A stretch of DNA of 64,000 nt from an uncultured Muribaculaceae bacterium (GTDB lineage Bacteria; Bacillota_I; Bacilli_A; RF39; UBA660): the NCBI GenBank assembly GCA_964546995.1, contig CAZJKO010000002.1, positions 3,498 through 67,497 of the forward strand, read 5' to 3'. Below are positions 1 to 64,000 of the stretch, piece after piece; within the stretch, counting starts at the first letter, position 1, and each line of letters begins with the position of its first letter. The translations under genes and the position numbers were made by a program. The notes under the pieces were generated by a model, which was given only the letters and a program-made list of their open reading frames with translations, was not told where the DNA came from and did no database searches.

Positions 1-141
1 ATAAGGGTATCTAAAGTAGGAGTTCTTGTACCTTTTTCATAACAACAAATACTAACTTTTGTCACATTAATCATATCACCAAGTTCTTGTTGAGTAAGAC
101 CTCTTTCTTTTCGCAATGCTTTTAATCTTTTACCTAAAATC
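1..141 (-). CDS. XRE-family helix-turn-helix transcriptional regulator (N-terminal part; gene continues beyond window start)
   Basis: Reverse translation from ATG at 141 gives MILGKRLKALRKERGLTQQELGDMINVTKVSICCYEKGTRTPTLDTL, a typical XRE HTH. RBS GAGGTGGAAACA-ATG. Truncated by the window edge. Confidence 0.6.
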
Positions 142-269
142 ATTGTTTCCACCTCGTTTTACTTCATTATAAAGAAATAAAACTTTAAAGTCTTAGAAAT
201 TAACTAATAATAAACAAGTAAAAAAAGGGAAAAAATAGAACAAAAGACGAAAAATAGAGAAAGGCTATC

Positions 270-1169
270 TTAATGTAAGATGTTGTTTAAACAGTATTCA
301 TCAGGATGATCGTTAACACAATTTCGGTAACGCTCTTCTATTCCATCGAAGTTAATTTGGGAAGTATCACCACCATTTGTTAAAAGAACATCTAACAATA
401 AGTTATCTTTAAAACCAAACGGATAAGATTCAACATCCCGAAAAACATAGTATTTTCCTTCCACTTCGATGATTTCAACAGAAAAAGCAACGGTAAAATC
501 GAATACTTGCTTAGAATCTACCATTTTACAAGTATTAAAAGAACAATAATTCATATAAACTTCATAAGTACGAAAAGGATACTTTCCTAAATACATCTTT
601 TGCTCTTTATTTTTATTGATGTGATAATCTCCTTCAGCGGGCATAGGAAATAGTCCACTATGATATTTAAAAAGTTTATGTTCTAAATAGGAAGACCCTT
701 TCATTTCTCCTGAAGCACCAATTTCCATAAAAAGATCTGGATATGTATTTTCTAAAAAGTAACGACTAGCTTCTTGTTCATTTCCCTTTTGTAAAGCATC
801 GACATAAGAAAGAGCAACGTCAAAAAAAGATTCGTTTTCATTATGGTTGTCACCTGTATCATGAGCAAGGATGCTAGGTCTTTCCGTAACAGGATGAATA
901 TAGGATGTATCATTGGAAATAGCATGAGTAATAAAAGATGCTCCTGTTAAAATAACAGAACAAGTCAATAAAAATCCATATAAATGACTTTTTATATAGT
1001 GTTTTAAAAACGTAAAAGCGGTATCTTCTATTTCACCGTACCCTTGCTTTAACAAATATTCTTTAACAGGTTGATTTTTAGGATCCAACGACCGTAAACA
1101 CTTTTTACAACGTTTATCTAAGGTAGAATGAACAGTCCCACAATAGACGCAATATTTCTTATTTTTCAT
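270..1169 (-). CDS. membrane protein with N-terminal cytoplasmic zinc-ribbon (CxxC..CxxC), one TM helix and an extracytoplasmic domain of unknown function
   Basis: ORF track 270..1193. Start placed at MKNKKYCVYCG... (ATG at 1169), preceded by strong RBS AAGGAGG. CVYCG...CKKC zinc ribbon, then a hydrophobic helix LYGFLLTCSVILTGASFI. Confidence 0.5.
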   Translation of the reverse strand: MKNKKYCVYCGTVHSTLDKRCKKCLRSLDPKNQPVKEYLLKQGYGEIEDTAFTFLKHYIKSHLYGFLLTCSVILTGASFITHAISNDTSYIHPVTERPSILAHDTGDNHNENESFFDVALSYVDALQKGNEQEASRYFLENTYPDLFMEIGASGEMKGSSYLEHKLFKYHSGLFPMPAEGDYHINKNKEQKMYLGKYPFRTYEVYMNYCSFNTCKMVDSKQVFDFTVAFSVEIIEVEGKYYVFRDVESYPFGFKDNLLLDVLLTNGGDTSQINFDGIEERYRNCVNDHPDEYCLNNILH

Positions 1170-1749
1170 TTGGAGCAACCTCCTTAAAAACATAGAGTTT
1201 CATCTGATCGATGTTGTTATGATCGTACGATGCTTCAAGCAAATAGTAATCGCCCTTTCCCTGACTAGAAAGCACAATACTTTGCTTTTCATCCCAAGAA
1301 AACGTATCTAACACTTGATTGTTTTCATCCATATATTGAACAGATACATGTTTAGCACGATTAGGAACGTACAAATGGAGTTCAATTTGATCTTGCTCCG
1401 TATAAAGATAATATTCCGATAACTCTGTATGATAATCAATTTGATAAAAAGGACTCTCTTCTAATTTTAAATGGACTCCTTTCGTCATAAAAAAATAAAG
1501 ACCAACCAATAAAATAAAAACAATACTACCTACTTTGTAAATCTTACTTCCTGTAATAAAACCAAATTTAGGAATTCCCTTAATGGTATCGATTCCCTCT
1601 AAAAACCAAACAAGTGTCCATCTCTTTGCTGCCTTCTGTTCTCCTTTTGAAAAATGATACCCACAATTTTTACAATAGTTTGCACTAATGATATTATCCG
1701 TCGTACACTTGATGCACTTTAAACTCTTTTTAAAATGAAAAAATCTCAT
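1159..1749 (-). CDS. membrane protein with N-terminal zinc-ribbon and TM helix (paralogous in architecture to the downstream gene)
   Basis: ORF track 1159..1758 begins at a GTG. ATG at 1749 (MRFFHFKK...) has RBS AAGGTGA 5 nt upstream. CIKC...CKNC zinc ribbon, TM segment VGSIVFILLVGLYFFM. Overlaps the next gene by 11 nt, suggesting an operon. Confidence 0.5.
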   Translation of the reverse strand: MRFFHFKKSLKCIKCTTDNIISANYCKNCGYHFSKGEQKAAKRWTLVWFLEGIDTIKGIPKFGFITGSKIYKVGSIVFILLVGLYFFMTKGVHLKLEESPFYQIDYHTELSEYYLYTEQDQIELHLYVPNRAKHVSVQYMDENNQVLDTFSWDEKQSIVLSSQGKGDYYLLEASYDHNNIDQMKLYVFKEVAPNEK

Positions 1750-1816
1750 ACTTCTCACCTTCTTATCTCATTATATACGTTTCATCTTTATTTATCAACA
1801 AAGAAAAAGAAGAGAA

Positions 1817-2173
1817 TTATGATTCTTCCTCTTCTTCCTGAATAGGACTATCTTTCCCTTTAGACGTCAAAAATGTGACTTTTTCTCCTACAACTTCTAA
1901 AATAGTAATCTTTTTATCACCAATCGTTGTATCACGAGATTGAATCCTTCCCTTAATCCCTAAGATATCCCCTTTATGACAATAAGTAGCAGTCGATTCC
2001 GCCGTTTTATCCCATAAAATACACTCAATAAAATCCGTATCGTACTCCCCATTCATATTTTTAAAACTTCTTGGAACAGCTAACGTAATATAACTCATTT
2101 TCTTTCCCTGTTCCGTCGTTTTAAGAGCAACTTCTCTTACCAAACGACCAACTAAAACAACTTGATTTAACAT
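1817..2173 (-). CDS. ssb: single-stranded DNA-binding protein (standalone ssb, not in the rpsF-ssb-rpsR context)
   Basis: MLNQVVLVGRLVREVALKTTEQGKKMSYITLAVPRSFKN...ILWDKTAE...GRIQSR OB-fold SSB signature. Acidic C-terminal tail EEEEES. RBS AAAGGAGAA upstream of the ATG at 2173. The ORF-track N-terminal extension (MQTIFFFYMMVSKGENF) is probably not translated. Confidence 0.85.
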   Translation of the reverse strand: MLNQVVLVGRLVREVALKTTEQGKKMSYITLAVPRSFKNMNGEYDTDFIECILWDKTAESTATYCHKGDILGIKGRIQSRDTTIGDKKITILEVVGEKVTFLTSKGKDSPIQEEEEES

Positions 2174-2328
2174 AAAATTTTCTCCTTTCGAAACCATCAT
2201 ATAAAAAAAGAAAATGGTTTGCAAAAGACCAAAAGAAAAGAAAAGAGAAAAAAAGAAAGAAAAAAAAGACTTTTTCCATATACAATATAGAAAAAGTGTT
2301 CATTAAACGAACCCAATTTACCAAAACA

Positions 2329-3639
2329 TCATAAATTGCGTTTTAATAACTGATTTAATTCTACAGCATATTCCATGGGAAGTTCACGTCTAAAATCATC
2401 TAAAAAACCTAAAATGATAAGTTCCATCGCTTCCTCTTTAGAAACACCTCGACTCATCAGATAAAAAAGATTATCTTCGCTAATTTTAGAAACAAAAGCT
2501 TCATGTTCCAACCGACTAGAATCGTTTCGTACGATATTGACAGGAAACGTATCACTCTTACTCATAGAATCCAAAATAAGCGTATCACATTTAACCATTG
2601 CTTCACTAAAAAGAGCTTCTTCCTTGATGTCAACTTTTCCACGATAAGTGGCATTTCCTCCCGATTTTGCAATGCTTTTAGAAACGATATGACTCTTAGT
2701 ATGACGACCTAAATGAATCATTCTAGCACCACTATCAATTTCTTGATGATGACTAGCAACACTAATCGTAATACAAGTTCCCTTTGAATGATCCCCTTTT
2801 AAAACACAACAAGGGTACTTCATTGTCTTATAACTACCGACATTACCATCGATCCATTCCATCGTCCCATTTTCCATCACAAGTGCCCGTTTCGTAACGA
2901 GATTATACACATTATGAGCCCAGTTTTGAATGGTCGAATAACGACACTTACTGTTTTTTCCAACAAAGATTTCGACGACGGCTGCATGTAGACTCGACTC
3001 ACTATAACTAGGTGCCGTACATCCTTCCACATAGTGAAGTTCACTATCGTGATCGACGACAATTAACGTCCGTTCAAATTGTCCCATTTTCTCACTACCA
3101 ATGCGAAAATAGTTTTGTAATGGTCGATCCAGTTTCGTATAAGGAGGAATATAAATAAAACTTCCTCCACTAAACACAGCGCCATTTAGTGCTGCAAACT
3201 TATTCTCACTACTTTTGACAATCGTTCCAAAATATGTCTTTACAAGATCGGGATACTTTTTCATAGCCTCTTCAATCGAAGTAAAGATAACATGTTTTTC
3301 TTCTAATTCCTGAATCATATTATGGTAGATAACTTCACTTTCGTACTGTACCCCCATCCCATCCAAATGCTTTTCACTTTCTAAAACACCTAAATGAGAA
3401 AGTTCCGAAACAACCGAATCATCGATTTTATCCCAATCGTGAACAACCTTTCTACTAGAACCTTTATAATAAATGATTTGATCGAAATCAAGTTGAATGG
3501 TAGGACCAAAAGATGGAAGAGGCATCTTAGAAAACGTTTCAAAACTAGCAAGACGAAATTTTTGTACCCATTCTTCTTCCTTTTTATAAAGGGATAATTC
3601 TTTTACTTTATCTTTATCGATACCGACAATTTCCATCAT
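2329..3639 (-). CDS. sufB: Fe-S cluster assembly protein SufB
   Basis: 436 aa, strong SufB/SufD family similarity throughout (e.g. ...GSFIYIPPYTKLDRPLQ...HLGRHTKSHIVSKSIA...). Last gene of a sufC-D-S-U-B operon. Confidence 0.9.
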   Translation of the reverse strand: MMEIVGIDKDKVKELSLYKKEEEWVQKFRLASFETFSKMPLPSFGPTIQLDFDQIIYYKGSSRKVVHDWDKIDDSVVSELSHLGVLESEKHLDGMGVQYESEVIYHNMIQELEEKHVIFTSIEEAMKKYPDLVKTYFGTIVKSSENKFAALNGAVFSGGSFIYIPPYTKLDRPLQNYFRIGSEKMGQFERTLIVVDHDSELHYVEGCTAPSYSESSLHAAVVEIFVGKNSKCRYSTIQNWAHNVYNLVTKRALVMENGTMEWIDGNVGSYKTMKYPCCVLKGDHSKGTCITISVASHHQEIDSGARMIHLGRHTKSHIVSKSIAKSGGNATYRGKVDIKEEALFSEAMVKCDTLILDSMSKSDTFPVNIVRNDSSRLEHEAFVSKISEDNLFYLMSRGVSKEEAMELIILGFLDDFRRELPMEYAVELNQLLKRNL

Positions 3640-3656
3640 TTATCCACCATTCTTTC

Positions 3657-4097
3657 TTACAAATTACTTTGATCTTTTTCGTAACGAGCGATAATCTTCT
3701 TTAACGATTTAAAAGGAAGAAGGGCACACTTTTTACGATTTGGCTGTAAATAGACTTCATCGTATACGACCAGTTCTTTCAATAAATCCTTTTGATATTC
3801 TCTTTCGTCGATCATATTTTCGTACTCAGAAATAATTCTCTTAGCATCAGCAATCGTCTTTCCCAAAAGAAGAGAAATCATAATCGATGTCGCTGATGTC
3901 GACATAGCACACGCTTCTCCATCAAAGCGAATATCCGAAATCTTTCCTTCTGAAAATTTCACCATCACATCTAAATTATCGATACAAGATTCATTATTCG
4001 TATTTTCTAAATAGTAAGTATCATCTTGAATTAAACCACGATGAACGGGATGTTGATAATGTTCTAAAATAATTTCTCTACGTAAATTGGGATCCAT
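3657..4097 (-). CDS. sufU: Fe-S cluster scaffold protein SufU (IscU/NifU-like)
   Basis: 146 aa with IscU-like cysteine motifs (NESCIDNL, GEACAMSTS, KCALLP). Position between sufS and sufB as in Bacillus. Confidence 0.85.
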   Translation of the reverse strand: MDPNLRREIILEHYQHPVHRGLIQDDTYYLENTNNESCIDNLDVMVKFSEGKISDIRFDGEACAMSTSATSIMISLLLGKTIADAKRIISEYENMIDEREYQKDLLKELVVYDEVYLQPNRKKCALLPFKSLKKIIARYEKDQSNL

Positions 4098-4107
4098 AAA
4101 AAACCTC

Positions 4108-5307
4108 CTAAATGATTACTTTAAAAATAGCTTCACTGTTTTTTAGTACGCGAATAAGTTCATCAACTTCTTCTTTCGTGTTGTATGGTCCGAAACTAAC
4201 CCGACAAGTATTTTTTATTTTAAACTCATCTTTTAAAATCTTAGCACAATGGTTGCCTGCTCGAACACAAATGTGATAATGATTCAAGTAAACAGCAGTA
4301 TCCTGACTAAAAACATCCTTAATATTAAAGGCGACAATGCCACCTACTGTATTTCGATTGTAGACCAAAATATGAGGAAGTTGATCCAATTCTTTCATCA
4401 AATACTGTTGTAAAGAAACTTCATGATCGTGAATTTTCTCAACACCAATCGATTGAACATATAAAATTGCTTCTCCTAACCCAATCACTTCGGCAATCGG
4501 TGGTGTCCCCGCTTCAAAGCAAGTAGGAACTTCTTTAAAATCATACGATCCATCGGCTTCAAAGTAGGCATTCATTCCCCCACCAAAACTAATAGGATGC
4601 ATTTCTTTAAGTAAATCCATTCTAGCATAGAGAACACCTACACCAGTAGGGCCTAACATTTTATGAGAAGAAAAGGCGAAAAAATCGATGTGATTTTTTA
4701 CAACATCTGTCGGGATGTGAAGAACACTCTGTGCACCATCGACTACAAAGTAAATTCCTTTTTCATGACAAAGTTCACCAATCTCAAAAACAGGCCGTGT
4801 ATCTCCTACCACATTGGTAACATGAGCAATAGAAATCACTTTTGTCTTTGGCGTAATACTTTTTAGAACGGCATCCATAGTCAAATGATGATCACTATCG
4901 AGATCCATATAACGAATCACAATACCAATCTCTTTTGCAAGAGCCAACCACGGAAGAACATTTGATGCATGCTCTGCCTTCGTAAGAAGAACTTCATCCC
5001 CTTCTTGAAGATGATACTTCATAAACCCAAAAACAACCATATTCAAAGAATCAGTAGTACCTCTCGTAAACACAACTTCACGTGAAGAAGAAGCATGAAT
5101 AAAGTTTTTAACAATATCCCGTACACCTTCGTACTGAATATCCACTTTTAACGATGTATCGTAATCGCCACGATGACAATTTGCCGTATAATTAGAATAA
5201 TAATCGACCATTTTATCGATAACACATTTTGGTTTAAATGTCGTTGCGCCATTGTCAAAATAAAGAATACGATCCCCCTCTAACATAGGAAAATCTGATC
5301 GATTCAT
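4108..5307 (-). CDS. sufS: cysteine desulfurase SufS (class V aminotransferase)
   Basis: 399 aa. PLP-lysine motif SSHKMLGPTGVGVLY. Catalytic Cys region RAGNHCA near the C-terminus. Confidence 0.9.
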   Translation of the reverse strand: MNRSDFPMLEGDRILYFDNGATTFKPKCVIDKMVDYYSNYTANCHRGDYDTSLKVDIQYEGVRDIVKNFIHASSSREVVFTRGTTDSLNMVVFGFMKYHLQEGDEVLLTKAEHASNVLPWLALAKEIGIVIRYMDLDSDHHLTMDAVLKSITPKTKVISIAHVTNVVGDTRPVFEIGELCHEKGIYFVVDGAQSVLHIPTDVVKNHIDFFAFSSHKMLGPTGVGVLYARMDLLKEMHPISFGGGMNAYFEADGSYDFKEVPTCFEAGTPPIAEVIGLGEAILYVQSIGVEKIHDHEVSLQQYLMKELDQLPHILVYNRNTVGGIVAFNIKDVFSQDTAVYLNHYHICVRAGNHCAKILKDEFKIKNTCRVSFGPYNTKEEVDELIRVLKNSEAIFKVII

Positions 5308-5318
5308 ATACTCACCTC

Positions 5319-6017
5319 CTAAAATTGATAATACTTACGAATCAAATCAATATCACCTTGACCACAAGGTAGATTGGCAAGAAGAAATCCTTTCAAAAGC
5401 AACCGATAACTTTCGTCAAGTGAAATACCACGAGATGTCAAATAAAACAACTCATCTTGTGTAAACTTACCAATATGAGCCGAATGGTTAGCAACAACTT
5501 GAAATGAATCAACTTGCAAGTTTGGAAGAATAGTAGAAACACCATTTTTCATTTCGATAATCCGATTATTCTGCTCTGAAACACAATCTATTGTACATTT
5601 ATTTATAAAACTATTAATGTAAAATTTCATCGATTTATTTTGTAAATTGACACCGTGGTTTTGTAAAGAGCTAACTGTGCGATCAGCAAGATGATGAACC
5701 GATATCTCATGGGAAATAGCATCCTTCGAAAGCGAAACATAATAATACTGAAGCGAAGCTTCTTCCCCCTCTAAAAACACTTCCGTTTTATCACTACTAT
5801 CACACCCTACATAGATAAATATCAAAGAACTCATCTTTCCTAAATGACAAGTAATGTTCTGCAAAGAACCAGACGAAGCAAACAAAATAATCTTTTTCTC
5901 TTCTCCTTCCTGAAGGAAAAATTCAAACGTATCGTCCTTTGAAGAAGTAAGAGACAAAAAAGAATCTAACGCCTGTTTCTCTTTTACATTTTCTTGTCCT
6001 AATTCTATCTTATGCAT
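5319..6017 (-). CDS. sufD: Fe-S assembly protein SufD (short form, 232 aa)
   Basis: C-terminal SufBD motif ...FYLTSRGISLDESYRLLLKGFL. Placed between sufC and sufS. Much shorter than typical SufD (about 420 aa). Confidence 0.7.
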   Translation of the reverse strand: MHKIELGQENVKEKQALDSFLSLTSSKDDTFEFFLQEGEEKKIILFASSGSLQNITCHLGKMSSLIFIYVGCDSSDKTEVFLEGEEASLQYYYVSLSKDAISHEISVHHLADRTVSSLQNHGVNLQNKSMKFYINSFINKCTIDCVSEQNNRIIEMKNGVSTILPNLQVDSFQVVANHSAHIGKFTQDELFYLTSRGISLDESYRLLLKGFLLANLPCGQGDIDLIRKYYQF

Positions 6018-6780
6018 TTTGATTCAACTCGCTTATAGTATTCATCCCTACTTGATAACCCTCTTTCTCAAGTGTATGAGCAAGAGAAAGATCACCCGTT
6101 TTAACAATCTTACCATCCATCATCACATGGACCTGATCTGGAACCAAGTATTCTAAAATACGTGGATAATGAGTAATAATAAGTAACGAAGTATTAGGAT
6201 ACTCCTTTAAATACTGATTAATATTATCGCAAACGACTTTTAAACTATCGATATCGAGTCCTGAATCTACTTCATCCAAAATAATAAACTGTGGTTTCAA
6301 AAGCTTCATTTGCAAAATCTCATTTTTCTTTTTTTCACCGCCAGAAAAGCCTTGATTTAAAGAACGATAAAGCATATCGTGAGGCATATGTAGATCATCG
6401 AGCGCTTTTGATGCTCCATTCACAAATTGGAAAACAGTTTGATGCTCTCCTCTAGAAGAAAGAGCTGTTCGCAAAAACTCACTCACTTTAACACCGTCGA
6501 TACTAATAGGATTTTGCATCGATAAAAAAATACCAAGTCGTGCCCGCTCATCCGTAGAAAGAGATAGAATACTTTTCCCATCAACCAAAATATCCCCATG
6601 TTGAACAACGTAAGAAGGGCTACCTAAAATCACCTTAGAAAGTGTACTCTTACCTGTACCATTTGGTCCCATAATGGCATGCACTTGTGAGGGACCTATC
6701 GTAAGCGAAAAATCATTCAAAACTAGCTTTTCTGAAACTTGAACCGTCACATTTTTAATTTCTATTGTCATCGAATTCAC
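6010..6780 (-). CDS. sufC: Fe-S cluster assembly ATPase SufC (ABC-type)
   Basis: Walker A GPNGTGKST, ABC signature LSGGEKKK, Walker B ILDEVDSGLD, H-loop ITHY. Confidence 0.9.
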   Translation of the reverse strand: MNSMTIEIKNVTVQVSEKLVLNDFSLTIGPSQVHAIMGPNGTGKSTLSKVILGSPSYVVQHGDILVDGKSILSLSTDERARLGIFLSMQNPISIDGVKVSEFLRTALSSRGEHQTVFQFVNGASKALDDLHMPHDMLYRSLNQGFSGGEKKKNEILQMKLLKPQFIILDEVDSGLDIDSLKVVCDNINQYLKEYPNTSLLIITHYPRILEYLVPDQVHVMMDGKIVKTGDLSLAHTLEKEGYQVGMNTISELNQNA

Positions 6781-7011
6781 CCTCCAAATACCTCTATATT
6801 TAAAAATCTAATAACATTATAACAGAATTCTCAAAAAAAATTTGTCACTTTCAAAGAAATGTAATTATTTTAACATAAAATGTATAAAAAAGAAAGAATT
6901 CTTCCAAGATGATAGTGAATATTCGCTGTATTCACCAAAATGGACAAAACTTGTTCATTTTTTCTTTTTCGAGAAAACATCTTATGATAAAATAAAGAAA
7001 GAGGTGGTAAC

Positions 7012-7365
7012 ATGACCAAACGAAAACCAACAACACTTCTCTTTGGAATGGCAAGTCTTTTTCTATTTACGTTCGTCTTTTTTGGTTACCTGATTATCTC
7101 TAGCAACGGAAACCCTATTAAAGAAAGTATCGTAAAAAGAAAAATAGAAACGTATCAAAACGAAAATTTTCCCCTAATTGAAGAGGAGTTTAAAAAAGAA
7201 AACATGACCTATGACAAAAAAAATAGGTCTTATCAAGTCACCTATACCATGAAAGAAAACAGTAACCTTTCCTTTCAAATCATCTATGATAAAGACGAAA
7301 ACATCAAAGATACCTATCAAACAAATATCGAAGAAAGAAAAGAATTACTAGAAAAAAAGAAATAA
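7012..7365 (+). CDS. small membrane-anchored/secreted hypothetical protein
   Basis: 117 aa. N-terminal hydrophobic segment LLFGMASLFLFTFVFFGYLII followed by a K/E-rich domain. RBS GAGGTGG upstream. No family recognised with confidence. Confidence 0.45.
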   Translation: MTKRKPTTLLFGMASLFLFTFVFFGYLIISSNGNPIKESIVKRKIETYQNENFPLIEEEFKKENMTYDKKNRSYQVTYTMKENSNLSFQIIYDKDENIKDTYQTNIEERKELLEKKK

Positions 7366-7386
7366 GACAAAGAAAGGATGAGAAAC

Positions 7387-7782
7387 ATGGACTGTATTTT
7401 CTGTAAAATTATCAAAGGAGAAATTCCTTCCTATAAAATATACGAAGATGAATTCGTATTCGCATTTTTAGATATTAATCCAAGTACCAATGGTGATTTA
7501 TTATTAATCCCCAAAGAACATAGAGAAACGATTTTAGACCTCGATACCAACGTATGGTGCCACATGCAAAAAATCATAAACCAACTCTACCCTATCTTAA
7601 AAGAGAGATTATCGTGTGATGGCTTAACCCTCGTTCAAAATAATGAGTATGGGCAAGAGGTAAAACACTTTCATTTACACTTAACCCCACGTTACAAAGA
7701 AGACAATTTAACACACACCTTCAAGAAAGAAAATCTAGCTCCTCTTGAAGAAATCTATGACCAATTAACCAATCCGAGATAA
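7387..7782 (+). CDS. HIT-family (histidine triad) nucleotide hydrolase
   Basis: MDCIFCKII...GEIPSYKIYEDEFVFAFLDINP... and the histidine triad HFHLHLTPR. RBS AAAGGATGAG upstream of the ATG at 7387. Confidence 0.85.
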   Translation: MDCIFCKIIKGEIPSYKIYEDEFVFAFLDINPSTNGDLLLIPKEHRETILDLDTNVWCHMQKIINQLYPILKERLSCDGLTLVQNNEYGQEVKHFHLHLTPRYKEDNLTHTFKKENLAPLEEIYDQLTNPR

Positions 7783-7795
7783 AATATCTCAGATT

Positions 7796-8329
7796 TTATT
7801 TTATCTTAAAAATCAAAGTAAAAAGAACATCGATCGCAAACAAAGTCGTCAAAAGACAAGTCATAACGTAGGGAATCTTATGGATAATATAGTCCATCCA
7901 CGGTTTAATAAGCGAAATAAATAAAATAGACAAACCTCCCCATACAAGAGTCATCTCTAAAGAAATGTATTTTCCAAAAGAAAAACGATGAGAACGATAA
8001 TCCCAAAATACAGTATGAAAAAATCGTTCAATAAGTGTTCCTCCCAACCACTCAAAAAAGGAAAGTATCACCATAACAAGCACCAAAAAAGAACAAAACC
8101 GAAACACAAAGTGGTCCGTTCGATCTTGAATCAAAAGATGATAAAAATAAGTAATAACAACTGCCCCAATCCCATAGACAGGCGTCCAAAATCCATATAG
8201 AATTCCACTTTGAAAAGACCAATCATTTATCATTCCACAAACAGTCTCTAATAGATGTCCCAAAATAGAATAAACAAAAAACACATTAAAATAGTAATAC
8301 ATGTTCTTCACCAGTATTAACATAACCAA
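7796..8329 (-). CDS. polytopic membrane protein of unknown function (about 5 TM helices)
   Basis: 177 aa, highly hydrophobic with several predicted TM segments. No catalytic motif recognised. Confidence 0.5.
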   Translation of the reverse strand: MVMLILVKNMYYYFNVFFVYSILGHLLETVCGMINDWSFQSGILYGFWTPVYGIGAVVITYFYHLLIQDRTDHFVFRFCSFLVLVMVILSFFEWLGGTLIERFFHTVFWDYRSHRFSFGKYISLEMTLVWGGLSILFISLIKPWMDYIIHKIPYVMTCLLTTLFAIDVLFTLIFKIK

Positions 8330-8380
8330 AACAAGAAAAAATATGTAACCCCAAAAGAAAAAGAGGGAAAACCTCTTTCT

Positions 8381-8506
8381 TTAACAAGCAATGGCAGCGC
8401 CTAAAATAATAGCTAATAAAATGTATAAAACAATAATGATGATATATCCGCCATTAGAAGAACAAGTATTGCCACAACCTGTATTCACTGTATTTTGACA
8501 AGACAT
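8381..8506 (-). CDS. YjcZ-like sporulation microprotein (41 aa), below the ORF-track size cutoff
   Basis: Hand-translated: MSCQNTVNTGCGNTCSSNGGYIIIIVLYILLAIILGAAIAC. Strong RBS TAAGGAGGT 8 nt upstream. Gly/Ser-rich N-terminus plus a hydrophobic IIVLYILLAIILGAA tail, typical of Bacillus YjcZ-family sporulation peptides. Confidence 0.55.
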   Translation of the reverse strand: MSCQNTVNTGCGNTCSSNGGYIIIIVLYILLAIILGAAIAC

Positions 8507-8532
8507 TTAAATTACCTCCTTACAATAATAAA

Positions 8533-8613
8533 TTAGATATAAGCACCAACAATGATGACTAATAAAATAAATAATACTAAAACGATAGCTGAAGATGATA
8601 CATAATTACCCAT
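8533..8613 (-). CDS. second YjcZ-like microprotein (26 aa)
   Basis: Hand-translated: MGNYVSSSAIVLVLFILLVIIVGAYI. RBS AAAAAGGAGGTATTC upstream. Tandem with the 41-aa paralog. Confidence 0.45.
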   Translation of the reverse strand: MGNYVSSSAIVLVLFILLVIIVGAYI

Positions 8614-8763
8614 AGTGAATACCTCCTTTTTTTAATATTCACATTATTTTATGGCTCTTCCCCTTTTTGTGTGAATGCTTCCTACTAAATTTTGATAAAT
8701 TATTGTCTTTTACCTTGTTTTTTGTTATGATAATCACATACGGATTAAAGGAGGAAAACACAA

Positions 8764-9744
8764 ATGAAAAAATTATTCATTACATTATGTATGGTATTAT
8801 TATTCACCACAGGTTGTGGAAAAGTACCCAAGTTAGAAAATGGAGAAGATGCTGTCGTTAGCTTAAAAAATGGTAAAATCTCGGTAGATGCGCTTTACGA
8901 AGAAGTAAAAAACAAATATGCCGTAAATGTACTAATCGATATGATCGATAAACAAATTCTAAATGAAAAGTATAAAACGACAGACGAAGAAACCAAAAAA
9001 ATAGAAAGTCAAATCGAACAGATGAGAGCACAATTTAATACGGAAGCAGAATACTTACAAGCAATACAATCTTACTTCTCTGTAAAAGATGAAAACGAAT
9101 TAAAAGAACTATTATCTCTAGATTATAAAAGAGGTTTAGCTGTCGAAGAATATAGCAAAAGCTTAGTAACAGAAAAAGAAATTGAAGAGTATTACAACAA
9201 CAAAACAGTTGGAGATATGGAAGCAAGTCACATTCTAATTAAACCAAAAACGACAGATGGAATGACGAGTGAAGAAAAAACCAAAGCTGAAGAAGAAGCA
9301 TTACAAAAAGCAAAAGAAGTAATCACAAGACTAAATAACGGAGAAGATTTTGCGACATTAGCCAAAGAACTATCCGATGATGAAGGAAGTAAAGAAGATG
9401 GTGGTAAAGTTGGTAAATTCAACCGAAATTCAAACTTCGTCACAGAATTCATCGAAGGAGCCATTAGCTTGGAAGAAGGAAAATACTCAACGGAACCAGT
9501 TAAATCAAGCTTTGGATACCACATCATCTTAAAAACATCCCAAAAAGAAAAACCATCACTCGACAAAGTCAAAGATGACATCATTGCTACCCTAGCAGAA
9601 GAGAAAGAAACAAATGATACCAAACTTCAATATAAAGCGTTAATCGACCTAAGAGAAAAAAGTGGTATAAAAATCGAAGATAGCGAATTAGAATCACAAT
9701 ACAATAAATTGATGAATTCACTATTAACACAAGAAACAAAATAA
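8764..9744 (+). CDS. prsA: foldase lipoprotein PrsA (parvulin-type peptidyl-prolyl isomerase)
   Basis: Lipoprotein signal MKKLFITLCMVLLFTTGC (lipobox LFTTGC). Parvulin PPIase core SHILIKP...FGYHIILK. RBS AAAGGAGGAAAAC. Rho-independent terminator at 9745..9773. Confidence 0.85.
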   Translation: MKKLFITLCMVLLFTTGCGKVPKLENGEDAVVSLKNGKISVDALYEEVKNKYAVNVLIDMIDKQILNEKYKTTDEETKKIESQIEQMRAQFNTEAEYLQAIQSYFSVKDENELKELLSLDYKRGLAVEEYSKSLVTEKEIEEYYNNKTVGDMEASHILIKPKTTDGMTSEEKTKAEEEALQKAKEVITRLNNGEDFATLAKELSDDEGSKEDGGKVGKFNRNSNFVTEFIEGAISLEEGKYSTEPVKSSFGYHIILKTSQKEKPSLDKVKDDIIATLAEEKETNDTKLQYKALIDLREKSGIKIEDSELESQYNKLMNSLLTQETK

Positions 9745-9793
9745 ACATCGAATAAAGATGTTTTTTCTTTTTGATTATAGGCAAAGCAAATAG

Positions 9794-9820
9794 ACCCTTT
9801 TTCCTAGTAGTCATATGATA
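9794..9820 (+). promoter_or_regulatory. candidate sigma-K-type sporulation promoter (AC-N16-CATATGATA) upstream of the cotD-like gene
   Basis: AC at 9794-9795, 16-nt spacer, CATATGATA at 9812-9820 matching the CATA---TA -10 consensus. ATG lies 24 nt downstream. Pattern match only. Confidence 0.3.
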
Positions 9821-9844
9821 GACTAGATAGGAGGAAAGAATAAC

Positions 9845-10189
9845 ATGTTTAGAAATCAAGATTATTTAAACAACAACGAAATGAACGCTACGTTCATTGG
9901 TAACAACAACACCATCGAAAACGAAATGAATATGAATGTAACTTCAAGTGGAATGGGAATGAATATGGGAGGTTGTACTTGTAGCCATATGCACAAACCA
10001 ATCTGCTGCCCACCTCAAGAAAGATGCATTCATAAAACATTCGTTCACGAAATACCACATATTTGCCCAATACGTACTCGCGTAATTAATCATCATGTAT
10101 ATAAACATACATATCGCCCTGAATTTAGTTGCCAAGAAGAAAATGTGGTAAGTAATATTCAATGTGGCTCTTGCAACCAATTCCGTTAA
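9845..10189 (+). CDS. cotD: CotD-family inner spore coat protein
   Basis: 114 aa, Cys/His-rich: CTCSHMHKPICCPP...PIRTRVINHHVYKHTYRPEF. The NHHxYxHxYxP motif resembles Bacillus CotD. RBS GGAGGAAAG. Confidence 0.65.
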   Translation: MFRNQDYLNNNEMNATFIGNNNTIENEMNMNVTSSGMGMNMGGCTCSHMHKPICCPPQERCIHKTFVHEIPHICPIRTRVINHHVYKHTYRPEFSCQEENVVSNIQCGSCNQFR

Positions 10190-10214
10190 AAGTCTTTTTA
10201 AGACTTTTTTCTTT
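10127..10214 (+). repeat. direct repeat copy 1 (about 88 bp): 3' end of cotD-like gene plus its terminator hairpin
   Basis: agttgccaagaagaaaatgtggtaagtaatattcaatgtggctcttgcaaccaattccgttaaaagtctttttaagacttttttcttt. Near-identical copy at 10915..11002 with about 6 mismatches. Contains hairpin AAAAGTCTT-TTT-AAGACTTTT plus T-run (10187..10214). Confidence 0.8.
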
Positions 10215-10275
10215 GCAACAAAGGAATTTACTTTATAAAAAAGAAGAATTATTACATAATAATAGTAAAATGCAA

Positions 10276-10304
10276 TTGACAAATGTATAAACTTTGTATA
10301 TACT
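10276..10304 (+). promoter_or_regulatory. sigma-A-type promoter TTGACA-N17-TATACT for mazEF
   Basis: TTGACA at 10276-10281, 17-nt spacer, TATACT at 10299-10304, about 22 nt upstream of the mazE ATG. Confidence 0.5.
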
Positions 10305-10326
10305 GTAAATGAATGGAGATGATACC

Positions 10327-10569
10327 ATGGAAGCAAGACTTCAAAAATGGGGTAATTCCACTGGAATAAGAATCCCAAGTAGTATTTTAAAATCTTTAAA
10401 TATTAAGACTAACGACATATTAAATATTGAACAAAAGGAAGATAAAATAATTATCAGTATTCCAAAGAAAAAAAAGATATCTTTAGAAGAAAGGTTTAAA
10501 AATTATCACGGTGAAAATTTAGCGAAAGATTTTTCTTGGGATGAACCCGTTGGGAGAGAAATATGGTAA
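10327..10569 (+). CDS. mazE: MazE/PemI-type antitoxin (AbrB/SpoVT swapped-hairpin fold)
   Basis: MEARLQKWGNSTGIRIPSSILKSLNIK... is the canonical MazE/AbrB-type motif. RBS GGAGATGA. Stop overlaps the mazF start by 7 nt. Confidence 0.8.
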   Translation: MEARLQKWGNSTGIRIPSSILKSLNIKTNDILNIEQKEDKIIISIPKKKKISLEERFKNYHGENLAKDFSWDEPVGREIW

Positions 10570-10904
10570 AAAAATATATTCCAAAGCAAGGAGACATTGT
10601 TTTTTTAGATTTTAATCCGACAAAAGGACATGAACAGACAGGAATTAGACCAGCAGTTGTTGTAAGCACTAATATTTTTAATCAAAATACTAAAATGGCT
10701 ATTGTATGCCCTATTACATCGAATAATAAAGAATTTCCAACACATTACAAGTTAGAAAATAGTCAAAACGTACATGGCTCAGTTCTATGTGAACATATTA
10801 GAAGCATAGACTATGAAACTAGAAACCTAAAATTTGTAGAAAAAACAAGTGATAATGACTTTATAAGTATAATAACATTATTAAATGCATGTATAGAAGA
10901 ATAA
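10563..10904 (+). CDS. mazF: MazF/PemK-type endoribonuclease toxin
   Basis: IPKQGDIVFLDFNPTKGHEQTGIRPAVVVS...AIVCPITS, full-length PemK/MazF signature (113 aa). Confidence 0.85.
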   Translation: MVKKYIPKQGDIVFLDFNPTKGHEQTGIRPAVVVSTNIFNQNTKMAIVCPITSNNKEFPTHYKLENSQNVHGSVLCEHIRSIDYETRNLKFVEKTSDNDFISIITLLNACIEE

Positions 10905-10914
10905 ATCTATCATA

Positions 10915-11002
10915 GTTACCAAGAAGAAAACGTGGTAAGTAATATTCAATGTAGCTCTTGCAACCAATTTCATTAAAAGTCTTTTTAAGACTTTTTTCTT
11001 TA
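10915..11002 (+). repeat. direct repeat copy 2: remnant of a cotD-like 3' end (encodes ...QEENVVSNIQCSSCNQFH*) plus terminator hairpin
   Basis: Aligns to 10127..10214 with a few substitutions. Hairpin AAAAGTCTTTTTAAGACTTTT + T-run at 10975..11002. Confidence 0.8.
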
Positions 11003-11096
11003 AAAAAGAAACTTCTGTCAAAGAGTGTCTAATTTTTGGTAATCACTTGCACTATTTACTATTTCGATATATTCTTAAAATAGGGAGTGTGATAAA

Positions 11097-11300
11097 GTGA
11101 TCTTTCCATCGATTGACAAATTGTTGAACGTTGTAGATTCCAAATACAAACTCGTTCACATTGCGGCAAGAAGAAGTAAAGAAATGGCCAAAACAAATCA
11201 TTACCAAATGCCTCTAAACAAATACCAAAGTGGAAAAAACATTGGTAGAGCTTTAGAAGAAGTAGCAGAGGGCCAAATCAAAGTCAAAGAAAAAGAATAA
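11097..11300 (+). CDS. rpoZ: DNA-directed RNA polymerase subunit omega
   Basis: 67 aa. SIDKLLNVVDSKYKLVHIAARRSKEM is the RpoZ signature. Probable GTG start with RBS GGGAG. Confidence 0.8.
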   Translation: MIFPSIDKLLNVVDSKYKLVHIAARRSKEMAKTNHYQMPLNKYQSGKNIGRALEEVAEGQIKVKEKE

Positions 11301-11360
11301 AAAGAGGAAAAAAGAATACTTTTTTCTTTTTTTTCGTTATAATAAAAGAAAGGTGATAAT

Positions 11361-12113
11361 ATGAAAGTACGCTCATTTAAAAAGAAAGCCAATGGATTCT
11401 ATCAAGTATTATTAGAAGAAACAGAACCCCTACTCATCCATGAAGATTTAATACTAAAATACGACATCTTAAAAAAACAAAAACTAGAAGAAGAAACCAT
11501 TAGACAAATAGAAGAAGAAAACAAAAAATACGTAGTATATCAAGATGCTCTTGCATCACTAAAAACAAGACTAAGAAGTACCAAAGAATTAAAAGAACGA
11601 CTCACAAAAAAAGAATATCCCAAAAAGGAAATCGAAGAAGTAATCGCTACTTTAACAAAGCAAGGCTATCTAAACGATAAAATTTATGCTGACTCGTTTG
11701 TCCATGATAAAATTTCTTTTTCTAAAGATGGACCAGAAAAAATAAAAGAAGAGTTATTACGCCTTGGGATAAAAACAGAATACATAGAACAGGCCCTTTG
11801 TTGTTTTACAAGCGACATAGAACAGATGAGAATCAAAAAAATCATCGACAAAGAAACAAAGACCAATCGAACTAAATCGGAAGTCATATTAAAAAGAAAA
11901 CTATTAGAAAATCTAGTGAGAAACGGTTACCATAAAGAATATATCACTCCCCTACTAGAAAAAGCAAAAAATCAAAATGAAAAATCAATCTACCAAAAAG
12001 AGTACGAAAAACAAAAAAAGAAATTAGAAAAAAAATATCAAGGAAAAGAACTAGAATACAAACTAAAAGAGAAAATGTACCAAAAAGGATTTCACTATGA
12101 AAGCATGGATTAA
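11361..12113 (+). CDS. recX: recombination regulator RecX
   Basis: 250 aa with three-repeat helical RecX architecture (...YLNDKIYADSFVHDKI...LLENLVRNGYHKEYI...). RBS AAAGGTGA. Not adjacent to recA here, as in Bacillus. Confidence 0.75.
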   Translation: MKVRSFKKKANGFYQVLLEETEPLLIHEDLILKYDILKKQKLEEETIRQIEEENKKYVVYQDALASLKTRLRSTKELKERLTKKEYPKKEIEEVIATLTKQGYLNDKIYADSFVHDKISFSKDGPEKIKEELLRLGIKTEYIEQALCCFTSDIEQMRIKKIIDKETKTNRTKSEVILKRKLLENLVRNGYHKEYITPLLEKAKNQNEKSIYQKEYEKQKKKLEKKYQGKELEYKLKEKMYQKGFHYESMD

Positions 12114-13521
12114 AAATCATCAAAAAGAAATATCTCTAGGCCTCTATCTCTTAGGATTCACTACTCTAATACTCTTGTTTACTCACACTGGATTCGACTA
12201 TTTTTGGCATAAAAAAGCAGGAGAAATCATGATGAACGAAAAAAGAATTCTAACAGTAGACCTTTTCAGTTGGACTGCCTATCAGAAACCGTGGATTTCT
12301 CATGAATGGCTAAGTGAAATAATCTTATATTTGTACCATATCATATTTAAAGGTCATAGCATCACTCTATACTGTGGAACCTTTTTACTAATACTCTATT
12401 TCTTTCTTTATATGACGAATAAAAAAGCAATGTTAAAAAACGTTCGTTTCACTATCATTTGGTTCTTCTTAAGTACTTTTATGATCGGAGGAAGCATCGC
12501 CCCAAGACCACAGATGATCAGTTATGTATTGCTTGCTATCACACTCTTTTTACTCTATCAAAAAAAGAACGATGAAAACAACAAAACCATTTATCTTCTA
12601 CCAATCGTTTCAATCATTTGGGCAAACGTCCATGGTGGCTCATCGAACCTTCCCTACCTATTAAGTCTCATTTTCTTTTTAAGTAGCATGATTTCCATTA
12701 ATCAAGAAAAAATAGAAAGCAAGTCACAAACAAAAAAACAAACCATTTCTTTTTTAATCGTTACAATTCTATCATTTCTTGCAATAACAATAAATCCACA
12801 TGGAATAAAATTACTAACGTACCCTTATGAAAATATGCAAGATAGCTTCATGCTAAATACTATCCAAGAATGGCGTCATTTAAATATCAACAACATAAGC
12901 GACCTAATCATACTAATCATGCCACTAATAACCATAACAATCTTAATCAAAACCAACAAAAAACACGACATTCTAGATTTAATCGTGCTCTTGCTATTCA
13001 CTTACCTACTTTTCAAAAGTGTAAGATTTGCCCCACTCTTCTTCATTGCAAGCACCTATATTGTATTTAAGTACATCAAAGAAAAACCTTACCACACCAA
13101 CCTAAATATCCTACTTCCCATCTTTGGACTAATATTTATCACATTCTTTCTAACCAAAGAAAAAGAACTCCAACTTAGAATAAATGAACCAGTAGTAAGT
13201 AACGAAATGATCGAAACCATAAAAGAACATCATCCAGAACATCTCTATAATTATTATGATTACGGAGGATATTTAATCGATAAAAACATAAAAGTATTTA
13301 TCGATGGTCGTGCCGACCTTTATTCCAAATATAATTACAAAGACTTCTATCACCTAACCTTTCTAAATCAAAACTATTTAGAAATATTAGAAGAATACAA
13401 CTTCGATTATCTCTTAGTCAAAAACCAAACACCACTAGCATATTACTTAAAAAACAATCAAGAATACCAGATCATAAAAGAAGAAAAATCTATAACTCTA
13501 TACAAAAAAGCTTTAGAATAA
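12097..13521 (+). CDS. polytopic membrane protein (about 12 TM) with C-terminal soluble domain; possible GT-C-type glycosyltransferase (YfhO/ArnT/PMT-like), low confidence
   Basis: 474 aa, hydrophobic N-terminal 350 aa with many TM helices, then a soluble C-terminal domain (...KVFIDGRADLYSKYNYKDFYHL...). Overlaps recX by 17 nt. A bidirectional terminator follows at about 13505..13540. Confidence 0.45.
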   Translation: MKAWIKNHQKEISLGLYLLGFTTLILLFTHTGFDYFWHKKAGEIMMNEKRILTVDLFSWTAYQKPWISHEWLSEIILYLYHIIFKGHSITLYCGTFLLILYFFLYMTNKKAMLKNVRFTIIWFFLSTFMIGGSIAPRPQMISYVLLAITLFLLYQKKNDENNKTIYLLPIVSIIWANVHGGSSNLPYLLSLIFFLSSMISINQEKIESKSQTKKQTISFLIVTILSFLAITINPHGIKLLTYPYENMQDSFMLNTIQEWRHLNINNISDLIILIMPLITITILIKTNKKHDILDLIVLLLFTYLLFKSVRFAPLFFIASTYIVFKYIKEKPYHTNLNILLPIFGLIFITFFLTKEKELQLRINEPVVSNEMIETIKEHHPEHLYNYYDYGGYLIDKNIKVFIDGRADLYSKYNYKDFYHLTFLNQNYLEILEEYNFDYLLVKNQTPLAYYLKNNQEYQIIKEEKSITLYKKALE

Positions 13522-13542
13522 ACCCTAAAGCCTTTTTTATTG

Positions 13543-15990
13543 CTATTTATCAATCACGACGACAGCACGAGCACCAAAGCTTGTACCCGTCGTGTTGAAG
13601 TTACTATTCACGCGACCGCCATAATTCACAAACAATGCAATCGACGACGTACTAGAAGAATATGCCGACATGGTCCAATATCCATAATTGTTTCCGTATT
13701 CTCCTCCAGTTACAGTTACTGTTCCCCCATAACTTGTTGAATTATATAAATAATTATTCATCCATGTGGGACAACTTTGAATAGAACTTGTACATCCTAA
13801 TCCTCCTGCTTCTTGCGCTGTAATCATCCGCGCCTTCCCTGTACGCTGTGATAATGTATACAGATTCGCTGTACAACTAACTCCTGAACTATCATATGTA
13901 CATCCTGTAAAAGCATTTGTCTTGAATGTGGTACTCCCAAGCGTATAGGTTTGATCTTTTACATTGGTCCAAGAAGATGTTGCACTCTCCAAAGCTGGTA
14001 ATACCGTTAATGGTCCCTTACTATTATCGGATGCCGCTTCGTACCATGCCGTTTTATAAATCGTATTCTCCCTTTGTTGCATCACTAAAGTATCTCCTTC
14101 ATCAAACATAACATGGAAGTATTTTATTTCACTTGCATTGACTTTGTATTTGATAATGGTTCCTGCTGTATACGTTGTCTGTGGTCCAATTTCTACACAA
14201 GTACTCTCCTCACCTGTTTGACAACTACTTGTATTATATCGATAAACTGCTACAATGTTAGAATTAGCAGGTAAAAGAACTTTAATATTTCCATTTGGAT
14301 GAGATACGGTTCCTCCTACAAATGTTGCACTACTACTTCCTCCTGTAATACTCTTCCAATCGAAACTTCTTCCTGTTTTATTATCGATAGTAACTAATCC
14401 CTTGTTACTTGTTGCACTTTTATAGAACGCATTCGTTCCAATTGATGTAACTGTCGTTGGAATAATAATACTAGTTAGATTATTATTTAGGAACACTTCA
14501 TTTCCTATGGTTGTTGTACCACTAGGTATCACCACACTAACTAAATTGTTATATGCCATCGATTTTGATCCAAGTGTTTTAACACTAGTTGGAATAATGA
14601 CATTTGTCGTTTTTGCTCCTCCATAACTAACTAACACACTCGTATTGTTACTTCCATCACTATTCTTTTGATAGAAGAAAGCATTACTATCAGGGAGTTT
14701 ATTGTTATTGAAAGCAGCATTCCCTAAATAAGTTAATGAGCTTGGTACTTCAACATTCATTAAATTGTTATTAGCAAATGCTTGAGTACCAATTGATGTA
14801 ACTGTCTCCGGGATAACGACACTCGTTATCTTTTTATTTTCAAAAGCATTATTTCCAATCGCTAATACTTCCGTTCCGCCAATTGTATTGGGTATCGTAA
14901 CATCACGAATCGTTTGATAGCCTTCACTATTTCCTTCATAACATAAATAATTACTTATCGTTCCAGTACTTGAATCAAATACAAAACAACTTTCTCTTAC
15001 TGCCGATTCTTTCATTTGTGCTCTTAAACTAGCTTGTAGTGAATAACTATTTGCTTCTTCCTCACTTACACTCTCATCGATCCATAGTCTTAGTTCATAT
15101 TCATTTGTTGTCCCTGCTTCGATCTTTCCTGTATCTAACACTCGTTCTCCTTCTACTAGAGTATTAGATAACGTATCAATGGGCATAGCTTCCTGATTCT
15201 TAACGAGTTGGTATTTTACTTTATCTGAAGGTGCTCCCACACTTCGCATTCTAAACGTACTAACATCATCTAATGTTACAGTATAATTACTTACATCACT
15301 TGATGTATTCTTTAATGAAAAGCGATATGGTTCTAGTTTCACACCTTCTTCATCAGTAGTTGGTACATTTCCATCTTCACTAAAACCAATCTCATTCGTT
15401 CCTAAAATATTCATGTTCAAGTTTTCTTCATTTAATACTGTCTCTGTTACTTGTGTTCCTACTACTCTTAGTTTTCCTCTTAATACTTGGCCCATCACTT
15501 CATTAGAGGCATTTTTATCAATCCATAGTCTTAGATCATAAGTAATCGTTTGTCCACCTTTAATGGTACCATGATCTAAGATTCGATTTGGATTTACCCC
15601 TAAAGCAGAAAGTAAAGCAGTTTTTGTTCTTGTGTCTTTCACGAGATTGTACTTTACCTTATTATCCGCCATTCTTGTTTCATTTTCTTCTAAAGCGATA
15701 TCATCAAAGTAGATTGTATACTCTACATACTCACTTCCTTCATTAATTAAAGTGAAGTGATAGGGATCTAACTTCTCTCCATCTTCGTCCAACATCGGAA
15801 CTGCTTTATCTTCATTGATTCCAATACTATTTTCTTCATCTAATCTTAACGAAAGTGTTCCTGATTTTAATACATTTACTTTGGTTCCATTTAAGGTAAG
15901 TGTGAACCATGCGTAGCTTCCTCCGATCAATAAAACAACTACTAGTAACACACTCATGCAGGTCATGAATATTTTCTTATTCTTTTCCAT
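13543..15990 (-). CDS. large surface protein: SipW-cognate-type signal peptide + two TasA/camelysin-like (M73-like) repeats + BspA-type leucine-rich repeats + Gly/Ser/Thr/Tyr-rich C-terminal domain
   Basis: 815 aa. N-terminus MEKNKKIFMTCMSVLLVVVLLIGGSYAWFTLTLNGTKVNVLKSGTLSL resembles TasA-type signals (..VGGGTWAAFND....ASGTLDL). Two internal repeats share ...KLDPYHFTL.NEGSE...KVKY.LVK...LRLWID.... LRR_5/BspA-like units (IP.TVTSIG..AF..N.L) fill residues about 370-520. RBS GAGGTG. Confidence 0.7.
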   Translation of the reverse strand: MEKNKKIFMTCMSVLLVVVLLIGGSYAWFTLTLNGTKVNVLKSGTLSLRLDEENSIGINEDKAVPMLDEDGEKLDPYHFTLINEGSEYVEYTIYFDDIALEENETRMADNKVKYNLVKDTRTKTALLSALGVNPNRILDHGTIKGGQTITYDLRLWIDKNASNEVMGQVLRGKLRVVGTQVTETVLNEENLNMNILGTNEIGFSEDGNVPTTDEEGVKLEPYRFSLKNTSSDVSNYTVTLDDVSTFRMRSVGAPSDKVKYQLVKNQEAMPIDTLSNTLVEGERVLDTGKIEAGTTNEYELRLWIDESVSEEEANSYSLQASLRAQMKESAVRESCFVFDSSTGTISNYLCYEGNSEGYQTIRDVTIPNTIGGTEVLAIGNNAFENKKITSVVIPETVTSIGTQAFANNNLMNVEVPSSLTYLGNAAFNNNKLPDSNAFFYQKNSDGSNNTSVLVSYGGAKTTNVIIPTSVKTLGSKSMAYNNLVSVVIPSGTTTIGNEVFLNNNLTSIIIPTTVTSIGTNAFYKSATSNKGLVTIDNKTGRSFDWKSITGGSSSATFVGGTVSHPNGNIKVLLPANSNIVAVYRYNTSSCQTGEESTCVEIGPQTTYTAGTIIKYKVNASEIKYFHVMFDEGDTLVMQQRENTIYKTAWYEAASDNSKGPLTVLPALESATSSWTNVKDQTYTLGSTTFKTNAFTGCTYDSSGVSCTANLYTLSQRTGKARMITAQEAGGLGCTSSIQSCPTWMNNYLYNSTSYGGTVTVTGGEYGNNYGYWTMSAYSSSTSSIALFVNYGGRVNSNFNTTGTSFGARAVVVIDK

Positions 15991-16151
15991 TTCTTACACC
16001 TCTACTCTAATACTCATTATAGTATAACTTCTTTTCTTTTTATTATTTTGTCTAATTTTTAGATATTTATGACACGAAAAATACAGAGTACATTCTACCC
16101 TGTATTTTTGCATATTAAAGAAGTGTGAGTCTTTACTTGTCTAGTAAGTTG

Positions 16152-16160
16152 CCCCCCCCC
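16152..16160. repeat. homopolymeric C9 (G9 on minus strand) tract in the 5' region of the large surface-protein gene
   Basis: gccccccccc at 16151-16160 in a roughly 30% GC genome, about 160 nt upstream of the ATG at 15990. Confidence 0.8.
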
Positions 16161-16246
16161 AAGTACGAATTTCTTGACAATTTTTCATCCCGTTCACTCC
16201 TCATATTTTTTACTAAAAGAATACCACAACTGTTAACAAAAGTAAA

Positions 16247-17554
16247 TTAGAATGGCATCTTCATTTTTCCATTAGAAAACTGCTTCATCATTTTTTTCAT
16301 GTTCTCAAACTGAATCAATAGTTGATTGACTTCTTGAACACTAAGACCACACCCTTTAGCAATTCTCGTTTTTCGACTTGCCTTGATAATATCGGGATTG
16401 CGTCTTTCCTTAGGCGTCATCGATAAAATAATCGCTTCAATATGCCCTAATTTTTTAGGATCGATCGAAACATTGTTTAAACCCATCTTAGAAGCACCTG
16501 GCAACATCTTAAGCAAATTTTCAAGAGGTCCTAATTTGCGAATTTGTTTCATGTTAGTAAGAAAATCTTCTAAATCAAATTTTCCACTTTGCATTTTTCT
16601 TGCTGATTTTTCTGCTTCTTTTTCGTCGATGACTTCCGTTGCTTTTTCCACAAGGGAAACGATATCACCCATACCTAAAATTCTTCCAGCCATACGTTCA
16701 GGATCGAACGGTTCCAATCCATCTAACTTTTCACTAACACCTATCATTTTGATCGGTACATCCGTCAAATGACGAACCGAAAGAGCAACTCCACCTCTCG
16801 TATCTCCATCTAACTTAGTTAAAATAACACCCGTTAATGGTAATTTATCATGAAAACCCGTAATGACATGAATGGCATCTTGCCCCATCATCGAATCGAT
16901 AACAAGCAATACTTCGTGTGGATGAAGAGCTTCGTTCATCTGTTCCAATTCATCCATCAAGGCATCATCGATATGGAGTCTTCCTGCTGTATCGATTAAT
17001 ATATAATCGTATCCGTTTTCTTTTGCTTCCTCGATCGCATGGCGAGCAATCGTAACAGGATCCCCATTTCCTTCCTCGTATACCGGAATTCCAAGCTGAG
17101 ACCCAATCTGCTTCAATTGATCGATTGCAGCGGGACGATAGACATCACACGCGACCAAAAGTGGCTTTTTAGCATGCTTCTTCCGCAAGAAATTCGCAAG
17201 CTTCCCGATCGTTGTCGTCTTTCCACTTCCCTGCAATCCCACTAACATGAGAATAGAAGGTTTAGACGACGTGTGAAGAGGACTCGCTTCCCCACCCAAA
17301 AGATTGGTGAGTTCATCTTTCACAATCTTAACAAACAAATCGCCTGGTCGAATACTCGTCCTAACTTCTTCCCCAAGGGCTTTTTCTTTCACTGTATTCG
17401 TAAATTCTTTTACTACTTTATAGTTGACATCCGCTTCCAAAAGAGCAAGACGAATTTCTCTCATCATATCGGAAATATTTTCTTCCGTAATTTTTCCATA
17501 TCCCTTGATTTTATGAATCGCATTTTGGAGCCGCTCTCCTAAACTTTCAAACAT
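16247..17554 (-). CDS. ffh: signal recognition particle protein Ffh
   Basis: 435 aa. GTPase motifs GLQGSGKTT, DTAGR, TKLDGD. M-domain with a Met-rich C-terminus. Confidence 0.95.
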   Translation of the reverse strand: MFESLGERLQNAIHKIKGYGKITEENISDMMREIRLALLEADVNYKVVKEFTNTVKEKALGEEVRTSIRPGDLFVKIVKDELTNLLGGEASPLHTSSKPSILMLVGLQGSGKTTTIGKLANFLRKKHAKKPLLVACDVYRPAAIDQLKQIGSQLGIPVYEEGNGDPVTIARHAIEEAKENGYDYILIDTAGRLHIDDALMDELEQMNEALHPHEVLLVIDSMMGQDAIHVITGFHDKLPLTGVILTKLDGDTRGGVALSVRHLTDVPIKMIGVSEKLDGLEPFDPERMAGRILGMGDIVSLVEKATEVIDEKEAEKSARKMQSGKFDLEDFLTNMKQIRKLGPLENLLKMLPGASKMGLNNVSIDPKKLGHIEAIILSMTPKERRNPDIIKASRKTRIAKGCGLSVQEVNQLLIQFENMKKMMKQFSNGKMKMPF

Positions 17555-17578
17555 AACCTTTCCCTCCTCAAAATATCA

Positions 17579-19342
17579 TCACGAATGAGTCGTTGTATTC
17601 CAATTTTTCACAACATCACAATTGCCACTCTTAGGTTCTGGTGATGGCATTGCTAACTTTACAATTAAAGGAATCTTAAATGCTCGACCAAAAGCAAGAC
17701 AAGTACCAGATTGTAAACTTTTCTGTTTTTCCACAATCTCTTCTGAAATATTAGGAACCATTTTTTTAATGTATTCGACATCCGTTGGATGGTTCATCTT
17801 AAAAATAAGAAAATTAGAACATTGCGAAATAACTGTATCCGAAAGCTCCACTGGTCTTTGAGAAATAAGTCCTAAAATGAGCCCGTACTTACGTCCTTCT
17901 TTTGCTACTCGATCAAAAATATTGTATCCAATTAAATATTGATCCCGATCATTTTGAATGTAACGATGTGCTTCCTCTACCAAAATATGAAATGGAATCG
18001 AAGCTCGATTAGGAAGTGCCTTCGTAAATTCAAAAAGTAATCTCGTATAAATTTTCGTAATAACTTTCGCAAAATCATCATCGACATCATCTAAATTAAT
18101 ATTGACAATCTGATATTTTTTCCCATCGGTAATAAGTAATGAGGTAAGGTACTGTTCCAACGTAATGTACTGTTTTACCTCAAAGTATTTCGCATAACTT
18201 CCTGTAATCAAAGAATGAAGACGAACCTTAATCGTAACAGCATCCCCATACGTATTTTCATTGCGAAGCCATCCCTCACTAATCAACGTAAAATTGAGTG
18301 CTTTTTCTAAATCAGGTAACGTATAAAAAGATTCCCCTTTTGGTTCGTAATTATCGAATTCTGGTTTAATGAACCCAGAAACATATTCGGTCAAAAGAAC
18401 ACTTTCGGTAAATTGACCAGCAGAATCGATTAAAAAACATTCCCGGAATTTTCGAACGTAACCAATTCCCTGTACCGGTGCTTCTAAATTAAATTCCGGT
18501 GTCGAACAACTAGCTAAAATAGAAAAAACATCGTTACGCTTGTTAGGAGACGTCTGATTAGTATATAAAATGGTCATAATTGCCTTAGCAATTAAATGAT
18601 TCTTATAAAGGTTGGAATCACTTCCCGTTTCCGCAAAAATGCGAGCCAACTTAAGCATTCTTTCGATAATGGGAAGTTGGGAATGCTCTGTTGCAGAAAG
18701 AAGAAGGGCCAAATCACTAGAATTAAGTAACCAAATAGGTAGACGTAATGCTTCTCCAATCCCATCTGTCTCATTCGTTGTATAAAATTTATAATGATAA
18801 TTTGGATTCATTTCGCTAATACTTTGAAAAGCATGATAGTATTCCCCAGAAGAATCGAATAACAACAAATTCGATTTATAAGGAAAGAGTCTCTTATCCA
18901 AAAACATATTTTGAATAATTCTGGCAATGCCACAACTCTTCCCGCTACCACTATTACCAAAAATAGCAAAGTGATTACTAAAGAAAGCATTCACATCCAT
19001 ATAAATAGGGTGATCATTGTAAAATGGACTAACACCCAAAAGCATATTACCCGGCTTGTTCTCCCCAACAATAAGAGGAATTTCTTCTTCTTTAATCACC
19101 CGAATAGAAGCATCGAGTGAAGGTTTACGAATGACTCCTCCAAAAAGAACTCCATTGATAAGTTCTCCTAAAAAACGGACCCTTACAATTCCTTCATTCA
19201 AATCGTCCACTTCTCCTAGTATCTTTTTATCAGAATCCTCAAAAATAACATGTAAATTCATAAGATTGATGGTAAGTGGCACATCGGGATTCAACTTTAC
19301 ATGTGCCAAATGATCACTAATATAAACAATTTTATCAAACAT
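17579..19342 (-). CDS. HerA-like ATPase (HAS-barrel + FtsK/HerA-clade P-loop NTPase, DUF87)
   Basis: 587 aa. N-terminal HAS-barrel-like region, Walker A FGNSGSGKS, Walker B HILVEEAH (DEAH-like), arginine-finger region SQRP. ATG is 3 nt from the upstream GNAT stop. Lies 24 nt upstream of ffh. Confidence 0.7.
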   Translation of the reverse strand: MFDKIVYISDHLAHVKLNPDVPLTINLMNLHVIFEDSDKKILGEVDDLNEGIVRVRFLGELINGVLFGGVIRKPSLDASIRVIKEEEIPLIVGENKPGNMLLGVSPFYNDHPIYMDVNAFFSNHFAIFGNSGSGKSCGIARIIQNMFLDKRLFPYKSNLLLFDSSGEYYHAFQSISEMNPNYHYKFYTTNETDGIGEALRLPIWLLNSSDLALLLSATEHSQLPIIERMLKLARIFAETGSDSNLYKNHLIAKAIMTILYTNQTSPNKRNDVFSILASCSTPEFNLEAPVQGIGYVRKFRECFLIDSAGQFTESVLLTEYVSGFIKPEFDNYEPKGESFYTLPDLEKALNFTLISEGWLRNENTYGDAVTIKVRLHSLITGSYAKYFEVKQYITLEQYLTSLLITDGKKYQIVNINLDDVDDDFAKVITKIYTRLLFEFTKALPNRASIPFHILVEEAHRYIQNDRDQYLIGYNIFDRVAKEGRKYGLILGLISQRPVELSDTVISQCSNFLIFKMNHPTDVEYIKKMVPNISEEIVEKQKSLQSGTCLAFGRAFKIPLIVKLAMPSPEPKSGNCDVVKNWNTTTHS

Positions 19343-19345
19343 AAT

Positions 19346-19858
19346 TTATCTCCCCTTTTTACGTTTATTTTCATAATTTAAATTAAACTTTTCAAAACAA
19401 ATTCGCCCAACACCATTTAACCCTTGAACATACTCATCGGTATCGTAAGTAAATCCCGCTGCCATCGCCGTCTTCATACTAGGATAATTTCCTTGATCGA
19501 TATCGAGTAAAACTTTTTCCACAGGATAAGTGGAAAACAAGTAATCGCTAATTTCTTCTAGTAGTTTACTTGCATACCCTTTCTTTCTTTTTGAAGGAAC
19601 AATCAAGTACTCGAGATAAATCGAATCTCTCTTAAGTCCACCAAGATAAAGATAGCCAATCAATTCATCGTGGAAAGAAACCAAATAAGCCCTTTCAAAA
19701 AAAGAATTGTTTTGATAACTCGATCGATGAAGTCGCTCAGGAATCTGTTTGACAAATCCCTCTTCATTTCCAAGTGATAATTTCTCAAGAAAAGAACGAT
19801 GGTTTTGATTTTCTTGATCAAATACGACTAATTCAAAGGAACCTCCAGGATAGACCAT
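19346..19858 (-). CDS. GNAT-family N-acetyltransferase
   Basis: 170 aa. Acetyl-CoA motif A-like ...LEYLIVPSKRKKGYASKLLEEI.... Starts 16 nt downstream of ylxM. Confidence 0.7.
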   Translation of the reverse strand: MVYPGGSFELVVFDQENQNHRSFLEKLSLGNEEGFVKQIPERLHRSSYQNNSFFERAYLVSFHDELIGYLYLGGLKRDSIYLEYLIVPSKRKKGYASKLLEEISDYLFSTYPVEKVLLDIDQGNYPSMKTAMAAGFTYDTDEYVQGLNGVGRICFEKFNLNYENKRKKGR

Positions 19859-19873
19859 AACACTCCTCCTATA

Positions 19874-20173
19874 TCATAAAATATCCTCGATCGCATCTTT
19901 CAAAGCATCGTCTTTCACAAGTGCTAAAACTTGACAACGCTTCTTGTAACACTTTAACTTTTCTTCATAAAACAAAAGCTTTTCAATCGTAAGTTTTAAC
20001 TGATGATGAATCGCATTGCGACTAACGGCATACTTTTCACTTAACTCACCAAAAGAAAGATTCAAAAAATAGTATCCTTCAAAATACTGACGTTGCTTTT
20101 CCGTCAACAATTCTTGGTAGTAGTCATACAAAGTACCATAGTAAATTGTATCTTCCATTACATACCTCCCCAC
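19874..20173 (-). CDS. ylxM: YlxM/UPF0122 family putative DNA-binding protein (SRP operon protein)
   Basis: 99 aa, ...YFEGYYFLNLSFGELSEKYAVSRNAIHHQLK..., a sigma-70 region-4-like HTH typical of YlxM upstream of ffh. Confidence 0.8.
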   Translation of the reverse strand: MGRYVMEDTIYYGTLYDYYQELLTEKQRQYFEGYYFLNLSFGELSEKYAVSRNAIHHQLKLTIEKLLFYEEKLKCYKKRCQVLALVKDDALKDAIEDIL

Positions 20174-20409
20174 AAACGAGAAAGAAGAACCAAAGCAAGA
20201 ATAATCCCAACTCCACCATATAAATAAGTAAAGACTTTTCTTTTATAAACACGATAGTTGTTGTACGCCATCAAAAACATTGTAACCATAAAACTAGCTT
20301 CCACATAAATAAGAACAGTAGAATCAAAGCAAGACCATCCAAATAAAATCAGGGAACTAACCGTTAAAACGAACTGTAACAATAACCAAATATCCCATTT
20401 TTTCTTCAT
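20158..20409 (-). CDS. small two-TM membrane protein (hypothetical)
   Basis: 83 aa, two hydrophobic helices. Overlaps the ftsY stop (4 nt) and ylxM start (16 nt). Could be spurious. Confidence 0.3.
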   Translation of the reverse strand: MKKKWDIWLLLQFVLTVSSLILFGWSCFDSTVLIYVEASFMVTMFLMAYNNYRVYKRKVFTYLYGGVGIILALVLLSRLWGGM

Positions 20410-21413
20410 AACATCATATCCTTAAACAATCCATAAATGTAGGTCTCGATATCGAACGTTTGCAAATCGTCCTTCCCTTCCCCTAAACCAATGTACTTAA
20501 CAGGAATAGAAACTTCCTCTTTAATCGCCAAAACGATACCTCCCTTAGCAGTACCATCTAACTTGGTAAGAACAATTCCCGTAATATTCGTAATTTCTTT
20601 AAAACTCTTCGCTTGACTAATTCCGTTTTGTCCCGTTGTCGCATCGATCACCAAAAGTGTCTCGTGTGGTGCCCCATCGATCAAGGAAGAAATCACTTTA
20701 TTCATCTTTTCTAACTCTTTCATAAGATTAACTTTATTTTGAAGTCTTCCTGCTGTATCGACCAAAACGACATCAAATTCTTCTTTCAGTGCCATTTGAA
20801 GTCCATCAAAAATAACGCTGGAAGGATCGACCCCTTCTTCTTTACCATAGTAAGAAACACCAACGCGTTCACTCCACTTTTGTAACTGACTCGAAGCACC
20901 TGCTCGAAACGTATCTCCTGCGATCAAAAGAACCCGCTTTCCTTCCTCTTTCATCTTGTAAGCAAGTTTCCCAATAGTCGTCGTTTTTCCAACACCATTG
21001 ACCCCCACAAACAAAATCACCGTAGGACCACTCGCAGCATAATTGATCTTATCGACCAACACCCCATCATCGACATAGATAATAAAAAGTTCATCGACAA
21101 TGATCTCTTGAAGGAAAGAAGGATCATCGATCTTTTCACTCTTAACTCGAGCCCTCAATCGTTCCATAAACTTCATTACCGTAGAAACGCCAATGTCAGC
21201 CATAATCAAAATTTCTTCTAATTCTTCAAAGTATTCTTCTGTAATATGGTGATACCGATCTGTAAGATGACTAAGACGTGATACAAAAGACTCTCTCGTC
21301 TTGGTAAGTCCCTTTTCATACACGGCTACTTCTTTTACTTTTTCTTCATCCAACGCATCCTCTTCTTTTTGAAACATCGTCTTAATCTTATGAAATATTC
21401 CCATCATCATCAC
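20406..21413 (-). CDS. ftsY: signal recognition particle receptor FtsY
   Basis: 335 aa. NG-domain motifs GVNGVGKTTT, DTAGR, TKLDGTAKGG. Confidence 0.9.
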   Translation of the reverse strand: MMMMGIFHKIKTMFQKEEDALDEEKVKEVAVYEKGLTKTRESFVSRLSHLTDRYHHITEEYFEELEEILIMADIGVSTVMKFMERLRARVKSEKIDDPSFLQEIIVDELFIIYVDDGVLVDKINYAASGPTVILFVGVNGVGKTTTIGKLAYKMKEEGKRVLLIAGDTFRAGASSQLQKWSERVGVSYYGKEEGVDPSSVIFDGLQMALKEEFDVVLVDTAGRLQNKVNLMKELEKMNKVISSLIDGAPHETLLVIDATTGQNGISQAKSFKEITNITGIVLTKLDGTAKGGIVLAIKEEVSIPVKYIGLGEGKDDLQTFDIETYIYGLFKDMML

Positions 21414-21546
21414 CTAACTAATATTATAACAAAAAAACAAGGAAGAAGAAAAGAAAAACAAAAGAATAGACAAAAGAAAATATTTATAGTATAATTTTAG
21501 AGGTTAGTTCTTGATTATACAAAACGAACTTAAGAAAGGAGTTATC

Positions 21547-23238
21547 ATGAAAGAATCAAAACCAAATGAAACAAAAATCATTGTTTTAGGTGGTTTAGGA
21601 GAAGTCGGAAAAAACATGTATTGTGTAATGCATGACGACGAATTAATTATTATTGATGCGGGTGTTAGTTTTCCAGAGGGAGAACTTTTAGGAATTGATT
21701 ATGTCTTACCAGACTATACTTTTTTAAAACAAAATCAAGATAAAGTTAAAGCGTTAATTATTACGCACGGTCATGAGGATCATATAGGAGGAATTCCCTT
21801 TTTATTACAAACAGTAAATATTCCTGCTATTTATGCACCAAACCAAGCAAAAGAGTTAATTGCCTTAAAATTAGAAGATAGAAACATTCGTTACGATAAT
21901 TTATTTGTATATACCGATGAAACTAAACTAACATTTAAACACATCGAAGTGGAATTTTTCAAAACGACCCACTCGATTCCCGATTCACACGGAATTTCGA
22001 TCAAAACACCGAATGGAAGGGTTGTTACAACAGGAGACTTCAAATTTGACTTAACGCCAATTGGACCGATGGCAGATCTTCATCGAATGGCCGAAATTGG
22101 AAAAAAAGGAGTCACACTACTACTGAGTGATAGTACCAATGCCCTAAATGAAGGTATGAGTATCAGTGAATCCAAAGTAGATGGTGCCCTAGCGGATATT
22201 TTTTCAAAATATAAATATCATCGTATTATTATTGCAACGTTTGCATCGAACATCTATCGTTTAAAACATATCGTAGAAACCTGCAGTAAAAACAATCGTA
22301 AAATTTGTATTTTCGGCCGAAGCATGGAAAATAACATCGATATTTCCATTAAAGGGGGCTACATCGATCATAAAGAACTATTTGTAACCCCAGAAGAAGC
22401 CAACAACTTAAAACCAGGCGAAGTATGTATTTTATGTACCGGAAGCCAAGGGGAACCTTTAGCAGCACTATCTAGAATTGCCGAAGGAACCCACAAACAA
22501 ATCAAATTAAGACCAGATGATATCGTTGTCTTTTCATCAAGTGCCATTCCAGGAAATGCCCTAAGTATTTCGAAAACAATCAATAAACTATACCTAAAAG
22601 GAGTCAAAGTATTTACCAATACTTCTCTTTCCGAACTACATACATCAGGGCACGCCAACCAAGAAGAATTGAAATTGATGATAAGACTATTAATGCCAAA
22701 ATACTTAATGCCATTCCATGGGGATTATAGAATGCTCCAAAGACATGCCCAAGTAGGAATAGAATGTGATATTCCCAAAGAAAATACGTTTGTGTTACAA
22801 AATGGAGATATCTTAACCATGATCGATGAAAAAATCGAAAAAACAGATCACATCCCAGCACCAGACGTCTATGTCGATGGAAATAGAATTGGCGAAATTG
22901 GAGGAGCTGTTTTACGTGATCGTAAAATCATGGCTAGTGATGGTATTCTAGTAGTAATTGCCAATATCGATATGAAAAAAAGAACACTTCTCATCAAACC
23001 GAACATCACCACAAGAGGCTTCATCCTAATCAATGAAAACGAAGACTTAATTCATAAAATCGAAAATATCGCAAGTACCATCATCAAAGAAAAACTAAAA
23101 GAACCAAATGTAACCTTCCAAGAAATTAAAAATCAAATCACCCAAGATTTAATACCAGAAATATACGAATTAACAGGAAGAAGACCGATCATTTTACCGA
23201 TCATTTTAGATATTAAAAAAACAGTAAATGTAAAATAA
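21547..23238 (+). CDS. rnj: ribonuclease J (metallo-beta-lactamase/beta-CASP)
   Basis: HGHEDHIGG motif, beta-CASP region, about 560 aa. ATG at 21547 with RBS AAAGGAG (the ORF track starts 12 codons earlier). Bidirectional terminator AAATCAAGA-tttc-TCTTGATTT at 23247..23270. Confidence 0.9.
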   Translation: MKESKPNETKIIVLGGLGEVGKNMYCVMHDDELIIIDAGVSFPEGELLGIDYVLPDYTFLKQNQDKVKALIITHGHEDHIGGIPFLLQTVNIPAIYAPNQAKELIALKLEDRNIRYDNLFVYTDETKLTFKHIEVEFFKTTHSIPDSHGISIKTPNGRVVTTGDFKFDLTPIGPMADLHRMAEIGKKGVTLLLSDSTNALNEGMSISESKVDGALADIFSKYKYHRIIIATFASNIYRLKHIVETCSKNNRKICIFGRSMENNIDISIKGGYIDHKELFVTPEEANNLKPGEVCILCTGSQGEPLAALSRIAEGTHKQIKLRPDDIVVFSSSAIPGNALSISKTINKLYLKGVKVFTNTSLSELHTSGHANQEELKLMIRLLMPKYLMPFHGDYRMLQRHAQVGIECDIPKENTFVLQNGDILTMIDEKIEKTDHIPAPDVYVDGNRIGEIGGAVLRDRKIMASDGILVVIANIDMKKRTLLIKPNITTRGFILINENEDLIHKIENIASTIIKEKLKEPNVTFQEIKNQITQDLIPEIYELTGRRPIILPIILDIKKTVNVK

Positions 23239-23280
23239 GTTCAAAAAAAATCAAGATTTCTCTTGATTTTTCTTTTATTT

Positions 23281-24180
23281 CTATTTATAACGAGTAAATA
23301 TTTTCATCATACCTGTCTCTTTATCGTAATCGTCGATTTTCTTTTGAATAGGATCAAACGATAAATCGAGAGATTGAACATACTGATTCACAGCTTCAGA
23401 CAAGCGATCTGTATCACAAACCAAATAATCGCGAACCTCATCATAACACGAAGATGTTTCAATCTTTTTAATAATATCGTGGTTCATCGGATCGAGCATC
23501 TCAGGAAAAATGTGATCCATTCCTTTCGCAAAGCGATAGTATTTGTCGATGAAGCGATGCCAAAAATGATCGTTCGATAACGGAAAAGTTGTCCCCGTAG
23601 CCAAATTGTAAGCAAGAGCATCACAACACTTAAAGTAATCTTTCAACTCACTAGCATAAACGAGATAATCGTCGTAGAACTCTTCTTCCATAACCTCTTC
23701 GCTAGAAGTAGGTTCATTTGCTTTATAAATCTGAACATCCATATGATAGAAAGGATGAAATCTAGCATAGATCGATTCGTACCCAAGGGCAATAATCTCA
23801 TGTCCCATCTCGTAACGTCCCTCAATAGGATAATCAGAAATTTCCCAAGTAGAATCCATAAGTTCTTCGAGAATAGACGGATCGTCGATCACAATTCGCT
23901 CAACGTCATCCAAACTCATATCGTGAACAAGACCATAAAGAAGAACATCCTCTTCCTCCACATCACCAAAATATCCATTAGAAAGCTTAAACTCACAGGT
24001 GAAAAAATCGATCGCCATTACGCCCATCATAAAATCGAAATGTTCCGAATTCTTTTGCATTCTATTGAGAATATCGTTAAAAACCTCTGGATCTTTCGCA
24101 TTTTTACGATAATAATTTCGATAACGATTAATGATATGACGGATATGTTGCAAAGATGTTTCAACCTTGTATACCATCAA
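23281..24180 (-). CDS. acidic hypothetical protein (299 aa), no recognised domain
   Basis: Long ORF rich in D/E/Y/F, no TM and no known motifs, between rnj and rny. Confidence 0.5.
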   Translation of the reverse strand: MMVYKVETSLQHIRHIINRYRNYYRKNAKDPEVFNDILNRMQKNSEHFDFMMGVMAIDFFTCEFKLSNGYFGDVEEEDVLLYGLVHDMSLDDVERIVIDDPSILEELMDSTWEISDYPIEGRYEMGHEIIALGYESIYARFHPFYHMDVQIYKANEPTSSEEVMEEEFYDDYLVYASELKDYFKCCDALAYNLATGTTFPLSNDHFWHRFIDKYYRFAKGMDHIFPEMLDPMNHDIIKKIETSSCYDEVRDYLVCDTDRLSEAVNQYVQSLDLSFDPIQKKIDDYDKETGMMKIFTRYK

Positions 24181-24245
24181 AATTCCCCCTCACTAAATGT
24201 GTCATCATTATAACACAAAACAAAGAAAAAAGCAAGAAAAAGAGA

Positions 24246-25796
24246 CTAGCGTGCCTCTTCTTGTGCTCTAGTCTCACGAATGACAGTAACCTTAATCGTT
24301 CCAGGATACTGCATCGTATTTTCAATTTTTTCTTTAATATCTCGAGCAATTTTATAACTCGTCAAATCATCGACTTCTTCAGGTTTCACAATGACCCGTA
24401 ACTCTCGTCCTGCTTGAACAGCAAATGTCTTTTCGACACCTTTCATATCGAGAGCCACTTGCTCTAACTGTTCTAAACGCTTAATGTAGTTTTCTAGTGA
24501 ATCATTACGAGCTCCTGGACGAGAAGCACTAAGAGCATCAGCAACAGCCACAATAACAGAAATAATGCTCGCAGCCTCTGTATCACCATGATGACTGTGA
24601 ATCGCATTGATCACCACATCGCTTTCGTGGAACTTTTTCGCAAGATCGACCCCGATTTCTACGTGACTTCCTTCAACTTCGTGATCGATAGCCTTTCCAA
24701 TATCATGTAACAGTCCTGCCCGCTTAGCAAGATTGACATTTTCGGAAAGCTCCGATGCAAGTAGTCCAGACAAATGCGCAACTTCAAGTGAATGCTGTAA
24801 GGCATTTTGACCATAACTCGTACGGAAATGAAGTTTACCGACAAGTTCAACAAGCTCAGGATCAAATTTCGTAAGACCAAGCTCGAAAAGAGCCTCATTT
24901 CCATATTCGATGATCTTCGCCTTCATCTCCTGGCTAACCTTATCGTATAACTCCTCAATACGAGTTGGATGAATTCGTCCATCTTTAATTAACGTTTCTA
25001 ACGTAATGCGAGCAATTTCACGACGCAACGGATCAAAACTAGACAATACGACCGCTTCTGGTGTATCATCGATAATTAAATCGACACCTGTAATCGCTTC
25101 GATCGTGCGAATATTTCGCCCCTCACGTCCAATAATACGACCTTTCATTTCGTCATTTGGAAGATCGACAACCGTCACCGTTTGATCACTAGCAATATCA
25201 GCTGCATACTTCTGCATTGACGTAACAAGCAAATCCTTTGCTTTCTTATCGACCTCTAACTTTGCTTCATTCTCTTTCTCTTTAATGTAAGAAGCGATCT
25301 CAATACTCATCTCTTCTTCCACTTTACTCATAACCATATTACGAGCTTTTTCCTTAGTAAACCCAGATATTTCCTGCAACAAATCGAGCTGTTGCTGCTT
25401 AAGTTCTTCCACTTTACTCTGTTCTTCTTGGATTTTACTCTGTCTTAAAGATAATTTTTCCTCACGTTCGTCCAAAGCTGTTTCACGTTTCTGATAAAGC
25501 TCATCACGCTTATCCATATTGTTTTCTCTTTGCAACAAACGATCTTCTGATCCCTTTAACTCTGCTTTCTTCTCTTTAATTTGTTTCTCTACTTCTAATT
25601 TTAATTTATGTGCTTCTTCCTTCGCTTCCAATAACGAATCACGTTTCGTTTTATCTGCTTCTTTTTTCGCTTTTTCAAGCATCTCTTCAATCTTTTTAGA
25701 AGTATTACTCTCTTTTAAATAATTCATAAAAAAAGTAATACATACTCCAGTAGCTAATCCAAATACAACAAGTAAAATGGAGATCCATAAATTCAT
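24246..25796 (-). CDS. rny: ribonuclease Y (N-terminal TM, coiled coil, KH and HD domains)
   Basis: 516 aa. N-terminal [21 protein letters not shown] motif [12 protein letters not shown] motif LLHDIGK. Confidence 0.9.
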
Positions 25797-25951
25797 ATTA
25801 CTACCTCCATTCTAGATTTATGTTAATGACTATTAAATCATAATATCCATCTCTAATATAACTTTATCTATAAAACTTGTCAAGATAAGACCAAACAAAA
25901 AGAGGAGAATATCCCCTAAACAATAGCAAAATAATCGATAAAAATTATTTA

Positions 25952-27388
25952 TCAATCACACCGTTTCTCTTCGAAATATGATGCAATCACATCGTAATCA
26001 TTATAAGGAACATTTCCCTCTTTAAGAGCCATGTACCCATCTCTACCTTTTCCTAAAATACAGACAATATCATTTTCTTCCGCCATATCAAAAGCATGAT
26101 AAATTGCTTCCTTACGATCGAGAATACGTTCATAGTGAGTGAAATTAGTCTCACTTACCATATCGTCAATAATCGAATTAACATCTTCGCATCTAGGATC
26201 ATCCATCGTAAAAATAACATGATCCGATAACGATAACGCTTCTTGCCCCATCTTACCACGCTTTTCTTTTTCACGCCCTCCAGCACTACCTAAAACAGTG
26301 ATAATTCTCCCCGTTTTATTCGTAGAAACACAAGTTAAAATTTGATGAATCGCATTAGCTGTATGAGCATAATCTAAAAGGATCGTATAATCTTGCCCAA
26401 AGGAAAGTCTCTCTCCTCTTCCTAAAACAGGATGAAGCAAGGAAACTTTAGATATAACATCGGATAAAGAGTACCCTAAACAACAAAGACAGGCAATCGA
26501 AGCAACCAAATTATAAACATTGTATGTTCCTAAAAAAGGACTCTCTACTTGATAAGTGATTCCTTGATAAACGAGAGAAAGCGTCGTTTTTAAAGCAGTT
26601 TGATTAATAGAGGAAAATTGAAACATAGCATTCTCCCCCATACCATAAGTAACGACCTTGCCCTTAGAATGAGAAAGCATATAAGAATAGTATGGATCAT
26701 CGATATTCAAAACACAATATCCATCTTCTTTCGTTTGTTCAAATAACTTTGCTTTCATCGAAACGTAGTTTTCGATCGTTTTATGAACATTCAAATGATC
26801 CTCTGTAAGATTCGTAAAGACACTAACTGTAAAGGGAACTCTCGCAACACGTCCTGCTAAAATTGCCTCACTCGATACTTCCATACTAAGCATTTTACAT
26901 CCCCGATCGACGAGATGTTTTAAACAAGGATAAAACTCTTCAGGAATAGGTGTAGTATTGTTTGTTTTTTCAAAAAAGTCCCCAAAATAACATCCATTAG
27001 TTCCCAAATATCCAACAGGTAAATAGGAAGACAACAACTGATAAATCATCGTCGACGTCGTCGTCTTTCCATCTGTCCCCGTCACCCCAATCATAGTTAA
27101 AGAAGAAACAGGATCATCATAAAACGCTTCACAACACTGAATCAACGCTTCCTTAGTCGAAGAAACCCGAATAGAAGGAACAGAAGAAGAAACCTCTTTT
27201 TCCACCAAGACAGCACTAGCACCTTTTTGAATGACTTCGTCAATAAACTGATGCCCATCAAACGTCTTACCGGAAATAGCCACAAATAAATCACCTGGAC
27301 CAACTTGCTTCGAATTTGCAGTAATCCCATGAATCATCACATCATATGGACAATCGATAATATCACATAGTTTTTTCATAATACTCAC
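25952..27388 (-). CDS. murE: UDP-N-acetylmuramoyl-tripeptide synthetase MurE
   Basis: 478 aa Mur ligase. P-loop GVTGTDGKTTT, central and C-terminal Mur-ligase domains. Confidence 0.85.
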   Translation of the reverse strand: MSIMKKLCDIIDCPYDVMIHGITANSKQVGPGDLFVAISGKTFDGHQFIDEVIQKGASAVLVEKEVSSSVPSIRVSSTKEALIQCCEAFYDDPVSSLTMIGVTGTDGKTTTSTMIYQLLSSYLPVGYLGTNGCYFGDFFEKTNNTTPIPEEFYPCLKHLVDRGCKMLSMEVSSEAILAGRVARVPFTVSVFTNLTEDHLNVHKTIENYVSMKAKLFEQTKEDGYCVLNIDDPYYSYMLSHSKGKVVTYGMGENAMFQFSSINQTALKTTLSLVYQGITYQVESPFLGTYNVYNLVASIACLCCLGYSLSDVISKVSLLHPVLGRGERLSFGQDYTILLDYAHTANAIHQILTCVSTNKTGRIITVLGSAGGREKEKRGKMGQEALSLSDHVIFTMDDPRCEDVNSIIDDMVSETNFTHYERILDRKEAIYHAFDMAEENDIVCILGKGRDGYMALKEGNVPYNDYDVIASYFEEKRCD

Positions 27389-27464
27389 CCTTACTCAAAT
27401 TATAAAAAAGACCATCAAAAAAAGCAATAGAATCCCTAAACTATTCTATGAAAAAAGAAGAAAA

Positions 27465-28484
27465 TTATTTACTTTCTTCCTTCTTTTTAAGAGAAATACC
27501 GTAGTACTCCCGAACTTGATTTTCAATTTCTTCCCGCAAATCATCGTGATCTTTAAGGAGCAGCTTCACGTTTTCTTTCCCTTGTCCTAACTTTTCTCCT
27601 TTATAAGAATACCATGCTCCACTCTTCTCCATAATACCACAAGTAGAAGCCAAATCGACAATCTCTCCAGTACGACTAATTCCCTCTCCGTACATAATAT
27701 CGACTGTCGCAGTCTTAAATGGTGGTGCTACTTTATTTTTAACCACTTTAACATTCGTACGATTTCCAATAATACTATCTCCTATTTTTAAAGCTTCCCC
27801 ACGACGAATGTCCAAACGAACGGATGCGTAAAATTTAAGTGCTCGTCCACCAGGCGTCGTCTCTGGATTACCAAACATAACTCCGACTTTTTCACGTAAC
27901 TGATTGATAAAAATAGCCGTCGTCTTCGTTTTATTGATCGTACCAGATAATTTACGAAGAGCTTGACTCATAAGCCTTGCTTGAAGCCCCACATGACTAT
28001 CGCCCATTTCCCCATCGATTTCTGCTTGAGGTACCAAGGCTGCTACAGAATCGATAACGACAATATTAACTGCCTCACTACGAACAAGTGCTTCACAAAT
28101 TTCTAACGCTTGTTCTCCTGTATCAGGTTGAGATAACAAAAGTTCATTGATGTTTACCCCTAAGTTTTTAGCATAAACAGGATCGAGCGCATGCTCGGCA
28201 TCAATAAAAGCAGCACGTCCTCCCGCCTTTTGAATTTCGGCAATCGCATGAAGAGCAAACGTCGTTTTACCACTCGATTCAGGACCGTAAATCTCAATAA
28301 TTCGTCCTTTAGGAAATCCTCCTACTCCAAGAGCAATATCCAAACTGAGACTTCCCGAAGAACAAACATCAATTTCCATATGATGGTTATCTCCTAGCCT
28401 CATAATCGAGCCTTTACCAAATTGTTTTTCAATATCACTTAATACTTGTTCTAATGCTTTATCTTTGTCTGTTGTCTTTACCAT
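27465..28484 (-). CDS. recA: recombinase RecA
   Basis: 339 aa. Walker [11 protein letters not shown]1/L2 regions. Highly conserved RecA sequence. Confidence 0.95.
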
Positions 28485-28553
28485 TTCGTCCTCCTAAAAA
28501 TTACTTACAAATTCATTCTAACCCAACTTATTCAAAAAAGCAAGCATTTTTTG

Positions 28554-28567
28554 CAAACAATTGTTTG
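28554..28567. promoter_or_regulatory. perfect 14-bp palindrome CAAACAATTGTTTG next to the recA -35; candidate SOS (LexA/DinR-like) operator with a non-canonical AAAC half-site
   Basis: Palindrome sits just upstream of a TTGCTT-N17-TAGAAT promoter-like sequence, about 50 nt upstream of the recA ATG. Resembles the Firmicute Cheo box GAAC-N4-GTTC but with AAAC/GTTT half-sites. Confidence 0.35.
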
Positions 28568-28721
28568 TAATTTTTGGATAAAGAAAATGCATCCCTTTTC
28601 CCAAAAGGAATCCTCCAAAAAAACAAATTACCATAGAAAAGAATCGATAAATTAAAATTTTCAAAGAAAAAAATAATGCCAACTTAACCAGTTGGCATGA
28701 ACAAAAGCAAAACAAGATACT

Positions 28722-29324
28722 CTATTTTTCCTCTAATGAATCTTTCAATAACTCTCGATTTAAACGATAGTATTCCACTCCCGATAAAATTGCCATAATA
28801 GAAGCAAAATAAAGAAGAAAATCACTCACTCGCAAATTCCAAAGTTCAAAAGGTAAGTTATAGAAAAAGACAAGAGTAATTCCGATCATGAGACAAGCAG
28901 TCTTAATTTTTCCCGACAGGATAGCTGCAACAACTTTTCCTTTAGTCGATGCTTGCATCTTAATCGCATTGACAATAATATCTCTTACGATAATAACAAC
29001 GGGAACCAAAAGAGAAATAAATCCCTGCCCTGCTAAAATAATTAAAACAGAATCCACTAATACCTTATCGGCAATCGAATCGAGCATTTTTCCAAGATCC
29101 GTCACCATGTGGTTACGCCTTGCTAAATAACCATCCAAAAAATCAGTGAAACTAGCAAAAATGAACAACACTCCTGCAATAACGTATTGACTCTTAATAT
29201 AGACTCCTCCCACTAGATACCTAGGAAAAGAAACGTTGACTAGATCAAATGGAAACAAAAGTAAAAACATAATCACAAACGATAAAATAATTCTCATCCA
29301 AGTAAGTTTAGTAGGTGCATTCAT
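28722..29324 (-). CDS. pgsA: CDP-diacylglycerol--glycerol-3-phosphate 3-phosphatidyltransferase
   Basis: 200 aa. CDP-alcohol phosphotransferase motif DFLDGYLAR...GKMLDSIADK. Confidence 0.85.
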   Translation of the reverse strand: MNAPTKLTWMRIILSFVIMFLLLFPFDLVNVSFPRYLVGGVYIKSQYVIAGVLFIFASFTDFLDGYLARRNHMVTDLGKMLDSIADKVLVDSVLIILAGQGFISLLVPVVIIVRDIIVNAIKMQASTKGKVVAAILSGKIKTACLMIGITLVFFYNLPFELWNLRVSDFLLYFASIMAILSGVEYYRLNRELLKDSLEEK

Positions 29325-29817
29325 AACTTCTCTCCTCTATAAAAATACCGTGTTTCCCCTGCAATTCTGTACTGATACTTTCATCCTGATCGAGACTCCG
29401 AAATAACAAATATAAAATCAAAAGAACCAAAATAACAATCAAACTAGCAAGAACATAAGGAGCAATATTTTTTCTTCTTTTATGAATCTTTGTATAAGGA
29501 GAAGAAACCTTCTTTTTTTCTTCCGAAGTCACACTCTTTCTTTTGGCTTCCAAAATGTCTTCTAACGAAATTTTAGAAGTATGTTCAAATAAAAAATCAT
29601 TAAATTCATCTAACACTTTTTCAGAATCGAGTCCTAAATATTTAGCATAATCACGAACGTATTCTTTTAAAATATAGACATCTTTAAATGCTCTCGTATT
29701 TCCACTTTCAATATTTTCAAGAGAGACGATATCGATCCCTAAATCTTCCGAAGCTTCATCAATACTAACGCCATGATTTCGTCTAACTTCCGCTAGATAC
29801 TCTCCTAACTCCTTCAA
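29308..29817 (-). CDS. RodZ/YmfM-like bitopic membrane protein with N-terminal XRE-type HTH
   Basis: 169 aa: HTH (LGEYLAEVRRNHGVSIDEASEDLGI), K-rich linker, one TM (IAPYVLASLIVILVLLILYLLF). Position upstream of pgsA-recA matches Bacillus ymfM(rodZ)-pgsA-cinA-recA. Confidence 0.6.
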   Translation of the reverse strand: MKELGEYLAEVRRNHGVSIDEASEDLGIDIVSLENIESGNTRAFKDVYILKEYVRDYAKYLGLDSEKVLDEFNDFLFEHTSKISLEDILEAKRKSVTSEEKKKVSSPYTKIHKRRKNIAPYVLASLIVILVLLILYLLFRSLDQDESISTELQGKHGIFIEERSYECTY

Positions 29818-29856
29818 CTCTTCTCACCTCATTTAAAAAACAAAAAATAATATTTT

Positions 29857-30211
29857 ATAAGCCATGTTCTGTTCCTAAAAAATTAGGCGACAAACATTTA
29901 TCTACCAAGCACAATGCTCAGTCTTTGAATCCGTTATCCTTCCTTCATCAAAGCTCCCCTACCAAAATTTGGGTTTCTCGCTCGCGGGGTTTACCACGTT
30001 TCACTTTTTCTTTTCAGAAAACATCGTCACTGCGGCACGTTACGAATGACCACCATATCGAATAGACGTAGGCATCATTTCGCCGTTAGATAATAAATCT
30101 ACCTTAGGTTATGTCTTCCCTAAGCACGAACACTAAGAACATCACAGTTCTTGCGAGTATGGACTTTCCTCTATACCACTAAAGGTGTACAGCGTTTGTC
30201 AAAATATTATT
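29857..30211 (-). ncRNA. rnpB: RNase P RNA, type B (Firmicute type), about 355 nt
   Basis: Minus-strand sequence contains AGAGGAAAGTCCATACTCGCA, TAGTGTTCGTGCTTAGGGAAG, GTGCCGCAGTGACGA, AACGTGGTAAACCCCGCGAGCGAGAAACCCAAATTTTGGTAGGGGA and ACAGAACATGGCTTA, collinear with B. subtilis rnpB. P1 pairs AATAATATTTT (5') with AAAATATTATT (3'). Ends approximate (+/-10 nt). The 5' end abuts or overlaps the gpsB stop codon. Confidence 0.85.
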
Positions 30212-30545
30212 CATCATTTCCATATACAATTTTTTCAAGTTGAGAAAGTCTTCTCATCACATCGACATTGGTGACTTCGCGATCATTACCAGTTTTAGCA
30301 ATTTCCATATTCATTTTCATGTTGCGAATTTCTTGTTTCAATTTCATAATCTCTGCAAGATATTCTTCTTTTTCTTTTTCTAAATCTCTAATAATGCGTT
30401 CAAATTGTTCATAGTCACCAATGATTAAATCTAAATATTGATCGACTTCTTTTAACCGGTACCCTCTTGTATCAATTTTAAATTCTTTTTCCAAGATATC
30501 TTGGGGTGACAAATTTACTTTATTCTGATACATATATTTCACCAA
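30207..30545 (-). CDS. gpsB: cell cycle protein GpsB (DivIVA-domain)
   Basis: 112 aa. N-terminal DivIVA domain LSPQDILEKEFKIDTRGYRLKEVDQYLDLII plus C-terminal coiled coil. Adjacent to rnpB and recU-ponA as in Bacillus. Confidence 0.8.
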   Translation of the reverse strand: MVKYMYQNKVNLSPQDILEKEFKIDTRGYRLKEVDQYLDLIIGDYEQFERIIRDLEKEKEEYLAEIMKLKQEIRNMKMNMEIAKTGNDREVTNVDVMRRLSQLEKIVYGNDE

Positions 30546-30592
30546 TCCCTTTTATATATTTTCGCAAAAAAAAGAGAATTTGTCAATTCCTT

Positions 30593-30642
30593 TTAAAGAA
30601 CGTCACTGCCGATCATTTTAAAGAACGTCACTGCCGATCATT
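30593..30642. repeat. perfect 25-bp tandem direct repeat x2 (TTAAAGAACGTCACTGCCGATCATT)
   Basis: Two identical adjacent units in the intergenic region between gpsB and the XRE gene. A 37-codon minus-strand mini-ORF (MNQYDVIVLLNKMIDQTREIKLLFKHEEIKRMIGSDVL, about 30732..30619) terminates inside the repeat. Confidence 0.8.
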
Positions 30643-30835
30643 CGTTTAATTTCTTCATGCTTAAAAAGAAGTTTAATCTCCCTCGTTTGATCGATCATTT
30701 TATTTAATAAAACGATAACATCATATTGATTCATATCTAATCACCAAAACAAGCGTAGCAGAAAAAAAACACTCCTGCATCTGTTTCGACAAAGAAAGAC
30801 AAAAATAGAACCAACCAAATTCCAAAATCGTAAAA

Positions 30836-31084
30836 CTACAAAGATTCTTCAAACAACGAATCAAAACTAACTTCTAAAACCGTCGCAATTTTATAAAGTG
30901 TTTGAATCGAAAAGCCAATCTTCCCTTTACCAGATTCAATTCTTCTCATAAAGTCGTAAGAAATATCACAAAGATCCGCGAGTTTTTCTTGAGTATACCC
31001 TTTCATCTTACGATACTTTCTGATATTTTTCACAACAACTTCTTTGATGTTGGGATGGAAGTTGTAACATAGATCTTGACACAT
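30836..31084 (-). CDS. XRE-family HTH transcriptional regulator
   Basis: 82 aa. ...KMKGYTQEKLADLCDISYDFMRRIESGKGKIGFSIQTLYKIATVLEVS is a Cro/C1-type HTH. Confidence 0.6.
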   Translation of the reverse strand: MCQDLCYNFHPNIKEVVVKNIRKYRKMKGYTQEKLADLCDISYDFMRRIESGKGKIGFSIQTLYKIATVLEVSFDSLFEESL

Positions 31085-31239
31085 AATATCACCAACTATA
31101 GTTTCCCATGAAATGCCAAAAAAATCCGTGACCCATAATTACCATTTATTGGAATTTTATAATGCACATAATAATAGAAAAAAAGAAAAAAGATGGAAAA
31201 ATGAAAGATTCTATAGTATAATCTATACTAGGTGATGAA

Positions 31240-31818
31240 ATGAAATACCCAAATGGTTTAAAAAAAAGCAACAATCAGACAATCATCTATGGAAACCGTG
31301 GGATGGATCTAGAAAGTGAAATCAACAATACCAATCAATACTATAGAGAAAACCGACGAGCTTACATTTATAAAAAGCCCACTCCAATTAAAATCACCAA
31401 AGTAGATTATCGACAAGGAATCATTAAAGAAGCTTTTTTTGAATGTCCATCGACGACAGATTACAATGGTATTTATAAAGGGTACTATATCGATTTCGAA
31501 GCAAAGGAAACGTTATCCAAAACGTCATTTCCCTTGAAAAATATCCATCTTCACCAAATAGAACATATGAAAAATGTAAAAGAAGAAGGAGGCATATGCT
31601 TCTTAATTGTTCGTTTCAAAACCCTAAATCAAACATTTTTGTTAAAAGCAGAAGATCTCTTTTTAATAGTCGAAGAACAAGAAAGAAAATCGATTCCAAT
31701 CGACTATTTTAGAAAAAAAGGATATCTCATCAAAGATAAATACAGGCCAACCATCGATTATTTAGAAATAATCGATCAACTATATGGAGGTGAAACAAAT
31801 GCCAAGAACAAAAGGTAA
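31240..31818 (+). CDS. recU: Holliday junction resolvase RecU
   Basis: 192 aa, RecU family (..YYIDFEAKET....FLIVRF..). Immediately upstream of and overlapping ponA, as in B. subtilis recU-ponA. Confidence 0.85.
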   Translation: MKYPNGLKKSNNQTIIYGNRGMDLESEINNTNQYYRENRRAYIYKKPTPIKITKVDYRQGIIKEAFFECPSTTDYNGIYKGYYIDFEAKETLSKTSFPLKNIHLHQIEHMKNVKEEGGICFLIVRFKTLNQTFLLKAEDLFLIVEEQERKSIPIDYFRKKGYLIKDKYRPTIDYLEIIDQLYGGETNAKNKR

Positions 31819-34684
31819 ACAAAACGAACCCAAAAAGAAAACAACACAAAAAAAGAAAACAACGAAAACCAAGAAAAACTTCAAACTAGAATGGAACAAT
31901 CCACGAATAATCGTAGGAATCATTTTACTTTTATTCGCAGTCACAAGTTACGTAACGTTAGGACTTATCGTAACCGCTATTTTAGTAATGGGAATTCTCA
32001 TGATTCTAGGGATTGCAAGACTACTCGATAAAACCAAATCGAAAAAAAGACAACGTAAAATCCTAAATATTATCCTAATCACCGGACTAACACTCGGCAT
32101 ATTAGGATGCATGGCTGTAGGAGGATTCTTTGTATACGTCGTCAAACAAGCCCCTAAATTTGAAATAGAACGATTATCTAAAAAAGAATCGACGATTATT
32201 TACGACATCAACGGAAACGAATATGCCAAATTAGGAACAGAAATGCGCGAAAACATTTCGTATGACGATCTTCCTCAAGTCTTAATCGATGCCATCGTTG
32301 CAACCGAAGACTCAAGATTTTTCCAACACAATGGTTTTGATGCTCCTCGTTTCATCAAAGCAAGTTTAGGTCAAGTCGCAGGCCAAGATGCCGGTGGAGC
32401 TTCGACCTTATCGATGCAAGTAATCAAAAACAGTTTTACGGATACGACCGATCAAGGATTCGAAGGTATCGTCCGTAAATTTACCGATATTTATCTAGCC
32501 ATTTTTAAATTAGAAAAAAATTATACCAAAGAACAGATCATCGAATTTTATGTAAACAACCACTTCCTTGGAGGAAACGTATGGGGAGTCGAACAAGCAA
32601 GTCAAACGTACTTCGGCAAAAGTGTCTCTGACCTCAATTTAAGTGAAGCGGCCATAATCGCTGGTATGTTCCAATCACCAAACTATTATCGGCCAGACAC
32701 CAAACCAGAAAATGCAGAAAAAAGAAGAAACACCGTTCTCTATTTAATGAACAAACATGGTTACATTTCGAAAGAAGAATGGGAAATGGCCAAAAGTATT
32801 CCTGTAAGTTCTCTAACGGGAGGAAGAATTCAAACAAATTCAGAATTCCAAGGATACATCGATACCATTGTCGAAGAACTAGACAAAAAGTATGGCGTCA
32901 ACCCTTATGTAACACCTCTACTTATCTATAGCAATATGGACATGGAAAAACAACGAGGAGTAAACCGTGTCCTATCAGGAGAAGTCTTCAACTGGAAAGA
33001 TGATTTAATTCAATCTGGTGCTGCAGTATTAGACGTACATAGTGGTAAAATTTTAGCAGTAGGAACAGGACGGAATAAAGAAGGAAAAGGAGTAAACATC
33101 TGGAACCTTGCAACCCAAATGAAAAAACAACCAGGATCGACTGCCAAGCCACTCTTCGATTATGGTCCTGGTATGGAATTCAATAATTGGTCTACATACA
33201 CCCTCTTTGATGATACACCATATGCTTACTCGACAGGTCAAACACTTAACAACTGGGATGGCTTCTACATGGGAACACTAACATTAAGACAGGCTCTATC
33301 CCTATCACGTAACGTTCCAGCATTAAAAGCATTCCAACAAGTAGATAACAAAAAAATAATATCGTTCGTCGAATCGCTAGGAATCAAACCAGAAGTCGAT
33401 AATGGACGAATTCATGAAGCACATGCAATCGGGGCTTTTACAGGTGTCACACCACTTGAAATGGCCGCAGCATATCAAGCATTCGCCAACGGAGGATATT
33501 ATTACGAACCACTTTCTGTTAGTAAATTCGTCTATCGAGGAACAGGAGAAACCGTCGAACAACACAGTGAAAAAGTAAAAGTCATGAGCGATTCGACCGC
33601 TTACATGATCACAAGCGTTTTACAAGACGTTCCAAACCATAGATCAGATGTCGCAGGAGTCAACATTGCTGCCAAAACAGGAACGACCAACTACGATGCA
33701 AACAAAGCTCAAGCACTAGGACTTTCATGGGATGCCATCAACGACTCTTGGACAGTTGGATATAACCCCGACATCGTCATAGGAATGTGGTATGGATATG
33801 AAGAATTAAATCAAGAATTAGCAAATCAAGGTTACTACAATCACTTAGATGAAGCTGCCATCAACCGCGATTACCTCTTCCATGCCTATGCCAACCAAAT
33901 CTTTCCAAAAGATAACAAAGACTTCACCATGCCAAGTTCTGTCGTAAAAGTCCCTATTGAAAGAGGAACGAACCCAGCTGCTTTAGCAATTGAAGGAGTC
34001 ACGCCACAAGAAGAAATCGTATACGAATACTTCAAAGCAGGAACAGAACCAACTGAAGCATCACCAAAATATCTAAAATTAGAAACGCCAAGTAACATTA
34101 GAGTCACATATCACGAAAAAGAAAATCAAGTATCGATCAGTTGGAATAGTGTTCCTAAAGCAGGATACAAAGAAGAATACGGAAAACTCCTATACGATAT
34201 CTATTTCGATAACAAACACCTAGGATCGACAGATAGAATAACGTATAGCATCGCAAAACCAAAAACACCTTATGGAACTTATAAAATCGTAGCAAGATAC
34301 GAAAAGTATGACGGAAACAAAAGTGGTGAAGGAATATTTGAATTCAAAAAACCAACAGAAGAAAAACCGACGACACCACCAGATAAAGACCCAACGACGC
34401 CAGAGGATAAAGATCAAATTACCAGCGAATTAATCACCAAAGAATTAACCTTAAAAGTAGGAGATATATTTAAAATGCCGATGGGTCGATCTGCAGTTAC
34501 CGTAAAAGAAAATGGTGTTGATGTAACAAATCAAGCAACGATCACAGGACGTCTCGAAGACGGAAATGGAAACAGTATCGCAGAAATAAATACGACCACG
34601 ACTGGCACATACAACATTGCTTACGACATCAAATATAAAACCTATCAAAAAACACTCCACATGAGTGTAAAAGTAACCAACTAA
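31799..34684 (+). CDS. ponA: bifunctional class A penicillin-binding protein PBP1A (glycosyltransferase + transpeptidase) with C-terminal Ig/Fn3-like extension
   Basis: GT51 motifs (EDSRFFQHNGFD, ...TLSMQVIKN...) and TP motifs (STAKP, SRN, KTGT). ATG at 31799 with RBS GGAGGTG (the ORF track starts 5 codons earlier). Bidirectional terminator AAAAAGTTTTCCATA-acttc-TATGGAAAACTTTTT at 34683..34730. Confidence 0.9.
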   Translation: MPRTKGKQNEPKKKTTQKKKTTKTKKNFKLEWNNPRIIVGIILLLFAVTSYVTLGLIVTAILVMGILMILGIARLLDKTKSKKRQRKILNIILITGLTLGILGCMAVGGFFVYVVKQAPKFEIERLSKKESTIIYDINGNEYAKLGTEMRENISYDDLPQVLIDAIVATEDSRFFQHNGFDAPRFIKASLGQVAGQDAGGASTLSMQVIKNSFTDTTDQGFEGIVRKFTDIYLAIFKLEKNYTKEQIIEFYVNNHFLGGNVWGVEQASQTYFGKSVSDLNLSEAAIIAGMFQSPNYYRPDTKPENAEKRRNTVLYLMNKHGYISKEEWEMAKSIPVSSLTGGRIQTNSEFQGYIDTIVEELDKKYGVNPYVTPLLIYSNMDMEKQRGVNRVLSGEVFNWKDDLIQSGAAVLDVHSGKILAVGTGRNKEGKGVNIWNLATQMKKQPGSTAKPLFDYGPGMEFNNWSTYTLFDDTPYAYSTGQTLNNWDGFYMGTLTLRQALSLSRNVPALKAFQQVDNKKIISFVESLGIKPEVDNGRIHEAHAIGAFTGVTPLEMAAAYQAFANGGYYYEPLSVSKFVYRGTGETVEQHSEKVKVMSDSTAYMITSVLQDVPNHRSDVAGVNIAAKTGTTNYDANKAQALGLSWDAINDSWTVGYNPDIVIGMWYGYEELNQELANQGYYNHLDEAAINRDYLFHAYANQIFPKDNKDFTMPSSVVKVPIERGTNPAALAIEGVTPQEEIVYEYFKAGTEPTEASPKYLKLETPSNIRVTYHEKENQVSISWNSVPKAGYKEEYGKLLYDIYFDNKHLGSTDRITYSIAKPKTPYGTYKIVARYEKYDGNKSGEGIFEFKKPTEEKPTTPPDKDPTTPEDKDQITSELITKELTLKVGDIFKMPMGRSAVTVKENGVDVTNQATITGRLEDGNGNSIAEINTTTTGTYNIAYDIKYKTYQKTLHMSVKVTN

Positions 34685-34718
34685 AAAAGTTTTCCATAAC
34701 TTCTATGGAAAACTTTTT

Positions 34719-35345
34719 TTATTTATGTTTCTCTTTACAAATTTCCATTAACGGACACCCATCACAAAGAGGCTTCATTGCCCGACAATGATATCGACCA
34801 AACAAAACCATTTGATGATGTCGTTTACTCCACTCTTCCTTCGGAAACGTTCTTTGAAGTTTCTTTTCTACTACCAAAACAGAATCGGACTTCTTCGCAA
34901 GACCAAGTCGCTTACTAACTCTCTCTACATGCGTATCTACCGCAATCGCAGGAATATCAAACAAATTACTCAACACGACATTAGCCGTTTTCCGACCTAC
35001 ACCAGGTAAAGATTCTAAAAATGCTCGATCAGAAGGAACCTTACCATCACATTCTAATACAAGACGCTTAGCAATCTCTTTAACATAAAGAGCCTTACGT
35101 TGAAACGTCCCAATCGGACGAATAATCTGAACAATAGACGAAAGAGACGCATTCATCAATTCTTCAAGAGAAGGATAAGTAGAAAACAAAACAGGCGTAA
35201 CAGAATTCACTCGTTTATCCGTCGTTTGTGCACTGAGAACAACCGCAATCAACAACTCGTAATCCTTATGATAAATTAGTTCACAAGTAGGATTAGGATA
35301 AAGATCATTCAAATAATCCCCAATCAACGAAACACCCTTCATCAC
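34719..35345 (-). CDS. nth: endonuclease III (DNA glycosylase/AP lyase)
   Basis: HhH-GPD motif and C-terminal [4Fe-4S] Cys cluster CRAMKPLCDGCPLMEIC. Confidence 0.85.
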   Translation of the reverse strand: MMKGVSLIGDYLNDLYPNPTCELIYHKDYELLIAVVLSAQTTDKRVNSVTPVLFSTYPSLEELMNASLSSIVQIIRPIGTFQRKALYVKEIAKRLVLECDGKVPSDRAFLESLPGVGRKTANVVLSNLFDIPAIAVDTHVERVSKRLGLAKKSDSVLVVEKKLQRTFPKEEWSKRHHQMVLFGRYHCRAMKPLCDGCPLMEICKEKHK

Positions 35346-36016
35346 TCACCATCCTCCAACCAATCGTACTCGAACACTTCTTGAGGCTCCTTCTTTTGAT
35401 CTCGATACTGACTTTGATAACGCCGCACATCACTAGCTGTTTTAAGGCCCTTTTTCCCCCACTCATAGAGAATCTTATCGATGTACCTTAAATTAGATAC
35501 CCCATTAAACGTAGCCTCTTTTAAAGCCTCTTTAATAAGCTCCTCGCTAGTGTGATTTTCAAGCCAAGCCTTAATAATTTCGTATTCCATAGGACTAAGC
35601 GTTCTCCCAAATTCACTCTCGATCACTTCAAAAATGTTACTATCGGATACCTCTTCCTCCACCACATCATCAATAAGCAAAAACAAAAGCTTTTGATAAA
35701 AATCATGAAGCGAAACATGCTCCTCCATAATATTCTTATCATTCTTACGAACCTCAAGTTGCACCAAATGCTTCTCAGACAAATCCGAAATAAACGACAT
35801 AACTTGAGAAGAAGAAATAGACAAATCATGCCCTATTTTAGATGGATCAAACACAAAAACTTCTCCCTGATTATATAAATACATCAAAAACAAAAACTCT
35901 TCTAGTGAAACCGATAACTTACGATAATGTTGAAGCAAATAAAGAGGAATCACAAGATTACCCTGTTTTAACATATCAAAAAGTTTCGCATTCTTCAAAC
36001 AAATCGCCTCCTCCAA
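35342..36016 (-). CDS. dnaD: replication initiation/membrane attachment protein DnaD
   Basis: 224 aa. C-terminal DnaD domain ...LSPMEYEIIKAWLENHTSEELIKEALKEA...YIDKILYEWGKKGLKT. Synteny nth-dnaD as in Bacillus. Confidence 0.75.
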   Translation of the reverse strand: MEEAICLKNAKLFDMLKQGNLVIPLYLLQHYRKLSVSLEEFLFLMYLYNQGEVFVFDPSKIGHDLSISSSQVMSFISDLSEKHLVQLEVRKNDKNIMEEHVSLHDFYQKLLFLLIDDVVEEEVSDSNIFEVIESEFGRTLSPMEYEIIKAWLENHTSEELIKEALKEATFNGVSNLRYIDKILYEWGKKGLKTASDVRRYQSQYRDQKKEPQEVFEYDWLEDGE

Positions 36017-36058
36017 AGGTTACGAACTAGTATAACACACGAAAAACAAAAAGAAAAC

Positions 36059-37174
36059 TTACACCCCATAATCGGATCGATGAGAGCGCAAATAAGCAAG
36101 AATATCTTCACGTTTATTTTGTAACTGCCCCCTTAAAATTTGCACTTCTAAATCCTGGTAAACCAAAGAAAGATACGGTCCAGGTGGAAGGTGAAAAAGC
36201 GCCATAATATCAGAAGAAGTGATCAAAATATCTTTTCTAGTATAAATGGGAAGTTGATCGTACGCTTTCACAATATCTCGCTTATCGAATCCCTTCTTCT
36301 CTGCTGCAATCCGGTTCACATAAAGACCATAACGATAAAGAGCAAGAGGATCAAAATTATTCATGTGACTTGCTTCTTCAATCTTCCGTAGTAGTTCTTT
36401 TTCATTGGAAGTAAATGGATATTTATCAGCAACATCTAAACAAGACCATATACCAAGCAAATCGTCCAAAGGAGCAATTTGATGTAAAGGAAGTTCTAGC
36501 GCTTCATCTAATCCTAACGATGTCAAAAGAGCAATTCCTTCTTTCACATGTTTACTTGTAAATATTTTGTCAAGTTCTTCTCTTTTTCGTTGATAAGAAA
36601 GACTAGAAAGATATTTTTTCGTATTTTGAATTGCCTCAATTATCTCTTCACTTAACGTAAAGTCAAGTGTCGTACTAAACCGCACTGCTCTCAAAATGCG
36701 AAGAGCATCTTCCCGAAATTTATCGGAAGCATTCCCGACAGTTCGAATCACTTTATCATGAATATCGCGAATTCCATGAAAATAATCCAAAATTTCCCCC
36801 TCTTTATTCATACAAAGCGTATTCATCGTAAAATCTCTACGTCTTAAATCTTCTACTAAATCAGTAATATATTCGAAATCGAGTGGTCGTCTATGATCGA
36901 CATAATGGGATTCACGACGAAACGTTGTAATTTCAAACCGAATCTGTTTAACCATAACCGTAATAGAACCATATTCTTCATGAGAAAGACACGCATCCAT
37001 AAATAGAGCCTTAATATCCATAGGTGTAGCCGAAGTTGCCACATCGATATCACAAGAAGGAATTCCCAACACGTAATCCCGAACAAAACCTCCCACCAAA
37101 TAAGCAGAAAAACCAGCATCTTCAATTTTTTGTAATAACTTTAGAGCAATTTCTAACATTCGCTTTTTCACCAT
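36059..37174 (-). CDS. cca: CCA-adding tRNA nucleotidyltransferase
   Basis: 371 aa. Pol-beta-like NT motif GGFVRDYVLG..DIDVAT, class II CCA enzyme. Confidence 0.85.
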   Translation of the reverse strand: MVKKRMLEIALKLLQKIEDAGFSAYLVGGFVRDYVLGIPSCDIDVATSATPMDIKALFMDACLSHEEYGSITVMVKQIRFEITTFRRESHYVDHRRPLDFEYITDLVEDLRRRDFTMNTLCMNKEGEILDYFHGIRDIHDKVIRTVGNASDKFREDALRILRAVRFSTTLDFTLSEEIIEAIQNTKKYLSSLSYQRKREELDKIFTSKHVKEGIALLTSLGLDEALELPLHQIAPLDDLLGIWSCLDVADKYPFTSNEKELLRKIEEASHMNNFDPLALYRYGLYVNRIAAEKKGFDKRDIVKAYDQLPIYTRKDILITSSDIMALFHLPPGPYLSLVYQDLEVQILRGQLQNKREDILAYLRSHRSDYGV

Positions 37175-37271
37175 CCAATACTTCTTATCTACTTATCTTT
37201 ATTATACACCAAAAAAACAAACTATTATAGTTTTAGAAAGAAAAAAAGCCATCACGGCTTTATTTCGGATT

Positions 37272-37544
37272 CTAGTTAACAGCGTCTTTTAATGCAGAAC
37301 CAGCTTTAAATGAAACAGCGTTTCTTGCTGCGATTTGAACAGTAGCTCCTGTTTGAGGATTACGTCCAGTACGAGCAGCTCTTTTTGAAACAGCAAATGT
37401 TCCAAATCCAACTAGTGGTACTTTATCTCCACTTTTTAATGCTCCTGTAATTGCTTCGAATGTAGCATCGATAGCTCTTGTAGCATCAGCTTTTGTAAGT
37501 CCTGCCTTTTCAGCAACAGCTTCTACTAATTCAACTTTTTTCAT
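37272..37544 (-). CDS. hup: DNA-binding protein HU
   Basis: [27 protein letters not shown]...[18 protein letters not shown]. Start at ATG 37544 with RBS GGAGGT (the ORF track adds 11 spurious codons). Terminator AAAGCC-atcac-GGCTTT + T-run at 37244..37266. Locally elevated GC. Confidence 0.9.
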
Positions 37545-37805
37545 GTTCCATATACCTCCAATATTTTTCTTAAGCACATGTTATGCTTACATATCAAGAA
37601 TAACACGAAACGAAAGGGAACGCAACAAATTTTACACAAATTGATAGATAAAAGAAGGATTTTCATAAATTTATAAAAAAAAGAACCTAAGGTTCAATGA
37701 TCGCCAAAACAAAAACGAAAAAAAGTATAATTAAGACCGCTCAATACAAACAAAAAAACAATCATAAATAAACCCAATTTTAAAGTAACTTTTTTCATAG
37801 AACAC

Positions 37806-38150
37806 CTATTTCAAATGACGATGAATCGCTTCTAAAAGACTAATGATATGACCTAATCCATAGATGAAAAGAGAAAACAAAAACGTCGAAGCCCATACCA
37901 TTAAGGTTAACCCAAAATTGTACATCTCGCTAGTACAAGTTCCAAAGAAACCAGAAGTCTCACGACAAGCAGGAAACAAATTCCCAATGACGATTCCCAA
38001 AACGATACCGACACACATGACCACAATAGCCACAATCTGATAAAAATTAAGAGCTTTCATACCAAAAAAGTCTTTAGAAAAACCAAATTCTTGAATATCT
38101 TTCTTTTCTTTTTCAATTTCTTCAAACAAATTATTTTTCACGAACTTCAC
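37806..38150 (-). CDS. small membrane protein (hypothetical, 2-3 TM)
   Basis: 114 aa with hydrophobic helices. Overlaps the upstream membrane-protein gene by 20 nt. Confidence 0.4.
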   Translation of the reverse strand: MKFVKNNLFEEIEKEKKDIQEFGFSKDFFGMKALNFYQIVAIVVMCVGIVLGIVIGNLFPACRETSGFFGTCTSEMYNFGLTLMVWASTFLFSLFIYGLGHIISLLEAIHRHLK

Positions 38151-38859
38151 TCTTCTTTCGCACCGTTTTCGTTTTAGTACTAGCCTTCACAGACTTACTG
38201 CTTGCCTTAGGACGACCTCTTTTGATAGGAAGAGATTCGACCATTTCTGCTTGCAAGTCCAGTTCTCTCTCATCTAAGTACTCTTGATATAAATATAAAT
38301 AGCGAACAAAACCAATAAAGAAAATAGTCTGCAAAAGCAATAACACAAAAGTATCAAATGGCGGTTTATCGACAAAAGATAAAACCATACCCAAAATATA
38401 TAGAGCACTAATGCCATAGAAATAATAATCGTTAGTCACTTTATCAAAAGGAATTTTCGAAAAACCAAGTTTAAAATACAAATTCGTATCTTTCCCCATA
38501 ACCTTCACAAAGTAAAAGAACACACATGTATTTTGCAAAAAAGAAAAAATCGTCTCTAATTTAAAAAATTGAATCATCGAAAAAACACTACCAAGTGATA
38601 AAATCGCAAACATACCACCCAAAATAACATTCATAATGACAAAGTAACGTTTCCCCACTTTCGTCTTCAACAAAATAAAGTATGCAAGCAAAATAACATA
38701 GACACTACTATAATTAATCAAAGAACGAATCATATACCAAAGACCCAAATGATTTCTGATTGCATAAGTCTGAGACAAAATCAAAATAAGCCCCAAAATA
38801 AAAAGCATAACTGTCGTTAAAATATTGGGATCATCATACCAATCTTTTTCTCTTTCCAT
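38131..38859 (-). CDS. polytopic membrane protein with Lys/Ser-rich C-terminal tail (hypothetical)
   Basis: 242 aa, about 6 TM helices. C-terminus RGRPKASSKSVKASTKTKTVRKKSEVREK. Confidence 0.45.
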   Translation of the reverse strand: MEREKDWYDDPNILTTVMLFILGLILILSQTYAIRNHLGLWYMIRSLINYSSVYVILLAYFILLKTKVGKRYFVIMNVILGGMFAILSLGSVFSMIQFFKLETIFSFLQNTCVFFYFVKVMGKDTNLYFKLGFSKIPFDKVTNDYYFYGISALYILGMVLSFVDKPPFDTFVLLLLQTIFFIGFVRYLYLYQEYLDERELDLQAEMVESLPIKRGRPKASSKSVKASTKTKTVRKKSEVREK

Positions 38860-39185
38860 ACTACACCTCCATAGACTCTATTATGTTAGTAGTATAGCAC
38901 ACAAAAAAGGAAAAGTAAATTATTAAGAATCCCATCTAACTCACATATTTTAGCAAAGAATATAAAAATTTTGAAAATAACGTTTGCTGGATTTCATTAT
39001 TTTGTAAAATATAAATTGTTATTAACTATTTCTATTTTTACACCAAAATTTCAAAAAAAGATTGACATTTTTAATATATAATTTATTCTTTAGCACAACT
39101 AAAACAACAAAACATAAAAGTTGATTCCAAAGAAATCAAAAGTATGATACAATAACCCTAGAAAATGAACGAAGGAAGGGATAGT

Positions 39186-40490
39186 ATGAAATTACCCACA
39201 GTAGCCTTAGTTGGACGACCAAACGTTGGAAAAAGCACCATCTTCAATAAAATAATAGGAAAAAAAATAGCGATCATTGAAGATACTCCAGGAGTAACAA
39301 GAGATAGACTCTACGGCAAAGCAACGTACAATGGCAAACAATTTAACATCATCGATACGGGAGGAATCGATGTTGGCAAAGAAGCATTTAACGATGAAAT
39401 AAAAATTCAAGCAAGTATTGCCATCGATGAAGCCGATGTCATCGTCTTTATCGTCGATGGAAAAGAAAGTGTAACCCAAAACGACTTAGCCGTCCGTGAT
39501 ATTCTAAGAAAAAGCAACAAAAAAGTAATTGTTGCCATCAATAAAATCGATAATAAAACATCACAAAACAACCTCTACGATTTCTACGAGTTAGGCTTCG
39601 ATACTTATATCCCTTTTAGTGGAATTCACAACATTGGCTATGTCGAACTAATGAATGAAATCACCAAAGATTTCAAAGAAATAGAAGAAGAAAAAGATCA
39701 TAGATTAAAATTCTCTGTCATAGGTAGACCCAATGTCGGTAAAAGCAGCTTGATCAATGCCCTTCTAAATGAAGACCGCTCAATCGTAAGCAATGTAGCA
39801 GGAACAACCCGTGATTCGATCGACACCACATTCACCTACAACAAAGAAGAATTCGTAGTCATCGATACAGCTGGTATGAGAAAAAAAGGAAAAATTTACG
39901 AAGCAATTGAAAAGTACAGTCTCTTAAGATCTCTAAAATCAATAGAACGAAGCGATATCTGTCTTTTAGTCATCAGTGCAGAAGAAGGCATCATGGAACA
40001 CGATAAACATATAGCAGGATACGCCCTCGACCAAGGGAAAGGATTGATTATCGTAGTCAACAAATGGGATACCATAAAAGACATGACCACCAAAGAATAC
40101 GAAAAAATAGTAAGAAGCGAATTTCAATTTGCTACCTTTGCTCCCATTGTCTTCTTATCCGCTTTAACCAAAAAAAGACTCCATACCCTAATGCCAGAAA
40201 TCATCAAAGTCAAAGAAAACATCAATAGAGAGATTAAAACGAGCATCCTAAACGAAGTTATCATAGATGCGTATCAATTGAATCTCCCTCCTACTTACAA
40301 AGGCAATCGCCTAAAAATCTACTTTGCCAATCAATCGGGTACCAAACCACCAAAATTTACATTTCATGTAAACAACAAAGGATTAGTCCACTTTTCCTAC
40401 GAACGATATTTAGAAAACAAACTAAGAGAAAACTTTGATTTCGAAGGAACACCCATCGTATTACAATTTAAAAATAGAGGTGAAGAATAA
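39186..40490 (+). CDS. der: ribosome-associated GTPase Der (EngA), tandem GTPase domains + KH-like domain
   Basis: Two G-domains (GRPNVGKST.., DTGG; GRPNVGKSS.., DTAG, NKWD). ATG at 39186 with RBS GGAAGGGA. Confidence 0.9.
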   Translation: MKLPTVALVGRPNVGKSTIFNKIIGKKIAIIEDTPGVTRDRLYGKATYNGKQFNIIDTGGIDVGKEAFNDEIKIQASIAIDEADVIVFIVDGKESVTQNDLAVRDILRKSNKKVIVAINKIDNKTSQNNLYDFYELGFDTYIPFSGIHNIGYVELMNEITKDFKEIEEEKDHRLKFSVIGRPNVGKSSLINALLNEDRSIVSNVAGTTRDSIDTTFTYNKEEFVVIDTAGMRKKGKIYEAIEKYSLLRSLKSIERSDICLLVISAEEGIMEHDKHIAGYALDQGKGLIIVVNKWDTIKDMTTKEYEKIVRSEFQFATFAPIVFLSALTKKRLHTLMPEIIKVKENINREIKTSILNEVIIDAYQLNLPPTYKGNRLKIYFANQSGTKPPKFTFHVNNKGLVHFSYERYLENKLRENFDFEGTPIVLQFKNRGEE

Positions 40491-40672
40491 TGTTTTTTAA
40501 ACCAAAACAAGATCCAGAAGCATTACTAGAAGGATTAGATCAAGCTCAAAAATTGTTAGATGAACGCTACGAAAAAAAGCAAATTACCCTAGAAACATAC
40601 AAAAAACAAGCATTGGAATTTGGAAAAAAACGAGAAAAGTACCAAAAAATGAAAGACAAACAAAACAAGTAA
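40490..40672 (+). CDS. small charged helical protein (60 aa), hypothetical
   Basis: ATG overlaps the der stop (TAATG). Lys/Glu-rich, no known motif. Coding status uncertain. Confidence 0.3.
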   Translation: MFFKPKQDPEALLEGLDQAQKLLDERYEKKQITLETYKKQALEFGKKREKYQKMKDKQNK

Positions 40673-40715
40673 CCACAATAAGTCCTCCACATATACTAAG
40701 GTAGGAGGAAAAATT

Positions 40716-40955
40716 ATGTTTCAAGATGCTTTCTTTAAACGAGTAGAAAACAAGACAAACGTCAATAAAGACACCATTTTATCACTTGCTTCGAAACTAC
40801 AAAGTTCGAATATGAAAGATGAAAAAGTACTAAGAGATTTAGTAAAAGAAATTAGTACGATAACCGGAAAAGAGGTCACAGAAGAAAAAACAGATAAAAT
40901 TGTAAATGCCATCATGAAAGACAACGTACCTCAAGACATCGATAAAATGTTTTAA
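40716..40955 (+). CDS. SpoVIF-like (stage VI sporulation protein F family) small protein
   Basis: 79 aa, MFQDAFFKRVENKTNVNKDTILSLASKLQSSNMKDEKVLRDLVKEIS...GKEVTEEKTDKIVNAI...VPQDIDKMF. Pattern F.K.iEkKTgV......LA.......kDE..vR.li......g..V..Ek.DkIV matches the Bacillus SpoVIF family. RBS GGAGGAAAAATT. Terminator at 40960..40986 (TCTCGG-ctcc-CGAGA + T-run). Confidence 0.5.
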   Translation: MFQDAFFKRVENKTNVNKDTILSLASKLQSSNMKDEKVLRDLVKEISTITGKEVTEEKTDKIVNAIMKDNVPQDIDKMF

Positions 40956-41063
40956 AATTCTCGGCTCCCGAGAATTTTTTTATGCAAGAAACCACGATTT
41001 TTCATCATAACAAGAAATAGCATCACATAAAGTTAAATGAAATCAAAAGAAAAGGTGAAGAAT

Positions 41064-42539
41064 ATGGAAAAATATGATATTATCAAAAACATCGCAGAAC
41101 GAACAGGAGGAGATATCTACTTAGGCGTCGTCGGTGCTGTTCGCACTGGAAAAAGTACCTTCATAAAAAAAGTGATCGAAACATTAGTCGTTCCAAACAT
41201 CGAAGATGAATACGAACGAAAAAGAGCCCTCGATGAAATTCCTCAAAGTGCCGCAGGAAAAACGATTATGACAACGGAACCAAAATTTGTACCTAACCAA
41301 GCAGCCAAAATCAATATCGACGACTTCTCATGTAACATTAGATTGATCGATTGTGTCGGTTACATGATTGATAATGCCAAAGGAGCAGAAGACGAAAATG
41401 GTCCCCGTATGGTCAAAACACCATGGTATGATGATGAAATACCATTCGTCGAAGCTGCCGAACTAGGAACCGAAAAAGTCATCAAAGATCATTCAACGAT
41501 CGGTATTGTCGTAACGACAGATGGATCAATCGGGGAATTTAATAGAAAAGACTACATCGATTCAGAACAACGAGTCATCGAAGAATTAAAAGAAATAGGA
41601 AAACCATTTATCGTCTTGTTAAACTCAACGCATCCTACCTTACCAGAAACAGAACGCTTAGCAGAATCACTAAAAGAAGAACACAACATCCCAGTCATCC
41701 CGATCAGCATTGAAGCCATGAACGAAAAAGATATGTATAATATCTTAAGAGAAGCTCTCTACGAATTCCCTGTACTAGAAGTAAAAGTGAACATGCCAGA
41801 ATGGATTGCCATTCTAAACCCAACCCATAAAGTAAAAAAAGTCTATATCGATGCCATTAAAGAAAGTGTAACGGAAGTAGATAAATTGAGAGATATCGAA
41901 AATATTACCAAACATTTCTTAAATAACGAATGCATTGAAAAAGCTTATTTATCGGAAGTAAATCCTGCAACAGGAGAAGTCATCGTAACCTTAACAGCAC
42001 CAGCAGATCTATATAACCAAGTCTTAACAGACATCATTAAAATCGATGTCAAAAACAAAGCAGAATTACTATCCCTATTCCAAGAATATAACGAAGCAAA
42101 ACGAGAGTACGATCAAGTAAAATATGCCTTAAAAATGGTCAAACAAACAGGATATGGTGTTGCAACGCCTACCCTATCAGATATGAAATTAGATACACCA
42201 GAAATCACGAAACAAGGCACAAGATATGGAGTAAAACTAAAAGCTGTAGCACCTAGCATCCACATGATTCGAGTCGACGTCCAAAGTACTTTCGAACCGA
42301 TCATTGGAAGCGAATTACAAAGTAAAGAACTAATCAATTATTTAATGAAAGATTATGAAACAGAACCAGACAACATTTGGAAAAGCGAAATTTTTGGTCG
42401 CAGTCTAGATGTCATTGTCCAAGAAGGAATTCAATCGAAAATCAACATGATGCCAGACAACATAAGATATAAATTACAACAAACCCTAACTAAAGTAGTG
42501 AACAAAGGATCAAACAACATGATAGCCATCGTTCTATAA
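41064..42539 (+). CDS. spoIVA: stage IV sporulation protein A (spore coat morphogenetic ATPase)
   Basis: MEKYDIIKNIAERTGGDIYLGVVGAVRTGKSTFIKK... nearly identical to the B. subtilis SpoIVA N-terminus, with Walker A. 492 aa from the ATG at 41064 (RBS AAAGGTGAAG). Terminator GATAGA-gaaa-TCTATC + T7 at 42540..42563. Confidence 0.9.
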   Translation: MEKYDIIKNIAERTGGDIYLGVVGAVRTGKSTFIKKVIETLVVPNIEDEYERKRALDEIPQSAAGKTIMTTEPKFVPNQAAKINIDDFSCNIRLIDCVGYMIDNAKGAEDENGPRMVKTPWYDDEIPFVEAAELGTEKVIKDHSTIGIVVTTDGSIGEFNRKDYIDSEQRVIEELKEIGKPFIVLLNSTHPTLPETERLAESLKEEHNIPVIPISIEAMNEKDMYNILREALYEFPVLEVKVNMPEWIAILNPTHKVKKVYIDAIKESVTEVDKLRDIENITKHFLNNECIEKAYLSEVNPATGEVIVTLTAPADLYNQVLTDIIKIDVKNKAELLSLFQEYNEAKREYDQVKYALKMVKQTGYGVATPTLSDMKLDTPEITKQGTRYGVKLKAVAPSIHMIRVDVQSTFEPIIGSELQSKELINYLMKDYETEPDNIWKSEIFGRSLDVIVQEGIQSKINMMPDNIRYKLQQTLTKVVNKGSNNMIAIVL

Positions 42540-42550
42540 GATAGAGAAAT

Positions 42551-43030
42551 CTATCTTTTTTTATGGATAATGTTCCCCTCTTTCAAAATAGAATCAACTC
42601 GCTCCCCATAAACGACATTTCCCATCTCAAGTAAAGAAGGAGAAAAAGAAATGGAATTCAAATCGACATAGTATTTCCCTTGATAAAACCAAACCACATC
42701 ACATTCTGGAAGAAGAAAAAAATCATCGACACCAAAATAAAAAGGTTTAGTAAGATAAATCGTAATCTTTAAATCTATCGATGAAAAATCGAAATCAAAG
42801 TCATCTTTTTCCAGCTCAATAAAAGTACCAACAAGTGGATGAACATAGACAGTCATCTGATAAAAACCATGAATTTTAATATGGTAGATATCATCCAAAT
42901 AAGAAATCAACTTTTTTACATTTCTAGAAATACTATCCCGATCATCCCAATCGATATCTCTAAAATAACAAGCATTGACAAACAATACCAAAGAATCATG
43001 GGAAAGAGAATCAAGCCTCATCCATATCAC
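42551..43030 (-). CDS. hypothetical protein (159 aa), no recognised domain
   Basis: Continuous ORF, AT-rich, downstream of the COG1373 ATPase gene on the same strand. Confidence 0.4.
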   Translation of the reverse strand: MIWMRLDSLSHDSLVLFVNACYFRDIDWDDRDSISRNVKKLISYLDDIYHIKIHGFYQMTVYVHPLVGTFIELEKDDFDFDFSSIDLKITIYLTKPFYFGVDDFFLLPECDVVWFYQGKYYVDLNSISFSPSLLEMGNVVYGERVDSILKEGNIIHKKR

Positions 43031-43080
43031 CTAATGTATGATATGAAAAAAAACAAAAAAGGAACCACTCACGATTCCTA

Positions 43081-44289
43081 TTACTCGTTATTTAATAACC
43101 AATCCACTACATTAACTTTTGTTATTCCATCATAATCAGTTTCCATGTCCATATCGAAAGTAATTAAATATTTAGGATAATGATCTCCTGTTTTTTGTAG
43201 AGATCTTAATTCTCTTTCTAACACCTCATTATCTCTAACTGTTAATGCCACTTGATAATACTTATAACCATCTCGATTTTCTGCAACAAAATCTATTTCT
43301 AAATCATCAACTTTACCCACATATACTTTATATCCTCTTCTTAGAAGTTCTAAATATACGATATTTTCTAATACATGCCCCATATCACTATCTGCTCTTT
43401 TACCTAGTAAATAACTTCTTAATCCAGGATCAACGACATAGTATTTATAATCTCTTGCCAATAAGTTTTTACCTTTAACATCAAATCGTTCTGCTTTGTA
43501 TATTAAGAAGCTTTCTACAAAAGCAGAGATATAGTTTTCCACAGTATGATTACTAGTAGACATACCCTTACTAGTCAATGTATCACTGATTTTTTTAGTA
43601 GATACAGGACTTCCTATACTATCAAATATAAATTTTAATACACTTTCTAATAACATTTTATCAGATATATTGTTTCTTGTTATAATATCTTTATATACGA
43701 TAGTACTAAATATTCCTTCTAAATATATATCTAAATCATTTGGATTATCTTGAAGAATAGATAGATTCCCTGGCATACCTCCATATCGCATATAATCTAA
43801 AAAAAACTCATATTTACTTTTGCTTTGATTATTGTGAAACGCACGAAAATACTCTTTAAAGGATAAAGGTAACATTTTTATCTCTATATATCTTCCTGAC
43901 AATAGTGTTGCTAATTCTCCAGATAACAAATAAGCATTTGAACCTGTTATATATACATCAACATTTTTTTTGATGTATAAACTATCCACTGCTTTTTGAA
44001 ACATAGGAACATTTTGAACTTCATCTAAGAAGATATAATATTGTTTTTTAGAATCAAGTTGTTTATTTACATAATCGTATAATTCCTTATAACTTTCAAA
44101 ATGATAATCAACATCTTCAAGATTTATCTTTATTATTTGGTCTTCGCCTATTCCGTTTTCTTTTAAATAATGAATAAATAATTCGAATAATGTAGATTTA
44201 CCACATCTCCTTATTCCTGTAACAACCTTGATTAAATCCTTATCTTTGAATCTTTTTAATATGTCGAGATATTCTTTTCTCTCTACCAC
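43081..44289 (-). CDS. AAA+ superfamily ATPase of the COG1373 family (AAA_14 N-domain + C-terminal DUF4143 restriction-endonuclease-like domain)
   Basis: GTG start at 44289 with RBS GAGGTGA: VVERKEYLDILKRFKDKDLIKVVTGIRRCGKSTL (Walker A), Walker B YIFLDEVQ. C-terminal ...YLITFDMD... matches the DUF4143 pattern. Visibly lower GC than its neighbours. Confidence 0.7.
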   Translation of the reverse strand: MVERKEYLDILKRFKDKDLIKVVTGIRRCGKSTLFELFIHYLKENGIGEDQIIKINLEDVDYHFESYKELYDYVNKQLDSKKQYYIFLDEVQNVPMFQKAVDSLYIKKNVDVYITGSNAYLLSGELATLLSGRYIEIKMLPLSFKEYFRAFHNNQSKSKYEFFLDYMRYGGMPGNLSILQDNPNDLDIYLEGIFSTIVYKDIITRNNISDKMLLESVLKFIFDSIGSPVSTKKISDTLTSKGMSTSNHTVENYISAFVESFLIYKAERFDVKGKNLLARDYKYYVVDPGLRSYLLGKRADSDMGHVLENIVYLELLRRGYKVYVGKVDDLEIDFVAENRDGYKYYQVALTVRDNEVLERELRSLQKTGDHYPKYLITFDMDMETDYDGITKVNVVDWLLNNE

Positions 44290-44337
44290 AGTTTTCACCT
44301 CAAATACAAGTATATAGGAATGATAAAGCAAAGTCAA

Positions 44338-44363
44338 GTTTTGGAAGATTTTTTCCAAAACTA
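44338..44363. promoter_or_regulatory. operator-like inverted repeat AGTTTTGGAA-gatttt-TTCCAAAACT overlapping the -35 of a TTGACT-N17-TATACT promoter (minus strand) for the COG1373 ATPase gene
   Basis: The half-site motif CAAGTTTTGGAA recurs as a direct copy at about 44373..44384. Promoter elements read on the minus strand upstream of the GTG at 44289. Confidence 0.4.
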
Positions 44364-44478
44364 ACACAATTCGACAAGTTTTGGAAATAGCACTTTATAG
44401 CTCACATTTCTTAATCAAAAGCATAATAAAAGAGTGATTTTACCACTCTCTATAAATCAATTCATATGTCAAACGTAT

Positions 44479-45072
44479 TTATATCGTCTCTACAATCAAA
44501 TCTTCTATTTTTTGTAAGATTTCGTCTCTTCCCAATTTCGTCATACTAGAGAAAAGAACTAAATCATCTCCCATAACCAAATCGAGCATTTCTTTAGCAA
44601 CTTTCAAGGTCCTATCTCTTTTACTACTAGATACTTTATCTGCTTTCGTTAAAACAACAGTAACAGGAATATTATAATACTTTAGATAATGATACATCAA
44701 AAGATCATCTTCCATCGGTTTATGACGAAAATCGATAAGTAAAAATACTCGTTTTAATTCTTGTCTTTTGGCAAGATACTCTTCGATCATAAGCCCAAAT
44801 TTTTGCTGTTGCTTTTGATCGACTGCCGCATATCCATATCCTGGTACATCCACTAAATAAAAGTCATCATTGACAAGATAAAAATTAAGCGTCTGCGTTT
44901 TCCCTGGTCGTGAAGAAATGCGAGCGAGATTCTTTCGACCAACGAGCGTATTAATAAAACTACTCTTTCCTACATTACTACGTCCTACCAAAAGAAATTC
45001 CGGTAAATCTTCATCAGGATACTGACTTCTTCTAACAGCTGTAATCGGTTGAGCCACACGAACTACTTTCAT
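44479..45072 (-). CDS. engB: ribosome biogenesis GTPase YihA/EngB (YsxC)
   Basis: 197 aa. G1 GRSNVGKSS, DVPGYGYA, TKADK. Terminator GAGAGTGG-taaaat-CACTCT + T-run at about 44421..44449. Confidence 0.85.
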   Translation of the reverse strand: MKVVRVAQPITAVRRSQYPDEDLPEFLLVGRSNVGKSSFINTLVGRKNLARISSRPGKTQTLNFYLVNDDFYLVDVPGYGYAAVDQKQQQKFGLMIEEYLAKRQELKRVFLLIDFRHKPMEDDLLMYHYLKYYNIPVTVVLTKADKVSSSKRDRTLKVAKEMLDLVMGDDLVLFSSMTKLGRDEILQKIEDLIVETI

Positions 45073-45086
45073 CTTTTCACCTTCTT

Positions 45087-46034
45087 CTATAAATTGTTTT
45101 TAATATACTTTTTACAAACTTCATCGAGATCATCAATCAGTAACATCGCTTCTTCAAAAGTACTAACTCTAGCACCTGATGCAAATTTATGTCCACCACC
45201 ACTATACTTTTCAGCAATAAAGTTGATCTCTGGACCTCTAGAACGAATCGCAAGTCTAATAATATTATTCTTAACATCTTCCGTAATTGTCACCCAAACC
45301 AAAACTTCTTCGATGTAATTAAAATGATTAATCATATTGCCAGGTGACGCTGAATCAACTTGAAATTGATTAATAATATCATTCGTAATTTTAATGTACG
45401 CAACACCATTTTCAGTAAGAATCATATTCTCACCAATATATCCTTGAAGCCGAACTTCACTAAACGGTCTCATATAGAGATTTTGATAAGCTGAAGGAAG
45501 TGAAATCGGATAAATAGAAAGCATCTTAGATAGAATTTCAAATGTTTTATTTGTTGTCCCAAACAAGAAACGATTCGTATCCGAAACCATCCCCATATAT
45601 AAATTGCGAACAATTTCTTCGTTCAACTTAAATTTCGTATTAAGAAATAACTCCATAATAATTTGACAAACACTTCCAGAAGTATCATCGATATATTCTA
45701 AATCGCAAAACGTTTCAACATAAGGATGGTGATCAATCTTGATCGAATAATCGAACATATCAAAATGAACCGAATCTACACGTTTTTTATCTGGTGTATC
45801 CAAAACGATAAGTAAAGCATCAGAAAGATCTTCTTCTACTTTATCGAGTTTACCCATATACCGAAATTTAGCACTTCCATTTCCTACCGCATAGACTTTC
45901 TTAGAAGGGAAAGTAAGCGAAATAGCATCGCGTAAGGCAATTTGACTAGCCATCGCATCAGGATCTACCCCAATGTGTCTACTAATCACAATCGTATCGT
46001 ATTTTTTAATCGCTTTATATATTTTTTTAAACAT
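45087..46034 (-). CDS. nrnA: DHH/DHHA1 phosphoesterase (NrnA-like bifunctional oligoribonuclease/pAp phosphatase)
   Basis: DHH motifs (ISRHIGVDPDAMAS, ...DHHP...) and DHHA1 motif GGGH. Start placed at MFKKIYKAIKKYDTIV (ATG 46034). Confidence 0.75.
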   Translation of the reverse strand: MFKKIYKAIKKYDTIVISRHIGVDPDAMASQIALRDAISLTFPSKKVYAVGNGSAKFRYMGKLDKVEEDLSDALLIVLDTPDKKRVDSVHFDMFDYSIKIDHHPYVETFCDLEYIDDTSGSVCQIIMELFLNTKFKLNEEIVRNLYMGMVSDTNRFLFGTTNKTFEILSKMLSIYPISLPSAYQNLYMRPFSEVRLQGYIGENMILTENGVAYIKITNDIINQFQVDSASPGNMINHFNYIEEVLVWVTITEDVKNNIIRLAIRSRGPEINFIAEKYSGGGHKFASGARVSTFEEAMLLIDDLDEVCKKYIKNNL

Positions 46035-46044
46035 ACACGTTATC

Positions 46045-47226
46045 CTAACTATTTTTAATAAGATCCAAAGTATCTCTTGCAATCATCAATTCTTCATCTG
46101 TTGCTAGAACATAACAATCGACCAAAGAATCCTCTGTACTGATCTTTGTCAATTCAGAACCCACTTTGACCGTAGCATCTAACTTAATGCCAAGACAAGC
46201 AAGTTTTTCCATAACTCGCATTCGAATAGGAACACTATTTTCTCCAATTCCCGCTGTAAAGCAAATCACATCAGCGCCACCTAACAACACGTAGTACTGA
46301 GCAATGTAAGAAACGACAGTCTTCACATATTTTTCTAGAGCAATTTCACACTTTTCATCGCCTTCTTGTGCACCAAGAATAATATCTCTTGCATCACTAC
46401 TGCGACAAGAAAGTCCTAAGAAACCGGATTTCTTATTTAAGTCATCGATGACTTCACTTGCATTCTTTCCTTCTTTTTCCATCACATAAGGAATAATAGA
46501 AGGATCGATATCACCAGAACGTGTTCCCATCATAATTCCAGCCAAAGGGGTAAATCCCATCGAAGTATCCACACACTTTCCATCCTTAATTGCCGTAATA
46601 CTACCGCCATTACCCAAGTGACAACTGATAATTTTTAAATCGTTTTTCCCTAGCTTATCTTGAAGCGTAAGTGAAACATATCGGTGACTCGTTCCATGTG
46701 CTCCATACTTTCTCACTTTATAATCTTGATACCAGGAATAAGGAACTGGATAAAGATAAGAAACAGGATCCATCGTCTGATGAAAAGCCGTATCGAACAC
46801 AACGACCATCGGAACAGAAGGAAGAACCTCCTTAAATGCTTTAATTCCTTGCACATGGGCAGGATTATGTAGAGGTGCAAAATCCTTTAAAAGAAGTAAA
46901 TCTTCAATAACTTTATCCGTAACCAAAACAGACTTCTGATAAAGATCCCCCCCATGAACGACACGATGTCCTACTCCTTCAATTTCAGAAAGAGAAGAAA
47001 TCACGGAAAGATCGATTAATTTATCCAAAAGAATCTTTACGGCCTCTTCATGGTTTTCAAGTGGAATTTCTTGTTCAACTTTTTGTCCTTGATATTTAAT
47101 CACATAATTACTACCAGCAATACCAATTCGTTCAAACAAACCACTAGCTAAAACCTCTTCCGTATCCATCTCTAAAAGACGAAATTTTAAAGAACTACTT
47201 CCTGCATTAATAGACATTATTTTCAT
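46045..47226 (-). CDS. ackA: acetate kinase
   Basis: 393 aa. MKIMSINAGSSSLKF... N-terminal acetate/propionate kinase signature and VHLGNGGS-like motif. Confidence 0.9.
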   Translation of the reverse strand: MKIMSINAGSSSLKFRLLEMDTEEVLASGLFERIGIAGSNYVIKYQGQKVEQEIPLENHEEAVKILLDKLIDLSVISSLSEIEGVGHRVVHGGDLYQKSVLVTDKVIEDLLLLKDFAPLHNPAHVQGIKAFKEVLPSVPMVVVFDTAFHQTMDPVSYLYPVPYSWYQDYKVRKYGAHGTSHRYVSLTLQDKLGKNDLKIISCHLGNGGSITAIKDGKCVDTSMGFTPLAGIMMGTRSGDIDPSIIPYVMEKEGKNASEVIDDLNKKSGFLGLSCRSSDARDIILGAQEGDEKCEIALEKYVKTVVSYIAQYYVLLGGADVICFTAGIGENSVPIRMRVMEKLACLGIKLDATVKVGSELTKISTEDSLVDCYVLATDEELMIARDTLDLIKNS

Positions 47227-47306
47227 TATTATTACCTCTTTCTATTACTATTATTATACTATGTATCAAAAGAAAAGCAAAGAAAAAGATTGCTAGCAAA
47301 CGCTTT

Positions 47307-47714
47307 CTACTTTCCAAAAAAACGTGCAATCTCTTCTTCTGCTTTTTCAACGGAATCAGATCCATGAATCAAATTAGCAGACAAATCATTCGCATTAGAA
47401 TAATCTCCTCGGATCGTTCCTGCCAAAGCATCCCACCATTTTGTAGGTCCCATCAAATTGCGCATTCCGAGAACGACTCCCTCACCCTCGACGATCATTC
47501 CAACGACAGGACCAGACATCATAAAAGCTTCTAATTCCGGATAAAAAGGTTTATCAATAAGATGACGATAATGCTCTTTTAACACATCAGCAGTCAAATG
47601 CATCATCTTCATGTCACTAATATTGTACCCTTTTCTCTCAATTCTAGAAATAATCTCTCCCATCAACTCTCTTTTATGAGCATCGGGCTTCAACATAATA
47701 TAAGTTCTTTCCAT
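47307..47714 (-). CDS. ndk: nucleoside diphosphate kinase
   Basis: 135 aa. ERTYIMLKPDA..., active-site His in NLIHGSDS. Confidence 0.9.
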   Translation of the reverse strand: MERTYIMLKPDAHKRELMGEIISRIERKGYNISDMKMMHLTADVLKEHYRHLIDKPFYPELEAFMMSGPVVGMIVEGEGVVLGMRNLMGPTKWWDALAGTIRGDYSNANDLSANLIHGSDSVEKAEEEIARFFGK

Positions 47715-47769
47715 AACGTATCTCCTTTAATCCATTATACTAAAACGAACACCATTTGACAAAAGAATT

Positions 47770-49365
47770 CTAAAAAATACCAACAACTTTTGAATCGACA
47801 AAATCGATTTGTTCATAATTAGGTGACTTAGGTAACCCTGGCATCATAAGTACATTACCTAAAAGAACCGTAACAAAACCCGCACCATGATTAATAAAAA
47901 TATCACTGACATGAATCGTCGTAGAAAGAGGATACCCCAAACGCTTTGCATCATCAGAAATAGAATACTGTGTTTTAGAAACACAAAGAGGTAAATTCAT
48001 AAGTCCAAGTTCCTCTAACTGTTTTAATTTTTCTTTAGCTAAATCCGTGTATTCTATCTTTTCAGCATGATATACTTTTTTAGCAAGAACACGAAGTTTT
48101 TCTGTAATTGGCATATTGATATCGAAAAGAGGAGTAAAATGATGTTCTTTTTGAATTTCATAGCATACGGTTTCAGCAAGACGAATTGCGCCATTTCCCC
48201 CATCGACATAAGCCGTACTTTCTTCACATGGAACATCTTGTTTTTCCACATAGGATTTAACACAGGCAACATCTTCGAAAGAATCATCAGAAAAACGATT
48301 GATACAAACGACAAGTGGTATATGGTATTCCTTTAAATGATCGATATGAGCTTGTAAATTAGAAAGACCTTTTTCTAAATCACCCTCCCCGTGATGTTTT
48401 AAAGCTCGAACAGTGGCCACCAAAACGACAAGATCAGGCGAAAAAGAAGCAATAGGACATACCATATCTAAAAACTTCTCTGCCCCAAGATCAGACCCAA
48501 AACCAGCTTCGGTAATTACATAATCGGATAAAGACAAAGCAAGTGATGTTGCCTGAACACTACTACACCCGTGAGCAATATTAGCAAATGGTCCACCGTG
48601 GATGAGACAAGGTGTTCCCTCTAACGTTTGCACCAAATTAGGAACAAACGCATCTTTTAACAATACCGTTAATGCTCCCTCTATTCTTAAATCTGAAACA
48701 AAAACAGGTTGCTTCAAAGAATTGTATCCCACAATAATTTTAGAAAGACGCATCTTTAAATCAGATAGAGAAGTAGCAAGACAAAAAAGTGCCATCACTT
48801 CACTAGCGGCCGTAATTCGAAACGAATCTCCATATTCTTCCTTATTACAAACAACCTTCACATGTCTTAAACTTCGATCATTCACATCCAAACAACGATG
48901 AAATGTAACAGTCTTAATATCCAAAAGATTTCCCTGTTCAATATGATTATAAATAGCAGCACTGATCAAATTGTTCGCCGCAGTAATCGCATGAAAATCC
49001 CCAGTAAAATGAAGATTGATATCGACCATTGGAACAACTTGACTGTATCCTCCACCTGTCGCTCCTCCCTTTAACCCAAATACAGGTCCAAGCGATGGTT
49101 GCCTAAGAGATAGACAAACACTCTGAGAAAGTTTCGAAAACGCATCAGCAAGCCCAATACTAACTGTCGTTTTCCCTTCTCCATAAGGTGTAGGATTAAT
49201 CGCGGTAACCAAAATAAGCTTACCATTTTTCCCTCTACCTAAACTTTGAACCTTAGCCTTATCCTTCCCATAAAAACAGAGTTCATCTTCACGTAATCCT
49301 AACCTTTGGGAAATTTCTCTAATATCTCTTACGGAAACACTACTAGCAATCTCTAAATCTGTCAT
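47770..49365 (-). CDS. fhs: formate--tetrahydrofolate ligase
   Basis: MTDLEIASS... and P-loop PTPYGEGKTT. Start at ATG 49365 with RBS GAGGTGAAAG (the ORF track adds 17 codons). Confidence 0.9.
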   Translation of the reverse strand: MTDLEIASSVSVRDIREISQRLGLREDELCFYGKDKAKVQSLGRGKNGKLILVTAINPTPYGEGKTTVSIGLADAFSKLSQSVCLSLRQPSLGPVFGLKGGATGGGYSQVVPMVDINLHFTGDFHAITAANNLISAAIYNHIEQGNLLDIKTVTFHRCLDVNDRSLRHVKVVCNKEEYGDSFRITAASEVMALFCLATSLSDLKMRLSKIIVGYNSLKQPVFVSDLRIEGALTVLLKDAFVPNLVQTLEGTPCLIHGGPFANIAHGCSSVQATSLALSLSDYVITEAGFGSDLGAEKFLDMVCPIASFSPDLVVLVATVRALKHHGEGDLEKGLSNLQAHIDHLKEYHIPLVVCINRFSDDSFEDVACVKSYVEKQDVPCEESTAYVDGGNGAIRLAETVCYEIQKEHHFTPLFDINMPITEKLRVLAKKVYHAEKIEYTDLAKEKLKQLEELGLMNLPLCVSKTQYSISDDAKRLGYPLSTTIHVSDIFINHGAGFVTVLLGNVLMMPGLPKSPNYEQIDFVDSKVVGIF

Positions 49366-49450
49366 AGTATCCCTTCTTTCACCTCTATTATATACTAGCC
49401 ACCAAAGAAAAACCACAATTAAATAAAATATATCATTAATTTATATAAAA

Positions 49451-50344
49451 CTAAAAAAGAACAATCTCTTGTATCTTAGAAATCAAGAGATCACACACAT
49501 CTTTATCGCAAATTAAAGTAATAGAAAATGTTTTATGACCGATTCTATTAACACTAGCGCCACAATGATAAACAACATGACTATCTAGTACAAAGTATCG
49601 ATCATGAAAAGAATGATCATATACAACTTTTAAATTATGATACTGTTGATTATATTTTAGAATATCCTGACTCGTTAATAAACAATCTTTTCTCGTTATA
49701 ATTGTTACATTGACATTTAATCTTTTTATAATATTTAATAAAGTATAATCGGCATAAGCATCAATGATTGTAATTTGTTTTTTTGCTTCAGCAAATATTT
49801 CTTGTATTTTAGAATAGGCATCAAAAATTTGACCATCAAAATATATCTCATTTACTTTTCTTTTTTCATCTAATTTTTGAAACGTTTCTTTTAAAAAATG
49901 AATACTATTATCGTGTTCTAATATTTTTGTTTCAATATTAGATAATCGATATTCATTATTTCCAATATAACGTTTCATAGTAACAAAAGCACGCATAATG
50001 TCTACACTTACTGAAGATGCTACGCTTGTTTTAAGAACACTTGAAAGCATAGCAACACCTTGTTCTGTAAAAACATATGGCAATTTTCTGACACCACCAT
50101 GATTATTAAATCTTGAAGTTCCAAATTGGAACTTCAAGTTATCATACTCTTCTTTAGTCAATTGAAAATAAAAATCTTTAGGAAATCGTTCAATGTTTCT
50201 ATTAACTGCTTTATTAACATCTTTTGTTCCATTTGTACATTCATAAAGTTTTGCCAAATCACGATCAAGCATCACTTGCTTTCCTCTTATCTCATATATC
50301 ATATCTTCTATTTTTTCATTCTCTTTTATTATTAAACCATTCAT
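49451..50344 (-). CDS. ORF6N-domain protein with C-terminal single PLD/HKD-like domain (HxR(x)4D...GxSxN variant), paralog 1
   Basis: N-terminus IEDMIYEIRGKQVMLDRDLAKLYECTNGTKDVNKAVNRNIERFPKDFYFQLTKEE matches the ORF6N (KilA-N-related) pattern. C-terminus ...ITIIDAYADYTLLNIIKRLNVNVTIITRK...LKVVYDHSFHDRYFVLDSHVVYHCGASVNRIG has PLD-like topology and motif. Start placed at MNGLII (ATG 50344). Confidence 0.6.
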   Translation of the reverse strand: MNGLIIKENEKIEDMIYEIRGKQVMLDRDLAKLYECTNGTKDVNKAVNRNIERFPKDFYFQLTKEEYDNLKFQFGTSRFNNHGGVRKLPYVFTEQGVAMLSSVLKTSVASSVSVDIMRAFVTMKRYIGNNEYRLSNIETKILEHDNSIHFLKETFQKLDEKRKVNEIYFDGQIFDAYSKIQEIFAEAKKQITIIDAYADYTLLNIIKRLNVNVTIITRKDCLLTSQDILKYNQQYHNLKVVYDHSFHDRYFVLDSHVVYHCGASVNRIGHKTFSITLICDKDVCDLLISKIQEIVLF

Positions 50345-50475
50345 TGTATCACCATCTTTCTTCACAACAATGTATTAAAATTTCAAAATATCTATATAAT
50401 ATTAACTAATCTTTCACTTAATACATTTAACATATTCATAAAAATGCTTTTATATTTTTCGACAAAACTTCTAAA

Positions 50476-51369
50476 CTAAAAAAGAACAATCTCTTGTATC
50501 TTAGAAACCAACAGATCACACACATCTTTATCGCAAATTAAAGTAATAGAAAATGTCTTATATCCGATTCTATTAATACTCGCTCCACAATGATAAACAA
50601 CATGATTGTCTAGTACAAAGTATCGATCATGAAAAGAATGATCATATACAACTTTCAAATTATGATACTGCTTATTGTATTTTAAAATATCCTGACTCGT
50701 TAATAAACAATCTTTTCTCGTTATAATTATTATTTTTACATTTAATCTTTTTATAATATCCAATAAAGTATAATCGGCATAAGCATCAATAATTGTAATT
50801 TGTTTTTTTGCTTCAGCAAATATTTCTTGTATTTTAGAATAGGCATCAAAAATTTGACCATCAAAATATATCTCACTCACTTTTCTTTTTTCATCAAACC
50901 TCTTAAAAGATTCTTGCAACAACTTAATATCTTCTGTATTTTTCATCACTTGATTATTTATGAATTTTTGTTCTAACAAGTTTGAAGATATATATTTTCG
51001 CATTGTTACAAAAGCATCCATTATAGCTATGCTTACTTCTGTTGCAATTTTCGACTTTATTATAGTAGCAAGCATTGCAACACCTTGCTCAGTAAACACT
51101 CTTGGATTTTTGTATTTACCTCCACGTGTTTCAATTTTTTGGTCAAAAATTTTGACCAAAAAATTCTGACTTTCCAAATCGGATAATCTCCAAGAAAATC
51201 TTTCAGGAAACTTATCAATATTATTTCTTACAGCCTGATTTATTTCTTTCGTACCATTCTTGCATCCATAAAGTTTTGCCAAATCACTATCGAGCATCAC
51301 TTGCTTTCCTCTTATTTCATATATCATATCTTCTATTTTTTCATTCTCTTTTATTGTTAAACCATTCAT
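50476..51369 (-). CDS. ORF6N-domain protein with C-terminal PLD/HKD-like domain, paralog 2 (tandem duplicate)
   Basis: Same architecture. First about 45 aa and last about 140 aa nearly identical to paralog 1; central about 120 aa strongly diverged. The 3' flank (AAAAAAGAACAATCTCTTGTATCTTAGAAA...) is duplicated along with the gene. Confidence 0.6.
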   Translation of the reverse strand: MNGLTIKENEKIEDMIYEIRGKQVMLDSDLAKLYGCKNGTKEINQAVRNNIDKFPERFSWRLSDLESQNFLVKIFDQKIETRGGKYKNPRVFTEQGVAMLATIIKSKIATEVSIAIMDAFVTMRKYISSNLLEQKFINNQVMKNTEDIKLLQESFKRFDEKRKVSEIYFDGQIFDAYSKIQEIFAEAKKQITIIDAYADYTLLDIIKRLNVKIIIITRKDCLLTSQDILKYNKQYHNLKVVYDHSFHDRYFVLDNHVVYHCGASINRIGYKTFSITLICDKDVCDLLVSKIQEIVLF

Positions 51370-51532
51370 TAAATCACCATCTTTCTCCCACCAATAAAAG
51401 ATCTTGTTCATTTCACAAATCAACATTATAATACGAACATATATTTGTCAATTTGTTTTTGCACTTTTGATAATTTTTTTAAACATCAAAAAAAGATAGG
51501 AAAATCCTATCTTTTAAGTTATAAAGAACTAA

Positions 51533-51745
51533 TTACTTAGTTTGGTTGTTATAACTTCCACTGATTTGGTTTAATCCGTTTTGAACTAAACGTTTTGTAA
51601 TTTCACCACCAACACTACCGTTAGCACGTGAAGTAGCATCAGGTCCTAAATTAACACCGAATTCGTTAGCGATTTCATATTTCATACGATCGATAGCTTG
51701 TTTAGCACCAGGTACTCTCATTTTAGAGTTTGAATTGTTATTCAT
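51533..51745 (-). CDS. alpha/beta-type small acid-soluble spore protein (SASP)
   Basis: [54 protein letters not shown] is the canonical alpha/beta SASP signature. ATG at 51745 with RBS GGAGGTG. Upstream GTATG-N17-CATTCTA (51769..51798, minus strand) resembles a sigma-G/F forespore promoter. Confidence 0.8.
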
Positions 51746-51825
51746 TTGTTTCACCTCCTATACACTAATAGAATGTGAAAAAATGAATTTTTCATACACA
51801 AAACAGTGTGGTAATTTTTACCGTT

Positions 51826-53010
51826 TTATAAATAAGATTGATAAGTCGAATCGTCTTTTTCATCAATCGTTAAAACCTCAATTTTTGAAATTGTTTTTTG
51901 AATCAAATTCAAATAGTCAAAACGATTCTCATTTAAAACACAACAATCAAGTGTTGGATTAATCACAGGATGTTTGGGAACAAAAACAGTACAACAGTCT
52001 TCATAAGGCAAAATGCTAATATCGTAAGTATCAATTCGTTTTGCAATATCGATAATTTCAAGTTTATCAAGACAACAAACGGGTCGAAGAACAGGATAAT
52101 TCGTCACCTGATTAATCACATTCATACTAGTTAATGTTTGACTAGCAACTTGTCCGATACTTTCACCATTGATAATAGCAAGTGCTTTATTCTTTTTACA
52201 AAGCTCCTCCATAATACGATACATCATCCTACGCATAATGGTAATCATATAATCAGGATCACAATTTTGATAAATTGCTTCTTGAATCTCGGTAAAAGGA
52301 ACAAGGTGCAGTTTCACACGATTCGTATATTTCGAAAGCTTCCGACAAAGAGAAATAACCTTATTACGCGCTTCAATCGACGTATGAGGAATTGCCTCAA
52401 AATAGACAGCTTCCACTCTAATACCACGCTTTAAAGCAAGATAAAACGCAACAGGAGAATCGATTCCACCACTAAGCATAAGCATCCCTTTAGATTGAGT
52501 ACCTACAGGATAACCACCAATTCCATAATGACAATTCGTATAAATGTAAGTATAAAATGGCCGAATTTCCACATGAAGCAAAACATCAGGATGATGAACA
52601 TCGACAGAACAATCAAAATGGTTTAAAACGACGCCACCTAACAAACGATTCATCTCCATACTAGGAATAGAAAAAGTCTTATCGCTACGCTTCGTCTCTA
52701 CTTTAAATGTCTTAAAATTCTCCCGTTTCATAATATCGACAACGGTTTCTTGAATTTCTTCAAGATCTGTTTTAATCTTATAAGCAACATGGTAAGTATG
52801 AATTCCAAAAACGTGATTGATCACATCCAAAACAGAATCGAGTTCCCTTTCATCAAAAGTAAGATACATCCTAGAAATATCTTTCGTAATGGAAACGTGA
52901 TAAGAAGCTAATTTCTGTTTCATATTATCGTAAAGTGTTTTAACAAAAAAATTACGATTTCCCTTTTTCGTTGTCAACTCTCCATATTTAATCAAAATGA
53001 CTCTTTCCAT
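51826..53010 (-). CDS. thiI: tRNA 4-thiouridine(8) synthase ThiI
   Basis: 394 aa. THUMP N-domain and PP-loop SGGIDSPVA. Start overlaps the nifZ stop (ATGA). Confidence 0.9.
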   Translation of the reverse strand: MERVILIKYGELTTKKGNRNFFVKTLYDNMKQKLASYHVSITKDISRMYLTFDERELDSVLDVINHVFGIHTYHVAYKIKTDLEEIQETVVDIMKRENFKTFKVETKRSDKTFSIPSMEMNRLLGGVVLNHFDCSVDVHHPDVLLHVEIRPFYTYIYTNCHYGIGGYPVGTQSKGMLMLSGGIDSPVAFYLALKRGIRVEAVYFEAIPHTSIEARNKVISLCRKLSKYTNRVKLHLVPFTEIQEAIYQNCDPDYMITIMRRMMYRIMEELCKKNKALAIINGESIGQVASQTLTSMNVINQVTNYPVLRPVCCLDKLEIIDIAKRIDTYDISILPYEDCCTVFVPKHPVINPTLDCCVLNENRFDYLNLIQKTISKIEVLTIDEKDDSTYQSYL

Positions 53011-54152
53011 TAGGATTCCCTCTTTTCCAAATTTAATTCATGATAATGTTCTTCTAACTTTTTTAAAAAAAATAAAACTTCTTCCCTTGTCGTTAAATGA
53101 GACAAACTGATACGAATCGAATGTCCACTAATCGATGGAGCTTTTCCCAAAGCAAATAGTGTCGGAGAAACACTAGAATGATTACTACAAGCAGTCTGCG
53201 TTGAGACATAAATTTCATCTTGTTCCAAAGCATGAATCAGTGTTTCTGGTTTAATCGAAGAAAGAGAAATATTGACGATATGCGGAATAGAAGCACGATT
53301 GCTATTCATAATAACAAAGGGAAGTGAACCAAGTCCTTCTACAAGCAAATCATAGTTTTCTTGTACTGTTTTTAAACGAATCGACAAGTTTTCCACAGCA
53401 AGACGAAGCGCTTTTGCCAAACTGACCATCAGTGCCAAAGATGGTGTTCCACTACGATAAATCGTCTGACTTTTTCCCCCGTGGATTAAAGGTGTAAGTT
53501 GAATAGGACTCTTTTTAATAAGACAAGCAATTCCCTTTAATCCATAAAACTTATGAGCACTAAAACTAAAGAGATCAACATGATCTAAAGAAACAGGAAT
53601 TTTACCCACAGCTTGTGTCCCATCGACGTGAAAAATCGTTCTAGGATACTCTTCTAGAATTTTACCAATCTCGGAAATAGGTTGCAAAATTCCAACCTCA
53701 CTATTCACGTAACCAATACTAACCAAAACCGTATCTTTTTCCAAAAGTTTCTTCAAAGAATCAAGATCGACCGTTCCATCTTCCAATAGAGAAACATAGG
53801 AAACTTCGTACCCTAATTCAGAAGAAGCATACAAAATCGTTTCCAAAACACTAGCATGTTCTAAAGGTGTCGTAATAATCTGTTTTCCTCTATTCTTATA
53901 GTAAGATAAAACACCCAAAATAGAAAGATTATTCGATTCACTACTAGAAGAAGTAAAGATAACCTCTTCTTTTTTCACATTTAAAAGATCGGCAACCTGC
54001 TCTGTTGCCATATCCATCATCTTTTTGCTTTCTACACCTAGTGCATGAATCGAATTCGCATTACCGACAAAATCTAAAGACACACGATTAAACGTATCCA
54101 AAACCTCTCTATCGACTGGCGTTGTCGCACTATAATCCAAATAAACCATCAT
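53010..54152 (-). CDS. nifZ: cysteine desulfurase (NifZ/IscS-like, partner of ThiI)
   Basis: 380 aa class V aminotransferase. PLP lysine motif SAHKFYGLKG, catalytic Cys TACSN. Confidence 0.85.
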   Translation of the reverse strand: MMVYLDYSATTPVDREVLDTFNRVSLDFVGNANSIHALGVESKKMMDMATEQVADLLNVKKEEVIFTSSSSESNNLSILGVLSYYKNRGKQIITTPLEHASVLETILYASSELGYEVSYVSLLEDGTVDLDSLKKLLEKDTVLVSIGYVNSEVGILQPISEIGKILEEYPRTIFHVDGTQAVGKIPVSLDHVDLFSFSAHKFYGLKGIACLIKKSPIQLTPLIHGGKSQTIYRSGTPSLALMVSLAKALRLAVENLSIRLKTVQENYDLLVEGLGSLPFVIMNSNRASIPHIVNISLSSIKPETLIHALEQDEIYVSTQTACSNHSSVSPTLFALGKAPSISGHSIRISLSHLTTREEVLFFLKKLEEHYHELNLEKRES

Positions 54153-54224
54153 ATCACCTCAAACCAGGTATAGTATAACATGAATAAATGAAAAAAGAAA
54201 CGAAAGAGCGTTTCTTTTAGAATA

Positions 54225-54893
54225 TTAAAAAGCAGAAATTGTTTTTACAAGTACCCGACTGCGATAAAACGTCTTCTTATCGATGTGATACGTCGAAGGA
54301 ATTGCTTGAACCGAATCATACTCAGTATGATTTCTCTCATTAAAAAGTCTCACAAAGAGTGCATCACTATAATACTGTGAAAAAGCCAAATGATCCCCTT
54401 CCATGTAATTGTACCGAATCTCGATATCCACTTTTTCACGAGAAGATTCCTTCATAGGATCAAGTTGCCAACTACTCGCTTTATAAATATAATAATAGCG
54501 ATCACTACTACGTTGCTTATAGATAACATAATCTCCACACTGTAATGTAAAAAGATGATTGTTTGTTAAATCGTCAAGTAAAACCATTGTTTCATAACGA
54601 TTACACTGTTCCCGATTCAAAAAAGGATTTTCAAGATCGTCGAGAACTTGATGTTGAAACAATTCATGTAAATAGACAATATTGTCGACTGCCGGATTCG
54701 TAAGTTCATAAGTACTGGCGTTAAATAGTAACGTCGATACATGATACTTCAACAGATGAAACTTCTCATCTTGACTATGATTGACCGCAATCTTCAAAAT
54801 GATCGCTGTCAAAATAATCAACACGACCATAATAGACAAAAATTCACTAGCACTGTATCCAAAACGCCCCATTCTCTTCTTTTTATTTTTCAT
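54225..54893 (-). CDS. hypothetical protein with prepilin-type (type IV pilin-like) N-terminal leader and hydrophobic segment
   Basis: MKNKKKRMGRFG|YSASEFLSIMVVLIILTAIIL: basic leader, Gly at -1, aromatic +1, Glu at +5, then a 20-aa hydrophobic helix, followed by a 180-aa soluble domain. Overlaps the ezrA stop by 11 nt. Confidence 0.45.
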   Translation of the reverse strand: MKNKKKRMGRFGYSASEFLSIMVVLIILTAIILKIAVNHSQDEKFHLLKYHVSTLLFNASTYELTNPAVDNIVYLHELFQHQVLDDLENPFLNREQCNRYETMVLLDDLTNNHLFTLQCGDYVIYKQRSSDRYYYIYKASSWQLDPMKESSREKVDIEIRYNYMEGDHLAFSQYYSDALFVRLFNERNHTEYDSVQAIPSTYHIDKKTFYRSRVLVKTISAF

Positions 54894-56595
54894 ACGCTTC
54901 TAATAACCTCTTATATACACCAGGTTCTACTAAATCAACTGCCCCAATCGACATCTCAAGAGCCTTTTGATAGTTCCCTTTAAAAAATAGAATCTGTGCC
55001 TGATCGAGTTTCTTATCCACTTCATCCATATAACTACGATATCGATTGCCATAAACCATCATCTTCTCTGCCATTTCAGCCGTTCGAATCATCTCATTCG
55101 TCGTATTAAAAAGTTTTAACACCAAATCTCTTGCTGTATCAACACGAGTATTCAAAATACGAATCACAATAGGCTTTTTCGATAATTCTTTGATAATCTC
55201 TAAAATTGCATCGTTAGCTTCCGATAATTGGACAAAATAATTATCGGTAATAATAGGAAGTTTATAAGAACGAATACGCATCTTACATTGTTTTAATAGT
55301 TCTTGAATTTCTTCTAATTGTTCCCTAGCCCGAACTTCATCATCGTACATACTACCTAAAGATCTTAACGATTGATCGAGTTCTTCTTCTAATTCTTTAA
55401 GCCTAGTAGATAATTCCTCAATCGCCTGATGAGACTTCGAATAAGGCATTTCCTTCTCCTTAACTTGTTTGGTAAGAGACTTATAATCGAGATTAATTTT
55501 AAGAAGGGATCCATTGACTGTATCGATCACCTTTACATCTTCATCAGTCAGATCGTACATATTTTTAATATCATCCAATTGTTTATAAATATCTTCGACA
55601 ATTTTATTAATCTTCTTGATTTTCTTCTCAAAATCACCTCGAATTTCTTCGTACACTTTACGAGCAAGACGCTCTTTTTCAAAATCGTGAAACAAAGAAT
55701 CTAAATAATCGAGCATCGTCTTAAGTTCGAACATCGCTTCTTCCAAATTGAGAACTTTCACCCGGTCCATAATATCATTGACATGTTTACGAGACTCTTC
55801 TAAATTGTAATCGATTTTCAAATAATCGAGAGGATAACCATCCTTCACCATTTCTTGATATACTTCCTGAATTTGTTCCATACGCTTAGGAATTAATTGT
55901 AACGACATCAACACCAAATTAGGAACCTCATCAACAACAATCGTAATGTGATCGATCATTGCATCCAGTGCCTTCACAATATGCACGACTTCACTATATT
56001 CATTTTGATCCATAGCAACTTCAAAATCCATAAACCGTTTCTCAATATTTTCAAACTGCAATTCAATCGTTTCCGTCACAGGATCGTATTCTGCTTTCTT
56101 CTCTTGAAAAGTACTCATCAATTCTCGATATTTTGCTTTTAACTTCGTAATGATACTACGGTACTTTTCATCACTACGAGTAACTTCACGAATTTCTTCT
56201 AACAAATGATCTGCAGCAGAACGAGCTTTGTAAAGTTCCATTTCTGCTTTAGCTATTTTATAACGACTATTTTTATAATCTTTCTTCTCAAGATACACAT
56301 CCAAATCGATAATCATATCGTTGACCTTCATCAAACGATCTTCTTTAATCCACTCAAATCGCTCTTGCCAAGCCCGATACTTTTCTTCCATTTTATCGTT
56401 CTTAATAATGGCTTCTACTTTCGATAATTCACTCATAACAGGGGTACTAGCGACAAGATTCTTCTCGGTCTCCAAAGATTCGACTTCCCTCTTCATTCTT
56501 TTTAGTCGAGCACCCTGAATCAAATTGAGCGTAACTGCGATCAGTGCCACGGCTAAAATAAAAAACGTAATCACAAGTAACGTAACACCTTGCAT
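54883..56595 (-). CDS. ezrA: septation ring formation regulator EzrA
   Basis: 570 aa. N-terminal TM LLVITFFILAVALIAVTL followed by long spectrin-like coiled-coil repeats. Good match to EzrA family length and architecture. Confidence 0.85.
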   Translation of the reverse strand: MQGVTLLVITFFILAVALIAVTLNLIQGARLKRMKREVESLETEKNLVASTPVMSELSKVEAIIKNDKMEEKYRAWQERFEWIKEDRLMKVNDMIIDLDVYLEKKDYKNSRYKIAKAEMELYKARSAADHLLEEIREVTRSDEKYRSIITKLKAKYRELMSTFQEKKAEYDPVTETIELQFENIEKRFMDFEVAMDQNEYSEVVHIVKALDAMIDHITIVVDEVPNLVLMSLQLIPKRMEQIQEVYQEMVKDGYPLDYLKIDYNLEESRKHVNDIMDRVKVLNLEEAMFELKTMLDYLDSLFHDFEKERLARKVYEEIRGDFEKKIKKINKIVEDIYKQLDDIKNMYDLTDEDVKVIDTVNGSLLKINLDYKSLTKQVKEKEMPYSKSHQAIEELSTRLKELEEELDQSLRSLGSMYDDEVRAREQLEEIQELLKQCKMRIRSYKLPIITDNYFVQLSEANDAILEIIKELSKKPIVIRILNTRVDTARDLVLKLFNTTNEMIRTAEMAEKMMVYGNRYRSYMDEVDKKLDQAQILFFKGNYQKALEMSIGAVDLVEPGVYKRLLEAYEK

Positions 56596-56706
56596 ACATA
56601 CACCTTCCTTTGATTCTTTACTAACATAATAATATCATATTTTAAACATTTTTTTACTATTTTTTTTAAATTTCAATAAAAAGAAGGAAAATAACGCATG
56701 TTTTCC

Positions 56707-56735
56707 TTGACGTAACATACATTTTTTTATATAAT
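56707..56735 (+). promoter_or_regulatory. sigma-A promoter TTGACG-N17-TATAAT for rpsD, followed by a roughly 170-nt structured leader (probable S4 autoregulatory site)
   Basis: TTGACG at 56707-56712, TATAAT at 56730-56735. The long 5' UTR before the rpsD RBS GAAAGGATG parallels B. subtilis rpsD autoregulation. Confidence 0.5.
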
Positions 56736-56913
56736 TGTTCTTGCATATTGACTTGATGCAGCAGATTTTGAAACGATTAATGTGTTTTGAAAATGTAAGT
56801 AACGTAAGTCATAGAGTGACAAGCTGCTAAACGCGAAAACATGAGACAACAACTCCCTAATCGTTGGCAAAATCACTACTTAAGTAATATGAAAGAAGAA
56901 AGGATGTGTAAAA

Positions 56914-57516
56914 ATGGCTAGATATACTGGTCCAAGTTACAAACAAGCACGTCGTGTTGGTTTCTCTATCAGCGAAACAGGAAAAGAACTTGCCAAAAGA
57001 CCTTATGGTCCTGGACAACACGGAAATGCTCGCAAGGGCAAATTATCAAACTACGGAGTACAATTAAAAGAAAAACAAAAAGTACGTTTTATGTACGGAT
57101 TAACTGAAAGACAATTCCGTAAGACTTTCGATGAAGCAGCAAAACTAAAAGGAATTCATGGTGAAGATTTCTTAAAATTACTAGAATCAAGATTAGATAA
57201 CTTAGTATACCGTTTAGGATTTGCTTCAACTCGTCGTGGAGCAAGACAACTGGTAAACCATGGACACATTACTGTCAATGGTAAAAAGGTAGATATTCCT
57301 TCTTATCGTGTAAAAGTAGGATCAACCATTGCCTTAAAAGAAAACTCAAAAGATCATAAAGCAGTAAAAGATTCACTTGAAAAAGTAACGAGCCGTGTCG
57401 AATTCGTAACTTTCGATGAAAACAAATTAGAAGGAAAGTTCGTTCGTTTACCAGAACGAAATGAATTAAATGCCGACATCAATGAATCATTAATCGTTGA
57501 ATTCTATAATAAGTAA
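56914..57516 (+). CDS. rpsD: 30S ribosomal protein S4
   Basis: [19 protein letters not shown]...S4 domain [39 protein letters not shown]. Terminator hairpin + T-run at about 57522..57552. Confidence 0.95.
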
Positions 57517-57626
57517 AAAAAGATCTAGTTTTAAAAACTAGGTCCTTTTTATTTGTCGATCATGATAGTTAAAATGATGTACAATGTTTAAAATTTTATC
57601 CACAAGTTTTGTAAAAAAAAGAAGGT

Positions 57627-58898
57627 CTACCAAACCTTCACTAATTTATCATCTCGAAAAAGATATCTTCTAGAGTAAAAATCTTTTCCATTACCTTTTA
57701 AAATCTTTAAATCTTTATCACAGGAATTACTATACCCAAACACCAAGTAATCTTGGTTGTCTTTAACAAGACCCATCATATAATCGTCCATACTGCCTCC
57801 AAACTCCTGCTTAGAAAGAAGATTACCTTCCATATCGTAAGTAAAAAACAAACCATGATAACGGAAAACATTCAACTGATCCGTTGACGCTTTCTTATCA
57901 AGAACAGCAGAGTGTCCTACCATGACAAGATGGTCGCGATCGATGATAAGATCGTTAAATCGCTCCATACCATCCCCTTGATAAGTCACAGCAAAACGAA
58001 TATTACCATCAAAATCATAACCCAACAAAATCGCATCGGTATCAAAATCATTTTCATCATCGCTTACTTTTGTCGATCCAACAACATAGAGCATCTCTCC
58101 ATTAGAAACAATAGAACTAAATCCAATCTGATCCGTATAATTGTAATTTTTCACAAATTGCCGTTCCAAATTCAAATCGTATTTCACCAAAAGTCCTGTC
58201 TTCATCGCATCTTTTCCCACAACATAAAGAAAGTCATCGACCAAGACAAAAGAAGAAAACATACCTGACTTTTCGCCACCAAAGAAACTTTTTCCAAGTA
58301 ATTCTCCCGAAGAAGAGTAACGGGCAATAACTCCACCACCAGTATCACGGAAACCGATCTCTGTAGGTGGAAAGATACTTTGTCCAATCACATAATACTG
58401 ATCATGGATAACAAGGGCTTGTACAAATTTAGAGTCTCCCAACTCTTGAAACTGTTTCTCCCATACGATATTACCATCAAAATCATATTTAACGATGAGA
58501 GCATCTCTCGTATCATTCTTTATTTGATCATCGCTAAAAGCACCACTACCAACAGCCAAAATGCCATCGTCAAGAAAAAGTCCAGAATAGAAAGTTGAAG
58601 CCTTTGCACGCTCGTACTGAAGCTCCATACTCATAGTTCTATGTTTATCATAACGAACCATTTTTGCTTTCTCAAACCCTCCAGTATAATCGTACTTTTT
58701 ACTATCGTGAAAATCACTACTACCAAAAGAAAGATAACCATCATCCAAAACGACCATATCGTTAGTGATATCGTAATACACTTGACGATGATCTTTCTCA
58801 TACTTTTGATAGATCAAAAAGATCACTTCGCAAGATAAGATAAAAATCAAAACAAACGAAAGAAATTTCAAAACACCTTTAAGCGTAACTGGCTTCAC
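57627..58898 (-). CDS. membrane-anchored protein with repeated beta-propeller-like blades (hypothetical)
   Basis: 423 aa. N-terminal TM LKFLSFVLIFILSC. At least four repeats of the form a(L/I)(V/L)(K/G)YD(F/L)(D/N)GN..(F/W)...(F/Y) typical of PQQ/YVTN-like beta-propeller blades. Confidence 0.5.
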   Translation of the reverse strand: MKPVTLKGVLKFLSFVLIFILSCEVIFLIYQKYEKDHRQVYYDITNDMVVLDDGYLSFGSSDFHDSKKYDYTGGFEKAKMVRYDKHRTMSMELQYERAKASTFYSGLFLDDGILAVGSGAFSDDQIKNDTRDALIVKYDFDGNIVWEKQFQELGDSKFVQALVIHDQYYVIGQSIFPPTEIGFRDTGGGVIARYSSSGELLGKSFFGGEKSGMFSSFVLVDDFLYVVGKDAMKTGLLVKYDLNLERQFVKNYNYTDQIGFSSIVSNGEMLYVVGSTKVSDDENDFDTDAILLGYDFDGNIRFAVTYQGDGMERFNDLIIDRDHLVMVGHSAVLDKKASTDQLNVFRYHGLFFTYDMEGNLLSKQEFGGSMDDYMMGLVKDNQDYLVFGYSNSCDKDLKILKGNGKDFYSRRYLFRDDKLVKVW

Positions 58899-58924
58899 CT
58901 TATCACTCCCTCTCCAACTAAAAA

Positions 58925-60148
58925 TTAATAATGAAATACAAAATACTTCTTCTTTCCTCGCCTTAAAATGATGTATTTAGAATGAAGAGCTTGATCTTTA
59001 CAAATAACAAAATCTTCATCCGTGACTTTATTCCCATTGATCGTAATAGAACCATTGCGAATAAATTCTCTCGCTTCGCGCTTGCTACTACAAATATGTT
59101 GTTCAGTAAGCAAATCGATAAGTGGAATAGAAGAAGAAAGAGAACAGCTAGGAAGCCCTTTAAACGCTTCTTCTACTTGTGATAAACTAAGATGTTGAAT
59201 ATCGCCTGTAAATAGAGATTTACTAATAGCTACAGCCTCTAAATAAGCATCTTCCCCATGTAAAAATACAATCACATCTTTAGCTAAAGCTTTATGAGCC
59301 TCTCTTCCCTCTGGAAAAAGCTTATGCTCTTCTTCCAACGCCTTAATCTCATCGACCGATAAAAAAGTCAAATACTTCAAATAATCGATAACCTTCTCAT
59401 CTTCGACATTTAAAAAGAATTGATATAACTCATATGGAGAAGTCTTCTCGCGATCTAGCCAAATAGCTCCTCCCTCACTTTTCCCAAATTTAGTTCCATC
59501 GGCCTTCGTCAAAAGAGGCATCGTAAGTCCATACGCTTCTCCCCCTACCTTTTTACGAATAAGTTCAATACCAGAAGTAATATTTCCCCATTGATCTTGT
59601 CCCCCAAGTTGTAACACACAATTGTGATTCAAATACAAATGAAGAAAATCCAAAGCCTGTAAAATCATATACGAAAACTCAGTATAAGTAATACCGATAT
59701 CGAGTCTACTCTTAACCGTTTCTTTATTAAGCATATAATTAAGATTAAAATATTTTCCGTAATCTCTTAGATAATCCAAAAAATGAATCTCTTTACTCCA
59801 ATCGTAATTATTAACGACCGTAAATCCAAAAATTTCCTCCACTTGCTTTCTCAATTTTTGATAATTGTAATCGAGTTGTTCTTTGGTAATCATCGGCCGT
59901 TCTGCATTAGGTTTAGGATCCCCAATTAACCCTGTCGCTCCACCAACCAACAAAATGGGATGATGTCCTGCCTCTTTAAGCCTACGTGCCATCGAAAACG
60001 TCGAATAATGCCCAATATGCATACTATCTCCTGTTGGATCTGTCCCAATATAAAAAGTAAGCCCCCCTTTGTTTAACTTTTCAATCAAATCAGGACTACT
60101 AATATCATTAATGAGCCCTCTCCATTTCAATTCTTCAAATAATGTCAT
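58925..60148 (-). CDS. tyrS: tyrosine--tRNA ligase
   Basis: 407 aa. Class I HIGH (HIGH at ...SMHIGHYSTF), KMSKS-like KFGKS, C-terminal S4 domain. Confidence 0.9.
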   Translation of the reverse strand: MTLFEELKWRGLINDISSPDLIEKLNKGGLTFYIGTDPTGDSMHIGHYSTFSMARRLKEAGHHPILLVGGATGLIGDPKPNAERPMITKEQLDYNYQKLRKQVEEIFGFTVVNNYDWSKEIHFLDYLRDYGKYFNLNYMLNKETVKSRLDIGITYTEFSYMILQALDFLHLYLNHNCVLQLGGQDQWGNITSGIELIRKKVGGEAYGLTMPLLTKADGTKFGKSEGGAIWLDREKTSPYELYQFFLNVEDEKVIDYLKYLTFLSVDEIKALEEEHKLFPEGREAHKALAKDVIVFLHGEDAYLEAVAISKSLFTGDIQHLSLSQVEEAFKGLPSCSLSSSIPLIDLLTEQHICSSKREAREFIRNGSITINGNKVTDEDFVICKDQALHSKYIILRRGKKKYFVFHY

Positions 60149-60151
60149 GAT

Positions 60152-60416
60152 AATTCTCCTTTCAATAAAAAACGCCCTTATCCAAAAGATAAGGACGAAA
60201 AATTCCGTGGTACCACCTTAATTCATAAGTAACACTTATGCACTCGAACTAGATAACGGAAGTAACCCGCTTTTCTCCAATTTGGTAATTCATAACAATC
60301 GTTTTCTTAGTTTTCACCACCACTAAGTCTCTTTCTAAAACATATTGCTACTACTTTCAAATCTTCATAGAAAATCTATCGGATTCAGTATAACATATTC
60401 GCTAATTTATTGTCAA
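60152..60416 (-). promoter_or_regulatory. T-box riboswitch leader of tyrS with promoter (TTGACA-N18-TATACT) and terminator/antiterminator
   Basis: Minus strand: promoter -35 at 60411-60416 and -10 at 60387-60392. T-box sequence AATTAAGGTGGTACCACGGAA (60213..60232). Terminator CGTCCTTATC-ttttg-GATAAGGGCG + T-run (60173..60197) immediately before the tyrS RBS. Confidence 0.8.
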
Positions 60417-60524
60417 ACCTATTTTTAATGCTTTTCTAACAACCAATCGATTATAATTTTATCGGTTTTGTACAATATATTCATTAGAACAACATAAAAC
60501 ACATCATAAATGTGTTTGATAAAA

Positions 60525-61106
60525 CTACTTCTTAATATAAGGATTTGCCTTTTCTTCTTCCTTGTCATCCAAATGCTTTTTAAAATCTTGAATCTCCTGT
60601 TTCAACGCTTTTAACTGTTCTAATTGTTTTTCATTCGAACTTAGAGTGCGTTCCTCCTCTTCTGAATTTCTTTCAAAAGCAACGTCCCGATCACGACTAT
60701 CTTTATGAAGTTTTATTGTTGAAGCATCCTCTTTTCGCATTTCCGACTTTGCAAAAATGGAAAGAGCATGAAACCCAGTAGGACGTTTTTGATATTCCTT
60801 CTTCTCTTCTTCCGTCATTTCTTCCAGTGCGTCTATACAAGAAAATTGATCGATAAAAACAGGACGATTGTTACTGTAATCCATAGCATGTTTCATTGCA
60901 GCTATAATATTTAAAAAGGGAATAAATAGACAAGTAATCGCCATCCGCGAAATATCCGAATTCATTTGATCTGTAAACTCTGAAATGCGCTTCATATCGA
61001 TCTTATAACCAGAATCGGCAACATCTTTCATCACCTGAAAACTAGTAGTAACTTCCATAACACCACTAGAAACAACAGTAGTAAACCATAATAATAAAAA
61101 TCCCAT
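60525..61106 (-). CDS. hypothetical membrane protein with charged coiled-coil C-terminus
   Basis: 193 aa. Hydrophobic N-terminus and internal TM (ITCLFIPFLNIIAAM). K/E-rich C-terminus. Confidence 0.4.
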   Translation of the reverse strand: MGFLLLWFTTVVSSGVMEVTTSFQVMKDVADSGYKIDMKRISEFTDQMNSDISRMAITCLFIPFLNIIAAMKHAMDYSNNRPVFIDQFSCIDALEEMTEEEKKEYQKRPTGFHALSIFAKSEMRKEDASTIKLHKDSRDRDVAFERNSEEEERTLSSNEKQLEQLKALKQEIQDFKKHLDDKEEEKANPYIKK

Positions 61107-61228
61107 AACGTACCTCCATTAATGATGAACTAGTATAACATAGGAGAAAAAGGAAATCAATAAAATGTTCACATTTACAAAAAAACGGTATGTATCTAAT
61201 ACGAGATATCATACCGTTCCAAAACTCA

Positions 61229-61660
61229 TTATTTCTCTTTTTTCTCTAATTTAGCAAGTACTTCACTTACGACATCGATTGCCTTCATGCGAACTTCTTC
61301 AGCAGCATCTCTTAAAATAGGAGTTCCCTTTTCAATCGCCATACTGACAAGTTCATCACATTTCGCTTTAATCTGTTTTCCCTTTTGTTTAGCAATCTTC
61401 AATACTTTTTCTTTATCTAAATCTTCGAGTTCTGTTTTGATTTCATCGATCTTATCTTCCAAAGCAATCTTTACTTCATCGATATCGATATCTTTAACTT
61501 TTCCAATAAGCTCATCGATCTTTTGCTTAAGTTGCCGTCTTGTTTCACTACCCTTATTTGGTGCAAATAAAATGCCAAGTCCTGCACCTACTGCTGCACC
61601 CAATAAAAACTTACCAGCACCACTTTTTTTCTTTGTACTTGTTTTTTCTTTACTCATCAT
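61229..61660 (-). CDS. ytxH: YtxH-like protein (DUF948-associated general stress family)
   Basis: MSKEKTSTKKKSGAGKFLLGAAVGAGLGILFAPNKGSETRRQLKQKIDEL matches the YtxH-domain N-terminus. Start placed at the MMSKEK internal ATG. Synteny with ytxG and tyrS as in Bacillus. Confidence 0.6.
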   Translation of the reverse strand: MMSKEKTSTKKKSGAGKFLLGAAVGAGLGILFAPNKGSETRRQLKQKIDELIGKVKDIDIDEVKIALEDKIDEIKTELEDLDKEKVLKIAKQKGKQIKAKCDELVSMAIEKGTPILRDAAEEVRMKAIDVVSEVLAKLEKKEK

Positions 61661-61937
61661 AATCCTCCTCTTTCTTTTTCCGATGAAATAATCTAGAAAC
61701 GACACTACTAATGGTATCGACAATACGATCAGATAAAAGTGCTAATTTATCTGTAATGGCATCAACCATATGAAAAGCATTATCCAAAGAATGAACCTTT
61801 GTCTCAACATCACGAACAACCCGGTTCACAGAATCCAACGTATAGATAAGTTTAATGCCCAAAATAATTAATACCACTAATAATATAATACCCAAAACGT
61901 ACAACATTATTGATAAAAACAACATAAATTCGTCCAT
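61650..61937 (-). CDS. ytxG: YtxG-like DUF948 membrane-anchored protein
   Basis: 95 aa. N-terminal TM (LSIMLYVLGIILLVVLIILGIKLI) followed by the DUF948 helical region (TLDSVNRVVRDVETKVHSLD...). Confidence 0.6.
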   Translation of the reverse strand: MDEFMLFLSIMLYVLGIILLVVLIILGIKLIYTLDSVNRVVRDVETKVHSLDNAFHMVDAITDKLALLSDRIVDTISSVVSRLFHRKKKEEDYDE

Positions 61938-61940
61938 AAA

Positions 61941-62867
61941 TTACCCCTTATCCTCATACATAGAATCAATTAAATCAAATAAATTATCTTCAAGTGCCTC
62001 TTTTTTATTGTCTTCCTCATCAGAATCGAGATCTTTATTCTTATAAACTCGTCTTCCTGTCGCTTTTTCTTTTGATGCATCTTTATAATCGATATTGTAT
62101 TCGAGACCTAAATCTTGGAAGTACTCTTCTGCATCGCCAACAGTGACTTTACTAACGGCAGGAGTATCATCATCCCTCATATTAAACAAAAGATTATCGT
62201 CTTCTTCAATGGCATTATACTCTTCGTGGTAACGTTCCTTTTTCTTCTCCTCTGCATCCATAGCAAGTCCAATTTCACTCGTCAAATCACCATAAGCTTT
62301 CTCCCGAACAGCATCGATATCCATCTTACCCTTATATCCACTAATGCGAACATCTCTCTTAGAAGACACTTCATCCTTCGTATAATTACGATCTAACACT
62401 CCATAAATAGGAGAAATAATAGGAGAAGGTCGAAACATCTTTACTTCCTCCTTCTTTTCATAAGCACCATATTCAGGGATTTGATAATCCCGTTTCTTTT
62501 GATACAAATCAACTTTCTTTTCTTCTTTTCTCTGATAAAGAGGGGTAGATTTCGGTTTTGTAACAACGGGAGGCTCAGGTTTAAAATCTTCATCCTCAAA
62601 CGTCATAGGAAACTTAAAAGACCCATCTGGCTTCAATAGTTCCCGATCCGAAACCACATCATCTTTAGGTAATTCTTTTTTTTCTTCGATAGAAGAATTT
62701 CTAACTTCTCTACTAGAATTAGAACTAGAAGTAGAAGAAAGATCGATCTTCTTTGCAATCGGAGCTTTCTCTTTTCTCTTAACAGGAGTTCTCTCTTCTT
62801 CAATCTCAACGTACTCTTCTTCAAAAAGAGCATTTTTAAGTTTATCAAACAATTTCATACGAATCAC
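61941..62867 (-). CDS. highly charged (K/E/D-rich) hypothetical protein with SepF-like N-terminal motif
   Basis: 308 aa. N-terminus MKLFDKLKNALFEEEYVEIEEE resembles the SepF N-terminal FtsZ/membrane-binding peptide. Central region low-complexity (SSTSSSNSS, many K/E). No SepF core domain recognised. Confidence 0.45.
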   Translation of the reverse strand: MIRMKLFDKLKNALFEEEYVEIEEERTPVKRKEKAPIAKKIDLSSTSSSNSSREVRNSSIEEKKELPKDDVVSDRELLKPDGSFKFPMTFEDEDFKPEPPVVTKPKSTPLYQRKEEKKVDLYQKKRDYQIPEYGAYEKKEEVKMFRPSPIISPIYGVLDRNYTKDEVSSKRDVRISGYKGKMDIDAVREKAYGDLTSEIGLAMDAEEKKKERYHEEYNAIEEDDNLLFNMRDDDTPAVSKVTVGDAEEYFQDLGLEYNIDYKDASKEKATGRRVYKNKDLDSDEEDNKKEALEDNLFDLIDSMYEDKG

Positions 62868-62869
62868 CT

Positions 62870-63535
62870 CTATTCTTGTATCTCTGTATCAAGATGGTCT
62901 TCATCATGAACATCATCTTCATCTTTTGTATAATTATCGTATTCTTTTACATAATCTAGGAAATCGCCCACTTCACGTTTTGGTTTAAAAATATTAAACG
63001 ATTCCTCTTTGTAGTTCAGTGCATTATCCCCAATCAAGGATTCGATTACTTGATCATTAAATTGAACAGAAGACAACACATAACTAATGGTAATCAAAGC
63101 ATCTTGAAGCTTTGCTTTAGGAACATAAGCTTCAATCTTAGCATAATGGTACATTGCCTCAACAAAATAAGCATTCTTTGCTTCATTAATTTCCAAATAC
63201 CCATCATGCCCACGATAGGAAAGAGCTTTAGAATAATAAGCATCTTTATTTTCTTTATAAGATTCTTTTATTTTATGATAGTAAGAAATAACATCCACAT
63301 AGAGATAATAAGATTCTCCCTGATAACGAAGATGCACATTATAATCGGTTTTACTAAGCTTACTCATCCCTTTAGGAAGATAATACTTATAACCTTCTGC
63401 AACTTGATTCACCAAATGAGACGAAGAAGACAAAACCGTATCTAAAATGCGATCGATTGTTTGATCTTCAATTTTAACAACCGTACAACCACTAAATAAC
63501 ATAGTAACAGAGAGTAAAATAAGTACTTTTTTCAT
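62870..63535 (-). CDS. lipoprotein (hypothetical)
   Basis: Signal plus lipobox MKKVLILLSVTMLFSGC, 221 aa, Tyr-rich, acidic C-terminus. Confidence 0.55.
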   Translation of the reverse strand: MKKVLILLSVTMLFSGCTVVKIEDQTIDRILDTVLSSSSHLVNQVAEGYKYYLPKGMSKLSKTDYNVHLRYQGESYYLYVDVISYYHKIKESYKENKDAYYSKALSYRGHDGYLEINEAKNAYFVEAMYHYAKIEAYVPKAKLQDALITISYVLSSVQFNDQVIESLIGDNALNYKEESFNIFKPKREVGDFLDYVKEYDNYTKDEDDVHDEDHLDTEIQE

Positions 63536-63591
63536 GTTTCACCTACTCTAAATCTATTATAACAAATTTTTTATAAAATACCTATCTTTTT

Positions 63592-64000
63592 TTAAGATTT
63601 TTCATGGTTTAACACTTTAGTTGCCACAACATAATAGATTTTCATTCCCATCTTAACAAATTTATCTTCGTATTCTGTCGTAATATTGGGAATAGAGGTA
63701 TCTTTATGCAAATCCAAAGAAAGATCCAAAAAAGTATAACCATTTTGACTAAAAGAAAGAAGAGAATAAGAAAATAAATCTTCGTTATCGGTCTTCATAA
63801 CAACAAGAGGATCACCCCGAAATAAGGAATCGTACTTTGCTAAAAATAAAGGACTACTAAGACGTCTTAAAGCATGACGTTTCTTGGGCCATGGATCAGA
63901 AAAATTTAAATAGATCGTATCGATTTCATGATCGAAGACCGAATCGATCGATAAAGCATTCATTCGAATGATGTACAAGTTAGATAATCCATCAGGAATC
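63592..64000 (-). CDS. trmB: tRNA (guanine46-N7)-methyltransferase TrmB (C-terminal part; continues past window end)
   Basis: ...IYLNFSDPWPKKRHALRRL... is the TrmB signature (FPDPWPKKRH). The ORF runs to the window edge. Confidence 0.75.
   Translation of the reverse strand, partial: IPDGLSNLYIIRMNALSIDSVFDHEIDTIYLNFSDPWPKKRHALRRLSSPLFLAKYDSLFRGDPLVVMKTDNEDLFSYSLLSFSQNGYTFLDLSLDLHKDTSIPNITTEYEDKFVKMGMKIYYVVATKVLNHEKS

Follow-up and report, generated by a model that had tools for sequence, protein, structure and literature searches.

Two neighbouring, co-oriented genes, here called A and B, are located on the minus strand of the window, the whole 64,000-nucleotide stretch of DNA that was analysed. 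Their open reading frames occupy positions 49451-50365 (A, 304 aa with a GTG start) and 50476-51426 (B, 316 aa with an ATG start), in agreement with an earlier note on this DNA that had described two adjacent frames of these sizes. The real start of each gene is most likely a conserved ATG further downstream, at 50344 for A and 51369 for B, yielding proteins of 297 aa each. This start is preferred because homology between A and B begins only ~15-20 nt upstream of this ATG, because a Shine-Dalgarno-like hexamer, GGTGAT, is present 3 nt upstream of it, because most homologs span 291-307 aa, and because the in-frame upstream extension is not conserved at the syntenic locus of a related genome (L001). 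The gene features are as follows:

49451..50344, minus strand: gene A, likely coding sequence of 297 aa plus stop (the ORF track reaches a GTG at 50365)
50348..50353, minus strand: GGTGAT Shine-Dalgarno-like hexamer of A, 3 nt upstream of the ATG and inside the stretch conserved between A and B
50366..50475, minus strand: spacer between A and B, with no repeat downstream of A and 93% nt identity to the L001 spacer
50476..51369, minus strand: gene B, likely coding sequence of 297 aa plus stop (the ORF track reaches an ATG at 51426)
51373..51378, minus strand: GGTGAT Shine-Dalgarno-like hexamer of B, 3 nt upstream of the ATG and inside the stretch conserved between A and B
51491..51515, minus strand: intrinsic-terminator-like hairpin behind the upstream SASP gene (1 site found vs 0.2 expected)

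The last hairpin implies that a new transcript begins with B. The neighbours of the pair in the window are fhs, ndk, ackA, SASP and thiI, and neither phage genes nor mobile-element genes were found around it. The composition is that of accessory genes, as GC content is 27% in the two-domain genes described below vs 34-39% in neighbouring genes.

Both proteins carry an N-terminal ORF6N (KilA-N-type) domain, as the earlier note had recognised. With Pfam ORF6N (PF10543), A reached 113.4 bits and B 86.8 bits, both above the gathering cutoff of 27.8, and neither protein matched Virulence_RhuM (PF13310) at E<=1.

50036..50302, minus strand: ORF6N domain of A (PF10543, E=6.3e-33, residues 22-110 of the 304-aa ORF)
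51061..51327, minus strand: ORF6N domain of B (PF10543, E=1.2e-24, residues 34-122 of the 316-aa ORF)

The PHROG "anti-repressor" models also matched the two proteins (phrog_4792, E=4e-25 and 5e-20), and weak Pfam matches of window proteins to Phage_pRha were seen, so that A and B might be prophage-derived anti-repressor or regulatory genes (Ant/KilA-N-like). However, the PHROG matches are restricted to the N-terminal part, residues ~21-154, and the pair stands among genes that include none of phage type. The C-terminal domain occurs in just 4 of 50,697 phage records, all of them unannotated faecal contigs, and its viral structure matches, while PLD-fold, are only generic eukaryotic-virus PLD proteins. 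A prophage origin was rejected on these last two grounds, and we regard it as very improbable.

The C-terminal ~140 aa had been described as near-identical in the two proteins and as a single PLD-family domain, and both parts of this description were upheld:

49454..49870, minus strand: PLD-like C-terminal domain of A, aa 159-297 (AlphaFold pLDDT 89.6, pTM 0.85; Foldseek matches all PLD-superfamily)
50479..50895, minus strand: PLD-like C-terminal domain of B, aa 159-297 (93% aa and 94.2% nt identity to the domain of A)

The domain is predicted, from a monomer model of the domain alone with the scores given above, to adopt a PLD-superfamily fold. The best 23 PDB matches of this model in Foldseek are all PLD-superfamily members, among them TrmBL2, MITD1, PLD, PLD3/4, Zucchini, TrmB, F13, PPK, SauUSI and Tdp1, and with the full-length model every one of 41 PDB matches at E<=1e-3 belongs to the same superfamily. 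Nucleases matched include NucT (E=1.1e-5), Zucchini (TMq 0.57), PLD3/4 and SauUSI (TMq 0.61); BfiI was absent from the top 50 matches. At the sequence level, the Pfam PLDc_2 match for which the earlier note had proposed a test was obtained only in part. The consensus of the family to which the C-terminal domain of A belongs (1967 representatives at 50% identity) matched PLDc_2 with E=2.1e-5, the match taking in the HxK…D strand and running through positions 1-94 of the 132-position profile, and 6 of 83 diverse relatives matched it at E<=1e-3 (best E=4.9e-5), but the consensus score of 24.8 bits is under the gathering score of 27, and A and B themselves gave no PLDc or PLDc_2 match in Pfam at E<=1. 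When hhalign was run against Nuc, with a single sequence and with a 38-sequence profile, the H-D-R…D of the family was set onto the H-D-K…D of the Nuc family, at a probability of only 6-9%; we count this register as support, though not as decisive. A phmmer search of PDB sequences with A returned nothing, and a PDB search with the C-domain profile gave chance-level matches only (E>=0.07). The domain is unannotated in both Pfam and NCBIfam.

Within this domain, each protein carries a variant of the HKD motif, read here from the sequence, its conservation being taken from relatives:

49532..49606, minus strand: variant HKD-type motif of A, HDRYFVLDSHVVYHCGASVNRIGHK
50557..50631, minus strand: variant HKD-type motif of B, HDRYFVLDNHVVYHCGASINRIGYK

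The motif of the two proteins, HDRYFVLD(S/N)HVVYHCGAS(V/I)NRIG(H/Y)K, departs from the canonical H-x-K-x4-D-x6-G-(S/G)-x-N in having Arg at the Lys position and in a displacement of the G/S residues by 1-2 residues. Across 98 diverse domains, H is conserved in 98%, D in 100%, R in 97%, the second D in 100%, G in 100% and S in 99%, and these residues are retained although the relatives share only 35-45% overall identity. The family-wide motif can be written as H-D-R-x4-D-x4-Y-H-x-G-x-S-x-(K/N)-x2-G-x-K. Because relatives as diverse as these keep the motif with little or no variation, HxR is a trait of the family. The Arg-for-Lys substitution claimed in the earlier note was thus confirmed, and so was the conservation of H, R and D (97-100%); the fourth position, read there as N, is K in 52% and N in 46% of the 98 domains. 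Of the outcomes that the note had named as refuting its idea, a C-terminal domain outside the PLD fold or motif positions without conservation in homologs, neither was obtained.

An alternative to an enzymatic role is that the domain is non-catalytic and that A and B are TrmB/TrmBL2-like DNA-binding regulators or chromatin-type proteins, the helical linker serving to dimerise and the PLD fold to oligomerise or to sense a phosphate-bearing ligand bound by the H, R, D and S residues. TrmBL2 is the top PDB match for both models (domain-only E=5.8e-5; 19-20% identity), and the full-length alignment extends over ~288 columns because the domain order is shared. TrmB and TrmBL2, the nearest solved structures, likewise combine a DNA-binding N-terminal domain, a helical linker and a PLD-fold C-terminal domain, and MITD1, TrmB and FAM83 also rank high. 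That the top matches TrmBL2, MITD1 and TrmB are non-catalytic PLD-fold proteins, and that both Lys-to-Arg and motif spacing deviate from the catalytic consensus, counts against an enzymatic role for A and B, and the Pfam PLD families all remain below threshold. However, the N-terminal domain of TrmB/TrmBL2 is a winged helix whereas that of the window proteins is ORF6N, and the full-length superposition on TrmBL2 is poor (rmsd 18-25 A, TM 0.3). The family keeps its His/Arg/Asp/Ser constellation at 97-100% despite its low overall identity; retention of the HKD residues is not known for non-catalytic PLD-fold proteins. Furthermore, the sequence link goes to PLDc_2 and not to Regulator_TrmB or MIT_C, as neither TrmB nor Regulator_TrmB (PF11495) was matched by A, B, the 83 relatives or the consensus, and the swapping of N-terminal modules and the occurrence in restriction-modification (R-M) operons and mobile elements, described below, speak more for an effector than for a housekeeping regulator. 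We therefore consider a non-catalytic domain unlikely; if it were the case, a TrmB-like design of DNA binding plus PLD-fold sensor would be extended to bacteria. No paper linking TrmBL2 with phospholipase D was found.

BLASTP aligned A and B without gaps at 70% identity across 304 aa (E=8e-163). In the 297-aa numbering, aa identity is 89% in the N-terminal segment (1-38), 39% in the middle (39-158) and 93% in the C-terminal segment (159-297), with nt identities of 93, 54 and 94%, which bears out the mosaic with a strongly diverged centre that had been noticed in the two copies. In 3000 random pairs of non-adjacent family members, identity in the C-segment minus that in the middle was 4.5 +/- 7.8 points and never exceeded 26, and it is 54 points in A/B; the mosaic therefore exceeds ordinary rate variation.

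49871..50230, minus strand: variable middle cassette of A, aa 39-158, made up of the distal ORF6N part and the helical linker
50896..51255, minus strand: variable middle cassette of B, aa 39-158 (97.8% nt and 99% aa identity to gene Y, P0111, of L001)

The middle of A is 78% identical to that of the relative P0004, and the middle of B is ~60% identical to its next-best relatives. The two middle segments come from different lineages, which does not agree with a plain tandem duplication and later divergence of the copies. A duplicated 3' flank of ~50 bp with a hairpin, as proposed earlier, was not found, since similarity between A and B stops ~5 nt past the stop codon. The hairpin itself sits within the last 40 nt of the coding sequence and is unremarkable (z = -1.25 for A and -0.15 for B); it was thus ruled out both as a terminator and as part of a duplicated flank.

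At L001 in the related genome, the two middle cassettes occupy swapped slots, gene Y with its B-like cassette being in the fhs-proximal one. Between the two genomes, the middle cassettes are 98% identical at the nt level vs 90-91% for the C-segments and 86% for fhs (p=7e-11 and 2e-22), the flanking genes as a whole being 86-88% identical. At another locus (L086), a different N-segment is joined onto the middle and C segments of A. The middle segment thus behaves as an exchangeable cassette, so that the diversified region or gene conversion suspected in the earlier note is supported and extended by the cassette swap and by this chimera. Arrays of 2-3 copies with the same mosaic pattern were seen at 10 of 79 reference loci; these recurring arrays and the swapped slots are new observations. 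The middle cassettes differ between genomes by 1 nonsynonymous vs 5-7 synonymous codon changes, which points to purifying selection. Synonymous differences in the C-segments, 13 and 16 within genomes vs 21-23 between them (p=0.044 from non-independent comparisons), hint weakly at ongoing concerted evolution of these segments.

The combination of ORF6N and this C-terminal domain is already catalogued as the single-gene defence candidate PDC-S05. The PADLOC model PDLC04869, which has the identical architecture, matched both proteins at full length (A, E=2.8e-92; B, E=6.2e-83), residues 12-299 of 304 in A aligning with profile positions 10-301 of 306. In consequence, A and B are new members of a catalogued, uncharacterised family rather than a new kind of protein, and the defence-like character that had been suggested for the pair stands at the level of a candidate. 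PDC-S05 is heterogeneous: the C-terminal domain alone matched PDLC04869 and PDLC04879, and only these 2 of the many PDC-S05 models include it. A PDC-S05 representative expressed in E. coli B reduced plating of T7 and T5 ~1000-fold and of T4 ~10-fold, and a Virulence_RhuM domain is the sole description given of it (PMC12881386). This phage phenotype may not transfer to A and B, because a RhuM-type protein was tested and only two models carry the C-terminal domain. No mechanism or C-domain description for PDC-S05, and no paper linking ORF6N with PLD or nuclease function, was found in the literature searched.

Among the 83 diverse relatives, the C-terminal domain is fused to ORF6N in 45 and to a RhuM N-terminal module in 18, with Rha, Bro-N, HTH, MarR and MazG as further partners. 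In the RhuM proteins bearing it, the match to the RhuM profile of 252 positions is confined to positions ~1-85; roughly the first 80 profile positions are common to both, and the rest is replaced by the linker and the PLD-like domain. Neighbours of family genes vary by locus and are mostly housekeeping genes, the recurrent ones being only RhuM, Fic or additional family genes. In keeping with the stand-alone character of PDC-S05, there is no conserved gene that would be an obligatory partner. The relatives from which the source was inferred are MAGs of uncultured gut Bacilli. In gut Bacilli, the copies lie among housekeeping genes with neither a methylase nor an immunity partner, and no classical defence-island context was found in loci of the Bacilli clade. 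Elsewhere, the family gene is located within a type I R-M operon in Ferruginibacter, a relative at locus L078 lies between hsdM and hsdS, and a Bacteroides plasmid carries the gene beside an AAA ATPase and a retron-type HNH gene. The position at L078 resembles that of RhuM/ORF6N anti-repressor-like proteins in R-M operons, RhuM-like genes having been associated with R-M loci (PMC3710099, PMC9881135).

The mobile contexts allow another explanation, namely that the family is a toxin or selfish module serving mobile elements (in plasmid/ICE competition, exclusion or anti-defence) instead of host defence against phages, with the chromosomal copies of gut Bacilli being domesticated or decaying remnants. 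The gene is part of a conserved conjugative-element block in Flavobacteriia (HTH, DUF4099/DUF3945, topoisomerase III, family gene, DUF1896 and a 1813-aa methylase-helicase, in this order) and was found on 59 plasmids, 18 of which are conjugative. RhuM-like proteins have been put forward as toxins (PMC3710099), truncated copies follow full-length ones at several loci, and the low GC content points the same way. However, neither copy in the window is damaged and the middle cassettes, nearly identical across genomes, show signs of purifying selection, the pair is not flanked by mobile-element genes, and no conserved antitoxin-like small partner gene was found beside family genes in the window and related loci. 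A toxin or selfish role consequently appears quite unlikely for A and B.

Instead, we favour, with roughly an even chance of being right, the explanation that A and B are ORF6N-PLD-like candidate defence proteins of PDC-S05 that act as dimeric HxR phosphodiesterases with exchangeable recognition cassettes. Each chain is built of three modules. The N-terminal ORF6N domain would bind or sense nucleic acid, a helical linker follows, and the C-terminus is formed by one PLD-superfamily domain that bears the variant motif. As there is one PLD domain per chain, the active site would need a dimer; two chains could associate and thereby join their half-sites into one metal-independent phosphodiesterase centre, as in Nuc, Zucchini and BfiI, with the His of one chain as the nucleophile, the His of the other as the general acid, and the Arg binding the phosphate as the Lys of the canonical motif does. 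Selection of the nucleic-acid target would fall to the ORF6N/linker modules, and invading DNA, or another phosphodiester, would be cleaved. A and B would then share a common catalytic module and differ in unrelated recognition/linker cassettes, which may determine specificity and which could recombine through the conserved N- and C-terminal segments, diversifying the target range. Counting against this proposal, besides the structural matches and the motif changes discussed above, is the lack of a methylase or immunity partner in gut Bacilli, which leaves the sparing of self-DNA without explanation. In a bolder and less probable generalisation, which we offer tentatively, the C-terminal domain would mark an active and so far undescribed PLD clade using H-x-R and would act as effector in a modular, single-gene form of immunity, restriction-like yet methylase-free. 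Its recognition module, the distal ORF6N part plus the linker, would be a mobile cassette that recombines through the conserved ends and so passes from one tandem slot, or one species, to another, diversifying specificity.

In BfiI, a type IIS restriction enzyme, PLD-type half-sites dimerise to form one metal-independent centre and a separate, B3-like DNA-binding domain sets specificity. This makes it the best analogy for the proposed working of the ORF6N-PLD proteins; however, its domain order is reversed relative to theirs, and it has cognate methyltransferases whereas the window pair has none. Nuc of IncN plasmids, NucT and Zucchini/PLD6 share with the family the PLD fold and one PLD domain per chain, and the H-D-x…D of the family falls in register with Nuc at the low hhalign probability given above. 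They differ in having Lys in place of Arg and G-S-x-N in place of G-x-S-x-(K/N), which has 1-2 extra residues, and Nuc has an extension ahead of its PLD domain where the family has ORF6N. SauUSI and the Mokosh nuclease MkoB are also PLD-fold proteins (the family consensus matched the MkoB profile marginally, E=0.039), but they are large helicase-coupled enzymes with a canonical HKD, and the family proteins are 297 aa long with no ATPase. As for the cassettes, the target-recognition domains of type I R-M hsdS genes are specificity cassettes that are shuffled. The arrangement at our locus, conserved flanks around a divergent segment exchanged between adjacent copies and between genomes, may be analogous, although the repeats are direct and not inverted, there is no adjacent recombinase gene, and no sign of programmed switching was seen.

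PDC-S05 is among the candidate defence types most often detected in metagenome surveys, being abundant in rumen (3275 calls in rumen MAGs, for example), cold-seep, wastewater and archaeal data, and it has had no proposed mechanism. The variant-HKD domain in a large subgroup of it now gives a testable catalytic hypothesis, for which H254, R256, D261 and S271 (304-aa numbering) are candidate residues for mutation. The behaviour of the cassettes suggests a route for specificity diversification, and the natural chimeras could serve to map ORF6N recognition. In RefSeq, relatives are named "RhuM family protein" or "ORF6N domain-containing protein".

Genes A and B lie next to each other between fhs and a SASP gene, at the following positions of the window.

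47770-49416, fhs, flanking the A/B pair on one side
49451-50365, minus strand, gene A, a 304-aa ORF
50476-51426, minus strand, gene B, a 316-aa ORF
51533-51754, SASP gene, flanking the pair on the other side

The tandem mosaic paralogs described in the earlier note are real: BLASTP aligned the two proteins without gaps over 304 aa at 70% identity (E=8e-163), and the identity was 89% in the N segment (aa 1-38, in a 297-aa numbering), 39% in the middle segment (39-158) and 93% in the C segment (159-297). Both proteins are most likely 297 aa long, because homology at the DNA level begins about 15-20 nt 5' of an internal ATG (50344 in A and 51369 in B), a Shine-Dalgarno-like hexamer, GGTGAT, stands 3 nt ahead of each of these ATGs, homologs are mostly 291-307 aa long, and gene X of L001, the syntenic locus in a related genome, does not preserve the in-frame extension upstream of the ATG. 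A duplicated 3' flank of about 50 bp with a hairpin, also proposed earlier, is absent, as the A/B similarity stops about 5 nt past the stop codon. The inverted repeat, which sits within the final 40 nt of the coding sequence, is no more stably folded than shuffled sequence (z, -1.25 in A and -0.15 in B); the sole terminator-like site is that of the SASP gene, upstream of B. The GC content of A/B is 26.6-27.7% (GC3, 14-21%), compared to 33.5-39% in the adjacent genes and 34.2% for the window average, which fits accessory or acquired genes.

The identities of fhs, the SASP gene and ndk are backed by Pfam annotation of the L001 contig. In the listed fhs ORF, which begins at GTG 49416, the N-terminus carries an unusual extension, MVFLWWLVYNRGERRDT (window 49366-49416). 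As the L001 ortholog has 531 aa, translation probably begins at the ATG of MTDLEIA, near 49365. The SASP gene, whose L001 counterpart is 98% identical in nucleotide sequence, marks this low-GC lineage as a spore-former or a descendant of one; several related MAGs are nonetheless labelled "Tenericutes" or "Mycoplasma".

Pfam assigns an ORF6N domain (PF10543) to both N-termini (113.4 bits for A and 86.8 for B; cutoff, 27.8), and PHROG "anti-repressor" models cover the N-terminal part only. The C-terminal 140 aa matched no Pfam family even at E<=1, and PDB sequence searches returned no detectable relative. The only NCBIfam match was weak and sub-threshold (E=5.7e-7), between residues 175-278 of A (window 49454-49840) and positions 314-452 of the 478 in VPA1262_N_dom (NF040700). 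The Vibrio family of that name may contain a related PLD-like module. Over their full lengths both proteins matched the PADLOC PDC-S05 model PDLC04869 (E=2.8e-92 for A and 6.2e-83 for B). Within PDC-S05 the C-domain occurs in only two models, PDLC04869 and PDLC04879, so the family is heterogeneous.

Surveys often detect PDC-S05, a PADLOC candidate, and the novelty of A and B is limited by their belonging to this already catalogued family. In E. coli B, plating fell about 1000-fold for T7 and T5 and about 10-fold for T4 with a PDC-S05 representative that is described as a Virulence_RhuM-domain protein (bioRxiv 10.1101/2024.09.26.614923; PMC12881386); this RhuM-type protein may be unrepresentative of the PLD-like subgroup. 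RhuM-like genes within R-M operons have been proposed as toxins (PMC3710099), and such genes are enriched beside type I R-M and inversion loci (PMC9881135). Our literature search found nothing tying ORF6N to a PLD fold or to nuclease function. The present analysis adds that: a large PDC-S05 subgroup has an unannotated C-domain, now recognised as a variant-HKD (HxR) PLD fold; and the presumptive recognition segment is exchanged as a cassette, slot to slot and genome to genome.

Structural modeling bore out the earlier interpretation of a PLD fold behind the ORF6N domain. In the full-length AlphaFold model the C-domain was confident (pLDDT 80-91) and the linker disordered, and the C-domain modeled alone reached a pLDDT of 89.6 and a pTM of 0.85. 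Significant Foldseek matches in the PDB were exclusively PLD-superfamily proteins: TrmBL2, NucT (1.1e-5), FAM83, Zucchini, PLD1/2, PLD3/4 and MITD1 for the full-length model; and TrmBL2 (5.8e-5), MITD1, bacterial PLD, PLD3/4, Zucchini (TMq 0.57), TrmB, vaccinia F13, PPK, SauUSI (TMq 0.61) and Tdp1 for the domain model. A viral structure library yielded poxvirus F13 and giant-virus PLD-like proteins. At the profile level, PLDc_2 was matched by 6 of 83 diverse relatives (best E=4.9e-5) and, slightly below the cutoff of 27, by the family consensus (24.8 bits, E=2.1e-5) over profile positions 1-94 of 132, including the HxK…D strand. When compared with a 38-sequence Nuc profile and the Nuc gene of an IncN plasmid, hhalign placed H-D-R…D on H-D-K…D with a probability of 6-9%, pairing AKK-IIIID…V-V-iiT…FHDRF-I-D of the family with A-SIRMM-Y…GVDVKIV-D…QHDKVIIVD of Nuc. 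The consensus also matched MkoB, the PLD nuclease of Mokosh, marginally. On these models, the C-domain is a PLD fold.

An exhaustive search with the C-domain only gave 1967 representatives at 50% identity (E<=1e-3; 644 with E<=1e-10), and in the best 150 of these the domain lies at or near the C-terminus. Conservation was counted over 98 diverse full-length domains and upheld in a second analysis (304-aa numbering of A): D255, D261 and G269, 100%; G178, Y266 and S271, 99%; D202, H254 and G276, 98%; R256, 97%; Y204, 95%; D182, 91%; H267, 86%; and K278, 85%. Position 273 is K in 52% and N in 46%. The Arg noted earlier in place of the motif Lys is thus conserved, and, judged from these alignments, HxR is a family-wide trait. 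That these positions are so conserved when overall identity is 35-45% speaks for a functional pocket, short of proof of catalysis. The main rival reading, a non-catalytic, TrmB-like C-domain, appears unlikely.

The single-HKD enzymes Nuc, Zucchini and BfiI act as paired chains with a metal-independent site, whose two His residues take the roles of nucleophile and acid. By analogy, two A/B chains would pair to form one such active site, their two His residues would serve as nucleophile and acid, Arg256 and K/N273 would bind phosphate, and the ORF6N/linker modules would target the putative enzyme. In the AlphaFold model the variable cassette comprises the distal ORF6N and both long linker helices (107-128 and 144-162), and because of this span it could set both target and partner specificity. 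Demonstrated are the domain composition, fold, motif, family membership, N-module replacement, mobile/accessory context and cassette exchange; a nuclease-defence mechanism for A/B, drawn by analogy, has in our estimate an even chance of being correct. Its main weakness is that no partner gene or methylase is present to explain the sparing of self-DNA, so that the enzyme would have to sense a phage-specific feature, be activated by infection, or use a substrate other than bulk DNA.

The diverged center of the two genes goes beyond ordinary rate variation. Among 3000 random non-adjacent family pairs, C-segment identity exceeded middle-segment identity by 4.5 +/- 7.8 points (maximum, 26), compared to 54 points for A/B. 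The A middle segment is 78% identical to the related protein P0004, and that of B is 99% identical to P0111 (gene Y of L001) and about 60% to its next-best relatives; by these comparisons the two are from separate lineages. L001 (1119-3113, corresponding to window 49451-51426) has the order thiI, SASP, X, Y, fhs, ndk, with flanks 86-89% identical in nucleotide sequence to the window. In L001 it is X, the SASP-proximal gene, that holds the A-type cassette, and Y, the fhs-proximal one, that holds the B-type, opposite to the window; the spacer and both end segments (N and C) are collinear despite the swapped cassettes. The cassettes are 98.3% (A-X) and 97.8% (B-Y) identical in nucleotide sequence, and over 120 codons 5-7 synonymous changes stand against 1 nonsynonymous change. 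The identity is 89.7-91.4% for the C segments, 86-88% for the flanking housekeeping genes and 86.3% for fhs (Fisher tests, p=7e-11 for middle versus C and p=2e-22 for middle versus fhs). This suggests that the cassettes were recently exchanged between lineages. The simplest reading is that the swap arose by recombination via the conserved end segments, which could have proceeded by excision through the C-repeats and re-integration through the N-repeats, or by double gene conversion. Homogenisation of C segments within a genome is weakly indicated (p=0.044).

The array varies between close relatives, as L086:4354-5244 holds a single A-type gene adjoining fhs, with middle and C segments 98-99% identical to those of A, a different N segment (78% in nucleotides), and yunB as upstream neighbor in place of B and SASP. 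Tandem arrays of 2-3 same-strand copies were found in 10 of 79 reference loci, and most had conserved ends (81-94%) and divergent middles (47-74%). Three copies abut with spacers of 0-3 nt in L013:7119-9800; same-strand arrays are also seen in other gut Bacilli MAGs (L004, L010, L011, L021, L045 and L063).

The modules preceding the C-domain include ORF6N (45/83), the first ~80 positions of the RhuM profile (18/83), Rha, Bro-N, HTH_17, MarR and, once, MazG, and forms of about 400 aa have either a pair of ORF6N domains or a Bro-N and an ORF6N domain. Since the same domain follows so many N-modules, it behaves as a constant module on interchangeable ones, mostly of DNA-binding type. The MazG fusion (P0121, 253 aa) joins a nucleotide pyrophosphohydrolase domain, instead of a DNA-binding module, to a C-domain 68% identical to that of A, which hints at a nucleotide-related substrate or signal.

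There are more than 7997 close homologs, and at least 580 loci in GTDB species representatives. The closest loci are in uncultured gut Bacilli MAGs (Ca. Onthousia, Aphodocola, Caccenecus, "Tenericutes") and more distant ones in Bacteroidota. In 37 Bacilli loci the immediate neighbors are housekeeping genes (ackA, ftsW/rodA, mraY, pfl, dnaJ), extra RhuM, ORF6N or Fic genes are the only defence-like neighbors, and R-M genes are absent. In a Ferruginibacter MAG (L078:6373-13618) a complete type I R-M operon harbors the family gene, with hsdM on one side of it and hsdS on the other. In Flavobacteriia and Sphingobacteriia a topoisomerase III gene overlaps the family gene with its 3' end, and both belong to a conserved block (HTH_17, DUF4099/DUF3945, TopoIII, family gene, DUF1896, 1813-aa N6-methylase/helicase) that looks like a conjugative-transposon region (L071:4027-8855; L073:9002-14855; also L066, L067, L075-L077, L079 and L080). 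Plasmids with the gene number 59, mostly from Bacteroides and annotated "RhuM family" or "ORF6N domain-containing", and one copy adjoins an AAA ATPase and a retron-type HNH gene; phages practically lack the C-domain, which was found in 4 of 50,697 phage records. Short fragments of ORF6N (116 aa) or RhuM (106 aa) come after full-length genes in capsule/polysaccharide loci (L088:6942-7292, also L089-L091; L087:7066-7386). The fragments are conserved across several contigs and may represent degraded tandem copies or silent cassette donors.
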